Shown piece after piece: positions 1 through 64,000 of a DNA stretch of 64,000 nt. How positions within the stretch are numbered: position 1 is the first letter of the stretch; each line of letters starts with the position of its first letter. The DNA comes from Patescibacteria group bacterium (GTDB lineage Bacteria > Patescibacteriota > Patescibacteriia > XYB2-FULL-38-15): NCBI GenBank assembly GCA_041650995.1, contig JBAZJZ010000001.1:71891-135890 (forward strand), written 5' to 3'. Both the position numbers and the translations under genes were made by a program. Under the pieces are notes generated by a model. The model was not told the origin of the DNA and did not search any database. It worked only from the letters and a program-made list of their open reading frames with translations.

Positions 1-13
1 GGGCTATTGGGGC

Positions 14-574
14 GTGGCACTTTTTCTTTTTCCGATTTTACTTGGCGTAATTTTTGCCCTAAAAATTTTTATCGTTTGGTATTACAACGCTTTCATTATT
101 ACAAACCGGCGAGTTATCGATCTTGACCAGAGAGGATTTTTCGAACGGATTGTTTCCGAAGCGGCGCTAGAAACAATCCAAGATGTTTCCCACCGCCGCA
201 AAGGAATTTGGCAGACGATTTTTCGCTATGGCGATGTTAGAATCCAAATTGCTGATACGGACACGGGTCTTGAAATAAAAAATGTCCGCGCCCCAGAAGT
301 TACCCAGCAACTTATTTCCGACCTGCTCCATCCCACGCGGCGCAAGCCGGACGGAACTCCGGATTTGTCCATTGCTCCGCCGAATGATGAGGAATTTAAA
401 ATTATTAAAGAAAATATTGCTGACCTCGACGAAAGGCAACTTGAGGAAATTGATAATTTAATTAGAGATAAAATCCGTCAGGCAAAATTAAAAAGACTTG
501 AAGAAATAAAAAATATTGGCCAGAAAGAAGAGAGCTCGACCCGCATTCCTAAAAATGATATACTTAGAGAGTAA
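14..574 (+). CDS. hypothetical protein with N-terminal transmembrane segment and C-terminal charged coiled-coil; ORF may start upstream of the window
   Basis: ORF track 186 aa; hydrophobic N-terminus MALFLFPILLGVIFALKIFIV, K/E-rich C-terminus; no recognisable family. Confidence 0.35.
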   Translation: MALFLFPILLGVIFALKIFIVWYYNAFIITNRRVIDLDQRGFFERIVSEAALETIQDVSHRRKGIWQTIFRYGDVRIQIADTDTGLEIKNVRAPEVTQQLISDLLHPTRRKPDGTPDLSIAPPNDEEFKIIKENIADLDERQLEEIDNLIRDKIRQAKLKRLEEIKNIGQKEESSTRIPKNDILRE

Positions 575-587
575 ATCCTTTTGAATT

Positions 588-983
588 ATGAAGAAAGAAT
601 TGAATGCCAAGCGAGTTATTTCCTCAAAACTCTTTTTATTTTTAGGTGTTATTGTTTTGGGATTTTTAATTTTTTCTTTTGGAAAGAAATTTTTAGAAAG
701 CCGGGAAATTGACAGGGAAATAAAAGAGACAGGGGATGAAATAGCGCGGCTTGAGGCGAAAGATAACGAACTTGAAAGTTTTTTAAATTTCTTGAGTACA
801 GACGATTTTTTGGAACAGGAAGCTCGGTTGAAATTTAATTTACAAAAACCAGGGGAATCGGTCGTGATTGTTCCCGGAACAGGTGTAGAAAGCGCAAATA
901 GCGGGGATCAAAAAGAGTCAGCGGTCGGCAACCAGACATTTAGTAATCCCCAAAAGTGGTGGAATTATTTTTTTAAAAGTTAA
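588..983 (+). CDS. ftsB: septum formation initiator (FtsB/DivIC-like) cell division protein
   Basis: 131 aa; single N-terminal TM followed by coiled coil (EIDREIKETGDEIARLEAKDNELE) and a GESVVIVP-type C-terminal motif typical of FtsB/DivIC. Confidence 0.5.
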   Translation: MKKELNAKRVISSKLFLFLGVIVLGFLIFSFGKKFLESREIDREIKETGDEIARLEAKDNELESFLNFLSTDDFLEQEARLKFNLQKPGESVVIVPGTGVESANSGDQKESAVGNQTFSNPQKWWNYFFKS

Positions 984-1005
984 ATATTAAAGATTAAAAA
1001 CATTT

Positions 1006-2016
1006 ATGGATTTATCTTCAAACGAAAATCAGGAAAAGGAAGTGGGAATTTTGGAAAATAATCCCGAAACTGCTAAAACGGCGGAACTTCCACAAAATTT
1101 AAAAAAGGACGGATTGAAAAAGTTTTTTTTGGGCCTCGGACTTGGCGTGTTGAGCGTTGTAATTTTAGCTGCGGTTATTTTTGGCGTTGGAATCTATCGT
1201 TTCGGCTGGAGCGGCGAGATTGTCGCAAAAATTACCAAAGTGGCGCCGTACCCGGCGGTGTTTGTTAATTGGCGGATGATCGGGTATTACGATTATGCTG
1301 ATGACGTGGAAACCTTGAAGACTTTTTTTGCTAGCCAGGGAGAAGATCTTGGCGCGGCCATTCCGGATGATAAGGAAATAAAAAAGCAGGTTTTGGACAG
1401 GCTTGTTAAAAATGAACTTTCATATCAGTTGGCAAAAAAATACGGCATAAAAATTTATGATGAAGATTTAGAGAAGGAAATTCAAAACATTGTTGATCAG
1501 AGCGAATCAAGGGAAAGTGTTGAGCAAACCTTGGAGGAGCAATACGGCTGGGGAATTGAAGAATTTAAAGAAAAAGTTTTGAAGCCATTTCTTGTGCAGC
1601 AAAAATTACAGGAGGCAATCTCAAAAGATGAAACTTTAAATCAGGAAGCGAAGAAAAAAGCAGAAGATGTTTTAGCTGAAATTAAAAAAGGAGAAAAAAG
1701 TTTTGAAGATTTAGCTAAAGAATACGGTGAAGACGCGACCGCGGAAGACGGAGGTGATTTGGGCTATTTTGGCAAAGGAACAATGGTTAAGGAATTTGAA
1801 ACAGCGGCGTTTTCTTTAGGAGTCGGCGAGACAAGCAGTTTAGTTTTAACAGAATATGGTTATCATGTTATTAAAGTTACGGAGCAGATAAAAGATGAAG
1901 CAGGTGAAGTGAGCGAGGTGCGGGCCAGCCATATCTTGATTAGGACAAAAAGTTTAGATGATTTCTTGACTGAAGAACTAGAAAAGGCAAGGGTTTGGCA
2001 GTGCGTTAAATTATAG
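1006..2016 (+). CDS. membrane-anchored parvulin-type peptidyl-prolyl cis-trans isomerase (PrsA/SurA-like)
   Basis: 336 aa; N-terminal TM; PpiC-type rotamase signature SHILIRTKS ... GGDLGYFGKGTMVKEFETAAFSL...GYHVIKV. Confidence 0.7.
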   Translation: MDLSSNENQEKEVGILENNPETAKTAELPQNLKKDGLKKFFLGLGLGVLSVVILAAVIFGVGIYRFGWSGEIVAKITKVAPYPAVFVNWRMIGYYDYADDVETLKTFFASQGEDLGAAIPDDKEIKKQVLDRLVKNELSYQLAKKYGIKIYDEDLEKEIQNIVDQSESRESVEQTLEEQYGWGIEEFKEKVLKPFLVQQKLQEAISKDETLNQEAKKKAEDVLAEIKKGEKSFEDLAKEYGEDATAEDGGDLGYFGKGTMVKEFETAAFSLGVGETSSLVLTEYGYHVIKVTEQIKDEAGEVSEVRASHILIRTKSLDDFLTEELEKARVWQCVKL

Positions 2017-2071
2017 AAAAAGAAAAATTGATAATCAAAAAACAGCCTTCAAAAAATGAATTGCTGTTTTC

Positions 2072-2147
2072 TGGAGCCGACGGTGGGATTTGCACCCACG
2101 ACCTCTGCTTTACGAAAGCATTGCTCTGCTGGCTGAGCTACGTCGGC
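2072..2147 (-). tRNA. tRNA-Thr (anticodon CGT)
   Basis: Reverse complement GCCGACGTAGCTCAGCC...TTTCGTAAAG...GGTCGTGGGTGCAAATCCCACCGTCGGCTCCA: 7-bp acceptor, T-loop GTGCAAATCC, encoded CCA, loop with CGT. Confidence 0.8.
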
Positions 2148-2149
2148 AA

Positions 2150-2220
2150 AGCGGGATACCGGAATCGAACCGGCGCCTCAACCTTGGGAAGGTCGCATAC
2201 TGCCACTATACTAATCCCGC
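2150..2220 (-). tRNA. tRNA-Gly (anticodon CCC)
   Basis: Reverse complement GCGGGATTAGTATAGTGGCAGTATGCGACCTTCCCAAGGTTGAGGCGCCGGTTCGATTCCGGTATCCCGC; anticodon stem CGACC/GGTTG, loop TTCCCAA; no encoded CCA. Confidence 0.75.
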
Positions 2221-2288
2221 GCTTTTTTGTAAATATTAATCTAATTCTAGGATATTTTAGAAGAAAAATCAAGTCCGAAGTTTTAAGG

Positions 2289-2317
2289 TTGGCATTTTAA
2301 AAAGAATCACGTATAAT
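2289..2317 (+). promoter_or_regulatory. sigma70-type promoter upstream of ftsE (TTGGCA-17-TATAAT)
   Basis: TTGGCA at 2289-2294, 17-nt spacer, TATAAT at 2312-2317, 9 nt before the ftsE ATG. Confidence 0.5.
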
Positions 2318-2325
2318 GATTTAAT

Positions 2326-3006
2326 ATGATTGAGTTTCGAGGCATAGAAAAAATTTATCCTCCAAATATAACCGCTCTGGATGGTGTTAATTTGAAAATT
2401 AACGCCGGAGAGTTTGTTTCTATTGTGGGTCAGTCAGGAACAGGCAAGACAACTCTTATAAAACTTTTGACTGCGGAGGAGCGTCCAACGCGAGGAAAAA
2501 TAACTATTTCCGACTGGGATATCACAAAAATCAGGCGTTCTGAAATTCCGACGCTTCGCCGGCAGATCGGAGTTATTTTTCAGGATTTTAAATTATTGCC
2601 TAAAAAAACTATTTTTGAAAATGTTGCTTTTGCCCTGGAAGTTTGCGGCGCGTCATCCCACAGAATAAAAACGATTGTTCCGCAGGTTTTGCGCATTGTG
2701 GGTTTGGAAGAAAAATCTGGCCGCTATCCAAAACAGGTTTCTGGCGGTGAACAGCAGAGAGTAGCCATTGCCCGCGCTCTTATCCACCGGCCGAAAATTT
2801 TGGTTGCCGATGAGCCGACAGGAAATTTAGATTCCATTAACACAAGAGAGATTGCCGATTTACTTTTGAAAATAAATGAGTTTGGCACGACAGTTATTTT
2901 AGTTTCTCACAATCGGGAGCTGGTGAATTCCTTGCGGCGAAGAGTTGTGACACTCGAGCAGGGGACGGTTATCAGTGATCAGGAAGTTGGGAAATACGTT
3001 CTATAA
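2326..3006 (+). CDS. ftsE: cell division ATP-binding protein FtsE
   Basis: 226 aa; Walker [13 protein letters not shown] signature [15 protein letters not shown], Walker [13 protein letters not shown]; directly upstream of ftsX. Confidence 0.9.
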
Positions 3007-3015
3007 TTTTTCAAT

Positions 3016-3090
3016 GTAATTACTCAATTACTAATTACCCAATTACTTCACTACAATCTGTAATTAGGTAATTAATGGTAATTAGGTAAT
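3016..3090. repeat. imperfect inverted repeat built from AATTAC/GTAATTA hexa-heptamers in the ftsE-ftsX intergenic region
   Basis: gtaattactcaattactaattacccaattac ... gtaattaggtaattaatggtaattaggtaatt; the arms are reverse-complementary in their repeated AATTAC units. Confidence 0.6.
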
Positions 3091-3099
3091 TTTCTAATA

Positions 3100-4014
3100 A
3101 TGTTCTCGGCGTTATTACGTATTCTAAAATTTTCTTCTCAGGATTTCTGGAGAAATTTTTGGCTTTCCACGGCCACGATAGTAGTTTTGGTTTTGACATT
3201 GGTTTCCATAAATTTTTTAATAACTTTGAATTTTTTGACGAAAACTGCGGTAGCCGAAGTGGAAAATAAAATTGATGTCAGTATTTATTTTAAGCAGGGA
3301 GTGGCGGAAAGCGAAATCGGAAATATAAAATCATATCTTCTAAGTTTATCTACAGTGAAGGGCGTGAAATATGTTTCGCCCGAAGAAGCACTCCGAGAAT
3401 TTGAAAAAAAACATAAAAACGACGCGATAATTAAAGAATCGCTTGAAGAAGTCGGAGAAAATCCCCTGGGAGCGACGCTTGTAATCCGGGCGCATAACAC
3501 GGCGGATTATCCGGAGATTTTGAAAGTTTTTGACGCCGCGCAATACGTCAATATTATTCAAGAGAAAAATTTTGAAGATCACGAAGTCGTAATTAAAAAA
3601 ATTGATTCCATTTCGGAAAAAGCAAAGACAACAGGTGCGGGTCTCGCCGGACTTTTCGCCGTGATCGCGGTTTTGATCGGGTTTAACACGGTCCGTATGA
3701 CGATCTACACGCATCGCGAAGAAATTGGGGTGATGAAATTAGTCGGCGCGGCCAACTGGTTTGTCCGGGCGCCTTATGTCGCGAGCGGAATTTTTTACGG
3801 AATTTTTGCCGTGCTTTTCACGGTTTTAATTACCTTTCCGGCAATCGGTTTTGCCGAGCCGTATTTGGCAGGATTTTTCGGCGGTTCAGAATTCAATTTA
3901 CTCGGATATTTTTCAAATAATTTTCTGCAGATTTTTGGCTGGCAGTTTGTGGGCGTAGTTCTTCTGAATATGGTGACAAGCAGTCTGGCGGTCGGCCGGT
4001 ACTTGAAAGTTTAA
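3100..4014 (+). CDS. ftsX: cell division permease FtsX
   Basis: 304 aa; N-terminal TM, large extracytoplasmic domain, three C-terminal TM helices typical of the FtsX-like permease family; follows ftsE. Confidence 0.85.
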   Translation: MFSALLRILKFSSQDFWRNFWLSTATIVVLVLTLVSINFLITLNFLTKTAVAEVENKIDVSIYFKQGVAESEIGNIKSYLLSLSTVKGVKYVSPEEALREFEKKHKNDAIIKESLEEVGENPLGATLVIRAHNTADYPEILKVFDAAQYVNIIQEKNFEDHEVVIKKIDSISEKAKTTGAGLAGLFAVIAVLIGFNTVRMTIYTHREEIGVMKLVGAANWFVRAPYVASGIFYGIFAVLFTVLITFPAIGFAEPYLAGFFGGSEFNLLGYFSNNFLQIFGWQFVGVVLLNMVTSSLAVGRYLKV

Positions 4015-4030
4015 AAGAAAAAAGATAAAA

Positions 4031-4058
4031 TACAGACAAGCTGAAATGTCTGTTTTTT
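4031..4058 (+). terminator. rho-independent terminator after ftsX
   Basis: acagacaagctgaaatgtctgt followed by ttttttt. Confidence 0.7.
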
Positions 4059-4065
4059 TATTTCA

Positions 4066-4139
4066 TTCCGGGATCGTCTAATGGCAGGACAGCAGCCTTT
4101 GAAGCTGTTTATCTTGGTTCGAATCCAAGTCCCGGAGCC
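4066..4139 (+). tRNA. tRNA-Gln (anticodon TTG)
   Basis: TCCGGGATCGTCTAATGGCAGGACAGCAGCCTTTGAAGCTGTTTATCTTGGTTCGAATCCAAGTCCCGGAGCCA; anticodon loop CTTTGAA; encoded CCA. Confidence 0.85.
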
Positions 4140-4244
4140 AAGGGAAAGTTTGGGTATCGACCCAGACTTTCCCTTGATCTCGCGGACGGGCGATTCAACC
4201 GAGCCCCCGAACCGGCCGCTTTGTCCTTCCGGCACCGAGGAGCC

Positions 4245-4267
4245 TTCGAATCCAAGTCCCGGAGCCA
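4245..4267 (+). repeat. direct copy 1 of tRNA-Gln 3' end (T-loop to CCA, 23/23 nt), preceded by conserved junction caccgaggagcc
   Basis: ttcgaatccaagtcccggagcca is identical to 4117-4139; it lies 105 nt downstream of the tRNA. Confidence 0.85.
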
Positions 4268-4273
4268 TTAAAT

Positions 4274-4447
4274 ATGAATAAAAACATAATTAGAATACTG
4301 TGTTTTGTTTTTGCTATACTGCTTGGTGTTTTTATGTTTGTATATGGGGAATTTGATGATAGCCCAGGAGGACAATTGCTCGGACTTATAGTAGTTGTCA
4401 TTGGCATTGTGGGTATTATAAGAAGTAAGAAAAAAATTTCAAACTAA
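4274..4447 (+). CDS. 58-aa predicted membrane protein carried between the two tRNA-Gln 3'-end repeats
   Basis: ATG at 4274, stop at 4445-4447; MNKNIIRILCFVFAILLGVFMFVYGEFDDSPGGQLLGLIVVVIGIVGIIRSKKKISN has two hydrophobic helices; below the 60-aa cut-off of the ORF track. Confidence 0.45.
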   Translation: MNKNIIRILCFVFAILLGVFMFVYGEFDDSPGGQLLGLIVVVIGIVGIIRSKKKISN

Positions 4448-4456
4448 CGAGGAGCC

Positions 4457-4479
4457 TTCGAATCCAAGTCCCGGAGCCA
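4457..4479 (+). repeat. direct copy 2 of tRNA-Gln 3' end (23/23 nt), preceded by acgaggagcc
   Basis: ttcgaatccaagtcccggagcca repeated a third time. Confidence 0.85.
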
Positions 4480-4527
4480 AAGAAAAGTACAGATTCTTGT
4501 TCTACACTTTTCCTTGGCTCGTGGTAG

Positions 4528-5691
4528 TTGTTTTTTAATATGGGTAATACTTTATTTGATAATTTTAATAGAACTTACGATGGCCCAGCTAACTATACGG
4601 AATCCGAGTTTGATTACTTAAATAAATCAGCACGTGAAGGTTGTGAAAATGCACGAAAATGTCTAGATTTGTGGTTTAGAGAATATTGCATTAGATACCC
4701 GTCTGCCATAAAAGATTTTAAAGGGCGATTCTGTTCTCAGAGTGATGAGCAGCATCTTGGAGCTATTACTGAACTTTATTTGCACAATTTTTTATTAAAA
4801 AGTGGTTATAATAAAATTGAGAATCATCCAGAGACAGAATCCGCCAAGCATCCAGAATTTTTAGTATTGGACGATGGTAAGCCCTTATTTTTTGCAGAAG
4901 CCGCTATGGTTTATGGTCGTAGAGATAGGGGTCGTGTAAAAAAATTCGAAGCAACCATACTTGATTCCATAAATACTATTGAATCACAAAATTTTTTAAT
5001 CTTAGTTGAAATAGAATCAGTTGATTCTAATCGGCCGCCCTCCACGAAAAAAATAAAAGAGTGTATCGAGAAACAATTAAATTGCCTGGATTACTGCGAA
5101 GTTCTAGAAAAAGATGAAGAGCAATATCCAAAATGGGAGTATAGAGAAAATAATTGGAAATTAAACTTTATTGCTTCTCCCATTGAGGCGGAGGCTCGTC
5201 ATTATCAAGATAGATTTCCTTCTAGGAATATTGGGAGCATTAATTACCCTATTAAACAAATTGAATTAGACGAAGAGATTAAGGAAACCGTTTCGAAAAA
5301 AAGCAAAAAGTATGGCAATTTAAGATTACCTTTTATTATTGTGTTAAATGTAATTAGCGACAGTATATTCTATAGCGATGAAGTGGCTATAAGCGCATTA
5401 TTTGGTAAGCGGACGGTTCAATCTGTCACTGATGCTAATGGCACAAGGACAATTAAGCAGGGACGTACATTTGATGGAATTATTGTACATCCAGGAACAG
5501 GCATTCAAAACACCAAGATGTCGGGCTTGTTAATAATGAAAAATCTTACTAGTTTTACATTAGAAAACGTCAAACCAGTTTTGTGGCATCATCCAAAAGC
5601 TAAATATCCATTTGATGTCAATTTTTTAAAAGATATTGATCATAAAATTTATAATCCTAGCAGCGGCAAAATGGAAGATAAAATGTCATAA
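4528..5691 (+). CDS. hypothetical protein (387 aa), orphan immediately downstream of the tRNA-Gln repeat cassette
   Basis: Long ORF with no family recognised by eye; codon and composition match the host AT-rich genome. Confidence 0.4.
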   Translation: MFFNMGNTLFDNFNRTYDGPANYTESEFDYLNKSAREGCENARKCLDLWFREYCIRYPSAIKDFKGRFCSQSDEQHLGAITELYLHNFLLKSGYNKIENHPETESAKHPEFLVLDDGKPLFFAEAAMVYGRRDRGRVKKFEATILDSINTIESQNFLILVEIESVDSNRPPSTKKIKECIEKQLNCLDYCEVLEKDEEQYPKWEYRENNWKLNFIASPIEAEARHYQDRFPSRNIGSINYPIKQIELDEEIKETVSKKSKKYGNLRLPFIIVLNVISDSIFYSDEVAISALFGKRTVQSVTDANGTRTIKQGRTFDGIIVHPGTGIQNTKMSGLLIMKNLTSFTLENVKPVLWHHPKAKYPFDVNFLKDIDHKIYNPSSGKMEDKMS

Positions 5692-5697
5692 TCAAAT

Positions 5698-6564
5698 ATG
5701 TCCGACTATATAATCCTAAAAACTAAACCCTCGGCTGATTACGAGCTAATTGATTCCGGAGAGGGAAAAAAATTGGAACGCTATGGGCGGTTTGTTTTTT
5801 CGCGCCCGGATCCGCAGGCCCTTTGGCCAAAATTAAATTTGGCCGCGTGGAAAAAAGTGGACGGCGAATTTAAGCGCAGCGCGGAATCGGCAGAATGGAA
5901 AATAAAGCGTGAAGTTCCCGGTCGTTGGCAGATAAATTTGGCGGGTTTGGATTTTTGGATAAAACCCACGACTTTTAAACATTTGGGAATTTTTCCGGAA
6001 CAAGTCGGAAATTGGGAATGGATTAAAAATTTGGTCGGTAAGGCGAAAAGAAAAGTTTCAGTCTTAAATCTTTTTGGCTATACGGGCGGCGCGACGCTTG
6101 CCGCGGCCGCGGCTGGCGCGGAAGTATGCCACTTGGATGGATCAAAAGTTGCGATTACCTGGGCGCGAGATAACGCGGCTTTGTCAAAATTAGATAAAAA
6201 ACCGATTCGCTGGATTTTGGAAGACGCGGTGAAATTCGTAAAACGGGAAATTAAACGCGGCCATCGCTATGAGGGAATTATTTTGGATCCGCCGGCGTTT
6301 GGTCACGGTCCAGGCGGTGAACTTTGGAAAATTGAAGATAATTTTTTAGAATTAATGGATTTGTGTTTTAAATTACTTTCCGAAAAGCCTCTATTTTTTC
6401 TGATAAATGGTTATGCTTCAGGATATTCGGCGACTGCTTATAAAAATAATTTGTTGCCGCTCGTTAAAAAATATGGCGGAACACTCGAGGCGGGAGAATT
6501 GACAATTGAAGAAAAAAGCGGCCGGCTCTTGCCTTGCGGAATTTTTGCGAGGTGGAATTCTTAA
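5698..6564 (+). CDS. class I SAM-dependent RNA methyltransferase (RlmI/RlmK-like, COG1092-type)
   Basis: 288 aa; LNLFGYTGGATLAAAAAGA (motif I) and ILDPPAFG (DPPxF motif IV) typical of the RlmI/YccW family. Confidence 0.6.
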   Translation: MSDYIILKTKPSADYELIDSGEGKKLERYGRFVFSRPDPQALWPKLNLAAWKKVDGEFKRSAESAEWKIKREVPGRWQINLAGLDFWIKPTTFKHLGIFPEQVGNWEWIKNLVGKAKRKVSVLNLFGYTGGATLAAAAAGAEVCHLDGSKVAITWARDNAALSKLDKKPIRWILEDAVKFVKREIKRGHRYEGIILDPPAFGHGPGGELWKIEDNFLELMDLCFKLLSEKPLFFLINGYASGYSATAYKNNLLPLVKKYGGTLEAGELTIEEKSGRLLPCGIFARWNS

Positions 6565-6566
6565 AT

Positions 6567-7235
6567 ATGAAGTTGAATGTTTTATATGAAGATAATCATT
6601 TGATCGTGGTGGAAAAACCAGCTGGGATGCTTGTGCAAGGAGATAAAACTGGTGATCCCTGTTTAATGGATGAAGTAAAAAAATATTTGAAAGAAAAATA
6701 TAAAAAATCGGGCAATGTTTTTTTGGGACTTGTGCATCGGCTGGATCGTCCGGTCGGCGGTGTCGTGCTTTTTGCGAAGACGGGCAAAGGTGCCTCAAGG
6801 CTCTCTGCGCAGTTTCGCGAGCGAAGTGTGGAAAAATATTATTTTGCGGTTGTCGTCGGAAAAATGAAAGAGAAAAGCGGCAAGATTGTAAGTTTTTTGA
6901 AAAAAGATGAAAAGAAAAACGTTGCAGAAGTTTTTACGTGCGAAGTGCCCGGAACAAAACGCGCTGAGCTTTTTTGGGAACAAGTTTCTTCCGGCAAAGA
7001 AAATTCACTTTTAAAAATAAAATTGGGAACAGGCCGGACGCACCAGATTCGCGCTCAGCTTGCTTCGATTAATCATCCGATTTTGGGCGATGTAAAATAT
7101 GGCGCGCCAAAACCTCTGCCCGATAAATTTATTGCTCTTTTTGCCGCTTCACTTTCTTTTAAATTGGCCACGCAAGATGAGGCCAAAACGATTGAACTTC
7201 CTTGGCCAAAAGTTTGGGAAAAATATTTAAATTAA
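6567..7235 (+). CDS. RluA-family RNA pseudouridine synthase
   Basis: Catalytic motif LVHRLDRPVGGVVLFAKT and HQIRAQLA; the start is taken at the ATG at 6567 because the upstream in-frame extension overlaps the preceding gene. Confidence 0.8.
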   Translation: MKLNVLYEDNHLIVVEKPAGMLVQGDKTGDPCLMDEVKKYLKEKYKKSGNVFLGLVHRLDRPVGGVVLFAKTGKGASRLSAQFRERSVEKYYFAVVVGKMKEKSGKIVSFLKKDEKKNVAEVFTCEVPGTKRAELFWEQVSSGKENSLLKIKLGTGRTHQIRAQLASINHPILGDVKYGAPKPLPDKFIALFAASLSFKLATQDEAKTIELPWPKVWEKYLN

Positions 7236-7272
7236 TCCGGCTTCGCGAAAAAAGATTTTTCCGACCGGTTTT

Positions 7273-7653
7273 TTGATTAAATTTTTAACATTACAAAGTA
7301 TGGCAAATCTTCAAGAAGTTTGGCTCCGCATGCAAAAAACAAAAAAGAAACAAAAAGAAATAAGATCCGCGTATAAAGACGCGTTGGCCAATAGCGCTGA
7401 TTATGGAAAAATCGTGGAAGATTTAAAAACCCTTCGCGAAAAAAAGAAAAAAATTGAAATGGATGTGCGAGGAGATTTTTCTTCCGAGTTTAATGAACTT
7501 GAAACTTTGAAAGCGGACACGGAAACCGACGCGGAAATGCTTTCGGATTTAGCTTTAAATACCTTCGTGAAAGGGGAGACGGTCCAAGTGACTGATGAAT
7601 ACGAAAATAAATACGAGCCGGTTTTTGTCGTGAAATTTAAACGGGTATATTAA
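7273..7653 (+). CDS. hypothetical coiled-coil protein
   Basis: 126 aa, K/E-rich, no recognised domain. Confidence 0.35.
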   Translation: MIKFLTLQSMANLQEVWLRMQKTKKKQKEIRSAYKDALANSADYGKIVEDLKTLREKKKKIEMDVRGDFSSEFNELETLKADTETDAEMLSDLALNTFVKGETVQVTDEYENKYEPVFVVKFKRVY

Positions 7654-7732
7654 CGTTATAATGGAAATGGACGTTGATTTTTAAAAATGGTAAAATTTAA
7701 TCAGCGTCCGGCTAAGTCATAATCTTAAAATT

Positions 7733-8464
7733 ATGAAAAAACAAGTATTTTCCATTGTAGTTTTGGCCGCCTTAGTCGTTGGTTTTTGGCCAGCGGCGGA
7801 AGTTAGGGCCGGGGAATGTTGCGGCTGTGATCCGATTTACGACCGCGATTTGCGCGGCGAAGTTATTATTAGTGCTTATGTTAGAAATGAGCCATGCACG
7901 GTGAATTCCACGATTTTGAAAACCGTGGTCAAGGGGTCAGTCATTAAAGTTATCGGTGAAACCGACGGTTGGTATAAAGTGGAATTGGCTGACGGAACAG
8001 TTGGTTGGGTTGGGCAAGTTTTGATGCAAATTACAAGCAAGGCTCTGACAAACACCTCGGGAACAACAAGCGGAACTTCTGGCAGCTCGGCCTCTACGGC
8101 AAGTTTGGCGAAATATTTGGGATATATTTTCTTGGCCGTGGAAAAACATGGCGAGGCATACTACTATTATCCGGTAAATCAAAAAGGATATTACCTGGGG
8201 AGGCCGGCCGATGCGTTTAATGTGATGCGGACGTTGGGACTCGGCGCCACACACGAATTTATCCAGAACACAACTTATTTCCCATCGCACGTTGTCGGAA
8301 GAATTTTACTTGACGTCCAATCGCACGGCGAAGCTTACTACATTTATCCAAAAGACAGAAAAAAATATTATCTTGGCCGGCCGGATGACGCGTTTAGAAT
8401 TATGAGAGAGTTAGGTTTAGGGATTAGCAATACGAACTTGACGGCGCTGCCGCTCGCGCAATAA
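7733..8464 (+). CDS. secreted protein with a bacterial SH3-like domain and two internal about 60-aa repeats
   Basis: Signal peptide MKKQVFSIVVLAALVVGFWPAA; SH3b-like GSVIKVIGETDGWYKVELADGTVGWV; duplicated HGEAYYYYP...YYLGRP(A/D)DAF..M..LGLG modules. Confidence 0.5.
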   Translation: MKKQVFSIVVLAALVVGFWPAAEVRAGECCGCDPIYDRDLRGEVIISAYVRNEPCTVNSTILKTVVKGSVIKVIGETDGWYKVELADGTVGWVGQVLMQITSKALTNTSGTTSGTSGSSASTASLAKYLGYIFLAVEKHGEAYYYYPVNQKGYYLGRPADAFNVMRTLGLGATHEFIQNTTYFPSHVVGRILLDVQSHGEAYYIYPKDRKKYYLGRPDDAFRIMRELGLGISNTNLTALPLAQ

Positions 8465-8526
8465 AATTATACCCCGGATTAATTTCCGGGGTTTTGGTAT
8501 AAATTTATCAAGAAGGGGGTGAATTT

Positions 8527-8901
8527 ATGAATTGGAAAAAAGCCATTGGTTTTGGCGCTCTTCTTTGGGTGCTAATGTTTGTCATAGTTTGTATTTTTAT
8601 TGGTTTTAAAGTTCCTGAATCAACTTGGCTAAACATTGGATACGCTATTATTGCCGGCATTATCTCTTTCATTTTGGCTGGTTACGTTAAGCCAAAAAGT
8701 TATGGTTTAGCTTTGGGTTACGGCATTTCATGGCTCGTGGTTGGCGTGATTTTGGATGCCATTGTCACGATGCGATTTAACCCGGCGATTTTTTCTTCCT
8801 GGACGCTTTGGCTCGGCTATGGTCTTGCTATCGTAGCGATTCTTTTGCGGGTTAAAAAAGTTCCGACAATGATCGCACCGCCTCCACCACCGCAAGTGTA
8901 A
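8527..8901 (+). CDS. small integral membrane protein (4 predicted TM), unknown function
   Basis: 124 aa, hydrophobic throughout, proline-rich C-terminal tail. Confidence 0.45.
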   Translation: MNWKKAIGFGALLWVLMFVIVCIFIGFKVPESTWLNIGYAIIAGIISFILAGYVKPKSYGLALGYGISWLVVGVILDAIVTMRFNPAIFSSWTLWLGYGLAIVAILLRVKKVPTMIAPPPPPQV

Positions 8902-9028
8902 AATATATTTAGTCGCGACTAAATACTCGCCCAAAGGCGGGTATTTTGTTTGCGGAAATTTTTTATTTATGATAGGACAGATTAAAGCCCTGGGCGAATA
9001 GGCGCCTAGCGGTTACAAGAGGGAGGGC

Positions 9029-9598
9029 GTGATGGAGGAGAGGAAAGTCGGCTGGGGAGACCGGGTATTAAAACCGATCGTCAAGCGAATCCCATCCTGG
9101 ATCAAGCCCAATCACTTGACCTACGTTCGCGCTGCGATGGTTGCGCCCGTGGTCGCCTGCCTTTGGTATGGCTTGAACATTCTAGCGGTGGTTTTTCTTT
9201 CTGTAGCCGTGTTGCTGGACGCGTTGGACGGCGCCATGGCACGAATCCGAAATCACCAGACTTCAAATGGCGAGTGGCTCGACGCTTACGCTGACAAGCT
9301 GCTTATCGTTGGATTGCTTCTGAGCTATGGCTGGGATCACTTCCCGCCAGTGCTCATCTGGCTCGTCTTCACGGTTGAAATTGTCCTTTGCCTTGGCCGG
9401 CCAATTAAAATCCAGCTCGGCAAATCGGGCAAGGCCAACGTTTTCGGCAAGATCAAGATGTGGCTACAGAGCGCGGCTGTCATTGGACTTGCGGCGCATG
9501 CCGACTGGACGCTTGTCGTTGCCAACGTCGCTCTTTGGGCGGCGCTTGGTTTCGCCGCGTTGAGTCTCGCTGGCCACATTTGGGACATTGCCGCATGA
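9029..9598 (+). CDS. CDP-alcohol phosphatidyltransferase family protein
   Basis: DALDGAMAR-x8-G-x3-DAYADK matches the D-G-x2-A-R...G-x3-D-x3-D motif; multi-TM; GC content clearly higher than the flanking genes. Confidence 0.65.
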   Translation: MMEERKVGWGDRVLKPIVKRIPSWIKPNHLTYVRAAMVAPVVACLWYGLNILAVVFLSVAVLLDALDGAMARIRNHQTSNGEWLDAYADKLLIVGLLLSYGWDHFPPVLIWLVFTVEIVLCLGRPIKIQLGKSGKANVFGKIKMWLQSAAVIGLAAHADWTLVVANVALWAALGFAALSLAGHIWDIAA

Positions 9599-9748
9599 AG
9601 TCAGTTAGCCGCTGGGCAAGGAGAACCTGGGCGGTTCATCCCGTATTTTGTCCTCGGACAGGGTACGGGATTTTTTTATTTATTAATCTGTGGTAAAATA
9701 ACAATAAGAGAATTTAGCTAAATTCTATAATATTTAATTGAGAATTTT

Positions 9749-10060
9749 ATGGGCAAAAACACATTCATGAAGGGTGCGCTCCTCGGGGCCCTTATTGGCA
9801 CGGCTGTCGCACTTTTCACAACTAAAAAAACCGGTAAACAAAGGCAGGAAGAATTTAAAAAAGCGCACCCGGAACTTTCCGCTAAAATTTTAGAAGCGGT
9901 TGGAAAAATGAAAGTGATGAGTAAAGAAAAGTATGATGAAATTGTGGAAAAGGCGGTTATGGAATATGGCAAAAGAAAGAATTTGGCAAAGACCCAAGTT
10001 GCGGCAGTTATAAAAGATCTGAAGGCAAAGTGGAGCGACGTCAAAAAACAGTTGAAGTAA
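9749..10060 (+). CDS. YtxH-like small membrane-anchored protein
   Basis: 103 aa; N-terminal TM GALLGALIGTAVALF followed by K/E-rich helices, resembling the YtxH/DUF948 architecture. Confidence 0.4.
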   Translation: MGKNTFMKGALLGALIGTAVALFTTKKTGKQRQEEFKKAHPELSAKILEAVGKMKVMSKEKYDEIVEKAVMEYGKRKNLAKTQVAAVIKDLKAKWSDVKKQLK

Positions 10061-10218
10061 TTTTAAAAAGTAAGTCTGGGATTTAACCGGGCTTATTTTT
10101 TTATTTTTTTAATATTTTTAGCGGAAACAAACTTCCCCCTTGACTTCAGCGGGGATTGACAAAAATGGTAAAAAGATATAAGCTTTAAACATAAATTAGG
10201 CTAAAACAAAGCTTCATT

Positions 10219-11760
10219 TTGAATTTTCGGGAAATTTATTTTATGAAGATAAAAGATAAGACAAAGTATAGAATATTGGAAATTATTCCAGGCGCACTCG
10301 TCTGGGTTACTTTTATTTTGGCAATTTTACTTTCTTTCTGGAAGCCGCTTTGGGTAATTTATTTTGTCATAGTTTTTTGTATTTATTGGCTTTTTCGCGT
10401 GCTTTATTTTGTTTTCTACATGGCGATTTCTTGGCGGCGTTTTAAAAAAGACGTGGGAACAAACTGGCGGGAAAAAGTTCAAAAATTGCCAGACTGGCAG
10501 AATTATTATCATCTAATAGTTTTACCGACGTCCAAAGAACCGATTGAGGTTTTGCGTTCCACTTTTGAAAATTTGGAAAACTCACATTATGCTTTGGATA
10601 AAATGATTGTGGTTTTTTCCGGAGAAGAAAGAAATAAAGAAATTTTTTCGCAGAATGCTGAAATAATTAAAAAAGAATTCGGCGATAAATTTTATCAGTT
10701 GCTTATTACCATGCACCCGGATAATTTGGTTGGAGAAATCAAGGGTAAGGGGGCAAACGCGCACTGGGCTGGATTTAAAGCCAAGGAATTGATTGATGAA
10801 CTTAAAATTCCTTACGAAAAAATTGTTGTCTCTTATTTTGACAGCGATACCTGCGTACATCCAGAATACTTTGCTTGCTTGGCGTATAAATATATTACTC
10901 ATCCTAAACGTGAGCACGCGGCTTTTCAGCCGGTGGCGCTTTATAATAACAATATTTGGGACTCAATGTCTCTGATGCGCGTCGCGGCCTTTGGTACAAC
11001 CTTTTGGCTTTTAACTGAACTCGCGAAACCCGATAGACTTTTTACTTTTTCTTCGCACAGCATTGCCTTCAAGGCGCTTGTTGATGTTGATTTTTGGCAG
11101 AAAGATGTTGTGACCGACGACTCAAGAATTTTTTTGCAATGTTTCATCCGTTATGGCGGAGATTTTGAAGTGGTGCCGATGTATGTCCCTGTTTCCATGG
11201 ATACGGTTATGGCAGAAACGCCTTGGCGGAGCTTAGTTAATCTTTATAAACAGCAGCGGCGTTGGGCTTGGGGAGTGGAGCATTTTCCTTACATGGTTTG
11301 GCATTTTTCCCGCGGAACTTTAAAAACCGACAAGGGAGAAATTTCGGTTCCTAGAATTCCTTTTTGGAAAAGAGTTAAATATCTCTGGAATTTAGGAGAG
11401 GGAATGTATTCCTGGGCAACCGCGCCGATCTTGATGTTTGTTTTAAGTAAATTACCGCTTTGGGTCGGAAAAGATGAAATTGGAACGACGGCATTTTTTC
11501 AAACCGCACCTCTTGTTTTAAAGTGGCTTTTGACCGCGGCAATGCTGGGCATGGTTGTTTCGGCAATTTTATTTTTATTTTTATTGCCGCCTCGACCAAA
11601 AAACCAAAGCCCGTTTAAATTTGTCATTATGCTTGTGCAGTGGGCATTGCTTCCGGTGTCTTTAATTTTGTTTGGCGCAATTCCGGCTGTTGAAGCGCAG
11701 ACAAGATTGATGCTCGGAAAGTATTTGGGTTTTTGGGTAACGGAAAAAGCGAGAAAGTAA
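10219..11760 (+). CDS. multi-pass membrane processive family-2 glycosyltransferase (cellulose/chitin-synthase-like)
   Basis: 513 aa; DSD-type motif VVSYFDSDT, QQRRWAWG (Q-x2-RW) motif, several N- and C-terminal TM helices. Confidence 0.65.
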   Translation: MNFREIYFMKIKDKTKYRILEIIPGALVWVTFILAILLSFWKPLWVIYFVIVFCIYWLFRVLYFVFYMAISWRRFKKDVGTNWREKVQKLPDWQNYYHLIVLPTSKEPIEVLRSTFENLENSHYALDKMIVVFSGEERNKEIFSQNAEIIKKEFGDKFYQLLITMHPDNLVGEIKGKGANAHWAGFKAKELIDELKIPYEKIVVSYFDSDTCVHPEYFACLAYKYITHPKREHAAFQPVALYNNNIWDSMSLMRVAAFGTTFWLLTELAKPDRLFTFSSHSIAFKALVDVDFWQKDVVTDDSRIFLQCFIRYGGDFEVVPMYVPVSMDTVMAETPWRSLVNLYKQQRRWAWGVEHFPYMVWHFSRGTLKTDKGEISVPRIPFWKRVKYLWNLGEGMYSWATAPILMFVLSKLPLWVGKDEIGTTAFFQTAPLVLKWLLTAAMLGMVVSAILFLFLLPPRPKNQSPFKFVIMLVQWALLPVSLILFGAIPAVEAQTRLMLGKYLGFWVTEKARK

Positions 11761-11762
11761 TT

Positions 11763-12761
11763 ATGAAAGTTTCTATAAATTTAGTAACCTGGAACGGGAA
11801 AAAGTATTTACCACATTGCCTGGATTCGATTGCTAAACAAACTTTCCGCGATTTTTCATTATTTATTTTGGACAATGGTTCAACTGACGGCACAGTAGAA
11901 TATTTGAAAAATTCCTTATTGCCCGTTACCAACTGTCGACTGGAGTTTAATGAAGAAAATATCGGGTTTGCCGCCGGCCACAACCAGGCGATCCGCACGA
12001 CAGAGGGTGATTATGTTTTAATGTTGAATCAGGATATAATTTTGGAGCCAAATTTTTTGGAAGAAATAATTAAATTTTTAGATAATAATAAAGAGGTGGC
12101 GGCTGTAACAGGAAAACTTTTGTATTGGGATTTTGCCAATAACCAAAAAACAGATTTGATTGATTCTGTCGGCATAAAAATTTTTAAAAATCATCGGGCG
12201 ATTGAACTTGGGGCAGGGGAAATGGATTTGGAAGAATGGAGCGCGCCGCGGGAAGTGTTTGGTATATCTGGGGCAGCACCAGTTTATCGGAGGTCGGCTC
12301 TGAGCGAAGTGGCAATTAACGGTGAAATTTTTGATGAAGATTTTTTTAGTTATAAAGAAGATCTGGATCTTGCATATCGATTGCGGCTTGCCGGTTTTAA
12401 AGCGTGGTTAATACCCACGGCCAGAGGCTACCATGACAGATCCGCGAGGAGCATAGCTAAAACAGATTTTGCAGTAGTAAAAGCGCGAAAAAGTAAATCG
12501 TCTTTTGTTAATTATCACTCCTATAAAAATCATTTGTTTTTTCTTCTGAAAGATGTCCCGGTGGGAGTGTGGTGGCGCTACGGTTATCTAATAAAATGGT
12601 ATGAATTTAAAAAATTTATTTATCTTTTAATTTTTGAAACGAGAACACTTGGGAGTTTGGGGGAGTTTTTCAAGAAATTTTCCAGGATGTGGAAAAAAAG
12701 AAAATGGATTATGAAAAATAAAAAGGCGGATATGGCGGAAATAAAAAAATGGTTTTCTTAA
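11763..12761 (+). CDS. glycosyltransferase family 2 (rhamnosyltransferase-like)
   Basis: N-terminal GT-A fold: SINLVTWNGKKYLPHCLDSI...LDNGSTDGT ... DxD-type NQDIIL; start placed at the ATG at 11763 after the upstream stop. Confidence 0.75.
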   Translation: MKVSINLVTWNGKKYLPHCLDSIAKQTFRDFSLFILDNGSTDGTVEYLKNSLLPVTNCRLEFNEENIGFAAGHNQAIRTTEGDYVLMLNQDIILEPNFLEEIIKFLDNNKEVAAVTGKLLYWDFANNQKTDLIDSVGIKIFKNHRAIELGAGEMDLEEWSAPREVFGISGAAPVYRRSALSEVAINGEIFDEDFFSYKEDLDLAYRLRLAGFKAWLIPTARGYHDRSARSIAKTDFAVVKARKSKSSFVNYHSYKNHLFFLLKDVPVGVWWRYGYLIKWYEFKKFIYLLIFETRTLGSLGEFFKKFSRMWKKRKWIMKNKKADMAEIKKWFS

Positions 12762-12764
12762 AAT

Positions 12765-13571
12765 ATGGACTTATCAATCATCATTTTAAATTACAAAGCG
12801 CGAGGACTCCTAAAGGAATGTCTAAAGGGCATTGAAATGGTTCAGCCGAAATTGGATTATGAAATTATTGTGGTTGATAATGCCTCGGGCGATGGAACAG
12901 CCGCGATGATGCGCGAAAATTTTCCGGATATTAATTTTATCTCTTCGGAAGAAAATTTGGGGTATGCCAAGGGAAATAATTTGGGAATACAAAAGGCAAG
13001 CGGTCGTTATGTGATGATTATGAATCCGGATATTATTGTTTTTTCCGGTGTTCTTGAAAAATTAATCCAGTTTTTAGACGAGAGGCAGGACGTGGGAATT
13101 GTCGGACCGAAACTCTTAAATCCAGACAAATCATTGCAATATTCTTGTTATCGTTTTCCAGATTTTTGGGAACCGGTTTACCGCCGAACGCCGCTCGGCC
13201 GGTTTAATTTTGCTAAAAAGAAACTGGATCAATATTTTATGAAAGATTTTGATCATAATTCCGCGAAAGAAGTTGATTGGCTTTTAGGCGGTTGTCTTTT
13301 AATCCGGCGCAAGGCTCTGGAAGATGTTGGTTTTTTGGATGAAAGATATTTTGCTTATTTTGATGATGTTGATTTATGCAGAAGTATGTGGGAGAAAAAA
13401 TGGAAGGTGGTTTATGATCCAGAAATTTCCGTGATTCATTTCCATCGTCGCGAATCAGCCGAAGGAAATTGGTGGAGCGCAATTTTTAAAAAAGTTACAA
13501 GAATCCATTTGGCAAGCTGGCTGAAATATTTTAAAAAATGGGGGAGAAAAACAACAGCAACGGAAAGATAA
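12765..13571 (+). CDS. glycosyltransferase family 2
   Basis: LSIIILNYKARGLLKECL...VDNASGDGT...MNPDII GT2 signature. Confidence 0.75.
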   Translation: MDLSIIILNYKARGLLKECLKGIEMVQPKLDYEIIVVDNASGDGTAAMMRENFPDINFISSEENLGYAKGNNLGIQKASGRYVMIMNPDIIVFSGVLEKLIQFLDERQDVGIVGPKLLNPDKSLQYSCYRFPDFWEPVYRRTPLGRFNFAKKKLDQYFMKDFDHNSAKEVDWLLGGCLLIRRKALEDVGFLDERYFAYFDDVDLCRSMWEKKWKVVYDPEISVIHFHRRESAEGNWWSAIFKKVTRIHLASWLKYFKKWGRKTTATER

Positions 13572-13589
13572 AAAATAATTGTAAAATTT

Positions 13590-15587
13590 ATGAATTTTAG
13601 GGGGACCAATTTTTTGGATATTGTTCGTCCGGCCAGGGCGGAGCGGCGGCGGGCAATTTTGTTTATTAAAATTTTACTTTACTCTTTTGTTGCGGTAGTG
13701 GCCGTGAGTTTAATTTTAGTTGGTATTTATTTTGGAACCGCTCGCAAAGTTTACAGCTTGTCGGATCAAGGAAAACAAAATTTAGAATTGGCTTCAAATG
13801 AAATTTCTGCGTTGAATTTAGCAAAAGCTGGGATGTATTTAGCGGAGGCGGAAAGTAATTTTAGCGAAGCCGCGGGAAGCTTTAATAAATTAAAATTTTT
13901 GAGTAAAATTCCTTGGGTTGGAAATCAGTATGATGCCGCTTCGGGTTTGCTTCAGTCGGGAATCCAGACCTCGTCAGCTCTTCGCGATCTTGTAGGTGTG
14001 GCAGAAGAAATTATAAGTGTCATGGGAGACGCGGAAGCGTTGGTGCAGGGAATTCCATCAATTTCCAGCGAAACAAGTTTCGCGGAAATTAGCCCGGAAA
14101 AAAAGCGCGAGCTTTTACAAAAACTCTTTGAGTCGCCGCCACGCCTTCAGGGAGCAAAAGCAAAAATAGATTTGGCGTTGCTCGCGCTCGACCAAATTAA
14201 CGAAGATGATGTTGCGGGTCAGATTTTAAAAATTTTAGCGCCGGTGAGAGAAGCTTTGTTAAAAGTTCAAGGAATACTTGTTAAAGCAATTCCCGCGGCG
14301 GAAATTTTGCCAAAAATTGCCGGTTATCCGGAAGGTAAAACTTATCTTTTTCTTTTGCAAAATAGTGACGAACTCCGGCCGACAGGCGGATTTATTGGGA
14401 CTTACGGAATTGTAAAGGTAAAAGACGGCAATGTGGAAATATTTGATACGGACAATGTTTATGCTCTAGACGGGGCAGCGGCAAGCTATTTGCGAATTAC
14501 GCCTCCCGCTCCAATTATAAAATATTTAAGAGTTAATGCATGGTTTTTGCGCGACTCAAATTGGTCGCCGGATTTTCCGACCGCGGCGGCGCAAGCTGAA
14601 TGGTTTTATAAGGCCGAAGGCGGCAGGGAGAAAAAAATTGATGCCGTGATTGCTGTTACGCCGACTTTTATTGAAAATATTTTGCGCCAGATCGGCAATA
14701 TTGAAATGGACGGAGAAACTTTCACCCCGGAAAATTTGATGGATGTTCTTCAATATAAAGTGGAAAAAGAATATTATGAAAAAGGAATTCCGGAAATTCA
14801 AAGGAAAGACATCGTTGGTGATTTAGGAGAAAAGATTTTTGATCGTCTAACAAGTCTTCCGTCATCGCGTTGGTCAAGTCTTTTTAAAGTTGCCGACCAA
14901 GCCTTAATCGAAAAACATCTTCTTATTTGGAGTGAGGATCAAGAATTACAATCAATCATTGTCCGCGAAGGTTGGAGCGGAAAAATTTTGGAAACAAGCG
15001 GAGACTATCTCTCGGTTATTGATGCAAATTTAGCTGCCTACAAAACCGATGGTGTAATGGATAAAAAAATAAATTATTCTTTGTCAAATGATTCGTCGGG
15101 AAATCTTCGCGCTAAAGTAGAAATTAATTACAGAAACAACGGCTCATTCACTTGGAAAACTACGCGCTATAGAACTTACACTAGAATTTATGTTCCGGAA
15201 GGGAGTGTTTTAATTGGTGGCAGCGGCATGCTGGAGAATGATAAAATTTTTAATCCGTCTGGACGACCGGGAAAAATTGATGTTGGAGAGGAGGCGGGAA
15301 AAACTTATTTTGGCGCTTTCATTTCTATTGAACCGGGAAAAGAGGGAACACTAAGTTTTGAATACGCTTTGCCGGAAAAAATTAATGATCAAGTTAATCA
15401 GGGGCTGTATAAATTATTAGTTCAAAAACAATCCGGCACTATCGCTCATCCCTTGACTTTAAACCTTAATTTTGGTAAAAATATTAAACAAGCCAGTCCG
15501 GCGGAAGAGCAGAAAAATTGGGGAGATGCGGTATACAAATTACAGACTAATTTAAGAGAAGATAAAACAATTGAAGTCGGATTTTAA
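13590..15587 (+). CDS. large N-terminally membrane-anchored extracytoplasmic protein of unknown function (possibly DUF4012-like) within the envelope polysaccharide locus
   Basis: 665 aa; single TM near the N-terminus (ILLYSFVAVVAVSLILVGIYF), otherwise soluble; no catalytic motif recognised. Confidence 0.4.
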   Translation: MNFRGTNFLDIVRPARAERRRAILFIKILLYSFVAVVAVSLILVGIYFGTARKVYSLSDQGKQNLELASNEISALNLAKAGMYLAEAESNFSEAAGSFNKLKFLSKIPWVGNQYDAASGLLQSGIQTSSALRDLVGVAEEIISVMGDAEALVQGIPSISSETSFAEISPEKKRELLQKLFESPPRLQGAKAKIDLALLALDQINEDDVAGQILKILAPVREALLKVQGILVKAIPAAEILPKIAGYPEGKTYLFLLQNSDELRPTGGFIGTYGIVKVKDGNVEIFDTDNVYALDGAAASYLRITPPAPIIKYLRVNAWFLRDSNWSPDFPTAAAQAEWFYKAEGGREKKIDAVIAVTPTFIENILRQIGNIEMDGETFTPENLMDVLQYKVEKEYYEKGIPEIQRKDIVGDLGEKIFDRLTSLPSSRWSSLFKVADQALIEKHLLIWSEDQELQSIIVREGWSGKILETSGDYLSVIDANLAAYKTDGVMDKKINYSLSNDSSGNLRAKVEINYRNNGSFTWKTTRYRTYTRIYVPEGSVLIGGSGMLENDKIFNPSGRPGKIDVGEEAGKTYFGAFISIEPGKEGTLSFEYALPEKINDQVNQGLYKLLVQKQSGTIAHPLTLNLNFGKNIKQASPAEEQKNWGDAVYKLQTNLREDKTIEVGF

Positions 15588-15598
15588 ATAAGAGATTT

Positions 15599-16606
15599 AT
15601 GCTTCGTAAGAAAATCGGCATTGACCTTGGAACAACAAACGTCCTGGTTCATGTTCCAAGAAGGGGAATTATTATTAACGAGCCGTCGGTTGTCGCGCTT
15701 TCTGTTTCTGATAGAAAAATTTTGGCTGTTGGCCATGAAGCAAAAGAAATGCTCGGTCGCACCCCAGAGACGATTGTCGCGCGCCGTCCGCTGAAAGACG
15801 GCGTGATTGCCGATTACAAAACAACGGAGACCATGCTTAGATATTTTATTAATAAAGCTTTGGGTGGCATGCGACTTTTCCGCCCGGAAGTAATGGTGGC
15901 TGTACCAGCGGGAATTACCTCCACGGAAAAAAGAGCGGTAATTGACGCGACGATTACGGCCGGAGCCAAGGCGGCATATGTTATTAAAGAGCCGGTGGTA
16001 GCCGCGATCGGCGCTAATATTCCAATCGGCAGCGCCTCGGGCCACATGATTATTGATATCGGCGGCGGCACGTCGGAAATGGCCGTGATTTCTCTCGGCG
16101 GGATTGTTTCTTCCGCGTCAGTTCGAATTGGCGGAAATAAATTGGATATGGCTCTAGCTGAGTTTGTCCGCCGAAAATACGGTTTGGCCATTGGCGAGAG
16201 AACGGCCGAGCAAATTAAAATAGAAATTGGTTCAGCTCTGTATCTTGAAGATAAATTAAGAATGGAAGTGCGCGGCAGAGATATGATTACGGGTTTGCCG
16301 CGAACGATTATTGTTACTTCCGATGACGTGACTGATGCTTTGGGAAACGAGCTAGAAGGCATTATTGCCGCGGTTAAAGAAGTTTTATATAACACTCCGC
16401 CAGAACTTTCTGCCGACGTGATTGACAAGGGGATTGTTCTTTCCGGCGGGACAGCGCTTCTTAGAAATCTTGATCAATTAATTTCCCAGGCGACTGGAAT
16501 TCCTACTTACGTGGCAAATGATCCTTTGCTTTGCGTGGCAAAAGGAACAGGTATTGCCTTGGAAAATTTGGAATCTTACAAGAAGAGTATTTTGGCGACG
16601 AAGTAA
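15599..16606 (+). CDS. mreB: rod shape-determining protein MreB
   Basis: 335 aa; actin-fold motifs [44 protein letters not shown]. Confidence 0.9.
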   Translation: MLRKKIGIDLGTTNVLVHVPRRGIIINEPSVVALSVSDRKILAVGHEAKEMLGRTPETIVARRPLKDGVIADYKTTETMLRYFINKALGGMRLFRPEVMVAVPAGITSTEKRAVIDATITAGAKAAYVIKEPVVAAIGANIPIGSASGHMIIDIGGGTSEMAVISLGGIVSSASVRIGGNKLDMALAEFVRRKYGLAIGERTAEQIKIEIGSALYLEDKLRMEVRGRDMITGLPRTIIVTSDDVTDALGNELEGIIAAVKEVLYNTPPELSADVIDKGIVLSGGTALLRNLDQLISQATGIPTYVANDPLLCVAKGTGIALENLESYKKSILATK

Positions 16607-16621
16607 AAATAATATTTACAC

Positions 16622-17740
16622 ATGACGATTGGTATCGACGCCTCGCGCGCCAATAAAATCGAAAAAACCGGTACTGAGTGGTATTCTTATCATTTAATCC
16701 AGGAATTAAAAAAAATTACTGATCAAAAAGATCAGTTTATTTTGTATTCGCGGGAAAAATTGAGAAGTGAGTTGGGAGAATTGCCATCAAACTGGCAGAA
16801 CCGTGTTTTAAATTGGTCGCCCCAAAAATTATGGACGCAGGTGCGATTTTCCGCTGAAATGTGGCAGAGGCCGCCGGAGCTGCTTTTTGTTCCCGCCCAC
16901 ATTCTTCCAACGATTCGTCCGGAAAAAGTTGTGACAACTTGCCATGATGTCGCATTTCTCCGGTTGCCGCAAGTTTACGATTGGGCGGCTTTAAAATATC
17001 AGAAGTTAGCCGTGAAGTTTGCTATTCGCCACGCGACAAAAATTATTGCCGTTTCGGAATTTACAAAAAGTGAACTTGTAGAATTTTTTAAAATTTCTCC
17101 GGAGCGGATCGTAGTCGTGTCGAACGGTTACGACAGCGAACGGTATAAAATAATTGAGGATAGGGGAGAAGTGGAAAAAGTTTTAATAAAATATAATATT
17201 CGTGGCTCATACGTTTTATATACTGGCCGTTTGGAATTGAAAAAAAATATTCCAGGATTGATTGAGGCATTTAAAATTTTGAAAAAAAATTACAAACAGC
17301 CATTGAAATTAGTTTTGGTCGGCCAGCCGGGTTTTGGTTTTGAAAAAGTTACAAAAGCGATAATAGAAAATAATTTGTCCGATGAAATAATTATACCCGG
17401 CTGGGTGGGAAAAGACGATTTGCCATACTTAATGAACGGCGCGACAGCTTTTGTTTTTCCATCTCTTTACGAGGGTTTTGGCATTCCGGTTTTGGAAGCT
17501 ATGGCTTGTGGTACGCCGGTTGTTGCTTCTGGAATTCCCGCGCTTCGCGAGGTAGCGGGCGAGGCGGCGTATTTGGTTGACCCGTATTCCGTAGAAAATA
17601 TTGCCGAGGGGATGAATCGCGTTTTAACTGATGAACATTTACGAGAAGGTTTAAAAATCCGCGGGCTTCGGCGGGTAAAAGATTTTAGTTGGGAAAGGTG
17701 TGCGCGGGAAACGTGGAAAGTTTTAGAAAGTATAAAATAA
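16622..17740 (+). CDS. glycosyltransferase family 4 (GT-B, group 1)
   Basis: 372 aa; C-terminal EGFGIPVLEAMACGTPVVAS motif. Confidence 0.8.
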   Translation: MTIGIDASRANKIEKTGTEWYSYHLIQELKKITDQKDQFILYSREKLRSELGELPSNWQNRVLNWSPQKLWTQVRFSAEMWQRPPELLFVPAHILPTIRPEKVVTTCHDVAFLRLPQVYDWAALKYQKLAVKFAIRHATKIIAVSEFTKSELVEFFKISPERIVVVSNGYDSERYKIIEDRGEVEKVLIKYNIRGSYVLYTGRLELKKNIPGLIEAFKILKKNYKQPLKLVLVGQPGFGFEKVTKAIIENNLSDEIIIPGWVGKDDLPYLMNGATAFVFPSLYEGFGIPVLEAMACGTPVVASGIPALREVAGEAAYLVDPYSVENIAEGMNRVLTDEHLREGLKIRGLRRVKDFSWERCARETWKVLESIK

Positions 17741-17846
17741 AAAAAGAGAGGCCCGTCCGCAATTAGGATTTAGAGTCCTATTCGCAGGCAGACCTCAATG
17801 GGTGGGATAGAAGAGTCCCGAGAATCGAGACTCAGGCGGGAACGAA

Positions 17847-18101
17847 CTAGTAGAGATCGTCGGCGGGATCCTCGAGCTGCCCGCCGGTGGCGAGCAGTCG
17901 GATGTGGTCATCATCGCTGGCCCAGGCGATCGCGCGGTCGCGGTCGCGGGTCTGGCGCCAGACACCGTCGGGGTCCCTCTCCAGGTCGGCGGGGTCGTCC
18001 TCGCCGTCCTCACCACGCAGATCGGGCGGAAGCAGTTCGCGCAGTTCCTCGGACAGTTCGCCGCGGTTCAAGTCGCACTCCGCGAAACGTCGGCAAGCCA
18101 T
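17847..18101 (-). CDS. small acidic protein (about 84 aa) with high-GC, Actinobacteria-like codon usage; probable foreign gene or gene fragment
   Basis: MACRRFAECDLNRGELSEELRELLPPDLRGEDGEDDPADLERDPDG...; the three codon positions are strongly periodic (GC1 about 80%, GC2 about 50%, GC3 about 80%) in a genome that is otherwise about 38% GC; SD ggaaggagg sits 8 nt upstream. Confidence 0.4.
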   Translation of the reverse strand: MACRRFAECDLNRGELSEELRELLPPDLRGEDGEDDPADLERDPDGVWRQTRDRDRAIAWASDDDHIRLLATGGQLEDPADDLY

Positions 18102-18240
18102 TCTTCCCACTCCTCCTTCCCAACTCCGCTCGGATGAGCGAAGTGATGACCTCCTCCTGATAGCCATCCAGTTGCGTAGAAATTTTTTTCTAACCAACTG
18201 GATAATTATCAGGTTTATCCGCCGAAAAGGCGGGATTTTT

Positions 18241-18500
18241 AAAAAAAGTAGGGGCTTCAAGACTCGCGTCCATCCACCCCCTTGTCATCGCATTGCGCGA
18301 TATCTTCCCGTTACGGGAAGGGCATTCGGCTTTCCTCCCTCTGCTTGATGCGGGTGTCTGCCGCTGAATGTGGTCCAGAACACCCTGGTAGTGGCCTTGG
18401 CGGCTGCCAGCAGCGATAGCGTAATTTCGCCATCACCGTGGTCAGCGCCTTGGCCGTTTGCAATGCCTCATCGCCGTGACAGAGCTTCCCCACGTTCGGT
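18241..18500 (-). ncRNA. candidate structured ncRNA A (about 255 nt), GC-rich, identity unknown
   Basis: Minus-strand promoter TTGACA(17)TAAAGT from the 18529 palindrome; GC-rich body; ends with GGGG...CCCC hairpin plus U7 (plus-strand a7 at 18241-18247); a 74-aa ORF overlaps it, so a small protein cannot be excluded. Confidence 0.3.
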
Positions 18501-18528
18501 GCCTTTACTTTAACATATTTTAATAATT

Positions 18529-18548
18529 TTGTCAAGAGTTGTTGACAA
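18529..18548. promoter_or_regulatory. palindrome TTGTCAA-N6-TTGACAA (copy 1), providing a -35 TTGACA on both strands
   Basis: ttgtcaagagttgttgacaa; a perfect 7-bp inverted repeat with a 6-nt spacer; the identical motif recurs at 19868-19887. Confidence 0.55.
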
Positions 18549-18628
18549 AATATACAAAAAGCCCTAAGTTTATAGGGCTTTTCTTTATTCTTTATTTATG
18601 TTATGATAGGTGAATAATTAAATAAAAA

Positions 18629-19399
18629 TTGTTAATATTTATGTTGGAAAAAGAATTACAAAAATTAGGCTTATCAGATAAAGAAGCCAAGGTTTATTTA
18701 TCTTCAATGGAACTTGGCCCATCGCCGGTGCAAAGCATCTCGAGTAAAGCTGGCGTAAATCGTGCTACAACTTATGTGATGATTGAATCGCTAATCGGTC
18801 GCGGTTTGATGAGCTCTTTTGAAAAAGGAAAAAAGAGATTTTTTACGGCCGAGTCTCCAGATCAACTCCTCGCTATTCTTCACAAAGAGGAATTGGAGGC
18901 AAAAGAAAAAACGCGGCAATTTGAAGGAATTTTGCCGGAGTTAAAAATTCTTTTTTCTGCCGCAGAAGAAAAACCCCGTTTGAGATTTTTTGAGGGCATT
19001 GAAGGTCTTAAGGCTATTCAGGAGGATATATTGAAATCAAAATTTGAAAGTTTTGAAGAGGTCGTTGCTCTAGATGAATTTTATAAAATTTTTCCTCCTG
19101 ATGATAAGGATCATAGAAAAAAGTTAGCCGTTAAGACAGAAAAGATGTTAGTGAGGATTATTTATACTGGAGCTAAAGGAAAAGTTTTAGCAGCAAAAGA
19201 AGGGTTGAAAGAAAGAAGATATATTCCACCGGAAAAATTTCCGTTTTCTACAGATATTGTGATTTATGGGACTAAAGTTGCAATCGGAGTTTGTAGAGGT
19301 AAAATTATAGGAGTAATTATTGAAAGTAAAGAGGTCAGTGAGGCTTTGCGCGCGATTTTTAATTTGGCCTGGGAGGGTGCAGAAAAATATCAAAAGTAA
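18629..19399 (+). CDS. TrmB-family transcriptional regulator
   Basis: N-terminal winged HTH LGLSDKEAKVYLSSMELGPSPVQSISSKAGVNRATTYVMIESLIGRGL typical of TrmB; coiled-coil region; C-terminal effector-like domain. Confidence 0.65.
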   Translation: MLIFMLEKELQKLGLSDKEAKVYLSSMELGPSPVQSISSKAGVNRATTYVMIESLIGRGLMSSFEKGKKRFFTAESPDQLLAILHKEELEAKEKTRQFEGILPELKILFSAAEEKPRLRFFEGIEGLKAIQEDILKSKFESFEEVVALDEFYKIFPPDDKDHRKKLAVKTEKMLVRIIYTGAKGKVLAAKEGLKERRYIPPEKFPFSTDIVIYGTKVAIGVCRGKIIGVIIESKEVSEALRAIFNLAWEGAEKYQK

Positions 19400-19407
19400 A
19401 ATTAAAT

Positions 19408-19838
19408 AAAAAAAGCCCGAGATTGGTGCGCTCTTTCGCTTTGTCGCGATGGCGTTGCCACCAAATTCCCGGGCTGTGCGCCGTGGGAAAATCAGCAGTT
19501 TGCATGGTCTCCCAAGCGCGAAGATCGTCAGGATCACGTTGTTGAGTTTGTTGAGCCGTTGCCGTTGAGCGTCGTCACCCACCTTCTCCGCAGTTCGCGG
19601 TTCGTCGCTTCTGCAACCACTTCTTGCCTGTGGATTTGCCACCCCAAAACATGATCGAACCTCCTTTCGGAGGACAATATCTGAAGCAGCAAGCCAAGAC
19701 CCGAAGGCCTCAAAGCTAAGCCGCGCATTTCGGCAATTGTTGTTTGCCTCGCGGCAGTCGCTCGCTGACCTAGAAGAGTCAAGTACCCACTACAACAGAA
19801 AAGCCTCCAGTTCGCGGACGGGGAAGCCCCGTCACTTC
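19408..19838 (-). ncRNA. candidate structured ncRNA B (about 430 nt), GC-rich, identity unknown
   Basis: Minus-strand promoter TTGACA(17)TAAATT (plus 19846-19851 and 19869-19874); no convincing ORF; the 3' end is a long hairpin (plus 19415-19474) followed by U7. Confidence 0.4.
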
Positions 19839-19867
19839 TGCTTTTAATTTAACATAATCGCAGGGAT

Positions 19868-19887
19868 TTGTCAAGTCAAATTGACAA
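19868..19887. promoter_or_regulatory. palindrome TTGTCAA-N6-TTGACAA (copy 2), upstream of holB and at the 5' end of ncRNA B
   Basis: ttgtcaagtcaaattgacaa, followed by TATAAAT and the holB ATG at 19905. Confidence 0.55.
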
Positions 19888-19904
19888 ATTATAAATAAGA
19901 GACA

Positions 19905-20885
19905 ATGTTTTCTAATATTATCGGCCATAGAAATATCACAAGTTTTCTGGAAAAAAGCTTGAAAAATTGGGAAATTTCCCATGCGTATTTGTTTTATGGT
20001 CCGGCGCATTTAGGCAAAAAAACTGTGACTAGTTGTTTTGCTGAAAGCCTGCTCGGCCAGCCGATTTTAAATCATCCTGATGTTTATGAAGTTCGCCGCG
20101 AGCGCAAGGAAAAAGAAGAAAAATTAGCTAAAAATATTAGTATTGAGCAGGTTAGAGAATTTCAACAAAAATTATCTTTAACCTCCTTTTTAAATTCATA
20201 TAAAATTGGTATTATAGAAGAGGCGGAAACCCTGAGCACTGAGGCGGCCAACAGTTTATTGAAGACCCTGGAAGAGCCGACGCCGAAAACCGTGATTATT
20301 CTTCTTTCCGCGACTATTTCTGCCTTGCCGGCGACGATTGTTTCCCGTTGCCAGACTTTGAAATTTTTGCCGGTCGCGAAAGAAAAAATTTATGATCAGC
20401 TTTTGAATCTTGGGGCAAGTCGTGATGAGGCAAGAGATTTGGCGGGAATTTCTTGGGGAAAACCAGGGCTTGCGTTTGATTTTTGGAAAGCTAAAAAAGA
20501 AGAGGGTAAGGATTCGGCCATGGCAGATTATGAAGAACAGGTGCAAAACATTTTGGATTTAATGAAGGCAGAAACAATGCGCGATAAAATGAAGATTTTT
20601 GACGAGGTTTTGGGAAAAGATTCGGGCACGGAAGATTTGTTTGGTTCGTTAAATCAGATTTTAGCTCTCTGGACTTCAGTTTTACGCGACGCGGTAATGC
20701 TTCGCCACGGATGTCCGGAACTCGTGGCTAACGCCAAATTTTCTGAAGAGATAAAAAAAGTTTCCAGCCGTTTTAGCGTAGATTTTTTTCCGCGGCTTTG
20801 TCGGGAAATCCGGCGCACGGGAAAATATTTTGGAGAAAATTTAAATCCGCGTTTGGTTTTAGAAAATTTATTATTATCATTTTAA
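19905..20885 (+). CDS. holB: DNA polymerase III subunit delta-prime (HolB)
   Basis: 326 aa; AAA+ clamp-loader fold: HAYLFYGPAHLGKKT (degenerate Walker A), IIEEAETLS, SRC arginine finger motif. Confidence 0.75.
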   Translation: MFSNIIGHRNITSFLEKSLKNWEISHAYLFYGPAHLGKKTVTSCFAESLLGQPILNHPDVYEVRRERKEKEEKLAKNISIEQVREFQQKLSLTSFLNSYKIGIIEEAETLSTEAANSLLKTLEEPTPKTVIILLSATISALPATIVSRCQTLKFLPVAKEKIYDQLLNLGASRDEARDLAGISWGKPGLAFDFWKAKKEEGKDSAMADYEEQVQNILDLMKAETMRDKMKIFDEVLGKDSGTEDLFGSLNQILALWTSVLRDAVMLRHGCPELVANAKFSEEIKKVSSRFSVDFFPRLCREIRRTGKYFGENLNPRLVLENLLLSF

Positions 20886-20979
20886 AAATGTCATTGCGGG
20901 GAGTCCCGACTTTGCTCGGGCAACGCGGCAATCCCATTGCTTGAGATTGCTTCACTTCGTTCGCAATGACAATGTGATT

Positions 20980-22035
20980 ATGAAAAAAATCTATTTTGTT
21001 TTTTTTCTTTTGGCTGGTTTGGTTTTGACAGGCGCGGGTTGCATAAGTTTTACCGGCGGTGACCAAAGCGGGACGGACGGCGGGATTTTTAAATCAGTTG
21101 ATAAGGCGGAAAATTGGTTACAAAAAACGGCGGTGGCGGCAGTGAAGCCGGGAAGTTTGGCAAACGTGAATGTTGTGTCTTTGGTTTTTGATCCGCAAGA
21201 TTCAAAAACAATGTATTTGGCCACAGCCGAGAATGGCCTTTTTTATACGATTGATGGCGCGGAATCATGGTTTATTGCCGGCTCGCTTTCCGGCGGTAGA
21301 ATTAATGCCGTGGCGCCGGACGCGAAAGACAAATGCAACCTTTACGCCGCCGCGGGAAATAAAATTTTTAAAACAACAGATTGTACAAGAAGCTGGCAAA
21401 ATATTTATGTTGATACCAGAGCAGACCAGGTTGTAACCGCGCTCGCGACAGATTCTTACACCCCGAACATAATTTATGCCGGGCTTTCAGGCGGCGATCT
21501 TTTGAAATCCACAGATTCCGGAGCGAGTTGGACTGTAATTAAACGTTTTGAAAATGAGGTCAAGAAAATTTTGGTGAATTTTTATGACACAAGAATAATT
21601 TATGTGGGCACCCAGGGGCGGGGAGTTTGGAAAACAACCGATGGCGGGGCAAACTGGACGGACTTGAGTGAAAAATTAAATGAGTTTGATGGAGCGCGGG
21701 ATTTCAAGAACTTGATTTTGGATTTTTCCAAACATGATTCTTTGATTTTGGCGTCTCGCTACGGTTTGCTCCGGACGGCAGACGGCGGAGCGAACTGGCA
21801 GGCAATTCAGCTTTTGACGCCGCCGGGCAGCGTGGATATTTTTTCCTTGGCTGTGAATCCGCAAAATGGAAATGAAATTTATTATGGAACAAGTTCCACA
21901 CTTTACAAAACAGTGGACGGCGGAGCAAGATGGGTAACAAAAAAATTGCCAACCACTCGCGCCGCGACATATCTCCTGGTTGATCCGGGAAATGGCAACA
22001 TAGTATACCTCGGCACAACAAGATTTCAAAAGTAA
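20980..22035 (+). CDS. BNR/Asp-box repeat (Ycf48/sortilin-like beta-propeller) lipoprotein
   Basis: Lipoprotein signal FLLAGLVLTGAGC; repeated S-x-D-x-G-x-(S/N)-W motifs (TDGGANWT, TDSGASWT, ADGGANWQ, VDGGARWV). Confidence 0.6.
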   Translation: MKKIYFVFFLLAGLVLTGAGCISFTGGDQSGTDGGIFKSVDKAENWLQKTAVAAVKPGSLANVNVVSLVFDPQDSKTMYLATAENGLFYTIDGAESWFIAGSLSGGRINAVAPDAKDKCNLYAAAGNKIFKTTDCTRSWQNIYVDTRADQVVTALATDSYTPNIIYAGLSGGDLLKSTDSGASWTVIKRFENEVKKILVNFYDTRIIYVGTQGRGVWKTTDGGANWTDLSEKLNEFDGARDFKNLILDFSKHDSLILASRYGLLRTADGGANWQAIQLLTPPGSVDIFSLAVNPQNGNEIYYGTSSTLYKTVDGGARWVTKKLPTTRAATYLLVDPGNGNIVYLGTTRFQK

Positions 22036-22054
22036 TTTATAAACAAATAATTTT

Positions 22055-22381
22055 ATGACAGAAAAATTTCGAGGTGAGGGGGAGTCAACGTCAGAAAGTT
22101 TGCGCGCGGCGTATCGTGAGGCGAGGAAAGAGGGAGGTGCAATAGTGGCAGAACTACTTCAAGCGGTTAGAGAGATCGCGGCGAGCATGCCAGGCAAGGA
22201 AGAGTCAGTAATACAAGGCGAGTTACGCAAAAATATCCGGGTAAGGGAGATCTATACCCGATGGGACAAGGCAATAGCGAGAAGACAGAAAGCTTACGGA
22301 GAGTGGAGAAGATTTAGAGATACTGAGGGGGACCAGGCGGTGTACGAAGAAGATGAAGAAGAAGATTGGGAAAACTGGTGA
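22055..22381 (+). CDS. hypothetical acidic protein, moderately GC-enriched
   Basis: 108 aa; R/E-rich with an acidic tail EEDEEEDWENW; no family recognised. Confidence 0.35.
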   Translation: MTEKFRGEGESTSESLRAAYREARKEGGAIVAELLQAVREIAASMPGKEESVIQGELRKNIRVREIYTRWDKAIARRQKAYGEWRRFRDTEGDQAVYEEDEEEDWENW

Positions 22382-22418
22382 AGATTTTTGATAAGTAATA
22401 TTTTATAAGTTCAAAAAT

Positions 22419-22973
22419 ATGAATAATTTTTTAGAAACACACAAAGAAGATTTTACAAAAGTCGTGGAGCATTTGAAGGGCGAGCTTTCATCGCTCCGAA
22501 CCGGACGGGCGAACGCCTCGCTTGTGGAAAATATCACAGTTGAAGCGTACGGCGTCAAAACCCCGATCCGCGGTTTGGCTAATATTACCGTTCCTGATCC
22601 GAGAACCTTAGTTATTGAACCTTGGGATAAAAGTGTTATTAAAGATATGGAAAAAGCGATTCAGATGGCGAACACGGGTATTAATCCGGTAAATGAAGGA
22701 ACAAAAATTCGGCTTTCTATGCCACAGATGACCGAAGAAAATAGAAAAGAGATGATAAAAATTCTTGGCCAAAAGCTGGAGCAGGCGAGGATAAGTTTAC
22801 GAAACGTCCGCGAAACGGTGAAAGATGAAATTGCGAAAGCGGAAAAAGATAAAGAAATTGGTGAAGATGAAAAATTCAGGTTTCAGGAGGAATTGGAAGA
22901 ATTTGTTAAAGAAAAAAATGAGGAAGTAAAAGAGATTGGGGAGAAGAAGGAGAAGGAGTTGATGACGATTTGA
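22419..22973 (+). CDS. frr: ribosome recycling factor
   Basis: 184 aa; EHLKGELSSLRTGRANASLVENI...NPVNEGTKIRLSMP conserved Frr blocks. Confidence 0.9.
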   Translation: MNNFLETHKEDFTKVVEHLKGELSSLRTGRANASLVENITVEAYGVKTPIRGLANITVPDPRTLVIEPWDKSVIKDMEKAIQMANTGINPVNEGTKIRLSMPQMTEENRKEMIKILGQKLEQARISLRNVRETVKDEIAKAEKDKEIGEDEKFRFQEELEEFVKEKNEEVKEIGEKKEKELMTI

Positions 22974-22978
22974 TTGAA

Positions 22979-23003
22979 GTAACGAGTAACGGGTAACGAG
23001 TAA
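22979..23003 (+). repeat. tandem heptamer repeat GTAACGA/GTAACGG x3.5 immediately after the frr stop
   Basis: gtaacgagtaacgggtaacgagtaa; the same heptamer family occurs at 53383-53417, 51772-51806 and 3016-3090. Confidence 0.6.
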
Positions 23004-23015
23004 ATTTATTTTTTT

Positions 23016-24704
23016 ATGAAAAAAGAAAAAAATAATGGCGTCGAGTTGATGGATAAAATCGTTTCGCTCTGTAAGCGGCGCGGTTTTATTTTTCCCGGTT
23101 CGGAAATTTATGGCGGCATGGCAAATTCTTGGGATTACGGGCCGCTCGGAGTGGAATTGAAAAATAATATTAAACAGGCTTGGTGGAAAAAATTTGTTCA
23201 TTCTCGGACAGATATGGTTGGGATTGACGCGGCGCTGATTATGAATCCGAAAGTTTGGGAAGCGTCGGGGCATTTGAAAAATTTTACCGATCCACTCGTG
23301 GAATGTAAAAAATGCCACGAGAGATTTCGCGCGGATAAGCTGATCAGTGATAATCAAAAAGTTGTTCTATTGCAAAAAGAGTTATCAGATTTTATAGAAA
23401 AATATTTGAAGGATAACCTCGGCGAGGCGGAAGGTAAGGCAAACCAAGTTGAATATCTTACCTTGGGGTTTGATGGTGAGATTAAAGATTCTGATTATTC
23501 AGGGAGAGAACAGGAAAAAATTATAAAGTATTTTAAAAAAGCTGCCCAACAAGCATTTGATTTAATACATTACGACGTAGACGTTAATGAGGAAGGTCAC
23601 TATGAAGGTGGGTGGGATTTTAGGGAAGCATTTCTGCGACGATTTTCCCCAGTAGACATAAAAGATTTAGCTGAAGAATTATATCTTGATCGCGAAATAA
23701 AGTGCCCGGCTTGTGACGGGAGGGATTGGGGCGCTACACGTCAATTTAATTTGATGTTTAAAACTTTCATCGGTCCGGCTGAAGAGTCGGCGAATGTGGC
23801 GTATTTCCGGCCCGAAACGGCGCAGGCAATGTTTGTGGATTTTAAACAAGTGGCGGAAACTTCAAGAAAAAGAATTCCCTTTGGCATTGCCCAAATTGGC
23901 AAGGCTTTCAGAAATGAAATTACACCGGGAAATTTTATTTTTCGCACCCGCGAGTTTGAACAAATGGAAATAGAATATTTTATCCGGGAAAAAGATTGGG
24001 AAAAGACTTTTGAATATTGGCATGAGGAAATGTATAAATGGATGGGGGAGTTGGGTTTGAAAAAAGAGCATCTGCACGATTTGGAAGTTCCGGAAAAAGA
24101 ACGGGCGCATTATTCCAAACGGACAATTGATATTGAATATGATTTTCCTTTTGGCACGGATGAACTTTACGGCCTGGCTTATCGCACAGATTTTGATTTA
24201 GAAAATCACGCGAAAGCGAGCGGCCAGAGTTTAGAATATTTGGATCCGGAAACGCAGGAAAAATTTATTCCGCACGTGATTGAACCGACTTTTGGAGTGG
24301 ATCGTTCTGTTCTCGCTGTGCTTTGCGAATCATATAATGAAGAAGAAGCGCCGACGGCGGAAGAAGGAAAAACAGAGCCACGGGTGGTTTTAAAATTTCC
24401 GAAATGGCTCGCGCCGATTAAAGTCGCGATTTTGCCGCTTTCCAAAAAAGAGGAATTGGCAAAAGTGGCTCGGCCGATTTACGAAGACTTGGTCAAATAT
24501 TTCATTTGCGAATACGACGAAACGCAATCCATCGGCAAACGCTACCGTCGCCAGGATGAAATCGGCACGCCGTATTGTGTGACAGTTGATTTTGAAACTT
24601 TGGAAGATAAATCCGTGACGGTGCGCGACCGCGACACAATGAAACAAGAAAGAATAAAGATTGAGGAATTGGTTGATTATTTAAAAATTAAATTGGAGGA
24701 GTAA
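23016..24704 (+). CDS. glyQS: glycine--tRNA ligase (class II, alpha2-type)
   Basis: 562 aa; GFIFPGSEIYGG, FRNEITPGNFIFRTREFEQMEIEYF motif 2/3 region and a C-terminal anticodon-binding domain. Confidence 0.85.
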   Translation: MKKEKNNGVELMDKIVSLCKRRGFIFPGSEIYGGMANSWDYGPLGVELKNNIKQAWWKKFVHSRTDMVGIDAALIMNPKVWEASGHLKNFTDPLVECKKCHERFRADKLISDNQKVVLLQKELSDFIEKYLKDNLGEAEGKANQVEYLTLGFDGEIKDSDYSGREQEKIIKYFKKAAQQAFDLIHYDVDVNEEGHYEGGWDFREAFLRRFSPVDIKDLAEELYLDREIKCPACDGRDWGATRQFNLMFKTFIGPAEESANVAYFRPETAQAMFVDFKQVAETSRKRIPFGIAQIGKAFRNEITPGNFIFRTREFEQMEIEYFIREKDWEKTFEYWHEEMYKWMGELGLKKEHLHDLEVPEKERAHYSKRTIDIEYDFPFGTDELYGLAYRTDFDLENHAKASGQSLEYLDPETQEKFIPHVIEPTFGVDRSVLAVLCESYNEEEAPTAEEGKTEPRVVLKFPKWLAPIKVAILPLSKKEELAKVARPIYEDLVKYFICEYDETQSIGKRYRRQDEIGTPYCVTVDFETLEDKSVTVRDRDTMKQERIKIEELVDYLKIKLEE

Positions 24705-24708
24705 AATT

Positions 24709-25002
24709 ATGCCAATCAACAATCCATCAGGAGAACAACACGCAGAACAACTTAGGATGCACGGCGAAGAACTTAGAGATCAATTCGAAAAAATAACGCA
24801 AAAACTTAACGCGGTTTTTGGCGCGGATGGTTATAGTATTGATACAGATGGTTTTGTTGTTCTTACTAATCCAGAAAATTCATTAACAGAAGCCGAACAG
24901 AAAACTTTGGTTGAAGGAGACACGGAAGTCCACAGGATTTATGATGAATCTAAAAAATTAGGTTTGGATATTTTTAGAAGACCTTCGGATAAGATTCATT
25001 AA
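24709..25002 (+). CDS. hypothetical protein
   Basis: 97 aa, no recognised domain. Confidence 0.3.
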   Translation: MPINNPSGEQHAEQLRMHGEELRDQFEKITQKLNAVFGADGYSIDTDGFVVLTNPENSLTEAEQKTLVEGDTEVHRIYDESKKLGLDIFRRPSDKIH

Positions 25003-25040
25003 TTTTGAGATGTATCTGTAAAAATCGTCTAATTATTTTT

Positions 25041-26309
25041 ATGTTTGAAAAAAAAGTATTAAAGAGCGGATTGCGTTTGATTACTTCGCCAATTTCCGGC
25101 ACGGAAGCGGCGACGATTTTGGTTTTGTGTAAAGTCGGTTCGCGTTATGAAGAGTTGGCGCAAAATGGCGTTTCCCATTTTATTGAACACATGATGTTTA
25201 AGGGAACAAAAAAACGGCCAGAGACGATTGATATTTCCCGCGATTTGGACAGCGTGGGGGCCGAGTATAATGCTTTTACTTCGCGCGACAACACTGGTTA
25301 TTATATAAAAATTGAGCAAGATAAAATTGAGTTGGCGCTGGACATGCTTTCCGATATGCTTTGGAATTCTAAATTCGATGAAAAAGAAATTAAGAGCGAA
25401 TCGGGAGTAATTTCTGAAGAAATCAGGATGTATGAAGATAATCCAATGATGTTTATTGAAGATCTTTTGGAGCAGACAATGTTTGGCGATCATCCGCTCG
25501 GACGGAAAATCAGCGGTGATGTGGCGACCGTGAAAAGTTTCAATAGAAAAATGATGTTGGAATACAGAGATAAATTTTATCAGCCAAATAATACGGTTCT
25601 GGCTTTGGCCGGAAAATTTGATAATAAGGCCGTGGTGCTCGCGGAAAAATATTTTGGCGCGGGCGGAGTTAAAGTAAAACCAGCTTTTAAAAAATTTGAT
25701 TTTTCCGTAAAAGAAGCTAAGCCGAAATTAAAAGTTCAATTTAAAGAAACCGAGCAGGTTCAGCTCGCTATCGGCTTCCCTGGTTTTTCCCATTCCGATT
25801 CGAAACTTTACGCGCTTCAATTGATGAGTATAATTTTGGGCGGCTATATGAGTTCACGCCTTTTTATTTCCATTCGCGAGAAGCGAGGATTGTGTTATTT
25901 TATCAGATCATACACGAATGTTTATGAAGACACAGGAAATTTAGTAATCCAGTCCGGACTTGATAAAACAAGAATTACCTCGGCAATCGGCGCGATTTTT
26001 GAAGAGCTGGATAAAATTGCCCGAAACGGCGTGACCGAGGAAGAATTAGAACGGGCGAAGGAGTGCGTTAAAGGGCGCCTCGTTTTGGCGCTTGAAGATT
26101 CAAGCCAGGTGGCTGATTGGTATGCCAAGCAGGATCTTTTGACTGGAGAAATTTTGACACCGGAAGAAAAAGTGAAAAAAGTTTTTGCCGTGGCAGCGGG
26201 CGATATCAAAAAAATTGCCGAAGAGGTAATGCAGAAAAAAAATATGACAGTTGCTCTGATCGGGCCGTTCAAAGATGAAACGCCGTTCGCGAAATTTTTA
26301 AAGTTATAA
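25041..26309 (+). CDS. M16-family zinc metallopeptidase (insulinase/pitrilysin-like)
   Basis: Inverted zinc-binding motif HFIEHMMFKGT (HxxEH) and a downstream E; start placed at the ATG at 25041. Confidence 0.75.
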   Translation: MFEKKVLKSGLRLITSPISGTEAATILVLCKVGSRYEELAQNGVSHFIEHMMFKGTKKRPETIDISRDLDSVGAEYNAFTSRDNTGYYIKIEQDKIELALDMLSDMLWNSKFDEKEIKSESGVISEEIRMYEDNPMMFIEDLLEQTMFGDHPLGRKISGDVATVKSFNRKMMLEYRDKFYQPNNTVLALAGKFDNKAVVLAEKYFGAGGVKVKPAFKKFDFSVKEAKPKLKVQFKETEQVQLAIGFPGFSHSDSKLYALQLMSIILGGYMSSRLFISIREKRGLCYFIRSYTNVYEDTGNLVIQSGLDKTRITSAIGAIFEELDKIARNGVTEEELERAKECVKGRLVLALEDSSQVADWYAKQDLLTGEILTPEEKVKKVFAVAAGDIKKIAEEVMQKKNMTVALIGPFKDETPFAKFLKL

Positions 26310-26319
26310 AAATTTTAAT

Positions 26320-27093
26320 ATGAAAAAAAAGATTTTTGTCGCCAACTGGAAGATGAACCTGACTGTCGCCGAAACAGAAAATCTTACGGAAAAATTGAGC
26401 CAAGAATTACGGACTCTCGCGGATAAAAAAACAGAAATAATTCTTTGTCCGGCTTTTCCCGCCCTGGACAATCTTTCAGCTATTTTAAAAAAAGAAAATC
26501 CCGCGGATTTTAAAATTGGGGCGCAAGATGTTTTTTGGGAAGAGAAGGGCGCGTTTACCGGAGAAGTTTCAGTGAAAATGTTAAAAGAAGCCGATTGCCA
26601 ATATGTGATTGTCGGTCATTCGGAGCGGCGGAAAAATTTGGGAGAGACAGACGAGATGGTAAACAAAAAAGTAAAAATTTTATTAGAAAACGATCTTACT
26701 CCGATTGTTTGTGTTGGAGAAACTTTTGAAGAAAGACAAAAAGGAATTCGCGACGTCGTCGTGGCGCGAGAAACTGCGGCGGCGATGGATGGCGTAAATC
26801 TTTTTGGAAATAAAAAAATTATTATTGCTTACGAACCGGTCTGGGTTATCGGCACGGGCCAGGCAGTGGAGCCTGAAGACGCGGAACATTCTCATCGGAT
26901 GATCCGCGAGGCGCTGTTTGAAATTTTTCCGGTAGACATCGTGGAAAAACATTTCCAAATTATTTATGGCGGCAGCATTGACGACAAAAATATAAAAGAT
27001 TTTTTGGAGCGGGAAAATATAGAGGGAGTTTTGGTCGGCGGCGCTTCGCTTAAAACCGAAGAATTTGTTAAAATGATAAAAGCGATAGCATAA
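26320..27093 (+). CDS. tpiA: triosephosphate isomerase
   Basis: VANWKMN, VIVGHSERR, AYEPVWVIGTG, IIYGGS active-site blocks. Confidence 0.9.
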   Translation: MKKKIFVANWKMNLTVAETENLTEKLSQELRTLADKKTEIILCPAFPALDNLSAILKKENPADFKIGAQDVFWEEKGAFTGEVSVKMLKEADCQYVIVGHSERRKNLGETDEMVNKKVKILLENDLTPIVCVGETFEERQKGIRDVVVARETAAAMDGVNLFGNKKIIIAYEPVWVIGTGQAVEPEDAEHSHRMIREALFEIFPVDIVEKHFQIIYGGSIDDKNIKDFLERENIEGVLVGGASLKTEEFVKMIKAIA

Positions 27094-27098
27094 TTTTT

Positions 27099-27965
27099 AT
27101 GCCACTTGTCCACATCAAAAATTTATTGAAAGATGCGAGCCGCGGGGAATACGCCCTCGGCGCGTTTAACACGCAGAATCTGGAAACTACTTTGGCGATA
27201 ATGCGCGCAGCCGAAGAAAATCGCGCGTCGCTTGTGATTCAAGTCAGCGAGGCGACGATTGATTACGCTGGTTTGGAATCAATCACGGAAATTATGAAAA
27301 CCGCGGCGAAGAAGGAAATGAAACTCGGACGGGCGGCCCTGCATCTTGATCACGGGAAAAAATTTGAATCAATAGTAAATTGCATTAAGGCCGGGTTTTC
27401 TTCAATTATGATGGACGCATCGCATTTGCCCTTTCGAGAAAATATCGCGATAACGCGACGGGCGGCGCAATACGCGCATAAACACGGAGTTTTTGCTCAA
27501 GGAGAATTGGGGCGTCTCGCGGGCGTGGAAGATGTTGTTCGCGTTGCCGGACACGAAGCTTTTATGACGCATCCGGATGAGGCGGCGGAATTTGTTAAAA
27601 AAACCGGCATTGACACGCTCGCGGTTTCCGTTGGCAATGTTCACGGCATAATGAAAATAAGAAAAGGCGTGCCAAAATTAGACCTCGCGCGCTTGAAAGA
27701 AATCGGAAAAAAAGTTAAGGTCCCATTAGTGTTGCATGGCGCTTCAGGCATTCCAAAGGAAGAAATAAAAAAAGCGATAAAATTAGGTATCAGAATTATT
27801 AATATTGATACAGAAATCAGGTTGGCTTTTACGGATTCTCTTCGAACAACACTTTCAGGAGATAAAAGTATTTTTGATCCAAGGAAAGTTTTGACGCCCG
27901 CGATGACGGCGATGGAAAAAGTTGTGGCAGAGAAGATAAAGATTTTTGGCAGCGCGAGGAAATAA
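27099..27965 (+). CDS. fba: class II fructose-bisphosphate aldolase
   Basis: GEYALGAFN, HLDHG, metal-binding histidines, LVLHGASG. Confidence 0.85.
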   Translation: MPLVHIKNLLKDASRGEYALGAFNTQNLETTLAIMRAAEENRASLVIQVSEATIDYAGLESITEIMKTAAKKEMKLGRAALHLDHGKKFESIVNCIKAGFSSIMMDASHLPFRENIAITRRAAQYAHKHGVFAQGELGRLAGVEDVVRVAGHEAFMTHPDEAAEFVKKTGIDTLAVSVGNVHGIMKIRKGVPKLDLARLKEIGKKVKVPLVLHGASGIPKEEIKKAIKLGIRIINIDTEIRLAFTDSLRTTLSGDKSIFDPRKVLTPAMTAMEKVVAEKIKIFGSARK

Positions 27966-27980
27966 TTTTAATTTTAAAGT

Positions 27981-28763
27981 ATGTCTCCTTACGATATTAT
28001 TCCATTAGGAATTATAGCACTTTCTTTGGCCGGAATTATTTTTATTATTGTTAAGAAATTTCCCATTTTGGCGTCCATTAATATTGAAACTATAAAGAGT
28101 GAGCAGGAGGCTGTTAAAAAAGAAAAAATAGTCGCGGAAAGACTTAGCCGAAAAATTTCCAGCATGGGAAAGTTTCTGTACGCGCTTCTTTTGCCGATCG
28201 GCCGAGTCCTAAAGTTATTCTTTTCAAAAATTTACGAGAAAGTTTTGGATTGGGAAAAAAAATATGGCAAGAAAAAGAAAAAGCCTATTTCGCTTCCTGA
28301 TTCAGAGGAAGAAATTAAAACTCTTTTTTTTGAAGCGGAGGAATGTTCAAGAACAGGAAAGTTGGAAGAAGCAGAGCAAAAATGTATAGGTATTATTTCT
28401 CTCGATCATAAAAATATAGACGCGTATAAAAAATTGGGCGCGATTTACGTTGAACAAAAAAATTATGAGAATGCTTTTGAAACTTTCAGGCATATTCTCA
28501 AATTAAATCCCAATGACGTAGAGACGATTTTTGATTTGGCTTCACTTCATCGAGAGCGGGGAGAAAATGAGGAGGCACTCGCAAATTTCAAGCGAGCAGT
28601 TGAACTTGAACCGACAAGTCCTAAAAACCTTGATTTTTTAATTGATATAAGTATAATAGTAAAGAATAAAGATTTGGCCGAAGAAACACTTAAGAAGCTA
28701 AAAGAGGTTAATCCTGAAAATCAGAAGCTCGCGGAATTTGAAGAAAGAATAAAAGCAATGTAG
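27981..28763 (+). CDS. membrane-anchored TPR-repeat protein
   Basis: N-terminal TM; C-terminal tetratricopeptide-like repeats (AYKKLGAIYVEQKNYENAFETFRHILKLNPND ... ALANFKRAVELEP). Confidence 0.5.
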   Translation: MSPYDIIPLGIIALSLAGIIFIIVKKFPILASINIETIKSEQEAVKKEKIVAERLSRKISSMGKFLYALLLPIGRVLKLFFSKIYEKVLDWEKKYGKKKKKPISLPDSEEEIKTLFFEAEECSRTGKLEEAEQKCIGIISLDHKNIDAYKKLGAIYVEQKNYENAFETFRHILKLNPNDVETIFDLASLHRERGENEEALANFKRAVELEPTSPKNLDFLIDISIIVKNKDLAEETLKKLKEVNPENQKLAEFEERIKAM

Positions 28764-28820
28764 GGCGATTTAAAAAAATTGAAGACCGCGCATAAACTTT
28801 TTTATTTTTAGCTATTTTAG

Positions 28821-28896
28821 GCCGTTGTAGCTCAGTCGGTAGAGCAACTCCATGGTAAGGAGTAGGTCGCCGGTTCAATTCCGGCCAACGGCTCCA
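28821..28896 (+). tRNA. tRNA-Thr (anticodon GGT)
   Basis: GCCGTTGTAGCTCAGTCGGTAGAGCAACTCCATGGTAAGGAGTAGGTCGCCGGTTCAATTCCGGCCAACGGCTCCA; loop ATGGTAA; encoded CCA. Confidence 0.85.
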
Positions 28897-29005
28897 TTCT
28901 TTTTAAAACGGAGCCCCCAAACGAAGTTTGGGGAAACGCAGGGCGGCGAGCGTAGGGCAAGTCCCGGCCAGTTGGACGCAGCCGAAAGCTCGCAAGCCCA
29001 AGTAA

Positions 29006-29088
29006 GGGCAGGTACCGAAGTAGTCAAACGGGGCAGACTGTAAATCTGCTGGCTCACGCCTTCCAAGGTGCAAATCCTTGCCTGCCCA
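29006..29088 (+). tRNA. tRNA-Tyr (anticodon GTA), class II with long variable arm
   Basis: GGGCAGGTACCGAAGTAGTCAAACGGGGCAGACTGTAAATCTGCTGGCTCACGCCTTCCAAGGTGCAAATCCTTGCCTGCCCA; anticodon loop CTGTAAA. Confidence 0.75.
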
Positions 29089-29096
29089 TTGGGTTT

Positions 29097-29169
29097 GCCG
29101 ATGTAGCTCAGCTGGTAGAGCAACGGTTTTGTAAACCGTAGGTCGCCGGTTCGAACCCGGCCATCGGCT
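29097..29169 (+). tRNA. tRNA-Thr (anticodon TGT)
   Basis: GCCGATGTAGCTCAGCTGGTAGAGCAACGGTTTTGTAAACCGTAGGTCGCCGGTTCGAACCCGGCCATCGGCT; loop TTTGTAA. Confidence 0.85.
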
Positions 29170-29209
29170 TTGAAATAAAAATCTAAAATCATAAATCTAA
29201 AATAAATTT

Positions 29210-29365
29210 ATGTCACAGGAAAATTTAATCAAAATGGAGTGTTCAGTCTGTAAGCACGTCAATTATTTTTCCCATAAAAATAAAAAGACATTGAAGAACA
29301 GACTGGAGCTCAAAAAATACTGCAAGTGGTGCAAAAAACACACTGCTCACAAAGAAACGAAATAA
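29210..29365 (+). CDS. rpmG: 50S ribosomal protein L33
   Basis: 51 aa, [51 protein letters not shown]; C-x2-C...C-x2-C zinc ribbon and a RLELKKYC...HKETK L33 signature; below the ORF-track length cut-off. Confidence 0.8.
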
Positions 29366-29366
29366 A

Positions 29367-29400
29367 AACCCGTCCGCCGTGGAGGCGGGCGCGTAATTTT
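29367..29400 (+). terminator. intrinsic terminator after rpmG
   Basis: cccgtccgccgtggaggcgggcg followed by taattttttc. Confidence 0.6.
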
Positions 29401-29406
29401 TTCTTT

Positions 29407-30969
29407 ATGCCCGAAGAGCGAAAGCAGGAAGTTCTAAAACTCCCGAGCCTCATTGTTTTCGTGAGCAGTTTTTGTCTCATGGTCTTGGAACTCGTGGCCG
29501 GAAGACTTATGGCGCCATACCTCGGCGTCTCTCTTTATACTTGGACAAGTATTATTGGTATAATTTTAGCCGGCATCAGTTTGGGGAATTATTTGGGCGG
29601 CCGCCTTGCCGACCAGAAACTTTCTAGGCAAATTTTAGGATCAACTTTTTTTCTCGCGGGAATTTCTTCCGCCGCCGTGCTTTATCTTGTCCCAACGCTC
29701 GGAACGGTTTTTGGGAAAATGAATTTGCCGCTCGCTCTTTCAACTTCTCTCTTTTCTTTAGTTATTTTTTTTCCGGCAAGTATGTTTTTAGGATGCATTA
29801 CGCCGATGGTTATAAAGTTTGATTTAAAAAATTTGGAGAAAACCGGGCGGACGGTCGGAAAAATTTCCGCCATGGCCACACTTGGAAGTATTTTGGGAAC
29901 TTTTGCCACGGGATTTTTTCTAATTTCTTTTTTTTCCACAAAGTTCGTGGTGATTGGCATTTCAGCAGTTTTAATTTTTTTGGGAATTTTGGTTTTTGGC
30001 CAAGGCCAAGGAAAAGGGTTATTAAAAGATAAGGCTAATATAATTTTCAGTTTGATTTTTGTCGGGAGTTTTTTTCTGCCACAAACCTGCGATAAAGAAA
30101 CAAATTATTATTGCATCAAAGCGTCGGTGACAGAGAGTGAAAGCGAAGCGGCTCAGGGCTACATTTTAAAACTTGACCACTTAATCCATAGTTTTGTCTA
30201 TCCGGGCCGCGAGGAAATTCTGACTTACGATTACGAAAAACTTTATAAATTTCTGACTGATTATTGGATAAACGATAACGGCAAATCAAATTTTTCAGCG
30301 CTTTTTTTAGGCGGCGGGGGATACACCCTGCCCAGATATTTTGAAAAAAATTATTTAAGCGGCAATCTTCTGGTGGCGGAAATTGATCCGGGCGTGACAA
30401 ATTTCAATTATCAAAAATTAAGTTTAAACCCGGAAACGAAAATCAAGACCATAAATCAAGACGCGCGGATATATCTCCAGCGGTTGCCGGCCGACCAAAA
30501 ATATGATTTAATCCTTGGAGACGCTTTCAATGATTTTTCCGTGCCGTATCACCTCACAACTCTGGAATTTGGGAAAGTGGTGAAGGAACATTTGGCGCCC
30601 GGCGGATTTTACGCCGTGAATGTGATTGATGATTACCAGCATGGAAAGTTTGTCAGTTCTTTTGTAAAAACCTTAGAAGAAATTTTTCCGTATGTATATC
30701 TTGCCCCACTCACCACAGATTGGCAAAAAGCGCACCGCAATACCTTCGTTGTTTTAGCGAATGAAAAACCAATAAATGAGGACCAATGGGCCGCGGTGCT
30801 TCGAGTATTGGAGCAAGGCGGGCAATATAGCAATATGGATAAAGCGAGTTATCTTGTGGGCAAAGATGAAACGCAGAAATTTTTGGAAGAAAAGGGAGCG
30901 ATTGTTTTGACCGACGATTATGTTCCGACCGACAATCTCTTAGCGCCGGTTTTCAATTACGCGTATTAA
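29407..30969 (+). CDS. fused polytopic membrane domain / spermidine synthase-like (class I MTase fold) protein
   Basis: About 8 N-terminal TM helices, then LFLGGGGYTLPRY (GGGxG-like) and LILGDAFNDF blocks typical of spermidine synthase-family proteins. Confidence 0.6.
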   Translation: MPEERKQEVLKLPSLIVFVSSFCLMVLELVAGRLMAPYLGVSLYTWTSIIGIILAGISLGNYLGGRLADQKLSRQILGSTFFLAGISSAAVLYLVPTLGTVFGKMNLPLALSTSLFSLVIFFPASMFLGCITPMVIKFDLKNLEKTGRTVGKISAMATLGSILGTFATGFFLISFFSTKFVVIGISAVLIFLGILVFGQGQGKGLLKDKANIIFSLIFVGSFFLPQTCDKETNYYCIKASVTESESEAAQGYILKLDHLIHSFVYPGREEILTYDYEKLYKFLTDYWINDNGKSNFSALFLGGGGYTLPRYFEKNYLSGNLLVAEIDPGVTNFNYQKLSLNPETKIKTINQDARIYLQRLPADQKYDLILGDAFNDFSVPYHLTTLEFGKVVKEHLAPGGFYAVNVIDDYQHGKFVSSFVKTLEEIFPYVYLAPLTTDWQKAHRNTFVVLANEKPINEDQWAAVLRVLEQGGQYSNMDKASYLVGKDETQKFLEEKGAIVLTDDYVPTDNLLAPVFNYAY

Positions 30970-30990
30970 AAAAATATCATAATTTTCCAT

Positions 30991-31061
30991 GGGGGTGTAG
31001 TTCAGTGGTAGAACACTGGTCTCCAAAACCAGGGATGAGGGTTCGATTCCTTCCGCCCCCG
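30991..31061 (+). tRNA. tRNA-Trp (anticodon CCA)
   Basis: GGGGGTGTAGTTCAGTGGTAGAACACTGGTCTCCAAAACCAGGGATGAGGGTTCGATTCCTTCCGCCCCCG; loop CTCCAAA; CCA not encoded. Confidence 0.8.
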
Positions 31062-31166
31062 CTTGGATAAATAAATCACATTTGTGATTTGTTTATCCAT
31101 ATGAGCGGAGTTGGAGAGAAACCTCGCACTGTAAGTCCGTTGCGGCCGTTTCTGCACCGAGGAGCC

Positions 31167-31186
31167 TCCGATTCCTTCCGCCCCCG
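31167..31186 (+). repeat. direct copy of tRNA-Trp 3' end (T-loop to acceptor, 19/20 nt), preceded by caccgaggagcc, exactly 105 nt after the tRNA
   Basis: tccgattccttccgcccccg versus tRNA ttcgattccttccgcccccg; the 12-nt junction caccgaggagcc is identical to the one at the tRNA-Gln copies. Confidence 0.8.
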
Positions 31187-31232
31187 TGGAAAATTATGAT
31201 CTTAAAGTAGGAAAATAATTTAACTTAAAAAT

Positions 31233-31721
31233 ATGAACAACGAAAACAAAGAATGTTGCCCAAAATTTAATCCAGAAAAATGGGACGAAAAAACGTATAC
31301 CTGGGATAACAAGCCGTTCATAAAAGAAACTATTCCCACATTTTTTCACATACCGCTTTCCTCAATGATTGGTAAAAAAGTTACTAAAATGTGCAAGATG
31401 ATGGAAGATTCAAAAAAGGCAGAGGCTAATAGTGAAGATGTTTTATTATTATTTCACGATCCCAGCGCCTTTAAATCAGAAATATTTTTATCGGTTACCG
31501 GTCTGGTGGAAAACGCGAATAATGTAAATCTTTCCGGCACATTTGTTGCTAAAGTTTTTTCCGGCCCATATAATTCCATCCCAAAATTCGTAAAACAAAT
31601 TGATGAATATTTGGCGGCGCAAGGAAAGAAAGCTAAAGATTATTATGTTCATTACGCCTACTGCCCCAAGTGCGCGAAAAAATACGGCGATAACTACATG
31701 ATTTTATTTGCCCAGATTTAA
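31233..31721 (+). CDS. hypothetical cysteine-containing protein
   Basis: 162 aa; CC near the N-terminus and CPKC near the C-terminus; no family recognised. Confidence 0.35.
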   Translation: MNNENKECCPKFNPEKWDEKTYTWDNKPFIKETIPTFFHIPLSSMIGKKVTKMCKMMEDSKKAEANSEDVLLLFHDPSAFKSEIFLSVTGLVENANNVNLSGTFVAKVFSGPYNSIPKFVKQIDEYLAAQGKKAKDYYVHYAYCPKCAKKYGDNYMILFAQI

Positions 31722-31820
31722 ATTTTGCCCCCAATAGAAAGTTTTGATTTAAAAAACAGGAATGTGAGTTCGCCAGAACCTGCTCCGAATCGGCCAAAAG
31801 CCGATTTTTAGTTTCCCTCC

Positions 31821-31849
31821 TTGACAGAGTTTCTTTTCCGTGTTATACT
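31821..31849 (+). promoter_or_regulatory. consensus sigma70 promoter (TTGACA-17-TATACT) with an about 115-nt leader ahead of the DEAD-box helicase gene
   Basis: TTGACA at 31821-31826, TATACT at 31844-31849; a preceding hairpin plus T-run (ccgaatcggccaaaagccgattttt) terminates the upstream gene. Confidence 0.6.
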
Positions 31850-31965
31850 AAGTAATCTTAACTAATGTCGCGACTAATTTTTGTCCCGACAAGACTCGAA
31901 CCTCTTTTGTGTCATGCATTAAATTATGTGGCCCCTATCGGAGAAATCGGGTCACTAATTTTTTT

Positions 31966-33240
31966 ATGACAACAAAAACACAAACGGCTGTTCGCTTTAG
32001 CGATCTTGGTCTCTCGGGAAAAATGCTTTCCATTCTGGAACGGCAAAATTTTTCCGTTCCAACTCCTATTCAGCATAAATGTATTCCCTCGGCCTTGGAA
32101 GGGCGGGATATTGTGGGTATTGCTCAGACAGGCACGGGCAAGACCCTGGCTTTTGGTTTACCGATGATTGAGCGGTTGGCAAGAAACAGGGGACAGGCTT
32201 TGATTTTAATGCCGACAAGAGAACTTGCTCTTCAGGTTGATGAGGTTTTGCAGAAAATCGGACGCCAAATCGGCCTTAAAACCGCGGTCGTGATCGGCGG
32301 CGCGTCTTCATATCAGCAATTACAAATGTTACGTCGCAGACCGCACGTCGTGGTTTCAACACCTGGCCGTTTGATTGATCATCTTCAGCAAAAAAATTAT
32401 TCGTTGCGAAACGTAAAAATTATTATTTTGGATGAAGCCGACCGTATGCTGGATATTGGTTTCGCGCCGCAACTCAAACAGATTTTATCTATGGCGCCGA
32501 CCGAGCGGCAAACTATGCTTTTTTCCGCGACAATGCCAGGAGCGATCGCCCAAATCGCCGCGGGGCATATGAAAACCCCTATGCGGATTGAAGTTGCGCC
32601 GTCTGGCACTCCGGCTGAAAATATTGACCAAAAAATATTTATTATCAGTAAGGAACGAAAAATGCAGTTGTTGGATAAAACGTTGACTGATAATTTTGGG
32701 ACAGCGTTGATTTTTGCCCGCACAAAATTCGGCGCTAAAAAAATCGCGGCAAATTTGAGCGCGTCAGGATATCGGGCGGCGGAAATTCATTCCAATCGGT
32801 CTCTCGCCCAGCGCAAAGAGGCACTCAACGGATTTAAGTCCGGAAAATATCGCGTGCTAGTTGCTACGGATATTGCTGCTCGCGGCATTGATGTTAATGA
32901 CATTGCTATGGTTATAAATTTTGATTTGCCTGATAATCCGGAAGATTATGTCCATCGCATCGGACGCACCGGCCGAGCCGGAAATTCCGGCCAGGCAATA
33001 TCGTTTGCCACTCCGGCGGAAACATATGACATTCGGCAGATTGAGCGGTTGATCAGACGAGCAATTCCTGTGGTGGGATTGCCGGTTTTGCCCGAGCGTC
33101 GCGTTAGTTTTCAAGAAACCGACCGAGGCCATAGTCGCGGAAGTGGCAACTTTGCCCGAAGCAAAAATCATAATTTTGGCGGCCGAAGCGGCAATTCAAA
33201 AAGAAGAAATCCGGGGAGACAGTGGAGAGGCCGTTCTTGA
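31966..33240 (+). CDS. DEAD-box ATP-dependent RNA helicase with C-terminal RGG/RS-rich tail
   Basis: AQTGTGKT, PTRELA, DEAD, SAT, HRIGRTGRAG motifs; the tail is SRGSGNFARSKNHNFGGRSGNSKRRNPGRQWRGRS. Confidence 0.9.
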   Translation: MTTKTQTAVRFSDLGLSGKMLSILERQNFSVPTPIQHKCIPSALEGRDIVGIAQTGTGKTLAFGLPMIERLARNRGQALILMPTRELALQVDEVLQKIGRQIGLKTAVVIGGASSYQQLQMLRRRPHVVVSTPGRLIDHLQQKNYSLRNVKIIILDEADRMLDIGFAPQLKQILSMAPTERQTMLFSATMPGAIAQIAAGHMKTPMRIEVAPSGTPAENIDQKIFIISKERKMQLLDKTLTDNFGTALIFARTKFGAKKIAANLSASGYRAAEIHSNRSLAQRKEALNGFKSGKYRVLVATDIAARGIDVNDIAMVINFDLPDNPEDYVHRIGRTGRAGNSGQAISFATPAETYDIRQIERLIRRAIPVVGLPVLPERRVSFQETDRGHSRGSGNFARSKNHNFGGRSGNSKRRNPGRQWRGRS

Positions 33241-33342
33241 TTTGACTTTTTATTAGGTTTAGTTCATACTTATATTATAAAAATTAAGTAGAAATATCGT
33301 CGAATTTCTACAGAGACTTTATTTATTTTGTCGTCGTTTATT

Positions 33343-33543
33343 ATGAAAGGTACAATCAAAACCTTGGTAGCGGAAAAGAATTTCGGTTTTATCACCCCAG
33401 AAGACGGATCAAAGGATGTCTTTTTCCATGCCACAAGCCTTCAGGGCGTTGAATTCGGACAATTGCAATCAGGCGATGCTGTGACGTTTGACGTCGAGCA
33501 GTCGGAAAAAGGTCCGAGAGCCGTGAATGTTGCAAAAGAGTAA
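33343..33543 (+). CDS. cspA: cold-shock protein (CspA family)
   Basis: MKGTIKTLVAEKNFGFITPEDGSKDVFFHATSL... RNP1/RNP2-like motifs; 66 aa from the ATG at 33343. Confidence 0.85.
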   Translation: MKGTIKTLVAEKNFGFITPEDGSKDVFFHATSLQGVEFGQLQSGDAVTFDVEQSEKGPRAVNVAKE

Positions 33544-33692
33544 AAAATTCGAAAACAGAGCCAAGTAAAACGGCTCTGTTTTTGTTTTGTATTTAAACTA
33601 TTTTCCCTTGTTATTTTCGGCAGTTTTTGCTATGATAAAGGAATAAATACGGAGAGGAATAGTCGTCGATTAATCATTAATTAATAAAATTT

Positions 33693-34325
33693 ATGCCCAA
33701 AAAATTATTAGTTTTAGCCGCGATTTTTGCTTTGGCTCTTTCTGGCGCGGGTTGCGGAGAAAAAGAAGAAACGCCGGCGGCGGAAAATGAAAATAAAAAC
33801 GCAAATGTCATCACGGCAAATGTTAACGGCACGGTTATTGAATTAGTTGAACCGTCGGAGCCGGGAGAAGAGGAAGTCGGCGGAGTGGAGTTTGTGGAGT
33901 ATATTAATAAATCATTTGGTTACAAAATTGTCCGGCCTAACAAATGGTATTGGCAGCATCTTATCCAGAGAGAAATCGGCGAGGCCATGCCTGAGGTAGA
34001 CGATTTGTTTGTTACCGATCCAAACCCGCTGCCAGCGCTTGGCACAGAATATCTCGGGAGAATTGTGATTGAAGTTTCAAGGAGAAGTTTAATAGACTTA
34101 GAAAGAAATTATTCTGATTTAACTTCTTCGGCCGTGACAGTCGGCGGAATTTCCGCGACAAAGTATGAGGGAGTGCGTTCAAACGAAATGGTGGAAAATC
34201 AGAAAATCATTGTTTATCTTTTCCAAAAAGACGGAAAGACTTACAGAATTGTTTACACGAAATTTAATAGCGTCGCAGAAGAAGAGGCAGTGTTTCAAAG
34301 AGTGGTAGAAAGCCTAAGTTTCTAA
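33693..34325 (+). CDS. hypothetical lipoprotein
   Basis: Signal with lipobox ALALSGAGC; no recognised domain. Confidence 0.4.
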   Translation: MPKKLLVLAAIFALALSGAGCGEKEETPAAENENKNANVITANVNGTVIELVEPSEPGEEEVGGVEFVEYINKSFGYKIVRPNKWYWQHLIQREIGEAMPEVDDLFVTDPNPLPALGTEYLGRIVIEVSRRSLIDLERNYSDLTSSAVTVGGISATKYEGVRSNEMVENQKIIVYLFQKDGKTYRIVYTKFNSVAEEEAVFQRVVESLSF

Positions 34326-34377
34326 AATATAAATTAAAAGTTCCGCCGGGAGGAGGCGGAATTTTTATAGATCGCGA

Positions 34378-34845
34378 ATGTTTAACGTTGTTCTTTTAGC
34401 TGTAGGAAAAGTTAAAGAAAAACATTGGCAGACGGCAGTGAAAGAATATTTGGCGCGGTTAAAGCCGTACGCCAGAGTTATTATTGAAGAAGTGGAGCCT
34501 GAACCATTTAAACGGGAATCGGACAAGGAAAAAGCAAAACAAAAGGAAGGGGAAAGGTTGCTCACGGCGTTATCCAAATATTCAGACAGCGAAATCATTA
34601 TTCTTGATGAACGCGGTCGGGAATTAACTTCGCTGGAATTTTCTGAATTTTTTAGTCGTGAGCCGCGGCGTGTGGTTTTTGTTATCGGGGGCGCCTTAGG
34701 TTTCAGTGAAAATTTTTCCAAAAGAACTTTTACTAAAATAGCTCTGTCAAAAATGACTTTGCCGCACGAATTCGCGAGAGTGGTTTTGTTGGAACAAATT
34801 TATCGGGCGGCGACGATTGTTTCAGGAAAGAGTTATCATTATTGA
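34378..34845 (+). CDS. rlmH: 23S rRNA (pseudouridine1915-N3)-methyltransferase RlmH
   Basis: 155 aa SPOUT family; VVLLAVGKVKEKHW...IILDERG...VFVIGGALGFS...LSKMTLPHEFARVVLLEQIYRA. Confidence 0.8.
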   Translation: MFNVVLLAVGKVKEKHWQTAVKEYLARLKPYARVIIEEVEPEPFKRESDKEKAKQKEGERLLTALSKYSDSEIIILDERGRELTSLEFSEFFSREPRRVVFVIGGALGFSENFSKRTFTKIALSKMTLPHEFARVVLLEQIYRAATIVSGKSYHY

Positions 34846-34859
34846 GAATAATTTAGGAT

Positions 34860-35645
34860 ATGACTTTTTTTCACGCGATAATTTTGGGAATAGTTGAGGG
34901 TGTTACAGAATTTCTCCCGGTTTCTTCGACCGGGCATTTGATTTTGACTTCAAAACTTTTTCAACTTCCCTCAACAGAATTTTTAAAAAGTTTTGAAATC
35001 GCCATCCAGCTCGGAGCGATTTTAGCAGTAGTTGTTCTTTATTGGAAATCTTTCTTTGTTAAGTTTGAAATTTTGAAAAAAATAATTGTCGCTTTTCTGC
35101 CAACGGCGGCGCTCGGATTAATTTTTTACAAAATCGTCAAGCAATTTTTGTTGGGAAGCGAGGAAGTTGTTTTATGGGCGCTGTTTTTAGGCGGTGTTTT
35201 TTTGATTATATTTGAATGGAAATATAGTGAAAAACCGGACGCCGTGGATGGCGTGGAAAAAATAACTTGGCGGCAAGCGATAGTAATTGGTCTTTTTCAG
35301 TCGGTGGCGATTATTCCCGGGGTTTCCCGCGCCGCCGCGACAATTGTCGGCGGTTTAATTCTTGGTTTAAAAAGAAAAACAATTGTTGAATTTTCTTTTC
35401 TGCTTGCCGTGCCAATCATGGTTGCAGCTACCGGACTTGATCTTTTAAAAAGCGGCGGAAATTTTTCTTTGAGGGAGTTTGGCCTTATTGCCATCGGCTT
35501 TGCTTTTTCCTTTTTCACGGCGCTAGCGGCGATTAAATTTTTCTTGAATTTCATCAAAAATCATTCTTTTATTTTTTTCGGAGTTTATCGAGTTCTTTTG
35601 GCGCTTGTTTGGTGGGTTGGCGCGCTGTTTATCTTGCGGGTTTAA
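34860..35645 (+). CDS. uppP: undecaprenyl-diphosphate phosphatase
   Basis: GVTEFLPVSSTGHLIL and PGVSRAAATIVGGL conserved BacA/UppP motifs; 8 TM. Confidence 0.85.
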   Translation: MTFFHAIILGIVEGVTEFLPVSSTGHLILTSKLFQLPSTEFLKSFEIAIQLGAILAVVVLYWKSFFVKFEILKKIIVAFLPTAALGLIFYKIVKQFLLGSEEVVLWALFLGGVFLIIFEWKYSEKPDAVDGVEKITWRQAIVIGLFQSVAIIPGVSRAAATIVGGLILGLKRKTIVEFSFLLAVPIMVAATGLDLLKSGGNFSLREFGLIAIGFAFSFFTALAAIKFFLNFIKNHSFIFFGVYRVLLALVWWVGALFILRV

Positions 35646-35658
35646 AATGATATAATGT

Positions 35659-36651
35659 ATGAAGGTTTGTTTGTATCTTGAATTTAAGCGATTTTTAAAA
35701 GGTTATTTTTATAAAAACGCGGGAACAGGATTTTTATCATCCTTTAAAAATTATTTAAAAGCGCTGAGTTTGACCGAAGTGGAAGTCACGGAAAATTTAA
35801 AAGATAAATACGACGTTTTGCACGTTAACGTTCCATTTCTAAGATCTCTTTGGGCAGTTTGGCGAGCGAGGCGAAGAGGAATAAAAATTGTGATGTCGGC
35901 CCACGCTACGGCGGAAGATTTTAGGGGTGTCTGGCGGGCCAGTAATTTATTAATGCCACTCGCGCGCCGTTATTACAGGTTTGCTTACAACCAGGCGGAT
36001 GTGGTGATTACTCCGACAATTTACACAAAAAGTTTGCTTCAAAAATATCCTTTGAAAAGAAGAATTGAGGTTACCTCTTGCGGCGTTGATTTTATAAAAT
36101 TTTTTGTCGGAGGAGAGGGGAGAAATTATCAAAAATCGGAAAAGGAAATAGTTGTTTTTAATGTTGCGAATGCGATCCCAAGAAAAGGCATAGAGAGTTT
36201 TATTGGTCTGGCCCGGAATTTTCCCGATAATAAATTTTTTTGGTACGGAAAAATTTTTAAATCTTTTTTATATAAAAGGTTGCCAAAAAATTTACCGTCT
36301 AACCTAGAATTTAAGGGATTTGTGTCAGACATCATCGCGGCTTACCGAGACGGAGATATTTTTGTTTTTCCGTCACACGAAGAAAACCAAGGGATGGTTA
36401 TTTTGGAAGCCGCGGCTGCCGGGTTGCCGATTTTAGTGAGAGATCTTCCGGCTTACCGAGAGTGGCTTGTTCATAATAAAAATTGTTTAGTGGCTAAAAA
36501 CGAAGAAGAATTTCGAAAGTATTTAAATGAATTGATTTCCAACTCCGGACTTAGGGAGCGGTTGGGTGCGGCGGCAAAAAAATTAGCCGAATCGGAAGAT
36601 TTAAAAATTATTGGAAAACGTTTGCAAGAAGTTTACCAAAGCTTAATATGA
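35659..36651 (+). CDS. glycosyltransferase family 4
   Basis: FVFPSHEENQGMVILEAAAAGLPILV GT4 C-terminal motif. Confidence 0.7.
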   Translation: MKVCLYLEFKRFLKGYFYKNAGTGFLSSFKNYLKALSLTEVEVTENLKDKYDVLHVNVPFLRSLWAVWRARRRGIKIVMSAHATAEDFRGVWRASNLLMPLARRYYRFAYNQADVVITPTIYTKSLLQKYPLKRRIEVTSCGVDFIKFFVGGEGRNYQKSEKEIVVFNVANAIPRKGIESFIGLARNFPDNKFFWYGKIFKSFLYKRLPKNLPSNLEFKGFVSDIIAAYRDGDIFVFPSHEENQGMVILEAAAAGLPILVRDLPAYREWLVHNKNCLVAKNEEEFRKYLNELISNSGLRERLGAAAKKLAESEDLKIIGKRLQEVYQSLI

Positions 36652-37382
36652 AAATATCGATAATTATTCCAGCCTACAACGAAGAAAAATTATTGCCGCG
36701 ATGCTTAAAATCAATTTTTTCAGCTCATCATTCGGAAGAGCACGAAGTGATTGTCGTAAACAACGCTTCAACCGACCGGACAGAAGAAATTGCCAGAAGT
36801 TTCGCTGGCGTTAAGGTTGTCGCAGAATTAAATAAAGGAATCACAAGAGCTCGGCAGGCGGGATTTCTTGCTGCGAGCGGTGATATTTTGGTTTTCTTTG
36901 ACGCGGACACAATTATTCCTCCAGATTGGTTTTGTGTTGCTGTGACAAAATTTAAATCTAATCCCAAACTAATGGGCGTTTCCGGTCCGTATCATTTTGA
37001 AGCAATATCTTGGTGGGCGAGGGGATTGGAATGGTTTTATAATTATGTTGTTATGCCGACCGGAGAATTTGTTTGGAAATTTATTCTGCGCCAGGGAGGG
37101 ATAATGCTTCTGGGAGGAAATTTTGCCGTGAGGCGTGAAGCGCTTACGGCCGTGAACGGTTTTAACACAGAAATAGATTTTTACGGTGAAGATACAAATC
37201 TTACCCGACGAATGGCGAAAATTGGAAAAATTGATTACACGAATAAATTATTTGTTTATTCTTCTCCACGCCGCTTTGAGGGAGAGGGCGGGTTAAAGCT
37301 CGCGTTTAAATACGTTATAAATTTTTTAGGGGAATGGATTTTTAAAAAGCCGATAAATAAATCTTACGAAGATTTTAGATAA
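36648..37382 (+). CDS. glycosyltransferase family 2
   Basis: ISIIIPAYNEEKLLPRCL...VVNNASTDRT...FFDADT GT2 signature. Confidence 0.75.
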   Translation: MKISIIIPAYNEEKLLPRCLKSIFSAHHSEEHEVIVVNNASTDRTEEIARSFAGVKVVAELNKGITRARQAGFLAASGDILVFFDADTIIPPDWFCVAVTKFKSNPKLMGVSGPYHFEAISWWARGLEWFYNYVVMPTGEFVWKFILRQGGIMLLGGNFAVRREALTAVNGFNTEIDFYGEDTNLTRRMAKIGKIDYTNKLFVYSSPRRFEGEGGLKLAFKYVINFLGEWIFKKPINKSYEDFR

Positions 37383-37408
37383 AATTTACTGGTGAATAAA
37401 TTATTGAA

Positions 37409-38779
37409 ATGAAGAACGGAAAAAATCATAATAATCATAATCACGGCTATCAGAAAGCGTGGGTTGTTACGGTGGATATGGGCTACGGGCATCAGCGCGC
37501 CGCTTTTCCGTTGAAGGGTTTGGCCTACGGCGGAAAAATTATTAATGCTTCCAATTATCCCGGGATGCCGCGTGTTGATAGAAATACCTGGAGAGAAAGC
37601 AAGAGATTTTATGAATTTATGTCGCGTTTCAAGCGGATTCCCGTGGTAGGAGAGGCGGCTTTTAATATTTACGACAAGCTGCAGGAAATACCTTCATTTT
37701 ATCCCAAACGGGATCTTTCCGATCCGAGTGTGCAAATTGAACAAACTGTGGCTTTGATTAAAAAAAGAGAATGGGGCAAACATTTAATTCATACCTTGAA
37801 TAAGAAAAAAATTCCTTTGATCACAACATTTTTTATTCCGGCTTTTATGGCTGAGGCCTGGGAATATGAAGGAGATATTTATTGCGTAATTTGCGATGCG
37901 GATATTTCGAGGGCCTGGGCGCCGCCCGATCCGACGCAAAGTAAAATAAAATATTTCGCTCCCAATTATAGGGTTGTTGAACGCTTGAAGTGTTACGGCG
38001 TGCGGGCGGAAAACATTTTTTTGACCGGCTTTCCGTTGCCTGAAGAAAACACGGGCGGGAGGTATCTTGGAAATTTACATCATGACTTGGGAATAAGACT
38101 TACTCATCTTGATCCTAAAAAAATTTATACTTCAAAATACGCGCTTACGATAGATGAATATTTAGGAACAAAATGGCCGCCGCCAAAGACAAACGGTTCG
38201 CCGACATTGATGTTTGCGGTTGGTGGCGCTGGCGCGCAACGGGAATTGGGAGTGGAAATAGTGAAAAATTTGGCGCATAAAATTAAGGCAAAAAAAATAA
38301 AAGTGATTCTTGTTGCCGGCATCAGGAACGAAGTAAACCAGTATTTTAAAAAGCACGTTAGACAATTGGGGCTCGGGGGACATCTTGATAAAAATATTAA
38401 AATAATTTTTGGCGAAAGCACTGAAGATTATTTCAAAAAATTTAATCGAGCGCTGAGAAAGGTTGATGTTTTATGGACCAAACCTTCTGAACTTTCTTTT
38501 TATACTGCTTTGGGTTTGCCTGTTATTATTTCTTCACCCATCGGTTCACAGGAAGAATTTAACAGAAAGTGGCTTATTGCGATTGGTTCTGGCATTGATC
38601 CTGAAGACGTAAAATACGTTGATCAGTGGTTTTTTGACTGGATTGATTCGGGCTGGTTTGCCCGGGCAGCAATGCAAGGATTTATGGAGGGAGGAAAATA
38701 CGGGGCTTATAACATTGAGAAATTTATCAAACATAAACTAACTGAGGTAAAAGCAGTGAAGATGACTTTACAGTATTAA
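37409..38779 (+). CDS. putative GT-B fold glycosyltransferase (MGDG-synthase/UgtP/MurG-like N-terminus)
   Basis: WVVTVDMGYGHQRAA resembles the G-G-H nucleotide-sugar acceptor-domain loop of GT28-type enzymes; remote similarity only. Confidence 0.35.
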   Translation: MKNGKNHNNHNHGYQKAWVVTVDMGYGHQRAAFPLKGLAYGGKIINASNYPGMPRVDRNTWRESKRFYEFMSRFKRIPVVGEAAFNIYDKLQEIPSFYPKRDLSDPSVQIEQTVALIKKREWGKHLIHTLNKKKIPLITTFFIPAFMAEAWEYEGDIYCVICDADISRAWAPPDPTQSKIKYFAPNYRVVERLKCYGVRAENIFLTGFPLPEENTGGRYLGNLHHDLGIRLTHLDPKKIYTSKYALTIDEYLGTKWPPPKTNGSPTLMFAVGGAGAQRELGVEIVKNLAHKIKAKKIKVILVAGIRNEVNQYFKKHVRQLGLGGHLDKNIKIIFGESTEDYFKKFNRALRKVDVLWTKPSELSFYTALGLPVIISSPIGSQEEFNRKWLIAIGSGIDPEDVKYVDQWFFDWIDSGWFARAAMQGFMEGGKYGAYNIEKFIKHKLTEVKAVKMTLQY

Positions 38780-38783
38780 TTTC

Positions 38784-39791
38784 TTGTTAATGTATTCATT
38801 TTTTAAAAAAATATTTATTGCCATTAGCGCGATCATAGTCACCGCGGTTTTGTTTATTGCCATTTTATGGCTGCCGTTTTTTAACTCACCGAAAGAAATT
38901 AAATTTGGAGTGAGTTTTAGCAAAACATACGCCGCGGATTATTTGGAATTGGATTGGAAAGAAATGTATCTCGCGATTTTAGATGAATTAAACCCGCCGC
39001 TTTTGCGCCTTCAATCAGATTGGGATAAAACAGAGTTGTCGGAAGGAAATTTTGATTTTTCCGATCTTGATTGGCAAATGACCGAAGCGGAAAAACGGGG
39101 CATTAAAGTATTGCTCGTGGTTGGGCGCCGTCAGCCACACTGGCCAGAGTGCCATATTCCAGAGTGGTTAGCGGATGTGCCAGAAGCAGAAGTTCAAGAC
39201 AGAGCCCTTGAATTTGTAAAAACAACGGTTTTAAGATATAAAGACTCTCCGGTGCTTATGATGTGGCAGGTGGAAAACGAGCCGCTTTTGAATGCTTTTG
39301 GAGAATGTCCTCCGGCAGACATAAATTTTTTGAAACGGGAAATTACTCTCGTGGAATCTTTAGATGATCATCCTATATTGGTTACTGACAGCGGGGAATT
39401 ATCAACTTGGAGAAAAACAGCGCACCTTGGCGATTATTTTGGCACAACAATTTATCGTCGTGTTTATAGCAATTATTGCGGATATTTCCGCCATTTCTTT
39501 GCCCCGGCGTTTTATCGGCTAAAAGCTAAATTAGTCGGCTTGTCCTCGGATAAAATTATTATTTCTGAATTGCAAGCAGAGCCGTGGATGCCGGATGGGA
39601 AAGAGGGCAGAGGAAGCCTTGAGGATCAAAAAAGTGTAATGGATAATGAATTTATAAAAAAACAGATCGAATTTGCCCGTAAAACAGGTTTTTCAGAAGC
39701 TTATATTTGGGGGGTGGAATGGTGGTATTGGATAAAACTTCAGGGAGATGATTCCATTTGGAATATAGGCAAGGACATCTGGCAGCCTTGA
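38784..39791 (+). CDS. membrane-anchored TIM-barrel glycoside hydrolase-like protein (GH5/GH42-like, ENEP motif)
   Basis: N-terminal TM; MMWQVENEPL catalytic acid/base-type motif and IISELQAEPW. Confidence 0.45.
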   Translation: MLMYSFFKKIFIAISAIIVTAVLFIAILWLPFFNSPKEIKFGVSFSKTYAADYLELDWKEMYLAILDELNPPLLRLQSDWDKTELSEGNFDFSDLDWQMTEAEKRGIKVLLVVGRRQPHWPECHIPEWLADVPEAEVQDRALEFVKTTVLRYKDSPVLMMWQVENEPLLNAFGECPPADINFLKREITLVESLDDHPILVTDSGELSTWRKTAHLGDYFGTTIYRRVYSNYCGYFRHFFAPAFYRLKAKLVGLSSDKIIISELQAEPWMPDGKEGRGSLEDQKSVMDNEFIKKQIEFARKTGFSEAYIWGVEWWYWIKLQGDDSIWNIGKDIWQP

Positions 39792-39869
39792 TTCCCTTTA
39801 CTTTTACTTAAAAAGTGCTATAATTAGATAAAAGTTATACACAGGGCTAATTTTTAACTTTTTAGGACT

Positions 39870-40040
39870 ATGGCCAACGAACCAGTGATAGCTTATTGCG
39901 TAAAATGCAAGGCTAAAAAAGAAATGAAAGACCCCCAAGAGGTGGAAATGAAGGGAAAGGGCGGCGTGACACGAAGAGCCATGACCGGCACCTGCCCAAC
40001 TTGCGGCACAAAGATGTTTAGAATCATGGGTAAAAAATAG
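39870..40040 (+). CDS. small zinc-ribbon protein (56 aa)
   Basis: MANEPVIAYCVKCKAKKEM...TGTCPTCGTKMFRIMGKK; C-x2-C...C-x2-C; below the ORF-track cut-off. Confidence 0.5.
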   Translation: MANEPVIAYCVKCKAKKEMKDPQEVEMKGKGGVTRRAMTGTCPTCGTKMFRIMGKK

Positions 40041-40338
40041 TAGATTTTGATAGTTTTGACTAAAAAATGCTGAAATTAATTTTTTTCGGCATTTTTTTGG
40101 TTTTAGGAAGCGATGGCTGGGTCGCGATTTAATCTTTTTTTAATTTTTGTAGGTTATAGTTTAGATGAGGGGCAATCGATTGCGAGAGGTTCGTCTTTGG
40201 CGAATCTGCAAATCAAAATTTGCATGCAAAGCAGTGGATTGTCTCTCGCCAAAAGATTCTCTGTTATTAGGGGATTTTTTGTTTTTATGATAAAATAAAG
40301 CAAAAGATAAATTTTATCCCATTTTTGCTTATGCGCTT

Positions 40339-41829
40339 ATGCCATTTTTTAAAATAAAAAAATTAGACTTTGAAACCGGCGGGCGGTGGATTATTGTTTT
40401 GCGTGAAAAAGAGGCTCAAGCTTACGGTATTAGAATGGGCGATAAATTAAAGTTGAAATGGGATAGTCGCGAAACGGTGGTGACAGCTAATTTTACCCAT
40501 GCAAAAGTTGATGAGGGCGAAATCGGGCTTTTTAAGGAAATTTGGAAGCACTATACTTACAAACCCGGAGAAATGGTGGAATTATCCCTGCTTGAACGGC
40601 CGGCCTCAATTGAATCAATTAAGAAAAAACTTTTGGGAGGAGAATTGAATTATAAAGAAATGCGCGCGGTCGTGAAAGACATCGCCGACTATGTTTTGGG
40701 CGATCTTGAAATAACTTATTTTGTCGCTTCCGGTTTTGCCAGAAAATTTTCCAATCGCGAACTTTATTATCTTACAAAGTCTGTCGCGGAAACAGGCGAT
40801 ACGCTTCGCCTTCCGGGTCAGGTGGTAGATAAACATTCAGTCGGCGGTTTACCCGGGAACAGAACAACGATGCTTGTGATTCCAATTATCGCGAGTTTAG
40901 GTTTAAAAATTCCCAAGACTTCTTCGCGAGCGATCACTTCGGCTGCCGGGACAGCCGACACAATGGAGGTTTTGGCGCCCGTGACTTTTCCAATGAAAAA
41001 AATAAAAGAGATTGTGAAAAAAACTAACGCTTGCATTGCTTGGGGCGGAGGAACGCGGATTGCTCCGGCTGATGATAGAATCATTAAAGTTTCTTATCCG
41101 CTGTCTCTTGAGCCATATACAAAAATGATTGTTTCCGTGATGGCGAAAAAAGTGGCCATGGGAGTGAAACATTTAGTGATTGATTTGCCGGTTGGCCCGA
41201 CAGCCAAAATTCACCGTGTCTCCGATGCCAAAAAAATTGAACGAATAATGAAATATTTGGCCAAAAGATTTGGCATTAAAATAAAAGTTGATATTAATGA
41301 AGCCTTGAAGCCGATTGGTCGCGGCGTTGGGCCGGCGCTTGAAGCGCGAGATGTTTTGCGCGTGCTACAGAGAAAAGAACATCGGCCGCTCGACTTGGAA
41401 GAAAAAGCATTGGAACTTGCGGGTGAACTTTTGGATTTGGTGGGATTTACGAAAAAAGGAGAGGGTTACGACGCTGCCGCGGGAGCGCTTCGAAGCGGTA
41501 AGGCCTGGAAAAAAATGCAGGAAATAATTCTGGCCCAGGGAGGAAAGGCAAATATCGATGCGGAAGAAGTTGTTTTAAGCGATAAAATTTTAAAAATTAA
41601 AGCAAAAACCGACGGTCAGATTGCCAGTTTTGACAATAAGGCCATTGTGGCGATTTGCCGAATTTTGGGAGCGCCCTCTTGCAAAATTGCGGGAATTTAC
41701 TTAAATAAGGTGATGGGAGACCGGGTAAGAAGAGGAGATGTGCTTTTTACGATGTACGGAGAAAGCGAAGATAGGCTTGTCTTAGCGGAAAAGGCTCTTG
41801 GAAAAAACGAGGTTTTAAAAATAAAATAA
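40339..41829 (+). CDS. AMP phosphorylase / thymidine-phosphorylase-family protein (archaeal-type with N-terminal extension)
   Basis: 496 aa; glycosyl transferase family 3 core (HSVGGLPGNRTTMLVIPIIASLG, TSSRAITSAAGTADTME) plus an about 90-aa N-terminal domain as in archaeal DeoA AMP phosphorylases. Confidence 0.65.
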   Translation: MPFFKIKKLDFETGGRWIIVLREKEAQAYGIRMGDKLKLKWDSRETVVTANFTHAKVDEGEIGLFKEIWKHYTYKPGEMVELSLLERPASIESIKKKLLGGELNYKEMRAVVKDIADYVLGDLEITYFVASGFARKFSNRELYYLTKSVAETGDTLRLPGQVVDKHSVGGLPGNRTTMLVIPIIASLGLKIPKTSSRAITSAAGTADTMEVLAPVTFPMKKIKEIVKKTNACIAWGGGTRIAPADDRIIKVSYPLSLEPYTKMIVSVMAKKVAMGVKHLVIDLPVGPTAKIHRVSDAKKIERIMKYLAKRFGIKIKVDINEALKPIGRGVGPALEARDVLRVLQRKEHRPLDLEEKALELAGELLDLVGFTKKGEGYDAAAGALRSGKAWKKMQEIILAQGGKANIDAEEVVLSDKILKIKAKTDGQIASFDNKAIVAICRILGAPSCKIAGIYLNKVMGDRVRRGDVLFTMYGESEDRLVLAEKALGKNEVLKIK

Positions 41830-41871
41830 TAGCTAACTAAAACGGCAAAAATCATTAAATTTTTTTAGTTT

Positions 41872-42582
41872 ATGAGTATATTTAAGAAAATTTTTAAGGG
41901 CAATACCTTGTATTATCCGGGATGCCTTTCCAAATTTGTGGCAAAAGAATTGGTGGAAAATTATCGCCGGATTTTGCGCGAGGCTGGAGTTGATTTTATT
42001 GAACTTTCCGACCTTGAGGTTTGTTGCGGTTCGCCAGCGCTTAAAGCCGGCTATACCGACGATTTTAGAAAATTGGCGGAAAAGAATTTACAAATTTTCA
42101 AAGATCATTCGGTTGATAAAATTGTTACCCATTGCCCGGCGTGTTTTATGATTTTTAAAAAAGAATATCCCAAAGTTTTGGGGGAGAAGTGGGATATTGA
42201 AGTAGCGCACGCGACGGAAATTTTAAATCAGAAAACAAAAAAATCAGAAAGCATAAAAGGCGCGGTTACGTATCACGACCCATGCCACCTTGGCCGACAG
42301 ATGGGAGTTTACGAGCCGCCGCGAGAGATTATTAAATCTTTGGGTTATGAAATAAAAGAAATGGAATTAGCTGGTAAGGAAAGTTTTTGCTGCGGCGGGG
42401 GCGGGGGAGTCCAAGCAAACGAATCGGAGTTGGCCGATAAAATTGCCAAAGACAGAATCGCTATGGCGAAAAAAATCGGCGCGAATATTTTGGTTACGCC
42501 CTGCCCGCTTTGCTATATGCATTTGAAGAAAAATTCAGAAGGAGAAGATATTGATGTTAAAGAATTATCCCATTTGATGTAA
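41872..42582 (+). CDS. (Fe-S)-binding protein with two cysteine-rich CCG domains (LutA/GlcF/HdrD-like)
   Basis: C-x-C-C-G and HCPACF / CPLC motifs repeated twice. Confidence 0.55.
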   Translation: MSIFKKIFKGNTLYYPGCLSKFVAKELVENYRRILREAGVDFIELSDLEVCCGSPALKAGYTDDFRKLAEKNLQIFKDHSVDKIVTHCPACFMIFKKEYPKVLGEKWDIEVAHATEILNQKTKKSESIKGAVTYHDPCHLGRQMGVYEPPREIIKSLGYEIKEMELAGKESFCCGGGGGVQANESELADKIAKDRIAMAKKIGANILVTPCPLCYMHLKKNSEGEDIDVKELSHLM

Positions 42583-42584
42583 AT

Positions 42585-43841
42585 ATGCAAAAAGAATTTT
42601 TATCAAAAGAAACAAAAGAAAATATTTGGAAAGTTGTTTTTGAGTACAAAGCCAAGCGAGAAAAAACTTTGGCTGATTTAGGATTGGATCCGGAAAAATT
42701 CCGCGATGAATTTAGAAAAATGAAAGAGGATGCTTTTCGTGATATGGAAAATTTGCGGCGTCGAGCCATAGCCAATTTAGAAAAAAATGGAATAAAAGTT
42801 TTTGAGACAAAGGGCCCTGCCGAGGCGCAGAAGATTTTAAGAGATCTGACTGCTGGCGAAGAGATGATCATCAAATCAAAAACTTCCGCGGCCGACGAAA
42901 TTGACGTAGATAAAATTTTGGGAGAAAAGCTTGTGAGTACCGATCTTGGAGACTTTATTATGAGTGTGGCAAAAGTTCGCGATATGCATCCTGTTTTCCC
43001 GGCCTATCATTTATCTCCAAAACAAATTTCAGAAATTATAAAAAACAAATTCGGCGTTGACGTCACTCCTGACGCCAAAAGCATCGCCGTTTTTGCGAGA
43101 AAATATCTGCGGGAAAAAATGGTTTCGGCTGGAGCAGGCATCACGGGCGCAAATGTCATAACTGCTGATGGTCGAATTGTAGTTTTGGAAAACGAAGGAA
43201 ATATTTCTTTGGTTTCTCGTTTGCCGGCGAAGCACATTATAATTTCCGGTTGGGAAAAGATTGTGCCGACCATGGAGGACGCCATGAAAGTCGTTCGGGC
43301 CGCTGCCGTCTGGGGAACCGGGCAAGACTGGCCGGTTTATGTTTCCATAATTTCCGGGCCATCCAAAACCGCTGATATTCAAAATGAACTCGTGGTTGGA
43401 GCGCAAGGTGCCAAAGAAGTCTATTTAATTTTATTGGATAACGGCCGAGAAAAAATAATGGAAGATGGTTTTGAAGAATTACTGTATTGCATTAACTGCG
43501 GCGCTTGTTTGAATTTTTGTCCGGCATATCACGAACTTGGGACAAAATACGGCGATAAATATTTAGGAAGTAAGGGGATTATTTTATCGGCGTTTATGGC
43601 CGAACTTTTACGTGCTAAAGAATCGGGTTGTTATTCCTGCACGCTTTGCTCAGCTTGCCAAGAAAATTGTCCCGTAAAAATTGATTTGCCCGGTATGATG
43701 AAAAAAATCAGGACCAAGTTGAACGCGGAAAATTTAGAAACCGGCGAAAATAAAAAAATGATTGGAAACACGCGCGAGTTTGGCAATCCATTTGGCGAAC
43801 TCTCTGAGGACGGTACGCCGAAGGAACTTTATTGTTGCTAA
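42585..43841 (+). CDS. LutB/LldF-like iron-sulfur protein (LUD domain plus 4Fe-4S ferredoxin motifs)
   Basis: CINCGACLNFCPAYH and CTLCSACQENCP ferredoxin-type cysteine clusters; adjacent to the LutA-like gene. Confidence 0.55.
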   Translation: MQKEFLSKETKENIWKVVFEYKAKREKTLADLGLDPEKFRDEFRKMKEDAFRDMENLRRRAIANLEKNGIKVFETKGPAEAQKILRDLTAGEEMIIKSKTSAADEIDVDKILGEKLVSTDLGDFIMSVAKVRDMHPVFPAYHLSPKQISEIIKNKFGVDVTPDAKSIAVFARKYLREKMVSAGAGITGANVITADGRIVVLENEGNISLVSRLPAKHIIISGWEKIVPTMEDAMKVVRAAAVWGTGQDWPVYVSIISGPSKTADIQNELVVGAQGAKEVYLILLDNGREKIMEDGFEELLYCINCGACLNFCPAYHELGTKYGDKYLGSKGIILSAFMAELLRAKESGCYSCTLCSACQENCPVKIDLPGMMKKIRTKLNAENLETGENKKMIGNTREFGNPFGELSEDGTPKELYCC

Positions 43842-43909
43842 AAGGTTAATACGTTTTTTAAAAAAACACGGCCGTTGAGCCGTGTTTTAAATTTATTTTT
43901 TTAATTTTT

Positions 43910-44866
43910 TCAAGATAGATAATTTAAGAAAATTGTGGCGATCAAAAAGTAAATAAGAAGACTTGAAATGTCTCTGACAATTGTGGCGAAAGGACCGCTT
44001 GTTATTGCCGGATCAAGTTTTATTTTTAAAAACAAAGAGGGGAGAAGGATAGCGACAATAATAGCGATAATAATGGTTGTAAAAAAGGAAAGGGCCAGGA
44101 CAAGGCCGACAAGCAATAATTTATACCAAAGCAAACCGACCACACCCATTATAAGGGCCAGAACTAGAGCCAGGGAAAGGCCGACTTTTATTTCTCTTAA
44201 AATGTATTTTTTAAAATTTAATTTGTGATCAATCGCTAAACTCCTGATGTAAAGAGTCTGGGTTTGGGCACCAACGGCGTCGGCAATATAAACAATTGAT
44301 GGTATAAAAGCTGCGAAAATTAATTGAATTTTTAAAATTTCAGTAAAAGAATTTACAATAAAAGCGGCGATGGTCCCACCAGCAAGACCGAGAATTAGCC
44401 ATGGCAACCTTTTTTTAAAATGCAGGAGAGCTGGTGCTTGAATTATACTTACGGCCGGATCCTTGAATTTGTGGATACCAGCTGAAAGTAGAGCATCTTC
44501 AACATTTTCATTATGCAAAATCCCCAAAATCATATCAGATGGTACGACTCCAAGAAAATTATTTTCTTTATCAACGATGGGAATAGCTTTTAAATTGTTT
44601 TTTAGAGCTAAAAGAGCAACCCTTTCCGGTTTAGTGTGGAGATGGGCCTTAATAACATCACTAGTTAAAATATCTGAAATTTTTGTTTCGCAAGATTTTT
44701 GGAAAATTTTTTTTATAGAAAAAACGCCCACAAGTTTATTTGTGGCGTCCATTACATAAATATAATTTATTGTTTGAAATTGCCCCATTTTTTCTTGAAG
44801 CAATTTTAAAGCATCGTCTAAAGTTTGACTGGGGCGGATAATGGGCACTAGTTGTTTATCTATCAT
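43910..44866 (-). CDS. MgtE-like divalent cation transporter (CBS pair plus MgtE membrane domain)
   Basis: CBS-like VMDATNKLVGVFSIKKIF, C-terminal TM domain with IADAVGAQTQT; start chosen at the internal ATG (MIDKQL) because the longer ORF overlaps tRNA-Pro. Confidence 0.5.
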   Translation of the reverse strand: MIDKQLVPIIRPSQTLDDALKLLQEKMGQFQTINYIYVMDATNKLVGVFSIKKIFQKSCETKISDILTSDVIKAHLHTKPERVALLALKNNLKAIPIVDKENNFLGVVPSDMILGILHNENVEDALLSAGIHKFKDPAVSIIQAPALLHFKKRLPWLILGLAGGTIAAFIVNSFTEILKIQLIFAAFIPSIVYIADAVGAQTQTLYIRSLAIDHKLNFKKYILREIKVGLSLALVLALIMGVVGLLWYKLLLVGLVLALSFFTTIIIAIIVAILLPSLFLKIKLDPAITSGPFATIVRDISSLLIYFLIATIFLNYLS

Positions 44867-44929
44867 TTTTCCACCTGCTGAATTTTTTGGATAAATTTCA
44901 GGCATAACTTTAGAAAAGTTAGATCGAAG

Positions 44930-45003
44930 TCGGGGTGGAGGGATTCGCACCCTCGATCTCACGGTCCCGAACCGTGCGCCTTAGACTACTGGGCCACACC
45001 CCG
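44930..45003 (-). tRNA. tRNA-Pro (anticodon CGG)
   Basis: Reverse complement CGGGGTGTGGCCCAGTAGTCTAAGGCGCACGGTTCGGGACCGTGAGATCGAGGGTGCGAATCCCTCCACCCCGA; loop TTCGGGA. Confidence 0.7.
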
Positions 45004-45126
45004 TTAGAAATAAAAGACCGCGAAAGGTCTTAAAATTATTATACAAGATAATTTTTTTTTCGTAAACCCCAGTCACTTCACTAAAATATAAATAAAGAGT
45101 AAAATATATATACCTAAAATAACTTT

Positions 45127-46386
45127 ATGCAAGACCTATTTGACGGAAAATTAAATCAAGATTTAGCCAAAAACGCGCCACTCGCGGATCGCCTTAGGCC
45201 CGAGTTGCTTGATGAGTTTGAGGGACAGGAGGACTTGGTTGGCCCGGACAAAATGCTCCGCAATTTGATTCAAAACGACGAAATTCCTTCAATGATTTTT
45301 TGGGGTCCGCCTGGTTCTGGTAAAACAACTCTCGCCCGGATTATTGCAAAAATGACAAAATCCGAATTTATTCAGATGTCGGCGACGGCTTCGGGGCTGG
45401 CTGATCTGCGGAAAATTGTTTCCGCGGCGCAAAGCGGGCGAAAGTTTAATAACCGCCGGACAATTTTATTTATTGATGAAATCCACCGCTGGAATAAATC
45501 GCAACAAGATTCGCTTTTGCCGTACGTGGAAAACGGAACAATTACTTTAATCGGCGCGACCACGGAAAATCCATCATTTGAAGTTAACTCCGCCCTACTT
45601 TCCCGCTCGCGGGTTTTTGTTTTAAAATCTTTAGCCACAGAAAATATAAAAAATATTTTGAAGCGGGCGATTTCCGACAAGGTTCGCGGTTATGGAACAC
45701 TTGACGTGCAGATTCTTGACAAGACTCTCGACTATTTGGCTGGAGTAGCCAATGGTGACGCGCGGATTGCCTTGAATGCCTTGGAGTTTGCAGTGAAGGC
45801 TTCTCGAAAAGTAGATCAAAAAATGATACAATTAAATCAGGAAATGATTCGCGAAGCGTTGCAAAAAACTCATTTACTTTACGACCGGGCCGGCGAAGAA
45901 CATTTCAATATTATTTCCGCGCTTCATAAATCAATGCGAGGTTCGGATGCCGACGCGGCTCTTTATTGGCTTGGCCGGATGGTTGAGGCAGGGGAAGATC
46001 CGCTCTATATTGCCCGCCGTTTAGTTCGTTTCGCTTCGGAGGATATTGGCCTGGCTGATCCGCAGGCCTTGGTGCAAGCGACGACGGCTTACACCGCTTG
46101 CCATTATTTGGGTATGCCGGAATGCAACGTGATTTTGGCGCAAGCCGTGGCATATCTTTCTCGCGCTCCGAAGTCAAATGAACTTTATACTGCTTACGGC
46201 GAAGTCCAGCGTGATATCCGGGAAACGGAAAACGAACCAGTGCCGCTACATTTGCGGAATGCTCCGACAGACTTGATGAAAGATTTGGGATATGGAAAAG
46301 GATATAAATATAATCCAAATTTTAAAGAGCCGGTGCAGCAAGATTATTTTCCACTAAAATTAAAAGGAAGAAAATATTTAAAATAA
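45127..46386 (+). CDS. rarA: replication-associated recombination protein A (AAA+ ATPase RarA/MgsA)
   Basis: FWGPPGSGKTTLARIIA Walker A, ILFIDEIHR Walker B, C-terminal MgsA domain. Confidence 0.85.
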   Translation: MQDLFDGKLNQDLAKNAPLADRLRPELLDEFEGQEDLVGPDKMLRNLIQNDEIPSMIFWGPPGSGKTTLARIIAKMTKSEFIQMSATASGLADLRKIVSAAQSGRKFNNRRTILFIDEIHRWNKSQQDSLLPYVENGTITLIGATTENPSFEVNSALLSRSRVFVLKSLATENIKNILKRAISDKVRGYGTLDVQILDKTLDYLAGVANGDARIALNALEFAVKASRKVDQKMIQLNQEMIREALQKTHLLYDRAGEEHFNIISALHKSMRGSDADAALYWLGRMVEAGEDPLYIARRLVRFASEDIGLADPQALVQATTAYTACHYLGMPECNVILAQAVAYLSRAPKSNELYTAYGEVQRDIRETENEPVPLHLRNAPTDLMKDLGYGKGYKYNPNFKEPVQQDYFPLKLKGRKYLK

Positions 46387-46390
46387 TAAA

Positions 46391-46729
46391 TTGAAGTCTA
46401 TGACTGATGAAAAATGGCTGGATACAGTTTCCATATTAAAAGATAAATTTCCGATCTTGGAGGAGGGGAAAGAAGATCTGCCCGAGGAAGTTGGCCGGGG
46501 CTTTCGCGAATTTGTGATTTTCAACGGACCGTTCGGCAAAATGAAAATTGAGCGGACGACCAAGGCTATTGTCACCGGCAAAAAAACTTTAGGCTCGAAA
46601 AGAATGGGAAGTCAGGCGGCGGTGGAATACGTTTATTCCGATACGGAAAAAAGCCAGAAATTTAAAGCTTATAAATGGGATGATGGGCAAAATGATTGGA
46701 CGGAGATTACTTTAGAAGGAAGTTTATGA
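46391..46729 (+). CDS. hypothetical protein
   Basis: 112 aa, no recognised domain. Confidence 0.3.
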   Translation: MKSMTDEKWLDTVSILKDKFPILEEGKEDLPEEVGRGFREFVIFNGPFGKMKIERTTKAIVTGKKTLGSKRMGSQAAVEYVYSDTEKSQKFKAYKWDDGQNDWTEITLEGSL

Positions 46730-48564
46730 GTAGATTCAGAAAGAGAAAAAAATTTCGCGAAAGGGCGAGCGAGGGAGATCGCCGTTTAAAAATTATCAAG
46801 ATAGTTATTTTTTTATTCGCGGGAGTGATTGCTCTTCGCCTTTTTAGTTTACAGGTTTTGAATAATGATTTTTATTCCGCTCTCGCCGCCGGACAGCACG
46901 ATATTTACAAAGCGATTTTTCCCGAGCGCGGAAGAATTTTGATGCAGGAAACCGGTGGCAGCAACACGTCGCAAGATGAAAAACTGTATCCCTTGGCCAC
47001 GAATCAATCATTATACCTTATCTATGTTGATCCTCGTAAAATAGAAAATGCCGAAGAATTATCAAAAAAATTAGTTGATATCTTGTACGTGAGAGAGAAA
47101 AAAGAAGGCGAAAGGTTGACGGCGGAAGAAATTGAAGCAGTGGAAAAATCGGAAAAAGAAAAGTTGGGAGAAGAATTTTTGGCAAAATTAAAAAAAGAAA
47201 ATGATCCATACGAACCCCTGCGCCATGGGGTGGCAGAGGTGACGCTTGAAAAAATCAAGGAACTTGGGGCAGGGGGAGTCGGCTATATTGAAGAGGAGGC
47301 GCGTTATTATCCGGAAAATAATTTGGGCAGTCATTTTTTGGGATTTGTTGGGACAAAAGATAATAAAAAAATTGGGCAATACGGACTTGAAGGTTATTTT
47401 GAAGAAGAGCTTGGCGGCGTTCAAGGTTTTCTTTCATCGGAAAAAGACGTGGGCGGCCGATGGATTCCGGTTTCCGGGCGGGAATGGCAAAAGGCCGAGG
47501 ACGGCGCGGATATTGTTATTACCATCGATAGAAATATTGAATATTTCGCCTGCGGAAAATTGAAAGAAGCTGTGGAGCGTCATGGCGCGGACGGCGGTTC
47601 GGTGATAATTATGGATCCGAAAACTGGGGCGATTCTCGCGATGTGTTCTTATCCGGATTTTAACCCAAATGAATATGCCAAAGTAGAAGACATTAATATT
47701 TATAACAATCCAACGATTTTTTCTCAGTACGAACCAGGATCAATTTTCAAAGCCATAACTATTGCCGCGGCGTTGGACGTGGGAAAAATTACGCCGACGA
47801 CCACTTATGTTGACGAGGGAGAAATAAAAGTTGATGATCGCACGATTAAAAATTCCGATTTGAAAGCGCATGGGGTGCAAACAATGACGCAGGTTTTAGA
47901 TGAATCATTAAATACCGGCGCGGTTTTTGCTGTTAATACAATTGGTCCAGAGGTTTTTAAAAAATACGTAGAAGATTTCGGATTTGGAACGCGGACAGGG
48001 ATTGAGTTGGATTTTGAAAATCCTGGTAGTATTAGTTCTTTGGGTAAAAAGGGAAAAATTTGGAGCGCCACAGGATCGTTTGGCCAAGGGATTTCCGTCA
48101 CGCCGATTCAGGTTGTAACCGCTTTTTCAGCGATCGCGAACGGCGGAAAATTGGTTAAGCCATACATTGTTGACCGAATTATAAAAAGTGATGGTGCAAT
48201 AATAAAAACCGAGCCGAAAATTATCCATCAGGCGATCTCTGGGAGAACATCAGCTCTTTTGGGAGGAATGCTTGTTTCCGTGGTGGAAAACGGCCATGGC
48301 AAGCGGGCTGGCGTTTCCGGATACTACGTGGCGGGAAAAACCGGTACGGCCCAAGTCGCGAAAAGAGATGGAAGCGGCTATGAAAAAGATGTCACCATCG
48401 GCTCATTTGTCGGCTTCGCGCCAGTGGAAGATCCGAAATTTGTTATGTTGACAAAGATAGATCATCCTCGCACCACTATCTGGGCCGAAGCTACGGCCGC
48501 GCCGCTATTTGGCGAAATTGCTAAATTTGTGCTAAACTATATGAAAGTACCTCCAAGCAGGTAA
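46726..48564 (+). CDS. penicillin-binding protein 2 / FtsI-type D,D-transpeptidase
   Basis: N-terminal TM, PBP dimerisation domain, transpeptidase motifs SIFK (SxxK), SLN (SxN), KTGT. Confidence 0.8.
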   Translation: MSRFRKRKKFRERASEGDRRLKIIKIVIFLFAGVIALRLFSLQVLNNDFYSALAAGQHDIYKAIFPERGRILMQETGGSNTSQDEKLYPLATNQSLYLIYVDPRKIENAEELSKKLVDILYVREKKEGERLTAEEIEAVEKSEKEKLGEEFLAKLKKENDPYEPLRHGVAEVTLEKIKELGAGGVGYIEEEARYYPENNLGSHFLGFVGTKDNKKIGQYGLEGYFEEELGGVQGFLSSEKDVGGRWIPVSGREWQKAEDGADIVITIDRNIEYFACGKLKEAVERHGADGGSVIIMDPKTGAILAMCSYPDFNPNEYAKVEDINIYNNPTIFSQYEPGSIFKAITIAAALDVGKITPTTTYVDEGEIKVDDRTIKNSDLKAHGVQTMTQVLDESLNTGAVFAVNTIGPEVFKKYVEDFGFGTRTGIELDFENPGSISSLGKKGKIWSATGSFGQGISVTPIQVVTAFSAIANGGKLVKPYIVDRIIKSDGAIIKTEPKIIHQAISGRTSALLGGMLVSVVENGHGKRAGVSGYYVAGKTGTAQVAKRDGSGYEKDVTIGSFVGFAPVEDPKFVMLTKIDHPRTTIWAEATAAPLFGEIAKFVLNYMKVPPSR

Positions 48565-48656
48565 TTTTGAATTATTAGCGATGTAAGGTGAGAGAAAAAA
48601 TGTTTACATTTTTTCCGAGCCGAGGAGCTAATCTGTGTTTACATATAAATTCATTT

Positions 48657-49949
48657 ATGAAAAAAATAGTTCAGAAGATTTTATACTTTTTGGCTAAAAG
48701 AGTTTTGAAAAAATACGAGCCAGAAGTGATAGGGATCACGGGAAGCATGGGTAAAACTTCAACTAAAGAGGCTATTTTTGCCGTATTATCTTCTAAATTC
48801 CGCGCGCGCCAGAATTTAAAAAATTATAATAATGAACTTGGCGTGCCGCTTTCCATTTTAGGATCTGAATCAGGCAGTAAATCTGTTCTAAAGTGGCTCG
48901 GCATATTCTTCCACGGCATAAAATTAATTTTGGTTCGTGATGCCGACTATCCGCAAATTTTAGTTTTGGAAATGGGAGCCGACCATCCGGGCGATATAAA
49001 ATATCTGACAGAGCTCGCGCCATGCAAGGTGGGCGTTGTGACAGGTATCGGGCCAGCTCATTTGGAATTTTTTGAAAGTATTGAAAAAATAATTAAAGAA
49101 AAAAGAATAGTGGTAAGCAATCTCAAGCCCGAAGGTTTCGCGGTCCTAAATCGTGATGACGAAAAAGTTTATGAGATCCGGGAAAAAACACGAGGCAAAA
49201 TTTTAACTTACGGTTTTAGTTCTGACGCCGAGGTTCGCGCGCAAGAAGAGGGGATGATTGGAGAAGGAGTGGAAATTTCCGGAATGAATTTTAAATTGAG
49301 TTATGCCGGCGCAATGGTGCCGATTTTTCTGCCGGGCGTTTTGGGCCGTCAGCATATTTACGCGGCGCTTGCCGGAGCGGCCGTCGGGATTACTTATGGG
49401 ATGAATCTTGTGGAAGTCGCCGAGAGTTTAAAAAGATACCAGGCGCCAAAAGGCCGGATGAATTTGATTCTAGGAATTAAGAGAACTTTAATTATTGATG
49501 ATACCTATAACGCTTCGCCAATCCCAACAGAAGTAGCGCTTGAAGTGATGAAATCAATAAAATTACCGGCGGAAGATGATAAAAAATTCGCGGTGCTAGG
49601 AGATATGTTGGAACTTGGAAGTTTTAGCGAGGAAGGACATAAACAAGTTGGCCGGGCCGTGGCAGCGAGCGGCGTTGATTATTTGGTGACAGTCGGCGAG
49701 CGTTCGCGCGATATTGCGAGGGCGGCGAAAGAAGCTGGGATGAGCGAAGATAAAATTTCAAATTTTCCGACGCCGGAAGAAGCAGGGCTTTTTGTTCAAG
49801 GAAAAATGAAACAAGGCGATGTGGTACTCGTCAAAGGTTCGCAGGGAATGAGAATGGAAAAAGTTGTTAAAGAACTTATGGCTGAACCACTGCGGGCGTA
49901 TGAACTCTTAGTAAGACAAGATTTGTCCTGGGCGCGCAAAAGAGAATAA
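48657..49949 (+). CDS. murF: UDP-N-acetylmuramoyl-tripeptide--D-alanyl-D-alanine ligase
   Basis: Mur ligase P-loop GITGSMGKTSTKE, central and C-terminal Mur ligase domains; follows the PBP gene. Confidence 0.8.
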   Translation: MKKIVQKILYFLAKRVLKKYEPEVIGITGSMGKTSTKEAIFAVLSSKFRARQNLKNYNNELGVPLSILGSESGSKSVLKWLGIFFHGIKLILVRDADYPQILVLEMGADHPGDIKYLTELAPCKVGVVTGIGPAHLEFFESIEKIIKEKRIVVSNLKPEGFAVLNRDDEKVYEIREKTRGKILTYGFSSDAEVRAQEEGMIGEGVEISGMNFKLSYAGAMVPIFLPGVLGRQHIYAALAGAAVGITYGMNLVEVAESLKRYQAPKGRMNLILGIKRTLIIDDTYNASPIPTEVALEVMKSIKLPAEDDKKFAVLGDMLELGSFSEEGHKQVGRAVAASGVDYLVTVGERSRDIARAAKEAGMSEDKISNFPTPEEAGLFVQGKMKQGDVVLVKGSQGMRMEKVVKELMAEPLRAYELLVRQDLSWARKRE

Positions 49950-50054
49950 ATCTATAATTCAAGAAGGCGAGTCAAAAGGCTCGCTTTTCTCTTAGTTTTA
50001 GTTAGTGACAAATTTTTATAATTCTGATATACTGGAAATCAGTTAAAAATTTAC

Positions 50055-50132
50055 GGCCTCATCGTCTAGCCTGATCTAGGACGCCTCCCTCTCACGGAGG
50101 AAACTCGGGTTTAAATCCCGATGGGGCTACCA
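50055..50132 (+). tRNA. tRNA-Glu (anticodon CTC)
   Basis: ...CGCCTCCCTCTCACGGAGG... anticodon arm CCTCC/GGAGG with loop CTCTCAC, T-arm TCGGGTTTAAATCCCGA, encoded CCA; the exact 5' end of the acceptor stem is ambiguous (wobble pairs). Confidence 0.6.
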
Positions 50133-50283
50133 AAAATAAATTGGGAATTAAATATAAACTAGCAAAAAGAAATTACTGCGAATTTGTCTCGAGGGATTTA
50201 AACCAGGGAAGGGTCGGAAACCGTCAGGTTTCCGTTCGCGGAAATATTAAAACCGCAGGGTTTTAAAGAGCGAAGCGACGTTT

Positions 50284-50330
50284 AATTTCCCGATGGGGCT
50301 ACCAAAAATAAATTAGGAATTAAATATAAA
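50284..50330 (+). repeat. 44-bp direct repeat of the tRNA-Glu 3' end plus 30 nt of downstream sequence (compare 50114-50158), bracketing a 128-bp hairpin-rich insert
   Basis: tcccgatggggctaccaaaaataaattaggaattaaatataaa versus tcccgatggggctaccaaaaataaattgggaattaaatataaa (1 mismatch). Confidence 0.8.
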
Positions 50331-50334
50331 ATGT

Positions 50335-51021
50335 ATGATTACAAAAATTTCCGAAATTATTTTTTTGGTGGGTGTTTTGGCACTCGTGGGTGCTGGCTGT
50401 GGCAATAAAAATTCTGCTGATAACAGAGAACCAGCTGAAAGCGGTTTAACTAGTCTTTGCGACTCGGCCAAAGAAATGGAGGCACCCAGTGATTTAGCAA
50501 AAGAATTAAAAAAAATTTTTGAAGAAGCCGGCGGCAAGGTAAAAATAACCGATAGTGTTGAGCAAGATTTGGCAAATGGAGAAACCTTTACTTTTGTTTG
50601 GGAAAACACTCCTACAGCCAAGGATTTAGAAGATGCTTTTAAAAAGCACGGTTACAAAATAGAAGTGCCGGGTACAGCCATGGTGGTTTCAAAAAATGAT
50701 ATTGTTCTTGAAATTAATTTAACGGAAGAAGTTGAATGTTCGCAAATTATTGTTAAAAAAACAGAGGGGCCGTTTGATCGAGCCAGCAGAGTGACAATTA
50801 ATGAATGCGCGGAAATGAAGGCGCTAGCTCTCCATGCTGATATAAGAAATCATGATTTTGCTACCGCTATGATTTGGGGCAAAAAATTGTACGATAGAAT
50901 GATTGTGCTTGCGGCAAAATATGGTATCTCGGTGGAAAAACTCGAGACGACTTGCGAGGCGAAAGTTAATGAACCAGGGTTTGACAACGCGGTGGATGAA
51001 TGGGTGCGGTTATTAAAATAA
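50335..51021 (+). CDS. hypothetical lipoprotein
   Basis: Lipobox LALVGAGCG; 228 aa, no recognised domain. Confidence 0.4.
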   Translation: MITKISEIIFLVGVLALVGAGCGNKNSADNREPAESGLTSLCDSAKEMEAPSDLAKELKKIFEEAGGKVKITDSVEQDLANGETFTFVWENTPTAKDLEDAFKKHGYKIEVPGTAMVVSKNDIVLEINLTEEVECSQIIVKKTEGPFDRASRVTINECAEMKALALHADIRNHDFATAMIWGKKLYDRMIVLAAKYGISVEKLETTCEAKVNEPGFDNAVDEWVRLLK

Positions 51022-51048
51022 GTAAGCAGGGTTTATAAATTTTTATTT

Positions 51049-51768
51049 ATGCTTCACGTTTTTTGGCACGATTTTCTCTACACCCCACTTCTGAATTTTT
51101 TGATTTGGCTTTACAATGGCCCGGCTTTTGGAAATTTAGGCGTGGCGATTATTTATTTAACAATCATTATTCGTATTGTTCTTTTGCCTTTCACCGTTGT
51201 TTCGGAACGCAGTAAAATTTTGTATGGAAAACTCAGCCAAAAAATAGATAAGATTGGCCAGGATTTTAAAAACGATCCGATTCAAAAAAAGGAGATGATC
51301 CGCAAAGTGATGAGAGAACACAGAGTCAGTCCCTGGGCAAAAGTTATGGTGCTCGGCGTGCAGGCTTTGATCTTGGTTCTCTTGTATCAAGTTTTTATCG
51401 GAGGAATTAATGGAAAACTTGGTGATCTTTATTTTTGGGTGACGCGCCCTGATTTTATTAATACTGATTTTTTTGGTTTTGATTTGGGTGAAACAAAAAA
51501 TTTATTCTGGAGCGGCCTTGTTGGAGCGATTCTTTTTTTAGAAATTTTTATTGACTATCGCAGCAAGTCAACCGGCCTGACTAAATCAGAAGTAGCCTAT
51601 ATGATATTTTTTCCAGCGGCTTGTTTTTTTATCCTTTGGGTTTTGCCAATAGCCAAATCAATTTTTATTTTAACATCGTTGTGTTTTTCTTTTCTCGTGA
51701 TATTTTTCAGACAGATATTTAAAAATAAATTTAAAATTGGAGAAGCGGTGGACGTTAAGGCAAAATAA
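51049..51768 (+). CDS. yidC: YidC/Oxa1-family membrane protein insertase (short form)
   Basis: FGNLGVAIIYLTIIIRIVLLPFT...KKEMIRKVMREHRVSP matches the conserved TM2/cytoplasmic loop of Gram-positive-type YidC. Confidence 0.6.
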   Translation: MLHVFWHDFLYTPLLNFLIWLYNGPAFGNLGVAIIYLTIIIRIVLLPFTVVSERSKILYGKLSQKIDKIGQDFKNDPIQKKEMIRKVMREHRVSPWAKVMVLGVQALILVLLYQVFIGGINGKLGDLYFWVTRPDFINTDFFGFDLGETKNLFWSGLVGAILFLEIFIDYRSKSTGLTKSEVAYMIFFPAACFFILWVLPIAKSIFILTSLCFSFLVIFFRQIFKNKFKIGEAVDVKAK

Positions 51769-51771
51769 AAA

Positions 51772-51806
51772 GTAATTAGTAAATAGTAATTGATAATTGA
51801 TAATTG
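51772..51806 (+). repeat. tandem heptamers GTAATTA/GTAAATA/GTAATTG/ATAATTG x5 after the yidC stop
   Basis: gtaattagtaaatagtaattgataattgataattg. Confidence 0.6.
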
Positions 51807-51881
51807 AGTTTTGGAGCCAACTGAAAAGTTGGTTTTTGTATTTTCCCCTCTTAAGATAAGAGGGGATTAAGAGGAGGGAAC

Positions 51882-51910
51882 TTGACAAAATTTTATAGTT
51901 ATGTTATAAA
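51882..51910 (+). promoter_or_regulatory. consensus sigma70 promoter (TTGACA-17-TATAAA) driving the GC-rich ncRNA C; paralogous over about 30 nt to the minus-strand promoter at 18505-18536
   Basis: cTTGACAAAATTTTATAGTTATGTTATAAAAG versus (minus strand) cTTGACAAAATTATTAAAATATGTTAAAGTAAAG. Confidence 0.6.
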
Positions 51911-51916
51911 AGATAC

Positions 51917-52727
51917 GATACGGTGAAATGCCGTAAGCGGCTGGGTCCAAGAGGACGCCTTGGCTCTATCTGGCTCTTCATGCCACTGCGCAATGGATTG
52001 CGTGGTGGAATAATCTCCGCCCGTAAGGGAAAAATTAAAAAGCGAAGAAAGGGAGAAAAAGCGTCAATACCGGGCGCAAACAATCCGGTCTTGGCGCCAT
52101 GAAGATTCAGGAGATCTAAGGAGAGAGGGTTTGATTCCCTCCAGCCGCACTGGGTCTTGGTGGTAGCCGAGCAGCGGATTTCTGCATTGCTCACTGCGAT
52201 GTGGAAGGCCGACGGCAGCCATTGTGGGGTACGCGCTGCGAACCCCGCCATCAAGGCCAAAGATGGCGACTGACCTTGAATGGCAGTCGTCGATTCCTCG
52301 CTGACCTTCAAGAGTTGGCGAGCAGGGACTCTCTCTGCCAAGGGAGGGTCCGCCTGAAGCTTCCGCGAGCCTCGGCTCGCGTTGGCACAAAGTTGCGATC
52401 GCACAGCTCTGGTCATGGCTACCATGGGGATTTCCCCGAAAGCCTAAGTGCGATCGCGGCTCGCGACGTTCCATAGGGAGACGCTCGCGTTTCCTGAAGT
52501 TTCCCAGTCTCGTGCTGGGCGGAACGGCGCGGAATTTCAGCCCCCGGCGGACTTGCCCGCGCGATGGCGCTCGCATGCGTGAGCACGCGAAAAAGGCAAG
52601 TGTGGGTACCCCGGCTCTTCTGCGCCGCCCAGAAGAGCCACTTCAAAAGATCCTCTAAGCGCAGTTCGCTGCGCGGAGAGGTCTGCGATACGCGCCGTGA
52701 TGATTCATTCGTCACGGCGTTCTTTTT
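51917..52727 (+). ncRNA. candidate large structured ncRNA C (about 810 nt), GC-rich, with an embedded tRNA-like acceptor/T-arm domain; identity unknown
   Basis: GC much higher than the genome; only short overlapping ORFs in all frames with junk-like translations; 5' GCGGCTG (51937-51943) pairs perfectly with CAGCCGC (52142-52148) next to a T-arm GAGGG-TTTGATT-CCCTC; bounded by a promoter and a strong terminator. Confidence 0.5.
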
Positions 52728-52728
52728 T
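52693..52728 (+). terminator. intrinsic terminator of ncRNA C
   Basis: cgccgtgatgattcattcgtcacggcg followed by ttctttttt. Confidence 0.7.
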
Positions 52729-52738
52729 ATCTCTAATC

Positions 52739-52766
52739 TTGACAAAAAATAGAAAAGGACTATGAT
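52739..52766 (+). promoter_or_regulatory. sigma70 promoter (TTGACA-16-TATGAT) upstream of the SPFH gene
   Basis: TTGACA at 52739-52744, TATGAT at 52761-52766. Confidence 0.5.
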
Positions 52767-52811
52767 TAACCATAGAAACTTAAATATTAAATTTAAGATA
52801 CAAAATCAAAT

Positions 52812-53393
52812 ATGGCTGATTCCTTAGACAAAATAATGTATTCGTTTGTCGTGGAGGACGTCTTAAAGGGTTTTTTCATCACTGTCCCGCCGGGTTATGT
52901 TGCCTGCGTTTACGATTTGGGCAGGGGAGTCCTGAAAAAAGTTTTGCATCCGGGTTTGCATCTCAAAATCCCATTTTGGCAGAGAGCCAAACTATTTAAT
53001 ACTCAAACCCTGGAATATAATATCAGCAAGGATTTTAATATTGATAATATCCGAGCTTTGGGCGACACGCCGATCGGTTCGGTAACTTTGGATAGTAAAA
53101 GTATAGCGATTGAAGGAACAATTCTTTTGCGGCTGGATATGGAACAGATTCCATATATTTGGCAAAATATTGGCGAAGATTTTGTGGAAAAAATTATTCG
53201 GCCGACAATTAGAAGTCGGCTCCGCATGATCGCTTCGCTTTATTCCGCCCAGGATATTGTTTCGCTTCAGAGAAATCAAATCGAAATGGCGATTACCAAT
53301 GAACTGGACAGAATTTTCCATCCGCGGGGAATTCACGTTGAAAACGTTCTTCTCTCGGAAATTGGACACCAGTTTGGTAAAAGTAACGGGTAA
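52812..53393 (+). CDS. SPFH/band-7 domain protein (stomatin/prohibitin-like)
   Basis: 193 aa; N-terminal hydrophobic region then SPFH core (VPPGYVACVYDLGRGVLKKVLHPGLHLKIPFWQRAKLFNTQTL). Confidence 0.65.
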   Translation: MADSLDKIMYSFVVEDVLKGFFITVPPGYVACVYDLGRGVLKKVLHPGLHLKIPFWQRAKLFNTQTLEYNISKDFNIDNIRALGDTPIGSVTLDSKSIAIEGTILLRLDMEQIPYIWQNIGEDFVEKIIRPTIRSRLRMIASLYSAQDIVSLQRNQIEMAITNELDRIFHPRGIHVENVLLSEIGHQFGKSNG

Positions 53394-53417
53394 CGAGTAA
53401 CGGGTAATGAGTAATTA
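53383..53417 (+). repeat. tandem heptamers GTAACGG/GTAACGA/GTAATGA/GTAATTA x5 overlapping the SPFH stop codon
   Basis: gtaacgggtaacgagtaacgggtaatgagtaatta. Confidence 0.6.
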
Positions 53418-53428
53418 ATATAAAAAAT

Positions 53429-53965
53429 ATGCAATCAAAACAGTGGACAGCAATTCTTATCGTGGTAATTGTTACGGCGATTGTGGTTGGCGGCGGAGTT
53501 TATCTTTGGCAAAGACAGCAAACGCCCACCCAGGAATCCATTGAATTGAGTAATTTGGAAAACACGCCGCCTGTTTCCGGGGAAAATCAAGTGGGCCCGG
53601 AGTATGTTAATCAGAATTTAAAATTTTCTCTTCAAATTCCAGACGGCTACATTGTCGATAAAACAAGTGAAAACACATTTCAGATTGTAAGTAAGCCGAC
53701 ACCGCAAAATGAAACACCCTTACCGGAAGTTAATATCAAGGTAGGGAATTTGGATGATATAAAATCAGATATAATTATTAAAGAAGAAAATGTTCTAGTC
53801 GGCGGCATTGCCGGGAAAAAATTTACTGTCTCTTTTGGAGAAGGGCAATGTCCGATTTACAGATTTGATTCGCAAGGTAAGATTTACGAATTTAGTTTAT
53901 ATGAATGTTTAGAGTCAAATATTTTTGAAGACGTGGTAAAAAGCTTCAAGATCATTTCAGAATAA
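53429..53965 (+). CDS. hypothetical membrane-anchored/secreted protein
   Basis: N-terminal TM AILIVVIVTAIVVGGGVYLW; no recognised domain. Confidence 0.4.
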   Translation: MQSKQWTAILIVVIVTAIVVGGGVYLWQRQQTPTQESIELSNLENTPPVSGENQVGPEYVNQNLKFSLQIPDGYIVDKTSENTFQIVSKPTPQNETPLPEVNIKVGNLDDIKSDIIIKEENVLVGGIAGKKFTVSFGEGQCPIYRFDSQGKIYEFSLYECLESNIFEDVVKSFKIISE

Positions 53966-53989
53966 ATATAAAATAAAAACACGAATCTC

Positions 53990-54017
53990 TTGACCGGGGT
54001 TCGTGTTTTGTTATAAT
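53990..54017 (+). promoter_or_regulatory. sigma70 promoter of the hrcA heat-shock operon (TTGACC-16-TATAAT)
   Basis: TTGACC at 53990-53995, TATAAT at 54012-54017, immediately followed by CIRCE. Confidence 0.65.
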
Positions 54018-54021
54018 GAAA

Positions 54022-54048
54022 CTAGCAGTCCTTGACGTCGATTGCTAA
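54022..54048 (+). promoter_or_regulatory. CIRCE operator (HrcA binding site)
   Basis: CTAGCAGTC-cttgacgtc-GATTGCTAA matches the consensus TTAGCACTC-N9-GAGTGCTAA at 15/18 positions, inverted-repeat arms CTAGCAgTC/GAtTGCTAA; sits between the -10 box and hrcA. Confidence 0.8.
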
Positions 54049-54068
54049 TCGTTGTAAAATAGTTTAAT

Positions 54069-54761
54069 ATGGAAAAACGAAAGGAAAAATTGCTCTTGTC
54101 AGTCATTCACGAATATATAAAAAAAGCCACGCCGGTCGCTTCAAAAATGTTGGCCGGGCGGGGCGGTTTTAAAATAAGTTCGGCAACATTACGAAATGAA
54201 ATGGCAGATTTGGAAGAAGAAGGATATTTGGTCCAGCCGCATACTTCAGCCGGCCGGATTCCAACCGAAGCAGGTTTCAATTTTTATCTCGCCAATCTGC
54301 CGGAAGGAAAACTGGAAGCCGCGGGAAAAGAAAAAAAAGAACTGGAACGGGCGGCGCGGGCAACAGAATTCCCGGAAAAAAATCTGGCTAAAGTTTTGGC
54401 CGAACTTTCCAAAGAGGCCGTGATCCTCGCTTTCGGGAAAAATGATGTTTATTACACCGGGCTTTCCAATCTTTTCGCCAAACCGGAATTCCACGACCAG
54501 GATTTGGTTTACCGGATCGGCGAAGTGGTTGATCATCTGGACGAAATTATCAGTGAAATTTTTGAAGAGACAAAAGAGGAAATAAAAGTTTTAATCGGAA
54601 AGAAAAATCCTTTCAGCGCGGATTGCGGCGCCGTGGTTTCAAGATATTGCGGAAAAAATAAGAAAGTTGGACTTGTCGCCGTCTTGGGACCGATCAGAAT
54701 GGATTATGGAAAAAATATCGCGCTTGTCCGCGAAGTCAAAGATTTGTTAAATAAAATATAA
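54069..54761 (+). CDS. hrcA: heat-inducible transcription repressor HrcA (short form)
   Basis: N-terminal winged helix LLLSVIHEYIKKATPVASKML...SSATLRNEMADLEEEGYL; followed by grpE-dnaK-dnaJ. Confidence 0.8.
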   Translation: MEKRKEKLLLSVIHEYIKKATPVASKMLAGRGGFKISSATLRNEMADLEEEGYLVQPHTSAGRIPTEAGFNFYLANLPEGKLEAAGKEKKELERAARATEFPEKNLAKVLAELSKEAVILAFGKNDVYYTGLSNLFAKPEFHDQDLVYRIGEVVDHLDEIISEIFEETKEEIKVLIGKKNPFSADCGAVVSRYCGKNKKVGLVAVLGPIRMDYGKNIALVREVKDLLNKI

Positions 54762-54763
54762 TT

Positions 54764-55294
54764 ATGGCAGACGATAAACAAAAACCAGAAGAAAAAAAAG
54801 ACGCGGCGCTCTCGGAATTGGAAGCGTGTAAAAAACAAGCTGAAGAATATTTAAATGGTTGGAAGCGGGCCAAGGCGGATTATTTGAATTTGAAAAAAGA
54901 AAATGAAACAGCCAGCGCGGAATTGGCGCAATTTATCGCGGGCGGAATGTTAATGAAATTTTTGCCGGTTTATGATGGTTTGAAGCGCGCATGTCAGATT
55001 ATGCCTTCGACAAGCTCAGGCAATAACTCTTTATCCCCTGAGCGAGCGGAGCGAGTCGAAGGGTGGGCCGAGGGAATTTTAAACATTAAAAAACAATTTG
55101 AAGAAGTTTTTAAAAGTTTTGGCGTGGAAGAAATAAAAACCATCGGAGAAAAATTCAATCCGGAATTTCACGAAGCGATCAGCCGGCAGAAAAAAGATGG
55201 GGTTGAATCCGATATAATTATTGAAGAAGTCGGCGGCGGGTATATGATGAACGGAAAAACGATTATTCCGGCGAAAGTAATTGTCAGCGAATAA
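54764..55294 (+). CDS. grpE: nucleotide exchange factor GrpE
   Basis: Coiled-coil N-terminus, YLNGWKRAKADYLNLKKE, C-terminal beta-domain; synteny with dnaK. Confidence 0.85.
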   Translation: MADDKQKPEEKKDAALSELEACKKQAEEYLNGWKRAKADYLNLKKENETASAELAQFIAGGMLMKFLPVYDGLKRACQIMPSTSSGNNSLSPERAERVEGWAEGILNIKKQFEEVFKSFGVEEIKTIGEKFNPEFHEAISRQKKDGVESDIIIEEVGGGYMMNGKTIIPAKVIVSE

Positions 55295-55316
55295 AAAATT
55301 ATTAATTTATAAAATT

Positions 55317-55730
55317 ATGCCAATTATCAAATGGAATCCTTGGGAACAATTTGGAGAGTTAGACAGATTTTTTGAAGAAGGCGCGGGAGGTTTTGTCCCG
55401 GCGTTGGATATTTATCAAACCAAAGACGCGGTCGTTGTTGAAACTCCGCTTGCCGGCATTGATCCGGAAGATGTGGAAATTTCCATTGAAAACGATATCT
55501 TGTCCGTCAACGGAAAAACCGAACGGCAAAGTGAAGTTGATGAAAAGAATTTTTACCGCAAAGAAGTCCGCTACGGAAGTTTTCACCGCTCGGTCCGTTT
55601 GCCGGTCGCTGTCCTTGGCGGCAAAGCCGAAGCCAAATCGGAAAATGGAATGTTGAAAATCACAATCCCCAAAGCGCCGGAAGCGAAGAGCAGGGCGATT
55701 AGGGTGAAAGTGGTGAAGGGGAAGAAATAA
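55317..55730 (+). CDS. Hsp20/alpha-crystallin family small heat-shock protein
   Basis: ALDIYQTKDAVVVETPLAGIDPEDVEISIENDILSVNGK...GSFHRSVRLP...GMLKITIPK alpha-crystallin domain. Confidence 0.85.
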   Translation: MPIIKWNPWEQFGELDRFFEEGAGGFVPALDIYQTKDAVVVETPLAGIDPEDVEISIENDILSVNGKTERQSEVDEKNFYRKEVRYGSFHRSVRLPVAVLGGKAEAKSENGMLKITIPKAPEAKSRAIRVKVVKGKK

Positions 55731-55757
55731 CATTTATTTTTTAATAACTTATAAAAT

Positions 55758-57425
55758 ATGAACTTGCCAGAGCCTCTGCATAAACAATTTTCTAATCTCA
55801 TGGATGATATCCAAACGGGGAGGTTGAAGATACCTCAGTTTCAAAGAGAATTTGTTTGGGATATAAAAAAATCAGCAAGCCTACTCGATAGTATAATTAA
55901 AGGATATCCAGTTGGTACTTTTATTTTTTGGAAAACAAAAGATAGATTAAGATCTGTTAAAGATATAGGCAATCTGAATCTTCCAGAGCCGGCCGTCGGT
56001 GATTATGTTAATTTTGTCTTAGATGGTCAGCAACGAATTACCAGTCTTTTCGCTGCATTTAAGGGAGAAAAAATATTGAGAAGCGATGGAAAAACAGAGG
56101 ATTTTTCAGAAATATATATTGATTTAGACGCGAAGGAAGACGAAAAAATAGTTACTTCAGAGGTTGACGACGGGAATTCAAAAAATTTAATAAAATTAAA
56201 GGATTTGCTATATGGGGGAATTACATTTCTCGCCAAATATCCAGAAAACTACCTGCATAAACTTGAAGAATACAAAAAGAGAATTGAATCTTATAATTAT
56301 TCCGTGATACAGGTTAATGAAGTACCCATAGATGTTGCTACTGAAATTTTTACAAGAATCAATGTTGGTGGTAAGCCACTGTCGTTATTTGAAATTATGG
56401 TTGCAAAGACATATGACTATGACAAAAATTTTGAACTTTCTGAAAAATTTGATGCCCTAGTTGAAAATTTAAAAAATGTTAATTACGAAACTATTTCTGA
56501 TGCAACGGTATTACAGATTATTTCTTTAATATTAACAAAAGAATGCAAGAGAAAAATTATTTTAAAATTGAAGAAAGATGAATTTATTGACAAGTGGGAC
56601 GAAGTTGTAAACGCAATCGAAAGCGCGGTGGATTACTTTAGAAGTTTCTACAGAATTCCTGTTTCGCAGATACTGCCGTATAATGCTTTGCTTGTGCCAT
56701 TTTCATATTTTTTCTACTACCATAAGGACAAACCGACCGGAGACAAACAAAAATACCTTCAAGATTTTTTTTGGCGAGTATCTTTATCCGGTAGATATTC
56801 ATCGTCGGTTGAAAGTAAATTAGCGCAGGACATTAAGAGAATAGATAAAATTTTAGAAGATAAATTACCGGATTATGACTGGCCAATTAATTTATCGCCC
56901 GAATTCATAAAAAATAATGGCTGGTTTAGCGCCGGCAGAAGTTATATAAAAGCAATATTATGTATCTATGCCTATCACCAGCCAAAATCTTTTAACGACA
57001 ACTCACTTGTAAATATTAGTAATTACTGGTTAAAACAAGCGAATAGCAAAAATTATCATCATTTTTTTCCACGTGCCTATTTAAGTAGATTGAATAAAGA
57101 TGAAAAAATGATAAATCATATAGCTAACATAACTATTGTCGACGATTTTCTTAATAAAAGAGAAATTAAAGATAAGCCGCCATCCAAGTACATGGAAAAA
57201 TTTAAAAAAGAAAACCCTCATCTTTCAGAAACAATGAAAACCCACCTGATTAATGATATTGATAATATGGGAATTTGGGAAGATAATTATGAATTGTTTT
57301 TTGAAAAAAGAATTGAATCGATTAGTAAGGATATTGAAAAAAGAATAATCCCACAAGAAATTGATGGGAAACCACAGGCTGATTTATCGGATGATGACTC
57401 CGTAGAAAGTTCAGAACAAGAATAG
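55758..57425 (+). CDS. DUF262 (ParB-like NTPase) plus DUF1524 (His-Me finger nuclease) fusion protein, GmrSD-like type IV modification-dependent restriction enzyme
   Basis: N-terminal IPQFQREFVWD (DGQQR-type DUF262 motif region, LDGQQRITSL present) and C-terminal NYHHFFPRAYL...NHIANITIV HNH-like DUF1524 block; inserted between hsp20 and dnaK. Confidence 0.6.
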   Translation: MNLPEPLHKQFSNLMDDIQTGRLKIPQFQREFVWDIKKSASLLDSIIKGYPVGTFIFWKTKDRLRSVKDIGNLNLPEPAVGDYVNFVLDGQQRITSLFAAFKGEKILRSDGKTEDFSEIYIDLDAKEDEKIVTSEVDDGNSKNLIKLKDLLYGGITFLAKYPENYLHKLEEYKKRIESYNYSVIQVNEVPIDVATEIFTRINVGGKPLSLFEIMVAKTYDYDKNFELSEKFDALVENLKNVNYETISDATVLQIISLILTKECKRKIILKLKKDEFIDKWDEVVNAIESAVDYFRSFYRIPVSQILPYNALLVPFSYFFYYHKDKPTGDKQKYLQDFFWRVSLSGRYSSSVESKLAQDIKRIDKILEDKLPDYDWPINLSPEFIKNNGWFSAGRSYIKAILCIYAYHQPKSFNDNSLVNISNYWLKQANSKNYHHFFPRAYLSRLNKDEKMINHIANITIVDDFLNKREIKDKPPSKYMEKFKKENPHLSETMKTHLINDIDNMGIWEDNYELFFEKRIESISKDIEKRIIPQEIDGKPQADLSDDDSVESSEQE

Positions 57426-57471
57426 AAACGTGATATTTATAAAAAAATAAAAATAATTAAGGATAAAAAAT

Positions 57472-57825
57472 ATGCCAGAAGTAGATAAAGAGACAATGAA
57501 AGAGTTAGATGATTGTATAAAGGAGGCAAACACTTGTCGCACGGAATGTTTTAACACAATTCTCGGATACAAATTTTTTATTGAAGGTATTTTTATAGGA
57601 ATTTTAGGAAATATACTCGCTAATTATATCTTCAATGTCTTTGATACGGGAAGTTTATTCTACTATCTATTTATCTACACAGTTACATTTTTTTTCAGCA
57701 TTTTTCTTTTTAAACATTTTAAGAAAGAAAAATTATTTTCAAAAATGTATTGGGAGTTTGAGAGAAAACAAAATGATTTGGGAAATCTTAAAAAACGTAT
57801 TGTTGTAGAAGATAATAAAGAATAA
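57472..57825 (+). CDS. small two-TM membrane protein of unknown function, co-inserted with the GmrSD-like gene
   Basis: 117 aa; hydrophobic segments FFIEGIFIGILGNILANYIF and LFIYTVTFFFSIFLF. Confidence 0.4.
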   Translation: MPEVDKETMKELDDCIKEANTCRTECFNTILGYKFFIEGIFIGILGNILANYIFNVFDTGSLFYYLFIYTVTFFFSIFLFKHFKKEKLFSKMYWEFERKQNDLGNLKKRIVVEDNKE

Positions 57826-57847
57826 AAAATAAATAATCATAAAAAAT

Positions 57848-59779
57848 ATGCCAAAGATTTTAGGTATAGATCTCGGAACTACAAATTCCTGCATGGCCGT
57901 CATTGAAGGTGGCGAGCCGAAAGTGTTGGAAAATAAAGAGGGCGCGAGAACCACGCCTTCGGTTGTCGCTGTAACAAAAAGCGGCGAGAGAATGGTTGGG
58001 CAAATTGCCAAGCGCCAATCGGTGACAAATCCGGAAAACACGCTTTATTCCATTAAGCGTTTAATCGGCCGGAGGTTTGACGACACGGAAGTTCAGCGCG
58101 ACATGAAAGTTTCACCTTTTAAAATTGTTCAGTCCGGAGTCGGCGTGAAAATAAAAATGTCTGACAAAGAATATTCTCCGCAGGAAATTTCCGCCATGGT
58201 TTTGCAAAAAATGAAAAGCGACGCGGAAGAAAAATTAGGAGAAAAAATAGAGGAAGCGGTAATTACCGTGCCGGCTTATTTTGACGACGCGCAGCGCCAG
58301 GCGACGAAAGAAGCCGGAGAAATCGCGGGCTTGAAAGTGCGCCGAATTATTAACGAACCGACTGCCGCGGCCTTGGCATATGGATTGGATAAAAAGAAAG
58401 GCCAGCAGATTGTGGTTTATGATTTGGGCGGCGGAACTTTTGATGTTTCTGTTTTGGATATTGGCCAGGACACGGTGGAAGTAAAATCCACAAACGGCGA
58501 CACGCATTTGGGCGGCGATGATTTTGACCAGAGAATTATTCAGTGGATTTTGGATGAATTCAGAAAAGATCAGGGAATTGATTTATCAAAAGATAATTTG
58601 GCGTTGCAGAGAATTAAAGAAGCGGCGGAAAAAGCAAAAATAGAATTATCAACCGCCATGGAAACAGAAATCAATCAGCCGTTTATTACTTCCGACGCGG
58701 CCGGCCCGAAACACTTGGTAATGAAAATGACGCGAGCAAAATTGGAAGAGCTGGTCGGCGATTTGGTTCAAGCGACTTTGGAGCCGTGCAAAAAAGCATT
58801 AGAGGACGCGAAGATGGATATTAAAGATATTGAAGAAGTGGTAATGGTCGGCGGAATGACGAGAATGCCTTTGGTTCTCCAGACCGTGGAAAACTTTTTT
58901 AGAAAAAAACCAAACTTGTCGGTGAATCCGGATGAAGTCGTGGCGATTGGCGCGGCAGTTCAAGCCGGAGTTTTGCAGGGAGAAGTCCGCGATATTTTAT
59001 TGCTTGATGTCACGCCATTAACTTTGGGTCTTGAAACCTTGGGCGGAGTGTTGACTCCATTGATAAATAGAAATACTACAATCCCGACTTCCAAATCGCA
59101 AGTATTTTCTACGGCGGCTGATGGACAGACATCAGTTGAAATTCATGTTTTGCAAGGCGAACGGCCAATGGCCTCCGACAACAAAACTTTGGGAAGATTT
59201 ATGCTTTCGGGAATTCCTCCTGCGCCGCGCGGCGTGCCGCAGGTGGAAGTTACTTTTGACATTGACGCCAACGGCATTTTAAATGTGAAAGCCAAGGACA
59301 AAGCGACCGGCGTTGAGCAATCAATTACCATTACCGCGTCAACCGGTTTATCAAAAGATGAAATTGAGCGAATGAAAAAAGAAGCCGAGGCGCACGCGGC
59401 CGACGATTTGAAGAAAAAAGAATTAATTGATTTGCGAAACACCGCTGAGACAATAATTTACACCACGGAAAAAATGTTAAAAGACGCGGGCGATAAAGTT
59501 AAGCCCGAAGATAAAAAAGCGATTGAAGAAAAAATGGAAGCGTTGAAAAAAGTGAAGGATAGTGAAGATAAAGAAGCTATTAAAAAAGCGGCTGATGATT
59601 TAGCGCAAACAGCGCAGAAAGTCGGCGCGGCCATGTATCAGCAGCAACAGCCGCCGCAAGGTGGTCCAGCAGCCGGCGGCCCTTCGACAGGCTCAGGGAA
59701 TAATGATGAAAAAAGAGATGAGAAGAAGGATAATAAAAAAGATAAAACAGTAGAAGGGGAATATGAAGAGGTGAAATAA
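57848..59779 (+). CDS. dnaK: molecular chaperone DnaK (Hsp70)
   Basis: [27 protein letters not shown]-terminal EEVK-like tail. Confidence 0.95.
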
Positions 59780-60856
59780 ATGGCAAAAGATTATTACAAA
59801 ATTTTAGGCGTTTCGAAAAGCGCGTCCGCGGAAGAAATTAAAAAAGCCTTCCGCGAGTTGGCGCACAAATATCATCCGGATAAAAACGGCGGCAACGCTG
59901 ATCAGTTTAAAGAAATAAACGAAGCCTACCAAGTTCTTGGCAATCCGGAGAAACGCCAGCAATACGATCAATTCGGAACCACCTTTGAAAACGCGCAAGG
60001 CCAGGGTGGATTTTCTGGTTTTGACGGCTTCCGGGATTTTTCTGGATTTGCCAATGGTTTTGATATGGGAGATTTGGGAGAGATGTTTGGTTTTGGCGAT
60101 ATTTTTGGCGGCGGGCGGAAGAGGGGGCGAGCAAGCCGCGGCCGGGATATTGAAGTTGAAATGCGCGTTGATTTTCGCGAAGCGATTTTTGGCGCGGAGA
60201 AAATTTTAGAAATGTATAAGCCATCTGTTTGCAAGAATTGCGGCGGGAGCGGCGCTGATCCAAAAAGTAAAATTACCACTTGTCCAAATTGTGGCGGCGC
60301 GGGCCGGGTGCAAGTTGTCCAGCGGACATTTTTAGGAAACATTCAAACCGTCACAACATGTGATAAATGTGGAGGAGTCGGAAAAATTCCGGAAAAAGAA
60401 TGTAGTATCTGCCGTGGCAAGGGCATAGTTCGTGACAGCCAGAAATTAAAAATAAAAATCCCGGCCGGGATTGATGATGGCGAAACAATAAAAATTTCCG
60501 GCGAAGGAGAGGCAGCCGAACACGGCGGAAAATCCGGAGATCTTTTCGTGACGATGCGAGTCGTGCCGGACAAAGAATTCAAAAGAAAGAAAGATGATAT
60601 TTTAAGTAGAGTGGAGATAAATTTTTCGCAGGCGGCGCTTGGCGATAAAATTGAAATAGAAACTTTAGACGGAAAAATTAAATTAACTATTCCAGCCGGA
60701 ACGCAGTCGGGGCAGATTTTTCGTTTGAAAGGGAAAGGCGTGCCGCATTTGAATAGTTACGGTCGCGGAGACCAATTGGTAGAAATTGTGGTGGTCACAC
60801 CGACTAATTTAAACAAGCGACAGAAGGAATTATTGGAAGAATTCGCTGCTAGGTAA
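59780..60856 (+). CDS. dnaJ: molecular chaperone DnaJ
   Basis: J-domain with HPD (KYHPDKN), G/F-rich linker, four CxxCxGxG zinc-finger repeats. Confidence 0.95.
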   Translation: MAKDYYKILGVSKSASAEEIKKAFRELAHKYHPDKNGGNADQFKEINEAYQVLGNPEKRQQYDQFGTTFENAQGQGGFSGFDGFRDFSGFANGFDMGDLGEMFGFGDIFGGGRKRGRASRGRDIEVEMRVDFREAIFGAEKILEMYKPSVCKNCGGSGADPKSKITTCPNCGGAGRVQVVQRTFLGNIQTVTTCDKCGGVGKIPEKECSICRGKGIVRDSQKLKIKIPAGIDDGETIKISGEGEAAEHGGKSGDLFVTMRVVPDKEFKRKKDDILSRVEINFSQAALGDKIEIETLDGKIKLTIPAGTQSGQIFRLKGKGVPHLNSYGRGDQLVEIVVVTPTNLNKRQKELLEEFAAR

Positions 60857-61053
60857 ATTTTATCATTTTAATTGTAAAAATCGTTGCTAAATATCGGCGG
60901 CGGTTTTTTTATTTAAAACTCTTGACAAAACAGAGAAAAAACATTTAAGTATAGTGAGGTTTGCCCAATAGCGGGTAGGCTCGCCTTGCCGTCTAGGCAG
61001 GCTTCGTTCCTTTGAAATTCGCTTCTTGGCCATTGGGCCAAAGGAGAGAAACA

Positions 61054-63072
61054 ATGAAAAAGGTGGTTGTCCTTTTCGTTCTGGTATTCGGGCTCATCCG
61101 AACGGCTTCCGCTTCGGCGGATCAGCCTGCCGATGAGACAGGGGAATCCCAGACCTACCTTGTCCAATGGGGAGATCGGCTGCCTCGGGTGGCAGCGCAA
61201 TTCGGTTTGACCCAGGAAGAGCTTTTGGCAGCCAATCCGCGCTCGGCCTATGGGATGAGCTGCGGTAATCCGCACACAGTCACGTTGCGTAATGGCGAAC
61301 GCCAAGCTCTCTGCGGTCGGCCAAGGCCATACCTCATTGCCGGCAAGACGCTTGTCATTCCCGTGCCCCGCGCCACGCTCCAGACTGAGAGTGTTCGGCT
61401 GAACGCCGAAGTTGTGGCGCTCCGCGCGGAGATGGCTCAATTGCGGAAGGCGCGCGAGACGGAGAAGTCCGAGCTTGCGGCCCTCGCGCAGGAACGCGAC
61501 AATCTCCAGAGCGAGAACGAATCGCTCGTTGCCGCGAAGGCTGAGCTTCAAGGCAAGTACAGCGAATCCCAGGCGGACTTCCGGGCGGTGTTTTCCCGAC
61601 AGCCGAAGCAGATTGAAGTTCAGAAGACGAATTTCAACCACATCGTTTTGGCAGTTGCCGTCACCGCTTTCGTGTTTGTGCTCATCATTCTCGCCATCTT
61701 GTCCCGCAAGGGCAAGAACGAGAAGAAGTTTGATCGCCTTGTCCGGCTTGTCCAGCCGAGCGTTTTGGAACAGGCCGAGAAGAACAAGCAGCGCGGCGCA
61801 GAGCTTGACCAACTAGCGAAGGAACTCGATCAACAGAAGCGAGAGGCAGACGACCTGCAAGCCAAACTGCAAGAGCAGAAGAGCGAGCAGGAGCGTTTGG
61901 GCAATGATCTTGCGACGCGCGAGGCAACCCTGAAGCGGGAGCAAGAAGAACTTGCCACGGCGAAGCGAGCCGTGGAAGAAAGGGAAGCTTTCTGCACCCG
62001 CCGTGATGACGAAATTCATGAAGCCGAGCGCGGACTCCTGGAACGCAGCGAAGCTTTCCGCGGGCATGTCCGGGCCGAAGAAGAACGCCTGAGAACAGAG
62101 AGCGTTGCTGTCGCGCGCGGCAAGGAAGAATTCCTTGCTGCACAGCGCGATCTGGAAGAGAAGAGAGCGCAGGTTGAAGCTGGATTGCGGACTCTTGAAG
62201 AAGATAGTCCCGCGATCCAGAGAGACAGGGAAGAAGCTGATCGGCGCGTCAGAGAAGCCGAGACTCGCGAGGAGAGTGCGAAGCGCGCCGCGGAAGACGC
62301 GGCGCAACGCGTCAGAGAAGCCGAGACTCGCGAAGCTGCGGCCACGAGACAGACAGAAGAAGCAGAAAGTCGAAAGGGCGCCGCAGACGAAGCAGAGAGG
62401 ATTCTCGCTCGCCGCGAAGAGGAAGTTGGGGGCAGGGAAGAAGAACTGCACCGGCTTCAAGATCAACTGAGACAGGAACGAACCGACTTCGAAGGGCAGC
62501 TTGGAGCGGCAGAACATACGCTTGAAGCTGCTGGCGGACTTGAGAAGGCAAAACGCATCATCAGCCGCGCCAAGCGCAAGGAAGAAATTGTTGCGGCTCT
62601 TGATAAGCGGGAGGTAGCTATTGCCGACCGCGAAGAAGTGTGCGCCCACCGCGAACACGAACTCGCCCTTTGGGCAGCGCAACTCGGAGCTCTGGAGGAC
62701 GACACTTCAGACGGGGAGGAAACCGTTCAGCGGCTTACCTTGGGAGCGGATGACACTTTTCAGGACGCCGCTGGGAGCATCACTTGCGCGGCTTGCGGCG
62801 GGAAATTTCCCGATCGCGGCGCGTTCGACGCGCACAAGGCGAGTTGCCCCAAAGCCGCGCCACACACACCGACTATTGTCGGGGCTCCGGCAGGAGGGCG
62901 GGCATCGGTTGTAGCGCCTCCTCCCAAACCGGTCCCGGGTGAGACTGTTCATGACTCTTCGTCGTCTGAACCCGTAGTCTACTGCCAACACTGCAAGGAG
63001 GGGTTTTCTCCCGAGGTCTACGCAGCAGAACACGCAACACACGACGAGGGATTGGCAGGAAAGAAGGGCTAA
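61054..63072 (+). CDS. GC-rich secreted/membrane-anchored LysM - TM - long coiled-coil - tandem C2H2-like zinc-finger protein (compositional outlier, probable horizontal acquisition)
   Basis: 672 aa at about 60% GC versus about 38% for the genome; signal peptide; LysM-like YLVQWGDRLPRVAAQFGLTQEELLAANP...IAGKTLVIP; TM LAVAVTAFVFVLIILAIL; E/R/A-rich coiled coil with repeated REAETRE units; C-terminal CAACGGKF..H....C and CQHCKEGF...H..H motifs. Confidence 0.6.
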   Translation: MKKVVVLFVLVFGLIRTASASADQPADETGESQTYLVQWGDRLPRVAAQFGLTQEELLAANPRSAYGMSCGNPHTVTLRNGERQALCGRPRPYLIAGKTLVIPVPRATLQTESVRLNAEVVALRAEMAQLRKARETEKSELAALAQERDNLQSENESLVAAKAELQGKYSESQADFRAVFSRQPKQIEVQKTNFNHIVLAVAVTAFVFVLIILAILSRKGKNEKKFDRLVRLVQPSVLEQAEKNKQRGAELDQLAKELDQQKREADDLQAKLQEQKSEQERLGNDLATREATLKREQEELATAKRAVEEREAFCTRRDDEIHEAERGLLERSEAFRGHVRAEEERLRTESVAVARGKEEFLAAQRDLEEKRAQVEAGLRTLEEDSPAIQRDREEADRRVREAETREESAKRAAEDAAQRVREAETREAAATRQTEEAESRKGAADEAERILARREEEVGGREEELHRLQDQLRQERTDFEGQLGAAEHTLEAAGGLEKAKRIISRAKRKEEIVAALDKREVAIADREEVCAHREHELALWAAQLGALEDDTSDGEETVQRLTLGADDTFQDAAGSITCAACGGKFPDRGAFDAHKASCPKAAPHTPTIVGAPAGGRASVVAPPPKPVPGETVHDSSSSEPVVYCQHCKEGFSPEVYAAEHATHDEGLAGKKG

Positions 63073-63094
63073 AATAATGGAGGTTACGCCGGAC

Positions 63095-63130
63095 AAGCGA
63101 GCATATCGCGAGTCCGGCGGTTTTTTTATT
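63095..63130 (+). terminator. intrinsic terminator after the GC-rich gene
   Basis: cgccggacaagcgagcatatcgcgagtccggcgg followed by ttttttt. Confidence 0.65.
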
Positions 63131-63176
63131 TGTTTTTTTATGCTATACTTAATAAAGTTAATAAAGTTTATAAATT

Positions 63177-64000
63177 ATGCGCCAAAGACTTTTTTTCATT
63201 TCATTGGTCCTTATTATTTTTAGCATAGCTAGTGGTCTTGGTTTACGTTATGCGCAAGCAATTGCATGGACCGAGCCGTCGGCCCTGCCGCCGGGTGATA
63301 ATGTTCCAGCTCCAATTAATGTTGGCGCGGGGGCGCAAATTAAAACAGGCGATTTAACTATCGGCGGGAATTTTGTTGTTGGAAGCGGAGCAGTTATCGG
63401 CGCCCCAGCTGGCGGAAACATGGGCGCGGGAACTTTGAACGCTGTGCAGCTTTGTATTCAAGGAAATTGCCGTAACAATTGGCCGGAAGCAGTGAGTGCT
63501 TTTGTTGATGAAGGGAATGTTGGTTTCGGTCCAACCGCGGTTTTGGGAACAAATGATAATGTGCCTTTATCTTTGGAAACGAATGGAGTTGGACGAATAC
63601 AGATTGGTGCCGCTGGTAATGTGGGAATTGGGACAACAAATACAGCGTTTAATTTAATGGTTGGCGGAGTGGCTCCGAGAATTTATCTTTTGCCAGCGCC
63701 GGGCAGTAATCCAGAATTTGATTTTGGCAGTCCGGCCATAGATACTCACTGGGCAATTTATCGCGATGTGGCGACAGACCAACTTCGTTTTTGGAGAACT
63801 GATAATAGATTAATTTTAACAAGTGACGGTAATGTCGGCATTGGAACAGATCCTGCTTACAAACTGGACGTAGCCGGACAAATAAACGCAAACACAAATT
63901 TAACGCCGGCGATCAGGGGAGTAAGTACAGCAGGTAATGGCAAGGGAATTTATGGTGAAGCGGCTGCTGCTGCAGGAATTAATTACGGTGTTCATGGAAA
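63177..64000 (+). CDS. secreted repeat protein with tail-fibre-like (N)VGIGTxxP/T...L.V.G repeats; 3' end runs off the window
   Basis: ATG at 63177 after an RBS-less AT-rich leader; signal MRQRLFFISLVLIIFSIASGL; repeated GNVGIGTTNTAFNLMVGG / GNVGIGTDPAYKLDVAG units; no stop before the window end. Confidence 0.5.
   Translation, partial: MRQRLFFISLVLIIFSIASGLGLRYAQAIAWTEPSALPPGDNVPAPINVGAGAQIKTGDLTIGGNFVVGSGAVIGAPAGGNMGAGTLNAVQLCIQGNCRNNWPEAVSAFVDEGNVGFGPTAVLGTNDNVPLSLETNGVGRIQIGAAGNVGIGTTNTAFNLMVGGVAPRIYLLPAPGSNPEFDFGSPAIDTHWAIYRDVATDQLRFWRTDNRLILTSDGNVGIGTDPAYKLDVAGQINANTNLTPAIRGVSTAGNGKGIYGEAAAAAGINYGVHG

Follow-up and report, generated by a model that had tools for sequence, protein, structure and literature searches.

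Displaced 3′ ends of tRNA-Gln in a Patescibacteria genome point to a putative family of miniature tRNA-associated elements

A tRNA-Gln(UUG) gene in this genome of the Patescibacteria is followed, on the same strand, by two further copies of its own 3′ end, by a short non-coding unit and a small membrane-protein gene that lie between these repeats, and by an orphan gene. The window referred to throughout is the whole stretch of DNA that was analysed, 64,000 nucleotides (64 kb) in length. The features of the locus are as follows.

4067-4140, plus strand: tRNA-Gln(UUG) with encoded CCA (ARAGORN; Rfam tRNA 62.6 bits)
4118-4140, plus strand: repeated core, the last 23 nt of tRNA-Gln, from T54 to A76 (exact pattern match)
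4135-4142, plus strand: GAGCCAAG, the 8-bp identity block that holds a recombinase crossover, empty in the window and occupied in ERZ27247363:k141_335293
4139-4176, plus strand: hairpin type 1, with a near-perfect 17-bp stem, directly after tRNA-Gln (inverted-repeat detection; fold)
4178-4197, plus strand: imperfect inverted copy of the tRNA-Gln 3′ end, TCTCGCGGACGGGCGATTCA (duplex analysis)
4211-4244, plus strand: GC-rich family A module, ending in GCACCGAGGAGCC at 4232-4244 (pattern search; alignment)
4245-4267, plus strand: copy 1 of the tRNA-Gln T-loop-to-CCA segment; with its arm it forms the 32-nt exact repeat 4236-4267
4274-4447, plus strand: gene for a 57-aa two-helix membrane protein, the cargo of unit 2 (ORF list)
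4448-4479, plus strand: arm CGAGGAGCC and copy 2 of the tRNA-Gln end (core 4457-4479)
4480-4520, plus strand: hairpin type 2 and TCGTGG (fold -9.4 kcal/mol; sequence comparison)
4540-5691, plus strand: 383-aa orphan gene between copy 2 and a methyltransferase gene

The repeated core, TTCGAATCCAAGTCCCGGAGCCA, has three exact matches in the 64 kb, starting at 4118, 4245 and 4457 and all on the plus strand, where 0.00 are expected in shuffled sequence, and there is no further site at up to 3 mismatches anywhere in the 64 kb. The two recurrences, at 4245-4267 and 4457-4479, are those named in the original prediction, which was made from the letters of the window. The downstream copies are exact over 32 nt (4236-4267 equals 4448-4479) because each has the 9-nt arm CGAGGAGCC; the arm of copy 2 is longer in L065, where it reads GCGGCACCGAGGAGCC. 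A direct repeat made from the 3′ part of tRNA-Gln, with the intact tRNA at one end, is the arrangement of a tRNA-targeting element. The 64-kb window encodes no recombinase, integrase or transposase, which agrees with the prediction that no integrase is present, and there is no recombinase within the repeat-bounded segment, whose contents are the 104-nt non-coding unit and the 57-aa membrane ORF only. We ruled out an assembly artefact, as independent assemblies are concordant: the layout is present again in a second ENA assembly and in a Logan contig whose start lies within copy 2, and five further public contigs have it in diverged form. A second tRNA, tmRNA or known RNA made up of the spacer and the copy was likewise rejected, with no ARAGORN or Rfam match.

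Unit 1 is the spacer of 104 nt (4141-4244; 127 nt from start to start) between tRNA-Gln and copy 1, for which 105 nt had been predicted. Its GC content is 62.5%, against 41.9% across the window. The long hairpin that was expected to open the spacer is there, folding at -29.4 kcal/mol (z -7.2); it has no U-tract and is not flagged as an intrinsic terminator. The inverted copy at 4178-4197 is not significant by itself (z -0.3), counterparts being significant in L010 and in both L031 units, and it is placed as the clearer inverted copies are in family B units. Unit 2 holds the predicted two-helix membrane ORF, which is 57 rather than 58 aa long and whose stop codon abuts the arm instead of overlapping the second junction. 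Database matches of the protein are weak, holin-like or DUF. It shares 84% identity with its L064 orthologue, at a pN/pS of 0.16 and a pS of 0.46, and the ORF is a real gene. At 104-189 bp, both units are as miniature as had been claimed.

Beyond copy 2 stands hairpin type 2 (4480-4517), which is weaker than type 1 and has similar ends; the stretch 4480-4520 is homologous to the sequence immediately 3′ of tRNA-Gln in L052 and L064. The orphan gene that follows encodes 383 aa as called from the ATG at 4540, the 387 aa first reported being counted from a TTG at 4528. The protein belongs to no family in Pfam, PADLOC or PHROG, has just 12 relatives among 5.8e9 proteins, and gives a structural model of pLDDT 61 without a fold match; the genes of its relatives adjoin restriction-modification systems, a UvrD helicase or a serine recombinase. 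GC content falls to 34% in 4268-5697. Past the last copy, L064 and L051 have no 383-aa gene, and in L065 and L066 other genes take its place, so that the slot holds this orphan in the window and elsewhere a UvrD helicase, membrane proteins or nothing. The region acts as a gene-turnover slot with defence-like cargo. A third repeat that would close the 383-aa gene on its far side is present neither in the window nor in L064, L065 or L066, an observation that counts against nested insertions.

Comparison with relatives shows that the tRNA-Gln repeats are inherited. Unit 1, with copy 1, is intact or decayed in six of six related loci (L051, L052, L057, L063, L064 and the ERZ contig), and four of these six also have the 57-aa gene and the second copy. 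Because all of these relatives keep unit 1 or its remnant, none of the six offers the clean empty site that the original prediction had hoped to find. That prediction had itself named conservation in all relatives as the sign of an ancient feature rather than of mobility, which, at least for unit 1, argues for an old inherited feature. Unit 2 and the slot cargo are both absent in L051, where later deletion is possible. In L051 and L057, and for copy 2 in L064, the copy has decayed or been truncated without visible consequence, and the copy in L063 matches the acceptor-stem variant of its own tRNA. The tRNA-Gln unit is mosaic in its alleles: three types of hairpin and two variants of the spacer are seen in all combinations, and between two genomes compared, identity is 47-59% within it versus 83-100% in the flanks.

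The end of tRNA-Gln also serves a present-day recombinase. ERZ27247363:k141_335293 is 100% identical to the window, on its left to 1-4142 and on its right from 4135 onwards, and carries between them an insertion of 10,578 bp with GAGCCAAG at both junctions. Because this sibling contig differs only by the 10.6-kb element there, the tRNA-Gln end is a live integration site (attB), whose right half is hairpin type 1. The inserted element encodes a recombinase of 556 aa with the Pfam domains Resolvase, Recombinase and Zn_ribbon_recom, and it qualifies as a large-serine-recombinase element, an assignment that applies to the sibling contig and not to the repeats of the window. Homologues of the recombinase abut tRNA-Gln in L056, L029, L060 and L061. 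The clade is represented by four complete elements, one at tRNA-Gln, two at tRNA-Asn and one at a tRNA with an intron, and all four join at GAGCCA|AG. The ERZ element, both of whose junctions are mapped, shares 8 bp at them; the other three, whose far-end junctions are unmapped, have no repeats of at least 12 nt. The ends of the clade’s elements are unlike the family A module. Because only about 8 bp are shared at its junctions, we conclude that this recombinase clade did not make the 23-32-nt repeats. The att-type reading of the original prediction thus holds in that the repeats run from T-loop to 3′ end and integration at this tRNA end is proven, but the resident recombinase is not the repeat maker.

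Similar units follow two other tRNAs in the window:

30991-31186, plus strand: sister unit at tRNA-Trp, family A module type
30991-31062, 31063-31100 and about 31135-31166, plus strand: within it, tRNA-Trp, a hairpin and, after a spacer, the family A module
31167-31186, plus strand: TCCGATTCCTTCCGCCCCCG, a copy of the tRNA-Trp T-loop-to-discriminator segment
50055-50331, plus strand: sister unit at tRNA-Glu, module type B2
50055-50132, about 50193-50202 and 50216-50233, plus strand: within it, tRNA-Glu, the inverted T-arm motif GGGATTTAAA and a hairpin in the GC-rich module
50281-50304, plus strand: copy of the tRNA-Glu 3′ end, then about 27 nt of repeated post-CCA flank

One and the same module can follow different tRNAs: family A is found after Gln and Trp, B1 after Gln and Gly (L031), and B2 after Glu and Gln (L046). 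The family A end GCACCGAGGAGCC abuts the tRNA-Trp copy as well (31154-31166), and the B2 module after tRNA-Glu is 85% identical to that after tRNA-Gln in L046. Compared with L078, the tRNA-Trp module and copy are identical at 53/53 positions, the adjacent hairpin being 47% identical. Of 57 tRNA-Gln loci in other Patescibacteria, counted at species level, 9 are followed by such a unit, in which a hairpin and a GC-rich module precede a repeat of the tRNA’s own 3′ end. The last 16 nt are repeated on the same strand within 400 nt downstream for 11 of 86 tRNAs, and for none of the 86 upstream or on the opposite strand. Across 13 units, each of the 11 extra copies lies only about 80-340 nt from its tRNA, and six of the 11 have zero mismatches over 20 nt. 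Repeats start at T54 in the tRNA-Gln of the window and at G57/A58 in family B units, and they end where the gene does, at CCA for Gln and Glu and at the discriminator base for Trp, whose CCA is not encoded. There are also mirror-image 5′ units, in which the same style of double hairpin interrupts at C56|G57 or in the D-loop. L039 and L053 were rejected as orphan copies because both tRNAs are cut by contig ends, and a homologue locus, L070, was rejected as a second tRNA-linked case, there being no tRNA at that place. Judged from these comparisons, the tRNA “echoes” of the window and its relatives point to what may be an undescribed family of miniature tRNA-associated elements.

We propose that the two extra tRNA-Gln ends are target fragments from two nested insertions of miniature, recombinase-less elements, a reading to which we give about an even chance. 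The first element would be unit 1 (4141-4244), non-coding, in which a hairpin would replace the tRNA flank and would be followed by a degenerate inverted tRNA end and then by the module ending in GCACCGAGGAGCC. The second would be unit 2 (4268-4456), with the 57-aa membrane-protein gene as its cargo and the last 9-16 nt of the family A module as its terminus. Because each unit joins the T-loop-to-CCA copy at T54, an intact tRNA is always kept upstream. Insertion would be T-loop-directed and of att type, the element bringing a replacement tRNA end and pushing the original end downstream, with the enzyme supplied in trans rather than encoded in the window. The copies would later have been kept identical through gene conversion or through continued use as recombination sites.

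What we count in favour of nested insertions are the boundaries of the displaced fragments, the 11/86 specificity, the sharing of modules, the 9/57 patchiness, the presence or absence of unit 2 and cargo, the allele mosaic, the live attB, the Dehalococcoides precedent described below and the mirror 5′ units. No enzyme for insertions of miniature units was identified, and the only recombinase family seen at tRNA-Gln makes no long repeats. The original prediction had envisaged serial cassette insertion, which agrees with the variation of unit 2 and cargo among relatives but not with the 383-aa gene, unbracketed on its far side. It had further called for an attP-bearing element that carries the arm and the tRNA core; the viral and metagenome contig scans returned none, nor any circular or attP form of the units. 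The arm-plus-core junction is absent from 2.9 M viral contigs and occurs in four metagenome contigs, all chromosomal relatives of the tRNA-Gln locus; neither it nor the module is present in IMG/VR. Two kinds of viral match were rejected as attP: the core match L001 is an ordinary tRNA-Gln, and three B2-hairpin matches are palindromes that arose by chance within coding sequence, without a neighbouring tRNA. With lengths of 127 and 212 bp, the units would not readily form circles of double-stranded DNA, which speaks against nested insertions.

The perfection of the copies, the 53/53 conservation at tRNA-Trp and the tracking of the tRNA variant in L063 fit selection on function at least as well as they fit gene-converted scars. 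We therefore weighed a reading, which we think rather unlikely, in which the units are functional structured RNA or single-stranded DNA that mimics the acceptor/T-arm half of the adjoining tRNA. In such a molecule, a 5′ strand with complementarity to the tRNA’s T-arm and acceptor 3′ strand would lead into an apical domain rich in GC and then into the tRNA 3′ strand with NCCA; the molecule could act as a decoy, as a mimic of a substrate of RNase P, the CCA enzyme or a toxin, or as a regulator of the antisense-overlapping recombinase mRNA, and selection would preserve the match between copy and tRNA. Several observations speak for it. The Gln and Gly units of L031 share one three-way junction, with compensatory changes in the closing helix and both hairpins, and the 5′ motif of the tRNA-Gly unit, GGGAATCGAA, is the exact reverse complement of a non-palindromic T-loop and stem rather than a direct copy. 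Most units also have a 5′ segment complementary to the copy, always in the same relative place (L010 z -4.7, L031 Gly z -2.3), and the modules are GC-rich within an AT-rich genome. For family A, however, which is the type at the tRNA-Gln locus, there is no covariation (alifold covariation term 0.08), folding is no better than that of shuffles (z +0.55 and -0.51) and the 5′/3′ complementarity is not significant, and we rule out a conserved RNA fold for this family, which gives neither a covariation nor an energy signal. Copy 2 cannot form the proposed structure because it is preceded by the 9-nt arm and an ORF only. The tolerated decay of copies in relatives, the presence of a unit at only about 1/6 of tRNA-Gln loci, the restriction of Rfam 15 matches to tRNA in the window and nine related loci, the hairpin that separates the tRNA from the unit and the lack of a promoter that stands out all weigh against an RNA mimic too.

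Distinctly unlikely, in our judgement, is a derivation of the repeats as attL/attR remnants of one or two full-size tRNA-targeting islands whose tyrosine or serine integrase and interiors were later deleted. In its favour are the classical geometry of the repeats, the low GC content and defence-type cargo of the downstream region, and the many Dehalococcoides ssrA islands that have no integration modules (PMC3146451); in L041 (Myxococcaceae), an orphan copy of the 23-mer adjoins a 387-aa ORF that looks integrase-like, by eye only. This reading would nevertheless demand that deletion proceeded independently, down to about 100 bp, across many lineages and four types of tRNA, which is implausible, and all 11 extra copies lie close to their tRNA, the 57 tRNA-Gln loci showing no distant repeat and no repeat-flanked integrase. 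The DNA between the repeats, moreover, is not random debris but conserved modules common to several tRNAs. Because shared modules with the same architecture follow other tRNAs, the “decayed remnants of an island” of the original prediction are unlikely, and a distinct small-element family is indicated instead.

We consider it improbable that slippage or unequal crossing-over copied the tRNA 3′ end and flank locally, with no mobile element, and that the interior then drifted. The repeat does include the terminator or flank in L046, L047, L017 and the tRNA-Glu unit of the window, L017 is a true 82-nt tandem array, and tRNA-Trp of L078 has the TCC T-loop variant of its copy, which shows sequence exchange between repeats. 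Local duplication leaves unexplained, however, the identical GC-rich modules at different tRNAs and genomes, the constant T-loop/D-loop breakpoints and the GIY-YIG genes at some mirror units. Very improbable is an origin of the repeats as by-products or pseudo-attB copies from the large serine recombinase family now using the tRNA-Gln end: the element in the sibling genome, the homologues beside tRNA-Gln, the identity of the 23-nt repeat with the presumed left half-site of attB and the serine recombinase of the Dehalococcoides precedent (PMC3146451) speak for it, and the join at GAGCCA|AG, the lack of long repeats in the four complete elements and ends unlike family A rule this clade out as the repeat maker. 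TnpB/omega-RNA-like guides, IS110 bridge RNAs, retroelement primer-binding sites, casposon/CRISPR-like target duplication and split or permuted tRNAs were set aside by reasoning, none having a supporting feature.

Nested insertion of the proposed kind can be placed beside several known systems. Like the tRNA/tmRNA islands delimited by Islander and TIGER (PMC4383910, T-loop sublocation), the locus has a tandem direct repeat from T-loop to 3′ end, an intact upstream tRNA and foreign DNA between the repeats; unlike them, its units have no integrase between or near the repeats, measure 104-189 bp rather than kilobases, and have a shared conserved GC-rich module with an inverted partial copy of the tRNA end. 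The ssrA islands of Dehalococcoides stand in tandem, with 20-bp T-loop-to-3′-end repeats and a conserved non-target motif directly upstream of every repeat; their serine recombinase DsiB, of about 540 aa, is encoded on the reverse strand next to attL, and about half of the islands have no integration module (PMC3146451). Repeat extent, the motif preceding the repeat, a serine recombinase at the tRNA end and integrase-less members are common to both systems, whereas the Dehalococcoides islands are kilobases long with cargo operons, the units here are miniature and mostly non-coding, and the recombinase at tRNA-Gln crosses over at the extreme 3′ end with 8 bp shared. Integron gene cassettes resemble the units in being very small, single-gene and serial, each ending in a short, imperfectly palindromic site, but IntI, attI and attC R/L boxes are absent here, the repeat consists of a tRNA end preceded by a 9-nt arm, and only one unit has a gene; with no tyrosine recombinase in the 64-kb window, the locus is not an integron cassette array. 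Cis-mobilisable elements (CIMEs) of streptococcal ICEs and IMEs are integrase-less, att-repeat-flanked elements stacked in tandem by accretion beside the site of an autonomous element; the ICE or IME from which each descends can be identified, and the att sites are common to both. The tRNA-Gln units, too, retain both att-type repeats without recombination or transfer genes, but they have no known parent, and the resident autonomous element uses another crossover (GAGCCA|AG) and has unrelated ends.

Genes for tRNA are classical landing sites of mobile DNA, and displaced tRNA fragments are used for the automatic delimitation of islands. Here, in bacteria that are reduced and uncultured, the most frequent repeats of tRNA ends bound not islands but conserved modules of about 100 bp, which recur at several tRNAs. 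Such modules occur beside a very large serine recombinase family, the genes of which run into tRNA 3′ ends in antisense orientation. Should the modules be mobile, they would form a class of site-specific element that is extremely small and has gone unrecognised, and they would give rise to false calls of islands or pseudo-tRNAs; should they be RNAs, they would be mimics of tRNA halves. Either way, the locus gives an occupied and empty attB pair for a Patescibacteria serine recombinase and is a defined hotspot for the turnover of defence-type genes.

More broadly, and only tentatively, we suggest that Patescibacteria have undescribed modular elements of about 60-190 bp, made of a conserved GC-rich double-hairpin scaffold and a copy, often also an inverted copy, of the adjoining tRNA end; they would exist in 3′ and 5′ versions, and a minimal GIY-YIG nuclease would accompany some of them. 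Such elements would either be mobile, of a new kind that targets tRNA loops and duplicates its target to let the tRNA survive, or be RNAs that mimic tRNA minihelices, and the tRNA-Gln repeats of the window would be two nested members. The nuclease genes recall SegB, a free-standing GIY-YIG homing endonuclease in the tRNA clusters of phage T4 (PMC2330249), where a small gene of this kind likewise lies beside tRNAs with partial tRNA duplications. Unlike SegB, the proteins encoded in the mirror 5′ units of L031, L033, L055 and L062 are 81-87 aa long, consist of the catalytic domain only and are known here from sequence. An HMM built from three tRNA-linked GIY-YIG ORFs finds no such gene in the window and matches six loci, L031, L033, L036, L042, L055 and L062.

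The final 23 nt of the tRNA-Gln gene, TTCGAATCCAAGTCCCGGAGCCA, comprise the T-loop, the 3' strand of the T-stem, the 3' strand of the acceptor stem, the discriminator base and CCA, and they recur exactly at two sites downstream, as the original prediction had reported.

4067-4140, tRNA-Gln(UUG), with CCA encoded in the gene
4245-4267, copy 1, exact repeat of the tRNA-Gln 3' end
4457-4479, copy 2, exact repeat of the tRNA-Gln 3' end

Matches expected in shuffled sequence number 0.00, and no further site with up to three mismatches was found in the 64 kb. Because CGAGGAGCC, which is unlike the tRNA's own sequence, precedes each copy, the identity between the two extends to 32 nt. The spacer between the tRNA and copy 1 has a G+C content of 62.5% (41.9% window-wide) and does open with the strong hairpin described earlier (17 bp, -29.4 kcal/mol, z -7.2); a second, weaker hairpin with similar ends lies directly after copy 2. 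Sizes required small corrections: the spacer is 104 rather than 105 nt, the ORF between the copies encodes 57 rather than 58 aa, and the gene after copy 2 is called as 383 rather than 387 aa. The locus is flanked by housekeeping genes: ftsE and ftsX lie upstream, and downstream come genes for a SAM-dependent methyltransferase and an RluA-type pseudouridine synthase. The 64-kb window contains no recombinase, integrase or transposase gene, in agreement with the reported absence of an integrase.

Comparison with seven related loci, recovered by synteny searches and a junction scan, indicates that unit 1 (hairpin, spacer and GC-rich module up to copy 1) or a remnant of it recurs while unit 2 (the 57-aa gene segment up to copy 2) and the cargo vary. 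One close relative carries the label Candidatus Falkowbacteria. In L051 (FtsX 97% identical), the tRNA, hairpin and spacer are present, a decayed copy abuts the methyltransferase start codon, and the 57-aa gene, copy 2 and the 383-aa gene are missing. L064 has both units, with copy 2 decayed (6/31 positions) and no 383-aa gene; in L065 and L066 the 57-aa gene and copy 2 (one mismatch each) are retained, and a UvrD-family helicase or membrane proteins are encoded next. Unit 1 precedes unrelated small ORFs in L052 and L057, the copy being truncated in L057. A tRNA-Gln(CUG) locus, L063, carries a tRNA-Gln unit of the window type, and its acceptor-stem variant CCCCGAG appears in both tRNA and copy. 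At no locus checked does a repeat close the cargo beyond the last copy. The window's hairpin after copy 2 has its homologue in the hairpin that immediately follows the tRNA in L052 and L064.

The cargo genes differ in distribution and constraint. Purifying selection acts on the 57-aa gene (pN/pS 0.16). Among 5.8 billion proteins, only 12 belong to the 383-aa family, and their neighbours are restriction-modification genes of the MmeI/Eco57I type, a UvrD helicase or a different serine recombinase; a structural model of the 383-aa protein matched no fold.

The same architecture occurs at other tRNAs. Two more tRNAs of the window, tRNA-Trp and tRNA-Glu, have a hairpin, then a spacer, then a repeat of their own 3' end downstream.

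30991-31186, tRNA-Trp unit: tRNA, hairpin, spacer, GCACCGAGGAGCC module, copy of the T-loop-to-discriminator segment
50055-50331, tRNA-Glu unit: inverted T-arm motif, GC-rich module, copy of the tRNA-Glu 3' end

The Trp and Gln spacers end in a common module (GTCCGTTGCGGCCG...GCACCGAGGAGCC) joined at the same tRNA position, and the tRNA-Glu unit also repeats about 27 nt of post-CCA flank. The exact 23-mer was found in 57 species-level genomes, nearly all Patescibacteria; a near-perfect second copy lies 80-180 nt downstream in seven of them, and family A copies in a decayed state are present in two others. Across 86 tRNAs, 3'-end copies lay downstream on the same strand in 11 cases, versus 0 in each of three control positions. 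An orphan exact copy of the 23-nt tRNA-Gln end, with no tRNA called, lies at 422-444 of a Myxococcaceae contig (L041), beside a 387-aa ORF whose N-terminus resembles that of a tyrosine integrase by eye.

Three module types can be told apart: A, after Gln and Trp; B1, after Gln and Gly in L031 and also in L017 and L045; and B2, after Glu in the window and after Gln in L046 and L047. The B2 modules of the window (Glu) and L046 (Gln) are 85% identical despite their different tRNAs and organisms. Copies in B units begin at G57 or A58, after a motif reverse-complementary to the T-loop and the 3' strand of the T-stem; the match is exact for the non-palindromic T-loop of tRNA-Gly. The terminator or post-tRNA flank is also duplicated in L046, L047, L017 and the window's tRNA-Glu unit. 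Repeats with an 82-nt period form a true tandem array after tRNA-Gln(CUG) in the single-cell genome contig L017 (2233-2423), which breaks off within the array. In the region about 150 nt after the tRNA-end copies, homology between the L031 Gln and Gly units persists past the copy (GCTCGTTTC...) and takes in an extra 87-nt block 75% identical; the repeated element therefore exceeds the hairpin module, or a second tandem unit follows.

Sequence exchange is evident from the MAG that supplied L052 and L078, whose coding regions are about 85-95% identical to the window's. At the Gln locus, hairpin, spacer and module are 47-59% identical versus 83-100% in the flanks, and relatives show hairpin types and spacer variants in all combinations; the Gln unit is thus a mosaic of alleles. 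At tRNA-Trp, module plus copy are identical in L078 (53/53), and the adjacent hairpin is 47% identical with its stem retained. The window's Trp copy reads TCC where its tRNA-Trp reads TTC, and the MAG's tRNA-Trp itself has the copy's unusual TCCGATT T-loop, so the repeats have exchanged sequence.

The tRNA-Gln end is a live integration site and a hotspot. ENA contig ERZ27247363:k141_335293 matches the window at 100% identity over 1-4142 and again from 4135 onwards, with 10,578 bp extra between these flanks and GAGCCAAG at both junctions; the window therefore represents the empty attB of this element. A 556-aa large serine recombinase (Resolvase, Recombinase and Zn_ribbon_recom domains) is encoded at the tRNA-proximal start of the insert, on the strand opposite the tRNA; other products of the insert are a caspase-like protease, a NucS/DUF5655-like protein and an NYN-domain protein. 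Since the spacer, both copies and both ORFs are present in the occupied and empty alleles, they are older than this insertion. In the integrated state (L002, 10979-12649, minus strand), the recombinase ORF runs antisense into the tRNA, so that its last 20 residues (WLRDLDSNQDKQLQRLLSCH) are encoded by the tRNA-Gln complement; in the excised element, its C-terminus would be different. With >7,400 relatives at E<1e-30, this recombinase belongs to a family that is very large in Patescibacteria, and antisense-tRNA tails of WLPG, WLRG or DSNPRP type are common among its members (homologues P0013-P0132), which suggests that the family as a whole adjoins tRNA 3' ends. Three more complete elements of the clade lie at tRNA-Asn (two) and at a tRNA with a group I intron (one). 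All these elements join at ...GAGCCA|AG..., and in the three further ones no repeat of at least 12 nt turned up at the far end; the clade therefore accounts for the hotspot and not for the 23-32-nt repeats. The intron (Rfam RF00028, 78 bits, E 3.5e-20) occupies the anticodon loop of the target tRNA in L077 (11592-11972, minus strand), for which ARAGORN makes no call. The closest recombinase homologue lies beside a tRNA-Asn (L075, flipped coordinates 7490-7564) for which the call gives anticodon ATT in place of GTT.

The anatomy of the units, their inheritance, the sharing of modules, the specificity of the pattern and the status of the site as a hotspot are direct observations; for the origin of the repeats we favour, with about even confidence, nested insertions of miniature, recombinase-less elements directed to tRNA loops. 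Each element would bring a replacement tRNA end plus flank and displace the original end, and the repeats would then be homogenised by gene conversion or kept as recombination sites. The repeats described in the original prediction are confirmed and the observation is extended; its interpretation, serially inserted miniature cassettes or decayed island remnants, is partly supported. The main rival, a functional RNA or DNA structure mimicking a tRNA half, is unlikely. It draws its better support from the B units: the L031 Gln and Gly units have a common three-way junction fold with compensatory differences, and a 5' segment complementary to the copy lies just past the terminator in most units, with statistical support that is clear for L010 and L031 only. 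Family A, the type at the tRNA-Gln locus, supports it less, as no covariation appeared in it and its folds score no better than those of shuffled sequence; no unit of any type matches Rfam. Classical islands shrunk by deletion fit more poorly than nested insertion and seem rather improbable, and local duplication without any element, again a poorer fit, is quite improbable. By-products of the resident serine recombinase also fit more poorly and are very improbable.

The repeats are a variation on a known type, the att-type repeat at tRNA ends. That the underlying modules make up a new element or RNA class is a real, if tentative, possibility, and literature searches turned up no account of them in these bacteria. 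The nearest parallel is the array of ssrA islands in Dehalococcoides (PMC3146451): there too, repeats span the T-loop to the 3' end, each repeat has a conserved motif upstream, a serine recombinase sits on the reverse strand beside attL, and integrase-less units occur. The window units are of another scale, and the recombinase seen at this tRNA crosses over at a different position.

Mirror units, in which a copy of the tRNA 5' part lies upstream on the same strand, occur at five loci (L031, L033, L055 and L062 at tRNA-Gln; L021 at tRNA-Glu). The interruption consists of two adjacent GC-rich hairpins at the tRNA-Gln loci, and AT-rich sequence follows the break in L021. The L033 copy reaches C56 of the T-loop, and GAATCC resumes after the two hairpins; L055 is arranged alike (...GGTTC, two hairpins, GAATCC...), with a copy that has diverged from the tRNA as early as the T-stem. 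The copies in L031 and L062 are interrupted in the D-loop. L031, L033 and L055 each have a gene for an 81-87-aa GIY-YIG protein (Pfam E 1e-12 to 1e-18) after the hairpins and before the intact tRNA; L036, L042 and L062 too have a GIY-YIG gene, directly upstream of tRNA-Gln, and the window has none. A GC-rich, strongly folding stretch of about 62-69 nt (window 28937-29005) separates tRNA-Thr(GGT) from tRNA-Tyr and is missing in L078, forming an occupied/empty pair. Because its GGGCAAGTCCCG matches the first 12 nt of tRNA-Tyr at 10/12 positions, the stretch may be a 5'-type unit. Elsewhere in the window (55758-57425), a gene for a 555-aa protein containing a GmrSD_N restriction-endonuclease domain lies just upstream of dnaK/dnaJ and downstream of hrcA-grpE and an HSP20 gene, and looks like a defence gene inside a heat-shock gene neighbourhood.

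Follow-up and report, generated by a model that had tools for sequence, protein, structure and literature searches.

Does the GC-rich element upstream of a small acidic protein gene, on the minus strand of the 64-kb stretch of Patescibacteria DNA analysed here (the window), produce an RNA or a protein, and what would the product do? A preliminary description had outlined a promoter-to-terminator unit overlapped by a 74-aa open reading frame, and we found the signals of such a unit in place. The promoter is of the sigma-70 type and lies on the minus strand at 18535-18507, with a -35 box TTGACA (18535-18530), a 17-nt spacer and an extended -10 element TGtTAAAGT (18515-18507). It matches 10 of the 12 sigma-70 consensus positions as well as the TG, and is nearly invariant among 15 homologous loci. 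Transcription would start about 7 nt past the -10 element and end about 260 nt downstream at an intrinsic terminator, yielding a structured RNA that occupies 18500-18241 up to the end of the U-tract. The terminator (18281-18241) has the hairpin sequence GGGGGUGGAUGGACGCGAGUCUUGAAGCCCC, predicted to fold into a GGGGG...GCCCC stem with an internal loop, followed by UAC-U7; the GGGG...CCCC hairpin and U7 run of the preliminary description are thus present at the 3′ end. The RNA body has a GC content of 57%, against 42% for the window, and folds better than shuffled sequences (z = -3.6 on the minus strand, -2.5 on the plus strand). Judged by these signals, the element has the make-up of a transcription unit with a sigma-70 promoter and an intrinsic terminator.

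The -35 box is also the right arm of a palindrome, TTGTCAA-CAACTC-TTGACAA (18528-18549), which is kept in related loci and corresponds to the palindrome that had been noted upstream of the unit. The pattern TTGTCAA-N6-TTGACAAA occurs at only two sites in the window, 18528-18549 and 19867-19888, with 0 expected and 0 matches in 100 shuffles, and the two promoters that carry it (18535 and 19874) flank the gene of a TrmB-family regulator at 18641-19399. We infer that the palindrome at 18528-18549 is either an operator or a pair of back-to-back -35 boxes. The preliminary description saw in the promoter a paralog of one at 51881, near-identical across some 30 nt. The two agree at 21 of 29 positions, no better than other consensus promoters and comparable to the 20 of 29 reached by each of the promoters at 19874 and 60922, and the common positions are mostly sigma-70 consensus plus an AAA after the -35 box. 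No specific paralogy with the 51881 promoter is left, and by virtue of the common palindrome the truly related promoter is that at 19874. The idea of co-regulated elements does not hold for 51881, but survives in another form for the 18535 and 19874 promoters. Further upstream, a hairpin with T-runs on both flanks, AAAAGCCCUAUAAACUUAGGGCUUUU (18556-18582), is terminator-like on both strands in our scan; its sequence varies among related loci while its pairing potential is retained, and the hairpin is probably an insulator between the RNA gene and the divergent TrmB gene.

Homologs of the RNA, 237-386 nt in length, were found at 15 related Patescibacteria loci. The unit always lies between a divergent TrmB-family gene and a gene for a small acidic protein, in the order TrmB (divergent), promoter, RNA, terminator, long hairpin, ribosome-binding site, small ORF and conserved hairpin. 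At one locus, L088, the far neighbour differs, yet the unit still adjoins TrmB, and RNA and small ORF are never separated among the 15 loci. No Rfam family matched the RNA, whether at the gathering score or under permissive cut-offs of E ≤ 10 for the region, E ≤ 5 for the window and E ≤ 2 for full-length homologs. Blastn against phages and plasmids returned chance matches only, the RNA pattern had 0 matches in viral contigs, and its three matches in metagenome contigs all came from the same clade. A covariance model of the 5′ domain detected no distant homologs among 80 TrmB loci, nor any further copy within the window, and a full-text literature search found no description of the RNA. These comparisons suggest that the RNA is a previously uncatalogued structured non-coding family, confined to a narrow clade (Falkowbacteria-like) of the ultra-small Patescibacteria. 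Horizontal exchange of the unit between distant genomes was first suggested by identities to locus L013 of 57% for TrmB and 90% for the small protein; by blastn, the flanking genes of L013 and L001 are similarly close to those of the window, and divergence is limited to the C-terminal half of TrmB, which reduces the exchange claim to local mosaicism.

The RNA family is modular, different members lacking different modules. Its 5′ domain is a three-way junction, present with covariation in 14 homologs, and a stretch of about 30 nt, GGUUACAGCCUAAAACCGGCCAAGGACCGG, is nearly invariant among homologs. In an alignment that was fitted to the model, 99.1% of cells in this domain are paired, seven pairs are changed on both sides (a number reached in 1 of 500 shuffles) and the covariation score is 0.226 versus 0.133 (0 of 500 shuffles); the score collapses once the pairing partners are slid. 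A long hairpin, GGCC-AA-GGCG...CGCC-AA-GGCC (18393-18455), appears in both the minimum-free-energy and the centroid structures of the window RNA. It is an optional, hypervariable insert, found in some homologs and missing from others, and an attempted consensus fold of this middle region across homologs gave nothing usable. Hairpin D (18350-18388) combines an outer stem, GGGUGU/ACACCC, found in all homologs, with an inner part of variable length; one of its pairs is changed on both sides across homologs, a compensatory change. Two small hairpins are predicted at 18287-18320, CUUCCCG-UAA-CGGGAAG and AUCGC-GCAAU-GCGAU, whose equivalent in other homologs is GCGCG-GGG-CGCGC with or without GCAGC-AGGAAUA-GCUGC. 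The window terminator (-13.7 kcal/mol) has a stem split by a 4x4 internal loop and went unflagged by a simple terminator scan because of that interruption, whereas homologs such as L013 carry perfect stems of 12-13 bp (-22 to -24 kcal/mol) with U6-7 that the scan flags; the inner stem covaries across homologs through compensatory changes. A CsrB-like protein sponge was dropped by eye, the GGA motifs numbering about seven by manual estimate, near the expectation from base composition; K-turn and T-box readings of the conserved loops were likewise weighed by eye and dropped.

Just 5′ of the terminator lies the motif GGGAGGAAAGCCGAAUGCCC (18339-18320), which had been likened to a strand of RNase P RNA and which opens with a Shine-Dalgarno-like GGGAGGA (18339-18333). 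GGAGGA is present in 13 of 13 homologs listed, and in most of these a start codon follows 7-8 nt further 3′. In the window, 7 nt separate it from the AUG of a four-codon mini-ORF, AUG CCC UUC CCG UAA (MPFP*, 18325-18311), identical with the last codons of the 74-aa frame. The homologous mini-ORFs span 4-15 codons, keep the same frame across about five indel classes and end 7-29 nt short of the terminator stem (13 listed homologs plus L099), and several have near-cognate starts only (ACG, AUU, CUG). Their peptide shows no conservation within the family (MPFP and MPFL in the window and L096, versus xxTAARGAH), and in L096 the change from CCG to CUG preserves the hairpin through a G-U pair and alters the amino acid. 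The motif is, by its position and conservation, best read as the Shine-Dalgarno sequence of the mini-ORF.

About 140 nt 3′ of the terminator and on the same strand lies the gene of an 84-aa acidic protein (17847-18101; MACRRF...LLATGGQLEDPADDLY, stop UAG). The gene is under purifying selection, with dN/dS of 0.10-0.28 and 23 of 31 differences at third codon positions. Its product has 22 homologs, all Patescibacteria-like and 62-87 aa long, and no match in Pfam, NCBIfam or PADLOC; an AlphaFold pLDDT of 55 was too poor for a fold search. Between RNA and gene, a plus-strand terminator-like hairpin (18218-18234; its equivalent is flagged in L013) shares its A/T tract with the RNA terminator. It is followed by a long minus-strand hairpin of about 19 + 6 bp (18156-18213, the nhmmer 'mid' block) that is found in all loci, and then by a hairpin CUUCGCUC-AUCC-GAGCGGAG, the ribosome-binding site GGAAGGAGGAG and the AUG of the gene (18145-18099). 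The long hairpin holds a weak promoter-like site, cTGAYAA-17-AAAAAT, flagged in L013 as cTGACAA-17-AAAAAT; it matches 9 of 12 positions and is poorly conserved in the L004, L005 and L007 variants, and the spacer from terminator to ORF contained no strong, conserved promoter. Beyond the gene, a terminal hairpin with U7 (17796-17739, the nhmmer 'hp' block) has an invariant CUCUAAA loop, is recovered in all loci with E values of 1e-15 to 1e-22 and shows visible covariation in its stem.

Our preferred reading, to which we give a probability of roughly 0.4, is that the RNA is a terminator-ended leader of the small acidic protein gene. Most transcripts would stop at the hairpin and accumulate as an abundant small RNA, and a regulated minority would read through into the gene, at a level set by translation of the mini-ORF, by the 5′ three-way junction or by both; the adjacent TrmB-family regulator would probably act on the promoter by way of the palindrome. 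The leader reading draws on the promoter and terminator signals, the constant gene order in 15 loci with L088 still joined to TrmB, the covariation in the 5′ domain with compensatory changes in the terminator and hairpin D, the spacing and frame of the mini-ORF ahead of the terminator, the selection on the downstream ORF, the spacer lacking a strong, conserved promoter, the lack of Rfam matches even at E ≤ 10 and a palindrome that the window has only at the two promoters on either side of TrmB. Against it, no conserved antiterminator stood out: in loci of the L007, L009 and L013 type the Shine-Dalgarno region can pair with the 3′ arm of the terminator (-13 to -17 kcal/mol), but the best partners for alternative pairing differ between terminator variants. 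The weak site in the spacer could drive the small ORF alone, the window and L096 variant departs from the mini-ORF peptide of other homologs and several starts are near-cognate, the alignment behind the covariation had been fitted to the model, the best-supported structural domain is missing from the window copy (see below), and in so shallow a phylogeny the constant synteny may be simple inheritance.

In its layout the locus resembles the ribosome-mediated attenuators of trp, his and pheA, which also run from a promoter through a short ORF led by a Shine-Dalgarno sequence to an intrinsic terminator and a gene on the same strand. As far as sequence can tell, the short ORF with its Shine-Dalgarno stands directly before the terminator, and in several homologs only 7-12 nt separate its stop from the terminator stem, a distance at which a ribosome could interfere. 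Unlike leader-peptide attenuators, the family has mini-ORF peptides (MPFP, MPYPGTAARGAH, MHRRSSAARGAQQQE and others) that lack clustered regulatory codons, no evident conserved set of antiterminator and anti-antiterminator, 150-300 nt of conserved structure 5′ of the Shine-Dalgarno, a gap of about 140 nt with a long hairpin from terminator to gene, and an orphan acidic protein as the gene concerned.

Almost as likely as the leader reading, though itself only a tentative proposal, is that the locus makes a strongly expressed stand-alone small RNA that acts in trans or binds a protein, with the small acidic gene a mere neighbour under its own weak promoter. The near-consensus promoter counts for such an RNA, as do the perfect terminators of most homologs, which also count against a leader, since terminators of -22 to -24 kcal/mol suggest efficient termination. 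Hairpin terminators for both strands bracket the gene, a promoter-like site follows the terminator, the 5′ three-way junction is conserved beyond the needs of a simple attenuator, and no conserved antiterminator stood out. Yet the internal promoter-like site is weak and, in L004, L005 and L007, poorly conserved; RNA and ORF never come apart in 15 loci; a Shine-Dalgarno and mini-ORF just before the terminator are left unexplained; and such an RNA would have no obvious target or partner protein. Dual-function RNAs (RNAIII/hld, SR1/SR1P, SgrS/SgrT) likewise join a structured RNA, its own Shine-Dalgarno, a short ORF and an intrinsic terminator, but the peptide here is not conserved across the family, and sequence and structure are unrelated. 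Type III toxin-antitoxin systems of the ToxIN kind have a similar architecture, in which an RNA made at a high level is followed by a terminator that restricts read-through and then by a protein gene, but the RNA has no tandem repeats, which were looked for, and the protein is acidic, 62-87 aa long, without a confident fold and unmatched in PADLOC, Pfam and NCBIfam.

A more sweeping version of the leader reading, which we regard as rather unlikely, would make the RNA, the mini-ORF, the small acidic protein and a sister unit at 19400-19880 parts of a hitherto unrecognised, Patescibacteria-specific regulon under the widely conserved TrmB-family regulator, acting through TTGTCAA-N6-TTGACAAA. Structured GC-rich leaders with translated micro-ORFs would gate orphan small proteins. 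The three-way junction would then represent a new class of sensor, and the conserved terminal hairpin, whose CUCUAAA loop is anticodon-like, a new module for binding protein or RNA.

The window copy itself is truncated, a fact that, like the family context and the conserved small protein gene, lay outside what the preliminary description could see. Pairwise alignment with the near-identical locus L098 shows identity save for one base and 81 nt that the window lacks, with the junction GTCACGGC|GATGAGG between 18473 and 18472 (18480-18466, minus strand). The missing 81 nt are the covarying three-way junction, and the 5′-domain covariance model accordingly found no match in the window. CGGC direct repeats flank the deletion, as expected for slippage. 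The deletion may be recent, and with the 5′ domain gone, regulation of the window copy may have changed or its function may have suffered. It is improbable that this copy is a decaying remnant, perhaps still transcribed but no longer working. The near-identity with L098, the slippage repeats and the loss of the sole domain with solid covariation would fit decay; however, promoter, Shine-Dalgarno, mini-ORF, terminator and downstream gene are all intact, other members of this modular family lack various modules, and the deletion may be an assembly artefact.

Quite improbable is a riboswitch-type leader, in which the three-way junction would sense a metabolite, tRNA or protein and the terminator would serve as expression platform. 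Such leaders, T-boxes included, are alike in being long, GC-rich, structured and terminator-ended with a conserved multi-helix junction upstream of a gene, and the nearly invariant stretch of about 30 nt would suit a sensor. But no Rfam riboswitch or T-box model matched, there is no T-box sequence, no conserved switching helix stood out, the regulated gene encodes an orphan acidic protein rather than a metabolic or transport function and fits no known riboswitch regulon, and the putative sensor is missing from the window copy.

A gene for the 74-aa protein is very unlikely, and on comparative grounds we regard it as spurious. The frame at 18311-18535 is open, as had been described, and a gene caller predicted it in a public record (P0143). 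However, its TTG start falls in the -35 hexamer and ahead of the predicted transcript start; no ribosome-binding site precedes it; related loci match it only in fragments with the frame broken; Pfam and NCBIfam searches were negative; and among 1.84 billion representative proteins it matched only itself and one spurious repeat protein. The identical protein, its only strong match, probably comes from the same genome, so that it does not independently confirm the deletion. Of the two products that had been considered for the element, the non-coding RNA is the better supported.

A divergent RNase P RNA or tmRNA can be dismissed almost entirely: the string GGGAGGAAAG, the sole likeness to bacterial RNase P RNA (its CR-I strand), and a faint tmRNA resemblance in the 5′ GGGG and an Ala-rich in-frame mini-ORF stand against covariance models with zero matches even at E ≤ 10, the lack in the RNA of any ACAG[AG]A to supply the P4 partner from CR-V (ACAGAAnnCGGCUUA), a start codon following the motif in homologs as after a ribosome-binding site, a negative ARAGORN result with no Rfam tmRNA match, and a 3′ end that is a terminator hairpin with a U-tract rather than a T-arm with CCA.

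For the window, these results mean that the 74-aa ORF should stay unannotated, that the RNase P lead was wrong and that the RNA copy is truncated. In these AT-rich genomes the GC-rich islands comprise structured RNAs as well as genes for small proteins, and the RNA family would be an addition to Rfam, from which it is absent. To our knowledge, almost nothing is known of how the Patescibacteria (the candidate phyla radiation) regulate their genes, since the majority of them cannot be cultured. A TrmB-family regulator beside the RNA gene is widespread in the phylum, and with its conserved RNA, covarying junction, micro-ORF and orphan small protein, the locus offers a testable handle on Patescibacteria regulation.

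The minus-strand element at 18241–18500 is a real, conserved feature and belongs to an RNA family that is absent from Rfam. All of the parts listed in the preliminary description (promoter, body, motif, hairpin and 74-codon frame) were found on the minus strand where it had placed them: a −35 box, TTGACA (18535–18530), is separated by a 17-nt spacer from an extended −10, TG-T-TAAAGT (18515–18507), and an RNA body of about 260 nt carries the motif GGGAGGAAAGCCGAAUGCCC (18339–18320) and ends in a GGGGG...GCCCC hairpin that runs into UAC-U7 (18281–18241), with the open frame spanning 18311–18535. Folding was more stable than in shuffled controls, and more so on the minus strand (z = −3.6) than on the plus strand (z = −2.5). 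The preliminary description made too much of the predicted terminator, whose stem is broken by a 4 × 4 internal loop and reaches only −13.7 kcal/mol; a simple terminator scan did not flag the window's copy. A terminator-like hairpin on the plus strand (18218–18234) lies back to back with it.

The promoter had been called near-identical to one at 51882. This was overstated, as 21 of 29 positions agree, most of them sigma-70 consensus, and the promoters at 19874 and 60922 each agree at 20 of 29. The ‘810-nt RNA’ (51912–52725, plus strand) matches nothing in Rfam even with the threshold relaxed to E ≤ 5, and its promoter lacks a palindrome present at 18529 and 19868. The window has a G+C content of 42%, and a G+C scan picked out the RNA gene (18251–18520) together with intergenic stretches at 17771–18190, 19411–19850 and 51911–52730. 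Two further islands, at 56–59% G+C, encode a CDP-alcohol phosphatidyltransferase (9029–9598, plus strand) and a LysM-domain protein (61012–63072, plus strand), and therefore G+C richness alone is no mark of RNA genes here. The source is a member of the Patescibacteria: the best homologs of neighboring proteins (DUF4012, MreB, GT4 glycosyltransferase, TrmB-family regulator and DNA polymerase III delta') come from Patescibacteria/Falkowbacteria metagenome bins.

Related loci were gathered through homologs of the TrmB-family protein and of a small downstream protein, a GTDB-wide locus search and a DNA pattern search, yielding 15 distinct RNA homologs: the window and loci L001, L004, L005, L007, L008, L009, L013, L014, L087, L088, L089, L096, L098 and L099. 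All 15 share one order of elements. Starting at the divergent TrmB gene and moving left in plus-strand coordinates, it consists of a hairpin nearest that gene, the palindrome and promoter, a GC-rich RNA of 237–386 nt, a GGGG...CCCC terminator with U6–7, a long hairpin, a ribosome-binding site, a small acidic ORF and a very conserved terminal hairpin. In L088 the far-side gene is an M23 peptidase in place of GT4, and the unit still adjoins TrmB. The family is narrow. By nhmmer, the RNA occurs in only 6 of 80 TrmB loci of GTDB species representatives (L007, L008, L009, L013, L014 and L028), and a covariance model of the 5' domain found no further homolog among the 67 searched of the remaining 74. 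A 30-nt core pattern matched three JGI metagenome contigs and no viral contig, and phage and plasmid collections gave chance matches only.

Full-length members open with a three-way junction comprising P1 (GGGG/CCCC), P2 (UCCGG/CCGGA, around a near-invariant internal loop and small hairpin) and P3 (CUGCC/GGCGG, with a variable tip), followed by a GCCGGC hairpin. In an alignment of 14 sequences fitted to the model, whose phylogeny is shallow, standard pairs filled 99.1% of cells in this 5' domain (94.4% in shuffles), seven pairs were changed on both sides (reached by 1 of 500 shuffles) and the covariation score was 0.226 versus 0.133 (reached by 0 of 500); all of these measures collapse when partners are slid by 1–3 columns. 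Farther downstream the RNA has an optional long hairpin, hypervariable and without a usable consensus; hairpin D, whose outer stem is GGGU/ACCC and whose inner part is anything between a tetraloop and a 20-nt arm; a single-stranded region bearing a Shine–Dalgarno (SD) sequence; a mini-ORF running through a GC hairpin; another optional hairpin; and the terminator, with covariation in its inner stem (GGAC/GUCU, GAGU/ACUC or fully paired variants).

The string once compared with RNase P CR-I is, across the family, a GGAGGA followed 7–8 nt on by a start codon that opens this mini-ORF. Seven members use AUG, one uses GUG and four a near-cognate AUU or ACG; in two more a CUG or UUG lies at 14 nt. 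The window's version, AUG CCC UUC CCG UAA (18325–18311, minus strand), makes up the final codons of the spurious 74-aa frame; elsewhere the peptides are MPYPGTAARGAH, MHRYRTAARGAH, MHRLRTAARGAH, MHRRSSAARGAQQQE, MTAAQGAQQQE, VRIFAARSAHSGS and similar. Depending on the member, 1, 2, 3 or 5 codons separate the start from a conserved GCA GCG CGG GGC GCG core, a spacing divisible by three in every case, and this suggests that the reading frame is important. Three observations speak against a functional peptide: the core is near-invariant in nucleotides, synonymous sites included; the variant shared by the window and L096 encodes an unrelated four-residue peptide; and the sole difference between those two, a CCG-to-CUG change, alters the amino acid while a pair in the hairpin is preserved as G-U. 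Judging from these sequences, translation of the stretch is more likely to matter than the peptide itself. The stop codon lies 7–12 nt before the terminator stem in six members, 14–17 nt in three and 26–29 nt in four, including the window.

The window copy is itself without the best-supported domain of the family. L098, a near-identical locus from the Logan assembly of SRR13394437 whose small protein is 99% identical, has an RNA that departs from the window's at a single base and in one U of the tract and that carries 81 additional nt between GUCACGGC and GAUGAGG. These 81 nt are the P2/P3/P1-closing part of the junction, and the 5'-domain model scores L098 at 71 bits and finds no match in the window. 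The deletion lies between CGGC direct repeats, with its junction between 18473 and 18472 (18466–18480, minus strand; L098 2024–2139), and represents either a recent event at the strain level or an artefact of assembly.

The downstream gene (17847–18101, minus strand) specifies an acidic protein of 84 aa, with GGAAGGAGGAG ahead of it. When the window, L013 and L087 are compared, third codon positions account for 21–23 of 31–38 differences, with dN/dS at 0.10–0.28, by which measure the gene is real and under purifying selection. The protein has only 22 relatives among 5.8 billion protein clusters, unnamed and from Patescibacteria-like sources, with conserved motifs DPADL, DG[VI]WR, DRDRAAD and RLLxTGG; no family assignment was found, and AlphaFold gave no confident fold (pLDDT 55). 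Immediately before the start codon lies further conserved sequence, but L001 and the window have it in different frames, and it is therefore conserved as RNA rather than as an N-terminal extension. Between the terminator and this ORF, a near-perfect hairpin of about 25 bp (18156–18213, minus strand) is kept by compensatory changes and contains a weak promoter-like cTGAYAA-17-AAAAAT. The unit's terminal hairpin (17739–17796, minus strand), GGUCUGCCUGCGAAUAGGACUCUAAAUCCUAAUUGCGGACGGGCC plus U7, is the most conserved stretch of the locus, with an invariant 7-nt loop, CUCUAAA, on a covarying stem. The loop is built like that of an anticodon arm, with CUA in the anticodon position (compare GGACUCUAAAUCC, the anticodon arm of tRNA-Pyl), and UAG is the stop codon of the small ORF in every allele. 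On the plus strand, the hairpin that follows the GT4 gene lacks a U-run; transcripts reading through GT4 would therefore cross the small ORF in antisense as far as 18218–18234.

The palindrome, TTGTCAA-N6-TTGACAAA, occurs only twice in 64 kb (0 in 100 shuffles), at 18528–18549 and 19867–19888, each time in the promoter of a minus-strand GC-rich unit flanking the TrmB gene. It recurs on the downstream side of TrmB homologs in about 35 Patescibacteria loci that are much more distant. The left arm at 18529 could simply act as a −35 box for the divergently transcribed TrmB gene, but this reading fails at 19868 because the holB ATG is only 18 nt beyond; it is therefore reasonable to propose the palindrome as a candidate operator bound by a dimeric regulator, plausibly the TrmB homolog itself. 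The second unit (about 19400–19880, minus strand, promoter at 19874) has no Rfam match and repeats the design of the first: a structured RNA, a CCUCC-GAAA-GGAGG hairpin that sequesters the SD, and a conserved ORF of 25–28 aa (25 aa in the window, MFWGGKSTGKKWLQKRRTANCGEGG); distant loci have the same CCUCC...GGAGG...AUGGGC tiny-ORF design between TrmB and holB. The TrmB-family gene (18641–19399, plus strand) is mosaic relative to L013: its N-terminal, DNA-binding half has about 80% nucleotide identity, its C-terminal half is unalignable, and the flanking genes are about 83% identical.

We tentatively favor, at a probability of about 0.4, a leader or attenuator acting on the small protein. A strong promoter would drive an RNA mostly ending at the terminator, and the protein would be expressed by read-through, which ribosomes on the mini-ORF, the 5' domain or both would modulate. 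It is favored by the fact that RNA and ORF are strictly linked, by where the SD and mini-ORF are placed, and by the absence of any strong, conserved promoter between the terminator and the ORF; the lack of a conserved antiterminator, the very stable terminators of most members, and the roughly 140 nt and long hairpin before the gene speak against it. Ranked slightly below is an autonomous sRNA, a reading that fits almost as well: terminators bracket the gene on both strands, and the weak cTGACAA-17-AAAAAT site in the long hairpin could serve the small ORF.

A 74-aa protein gene was rejected: it starts at the TTG that opens the −35 hexamer, and therefore upstream of any transcript from the 18535 promoter, with no ribosome-binding site before it. 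Clear homology with purifying selection, which the preliminary description had named as what would favor a small gene, was not found; the frame is broken in relatives, tblastn gives short pieces in different frames reflecting nucleotide similarity, and neither Pfam nor NCBIfam matches. Exhaustive phmmer against 1.84 billion representatives returned one spurious repeat protein and one identical sequence, evidently a gene-finder call in the same or a near-identical genome. Rfam 15 gave no family for the window, whether at gathering score, in a local search at E ≤ 10 or across its whole length at E ≤ 5, and none for full-length homologs; a sub-threshold JUMPstart match (ops-like GGCGGTAG) in L014 (329–374, plus strand; 31.2 bits, gathering score 35), antisense to the variable hairpin, is probably chance. 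RNase P RNA falls away for want of an Rfam match or an ACAGAA-type P4 partner and with a start codon after GGAGGA, and ARAGORN finds no tmRNA.

The family is a candidate terminator-ended structured leader or sRNA with a micro-ORF. Common to both readings, the 74-aa ORF is not a gene, the RNA has no relation to RNase P, and the locus belongs to a new structured RNA family.

Follow-up and report, generated by a model that had tools for sequence, protein, structure and literature searches.

A probable gene for a conserved micropeptide, with a structured, probably Shine-Dalgarno-sequestering leader, beside a TrmB-family regulator gene in a Patescibacteria genome

The GC-rich interval between a TrmB-like gene and holB in the window (the whole 64,000-nt stretch of DNA that was analyzed) probably gives rise to a monocistronic minus-strand mRNA for a conserved micropeptide, with a leader that would sequester the Shine-Dalgarno (SD) site and with transcription tied to a palindrome at the promoter. 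This explanation, drawn from sequence comparison, was the best among those weighed. The transcript was confirmed as real, conserved and highly structured. Translation of the micropeptide is probably gated by the SD-sequestering leader, as predicted from the folds, and transcription is probably tied to the neighboring TrmB-family regulator. Both the leader and the family of peptides are newly described members of kinds of element that are already known. Patescibacteria (CPR) have tiny genomes in which a large share of the genes is without assigned function, and a conspicuous GC-rich, "ncRNA-like" intergenic block here proved, on this explanation, to be an unannotated micropeptide gene. This yields a new small-protein family and a candidate for a new cis-regulatory RNA, one with no entry in Rfam. 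The earlier note had taken the block for a non-coding RNA. Conserved RNA structure with compensatory changes was indeed found, but a conserved, SD-preceded small ORF was found as well, so the transcript is not purely non-coding.

The features of the unit, in window positions, are the following.

19867–19888, no strand: perfect palindrome TTTGTCAA-N6-TTGACAAA, 22 bp, 0 mismatches, overlapping the −35 box
19846–19874, minus strand: sigma-70-type promoter, TTGACA, 17 nt, TG-n-TAAATT
19817–19835, minus strand: 5′-terminal hairpin P1, GUGACGGGG-CUU-CCCCGUC
19669–19808, minus strand: rod-like leader domain of nested helices P2–P9, from RNAalifold, single-sequence folds and the covariance model
19716–19748, minus strand: frame resembling a tmRNA tag; it forms part of helices P8/P9 of the leader and is not conserved for reading
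19685–19717, minus strand: 33-nt block A-GCUUUGAG-C..GG-CUUGGCUUGCUGCU, nearly invariant, on the 3′ strand of the rod
19660–19675, minus strand: anti-SD/SD hairpin (GU)CCUCC-GAAA-GGAGG, SD at 19664–19660
19575–19652, minus strand: small ORF of 25 codons plus UGA, MFWGGKSTGKKWLQKRRTANCGEGG
19478–19519, minus strand: 3′-UTR hairpin GCGCUUGGGA ... UCCCAcGGCGC, predicted in every relative folded singly
19408–19475, minus strand: intrinsic terminator with U7 after a long, branched stem rich in GC, AGCCCGGGAAU...UCUCGGGCU

The unit comprised ~432 nt of the minus strand, was monocistronic, and had its own promoter and terminator within the 19408–19888 region. The discrete minus-strand unit of ~430 nt proposed in the earlier note was thus upheld, with the promoter and terminator that it had described. 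The TTGACA (19874–19869) and TAAATT (19851–19846) boxes were separated by a 17-nt spacer with an extended −10 TG. This promoter matched the consensus at 10 of 12 positions and ranked first in the promoter scan, and both boxes were invariant across alignment A1. We infer that transcription starts at ~19839. At the other end, the long imperfect hairpin was found at 19414–19475, followed by U7 (the plus-strand A7 run at 19408–19414), and it ended 9 nt beyond the stop codon (19397–19399) of the convergent 18629–19399 gene. It was an intrinsic terminator in form, with a GC-rich stem and the U tract directly after it; a simple scanner failed to report it, owing to the length and branching of the stem. 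All relatives kept the outer stem GCCCGGG/CCGGGC as well as the U tract, and single-sequence folds predicted the long terminator in every one of them too. The GC enrichment that had drawn attention to the block was real (54.8% in 19408–19845 vs. 41.9% in the window). The minus strand folded with z = −3.24, and 0 of 100 shuffles were as good; the plus strand gave z = +0.19.

The left neighbor (18629–19399) encoded a TrmB-family winged-helix transcription regulator (Pfam PF01978), to be kept apart from the tRNA methyltransferase that is also called TrmB; on this point, the "trmB-like" label of the earlier note needs correcting. The right neighbor was holB (PF13177). When genomes were scanned with holB, five MAGs of Patescibacteria/Falkowbacteria were recovered, in which HolB was 82–85% identical and the genes stood in the same order. 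A metagenome pattern scan with the most conserved block gave nine loci, comprising five true homologues and four chance matches (L013, L015, L018, and L019), which lay in unrelated sequence without the flanking RNA elements and were discarded. Further loci were collected through TrmB-like homologues and their contigs, down to 52% TrmB identity. In each of the 17 related loci that offered enough sequence (TrmB identity 52–90%), the unit lay on the downstream side of the TrmB-like gene and ran convergent to it, and no gene had been called in the TrmB–holB interval in any of the 13 loci with gene calls. The identities of the two neighbors were decoupled: TrmB was 85% and HolB 61% identical in L024, and the values were 57 and 85% in L004. 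From this decoupling, the TrmB/RNA module seems to have a history of its own.

The earlier note had seen no credible ORF in the interval. This was wrong, as a 25-codon ORF with an SD site was present at 19652–19575. The SD, GGAGG (19664–19660), lay 7 nt ahead of the AUG (19652–19650), and GGAGG or AGGAG was found a few nt 5′ of the AUG in all 15 distinct ORF sequences. In these 15 sequences, which reached down to relatives with a 52%-identical TrmB-family neighbor, the ORF was kept as a protein. The core of the peptide was R-x-[TVI]-A-[NH]-C-x-[ED]-G-G-stop, also written PR[VI]A[HN]C-x-[ED]-G-G. The strongest constraint was on the last ~10 residues, and the N-terminus varied in length and sequence. 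Examples from relatives included MFWGAHGSGSRWFQKRRTANCGEGG, MYWGGKDKKWLQKPRTEHCGGEGG, MMHKVWKRRRWRWLIRPVANCDEGASS, and MKRFMIPRIAHCNEGCPREALG, together with MYMTRGMRRFMIPRVAHCSEGG in L034 and MRTQVLVNFWVRKGVLRAVAHCKDGA in L032.

The ORF lengths ranged from 22 to 37 aa in the 15 sequences (22–29 aa in most relatives), with the frame always kept; length differences in the ORF were in-frame, whereas the leader had 1- and 2-nt indels. Changes in the ORF were mostly synonymous or at third positions. The invariant Cys was coded by TGC or TGT, the invariant Gly by all four codons, and one Arg column by AGA, CGA, CGC, and CGG. Among the nine closer sequences, the pairwise differences per codon position were 178/221/387, the pairs being phylogenetically non-independent and the codon alignment guided by the peptide. 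The synonymous share of differing codons was 0.395 in frame vs. 0.062 and 0.177 off frame, and stops numbered 0 in frame vs. 12 and 5 in the other frames. These patterns showed, at the level of sequence comparison, that the ORF is under protein-level purifying selection. The peptide was also kept in L030, L031, L032, and L034, where the big leader was absent, short or unrelated in sequence, and the ORF is therefore the oldest part of the unit.

No match to the peptide was found among the Pfam, NCBIfam and PDB sequences. A profile search of 5.8 billion proteins, with a 40-aa TTG-extended form of the ORF as the first row of the profile, recovered only five ORFs (P0121–P0125) with the same motif. 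They were labeled "hypothetical protein" or left without a name, and four of the five carried spurious N-terminal extensions (e.g., ...MKRFMIPRVAHCSEGC). A search of the literature found no description of the RNA or the peptide.

The peptide was basic and polar and contained no hydrophobic stretch; its N-terminal part was basic and aromatic, and its Cys was invariant. Several known kinds of small-protein gene were considered and set aside. Type I toxin-antitoxin systems pair a hydrophobic membrane peptide with an overlapping antisense RNA. Such an assignment was rejected, as the peptide had no hydrophobic stretch and the plus strand gave no fold signal; the promoter scan found no plus-strand promoter-like site within 19408–19845. 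RRNPP-type pairs consist of a secreted pro-peptide and a TPR-type receptor-regulator. Here, only the adjacency was alike: the neighbor was a TrmB-family winged-helix protein, and the peptide had no signal-peptide-like N-terminus, so this type was rejected too. A ribosomal protein (Thx-like) was also considered, and no positive evidence for it was found.

The GC-rich stretch held several overlapping ORFs of 40–151 aa, as might be expected of a decayed foreign gene or another AT-poor intergenic remnant. However, the long ones among these ORFs (82 and 151 aa) had no Pfam match, no DNA similarity was found in phage or plasmid collections, and the promoter, helices, small ORF and terminator were syntenic and constrained in all relatives. 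This conservation pattern contradicted an origin as a remnant, which we regard as hardly credible.

If the ORF were incidental and the unit a structured RNA with no coding role, be it a new sRNA, a rod of the 6S kind, tmRNA or RNase P RNA, the rod-like conserved structure, the strong promoter and terminator, and the GC enrichment would be accounted for. Such an identity would leave unexplained why the amino-acid sequence of the ORF is kept, with synonymous turnover, in lineages whose leaders have no sequence in common. A search of the whole window with Rfam 15 at gathering thresholds matched nine tRNAs and nothing else; on 19300–20000, the looser setting of E ≤ 10 gave only chance-level matches of 14–18 bits. 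Neither setting gave a match to tmRNA, to 6S RNA or to RNase P RNA, of which the bacterial models comprise P4 and the conserved regions CR-I to CR-V. The leader likewise matched no Rfam entry. ARAGORN found the nine tRNAs and no tmRNA in the window, i.e., no recognizable tRNA-like domain with an acceptor stem and a T-arm. The tmRNA and RNase P RNA identities that had been suggested therefore failed, having support from neither Rfam nor ARAGORN.

The unit does resemble tmRNA (SsrA) in being ~430 nt long and GC-rich, in having its own promoter and terminator, and in containing a short frame that ends in A-A-stop; it differs in having no tRNA-like domain, no Rfam match and no conserved frame. The tag-like frame, GGC AAA CAA CAA UUG CCG AAA UGC GCG GCU UAG, was present at 19716–19748 as had been reported. 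In close relatives, however, it was broken by indels of 1, 2, and 3 nt, and its reading as a tag was rejected. It fell within two covarying leader helices (8 and 9). In 6S RNA, the two ends of the entire molecule, 5′ and 3′, come together as a rod with a central bubble. Here, the rod comprised only the 5′ 170 nt and was followed by the SD, the ORF and the 3′ UTR, and there was no Rfam match, so 6S RNA was rejected as well. A purely non-coding RNA is thus very improbable, and the micropeptide mRNA remained the preferred explanation.

The leader of this mRNA was predicted to fold into the hairpin P1 and a rod of ~150 nt. The rod appeared in the RNAalifold consensus of the seven closest sequences, and the same architecture was obtained in 14 independent single-sequence folds, in which the 5′ strands differed substantially. 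Covariance model R1, built on the seven closest sequences, matched all other long-leader loci (40–64 bits), and within the window it matched a single place. The comparative alignment with related Patescibacteria that the earlier note had called for revealed compensatory changes: 94.9% of the cells paired and 17 of 50 pairs had changed on both sides, as counted in only 15 related sequences and in an alignment that was fitted to the model's own structure and so leans toward it. None of 500 shuffles reached these figures, and sliding the partner by 1–3 columns lowered the pairing to 38–51%. P1 was 100% paired, with three of its six pairs changed on both sides. In the closing helix of the rod (helix 2), where 5′ GGAGGC (19808–19803) pairs with GUCCUCC (19675–19669), five of the six pairs had changed on both sides. 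These compensatory changes showed support for the leader structure.

The CCUCC of the closing helix was located 4 nt 5′ of the SD and was fully complementary to it. Across all long leaders, this element could pair either with the 5′ GGAGG or with the SD 4–9 nt downstream, and each of the 15 leaders had an equivalent anti-SD/SD hairpin, which in L033 took the form CUCUC/GAGAG. The leader of L034, unrelated in sequence, repeated the triple as GUGAGGA / UCCUCAC / AAGGAGGA. Mutually exclusive pairings involving the SD were thus found among the predicted folds; the SD-free and SD-paired folds were predicted to differ by 0–5.4 kcal/mol, with some of the pairings including the coding region. With the rod closed, the SD would be free and the small ORF could be translated; with the rod open or occupied, CCUCC would form a hairpin with the SD and initiation would be blocked. 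As these two pairings of CCUCC exclude each other, the leader may act as an SD-sequestering RNA switch.

SD-sequestering leaders include the expression platforms of translational riboswitches, RNA thermometers, and ribosomal-protein leaders. Like them, the present leader is a structured 5′ UTR whose pyrimidine anti-SD has two possible partners, the SD and a stretch of purines upstream, and it has covarying helices and stands directly ahead of the regulated ORF. It differs in that it has no Rfam match, that the regulated gene has only 25 codons and that the unit is monocistronic. In addition, the big rod was restricted to one lineage, and the other relatives had short or unrelated leaders.

The 33-nt block (19685–19717) on the 3′ strand of the rod was nearly invariant across groups, and its pairing partner strand varied. 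The near-invariance of one strand is not explained by simple stem maintenance. A local UUCG-capped hairpin, GAGGCC-UUCG-GGUCUU, was 97.6% paired within the block and was not better than shuffles (72 of 500); it is a possible alternative conformer, compatible with the data. The invariance of the block suits a dual-function RNA, which would be both the mRNA of the peptide and a riboregulator or protein-binding RNA acting through the 33-nt strand or the 3′ UTR. The leader and 3′ UTR were also retained where the ORF had shrunk to 5–6 codons, and the GC content and fold stability were typical of structured RNAs. However, the window contained no convincing target of the invariant 13-mer (only 13-mers with two mismatches, against a chance expectation of 1.45 with an sd of 1.15, the self match included), and distant relatives kept the peptide without this leader.

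SgrS/SgrT, RNAIII/delta-haemolysin and SR1/SR1P are examples of small RNAs with a dual function, in each of which a small protein is encoded. Like SgrS, RNAIII and SR1, the unit is a structured RNA of a few hundred nt with its own promoter, its own terminator and a short ORF. Unlike in those systems, the peptide was its most widely conserved part, no base-pairing target was identified in the window, and there was no sequence or family relationship to them. A dual function appears quite unlikely, and it ranked second by weight among the rival explanations, after a cis-acting arrest or leader ORF.

The structures of the 3′ UTR were taken from single-sequence folds, as the MAFFT and RNAalifold consensus was unusable because variable loops misalign. 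The base of the 3′-UTR hairpin (CGCUUG.../...CAGGCG) was conserved, and its upper stem was group-specific (GGGAGA/UUUCCC vs. GAAGAG/CUUCUC). In four loci (L001, L002, L004, and L033), the ORF comprised only 5–6 codons, MGDxG(D)-stop. Leader, SD hairpin and terminator were all kept in these loci, and so was the spacing between the stop codon and the 3′ hairpin; their TrmB-like protein was 57–58% and their HolB 82–85% identical to those of the window. Their Gly, Asp and Gly codons changed at third positions only (GGA/GGT/GGC, GAT/GAC, and GGA/GGC/GGT), a synonymous-only pattern that represents few independent events, as the short forms came from four closely related genomes. Two explanations were proposed to account for these variants: the RNA may do something besides encoding the 25-aa peptide, or the final codons may be the only ones of importance.

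If the small ORF acted in cis, the position of the ribosome at ...C-x-E-G-G-stop would matter and the free peptide would not. The ribosome would remodel the downstream hairpin and terminator, and read-through would give an antisense to TrmB or, as in L032, reach downstream genes. This would fit the focus of conservation on the last ~10 codons by the stop with a variable N-terminus, the synonymous-only changes of the Gly, Asp and Gly codons in the four 5–6-codon variants, the retention of the 3′-UTR hairpin and terminator in all forms, and the end of the terminator 9 nt from the convergent regulator gene. In L032, the small ORF was located 33 nt upstream of a same-strand gene of 172 aa. However, no same-strand gene followed in most loci, no alternative antiterminator pairing was demonstrated, the close relationship of the four short-form genomes leaves few independent events, and the peptide showed no resemblance to known arrest motifs.

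Regulatory leader and arrest peptides include those of the TnaC, ErmCL, and SecM type. They share with the present unit a very short ORF, C-terminal conservation by the stop and conserved RNA structures downstream, and a 5–6-codon form was kept in some genomes here; the usual lack of a same-strand downstream gene sets the unit apart. A class of RAPP-type arrest peptides carries the motifs RAPP and RGPP (PMC12992588), and the present motif is unlike these two. Although it was the weightiest of the rivals, a cis-acting ORF was considered unlikely, and a micropeptide mRNA with an SD-sequestering leader was preferred to it.

The 22-bp palindrome that overlaps the −35 box is probably the site through which transcription of this mRNA is controlled. 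The palindrome noted there before was confirmed at 19867–19888 with 0 mismatches, and its arms were invariant or nearly so in relatives. Only two copies without mismatch existed in the 64 kb, the other being at 18528–18549, 80 bp upstream of the TrmB-like gene. This second copy overlapped a twin minus-strand promoter, TTGACA-17-TAAAGT with TG, which headed another GC-rich block on the opposite side of the TrmB-like gene. The presence of the palindrome at both promoters suggests a shared candidate operator. Two identical 8-N6-8 palindromes on either side of a dimeric winged-helix regulator are what an operator pair classically looks like, and by analogy the two palindromes flanking the TrmB-like gene may form such a pair. 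The TrmB-family regulator would be the likely binder because the identical palindrome lies 80 bp upstream of its own gene, at the promoter of the second transcript. On the other hand, the arms equal the −35 consensus TTGACA and, because of this, the palindromes could be plain divergent promoters instead; the palindrome at 19867–19888 may in addition supply the −35 box for holB, from a divergent promoter. Related palindromes or half-sites were found near the promoter of the small ORF in L034 and L032, two distant loci.

The regulator and the two small-protein genes likely belong to one module. It would be a compact regulatory module of three genes, namely those of the micropeptide, the TrmB-family regulator and a second small protein, tied together by synteny and the palindrome. 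A further scheme, which we advance tentatively and think improbable, joins these elements into a peptide-coupled RNA switch. In this scheme, the leader would sense a signal and gate the micro-ORF; C-x-E-G-G-stop, reducible to MGDxG-stop, would act in cis on the ribosome and set the fate of the 3′ hairpin and terminator as well as the antisense into the TrmB gene; and the regulator would bind the shared palindromes in an autoregulatory loop.

The finding that a conspicuous GC-rich block can be an mRNA calls for caution, as screens for GC-rich intergenic regions in AT-rich genomes can catch the mRNAs of small ORFs. The other GC-rich block of the window was of this kind too. For 17200–18700, Rfam at E ≤ 10 gave nothing beyond tRNAs and chance-level matches, and the block was an mRNA with a long leader and a conserved acidic protein of 62–88 aa. 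This second small protein had no Pfam match and carried the conserved sequence ...DPADL..DGVWR..DRDRAAD..RLLATGGQLEDPADDLY.

The 22-bp palindrome TTTGTCAA-N6-TTGACAAA was present in exactly two copies without mismatch in the 64 kb (18528-18549 and 19867-19888). The two copies bracketed the gene of the TrmB-family winged-helix regulator, and each was located at a promoter from which a small-protein transcript would start. Both palindromes are candidate operators. The other GC-rich block (17750-18549, minus strand), which lies on the far side of the TrmB-like gene from the micropeptide ORF (sORF) unit, is also an mRNA and not an ncRNA. The features of this region were as follows:

18535-18507, minus strand: twin promoter of the block, within the palindrome identical to that at the sORF promoter
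About 400 nt, minus strand: leader of the block, 3' of the twin promoter
About 18101-17847, minus strand: SD-preceded ORF, 3' of this leader
18556-18583: bidirectional terminator-like hairpin (AAAAAGCCCTAAGTTTATAGGGCTTTTT), separating the upstream palindrome from the TrmB-like gene start

The SD-preceded ORF encoded a conserved acidic protein of 62-88 aa (...DPADL..DGVWR..DRDRAAD..RLLATGGQLEDPADDLY), for which Pfam returned no matches. The position of the terminator-like hairpin would be odd if the TrmB-like gene were also promoted from the palindrome region.

On the plus strand, a TTGTCA-16-TATAAA element was read from the sequence next to holB (within 19869-19905). The holB mRNA may be leaderless or nearly so, because this element ended 8 nt upstream of the holB ATG (19905).

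Among the related Patescibacteria loci, four (L001, L002, L004, and L033) had an sORF shortened to only 5-6 codons (MGDxG(D)-stop), in which the G, D, and G codons varied only synonymously. Their leader and 3' UTR were unbroken despite the shortened sORF. In the relative L032, with 59% TrmB identity, the sORF headed an apparent operon (3693-4509 of that locus, minus strand); the gene for a 172-aa protein of unknown family was located 33 nt downstream of it, followed by a 51-aa hydrophobic peptide.

Across L001-L005 and L021-L034, the identities of the TrmB-like protein and HolB to those encoded at 18629-20885 of the window were incongruent: for example, L024 shared 85% for TrmB-like and 61% for HolB, whereas L004 shared 57% and 85%, respectively. 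This suggests that the TrmB/sORF module was exchanged among related genomes or evolved at unequal rates.
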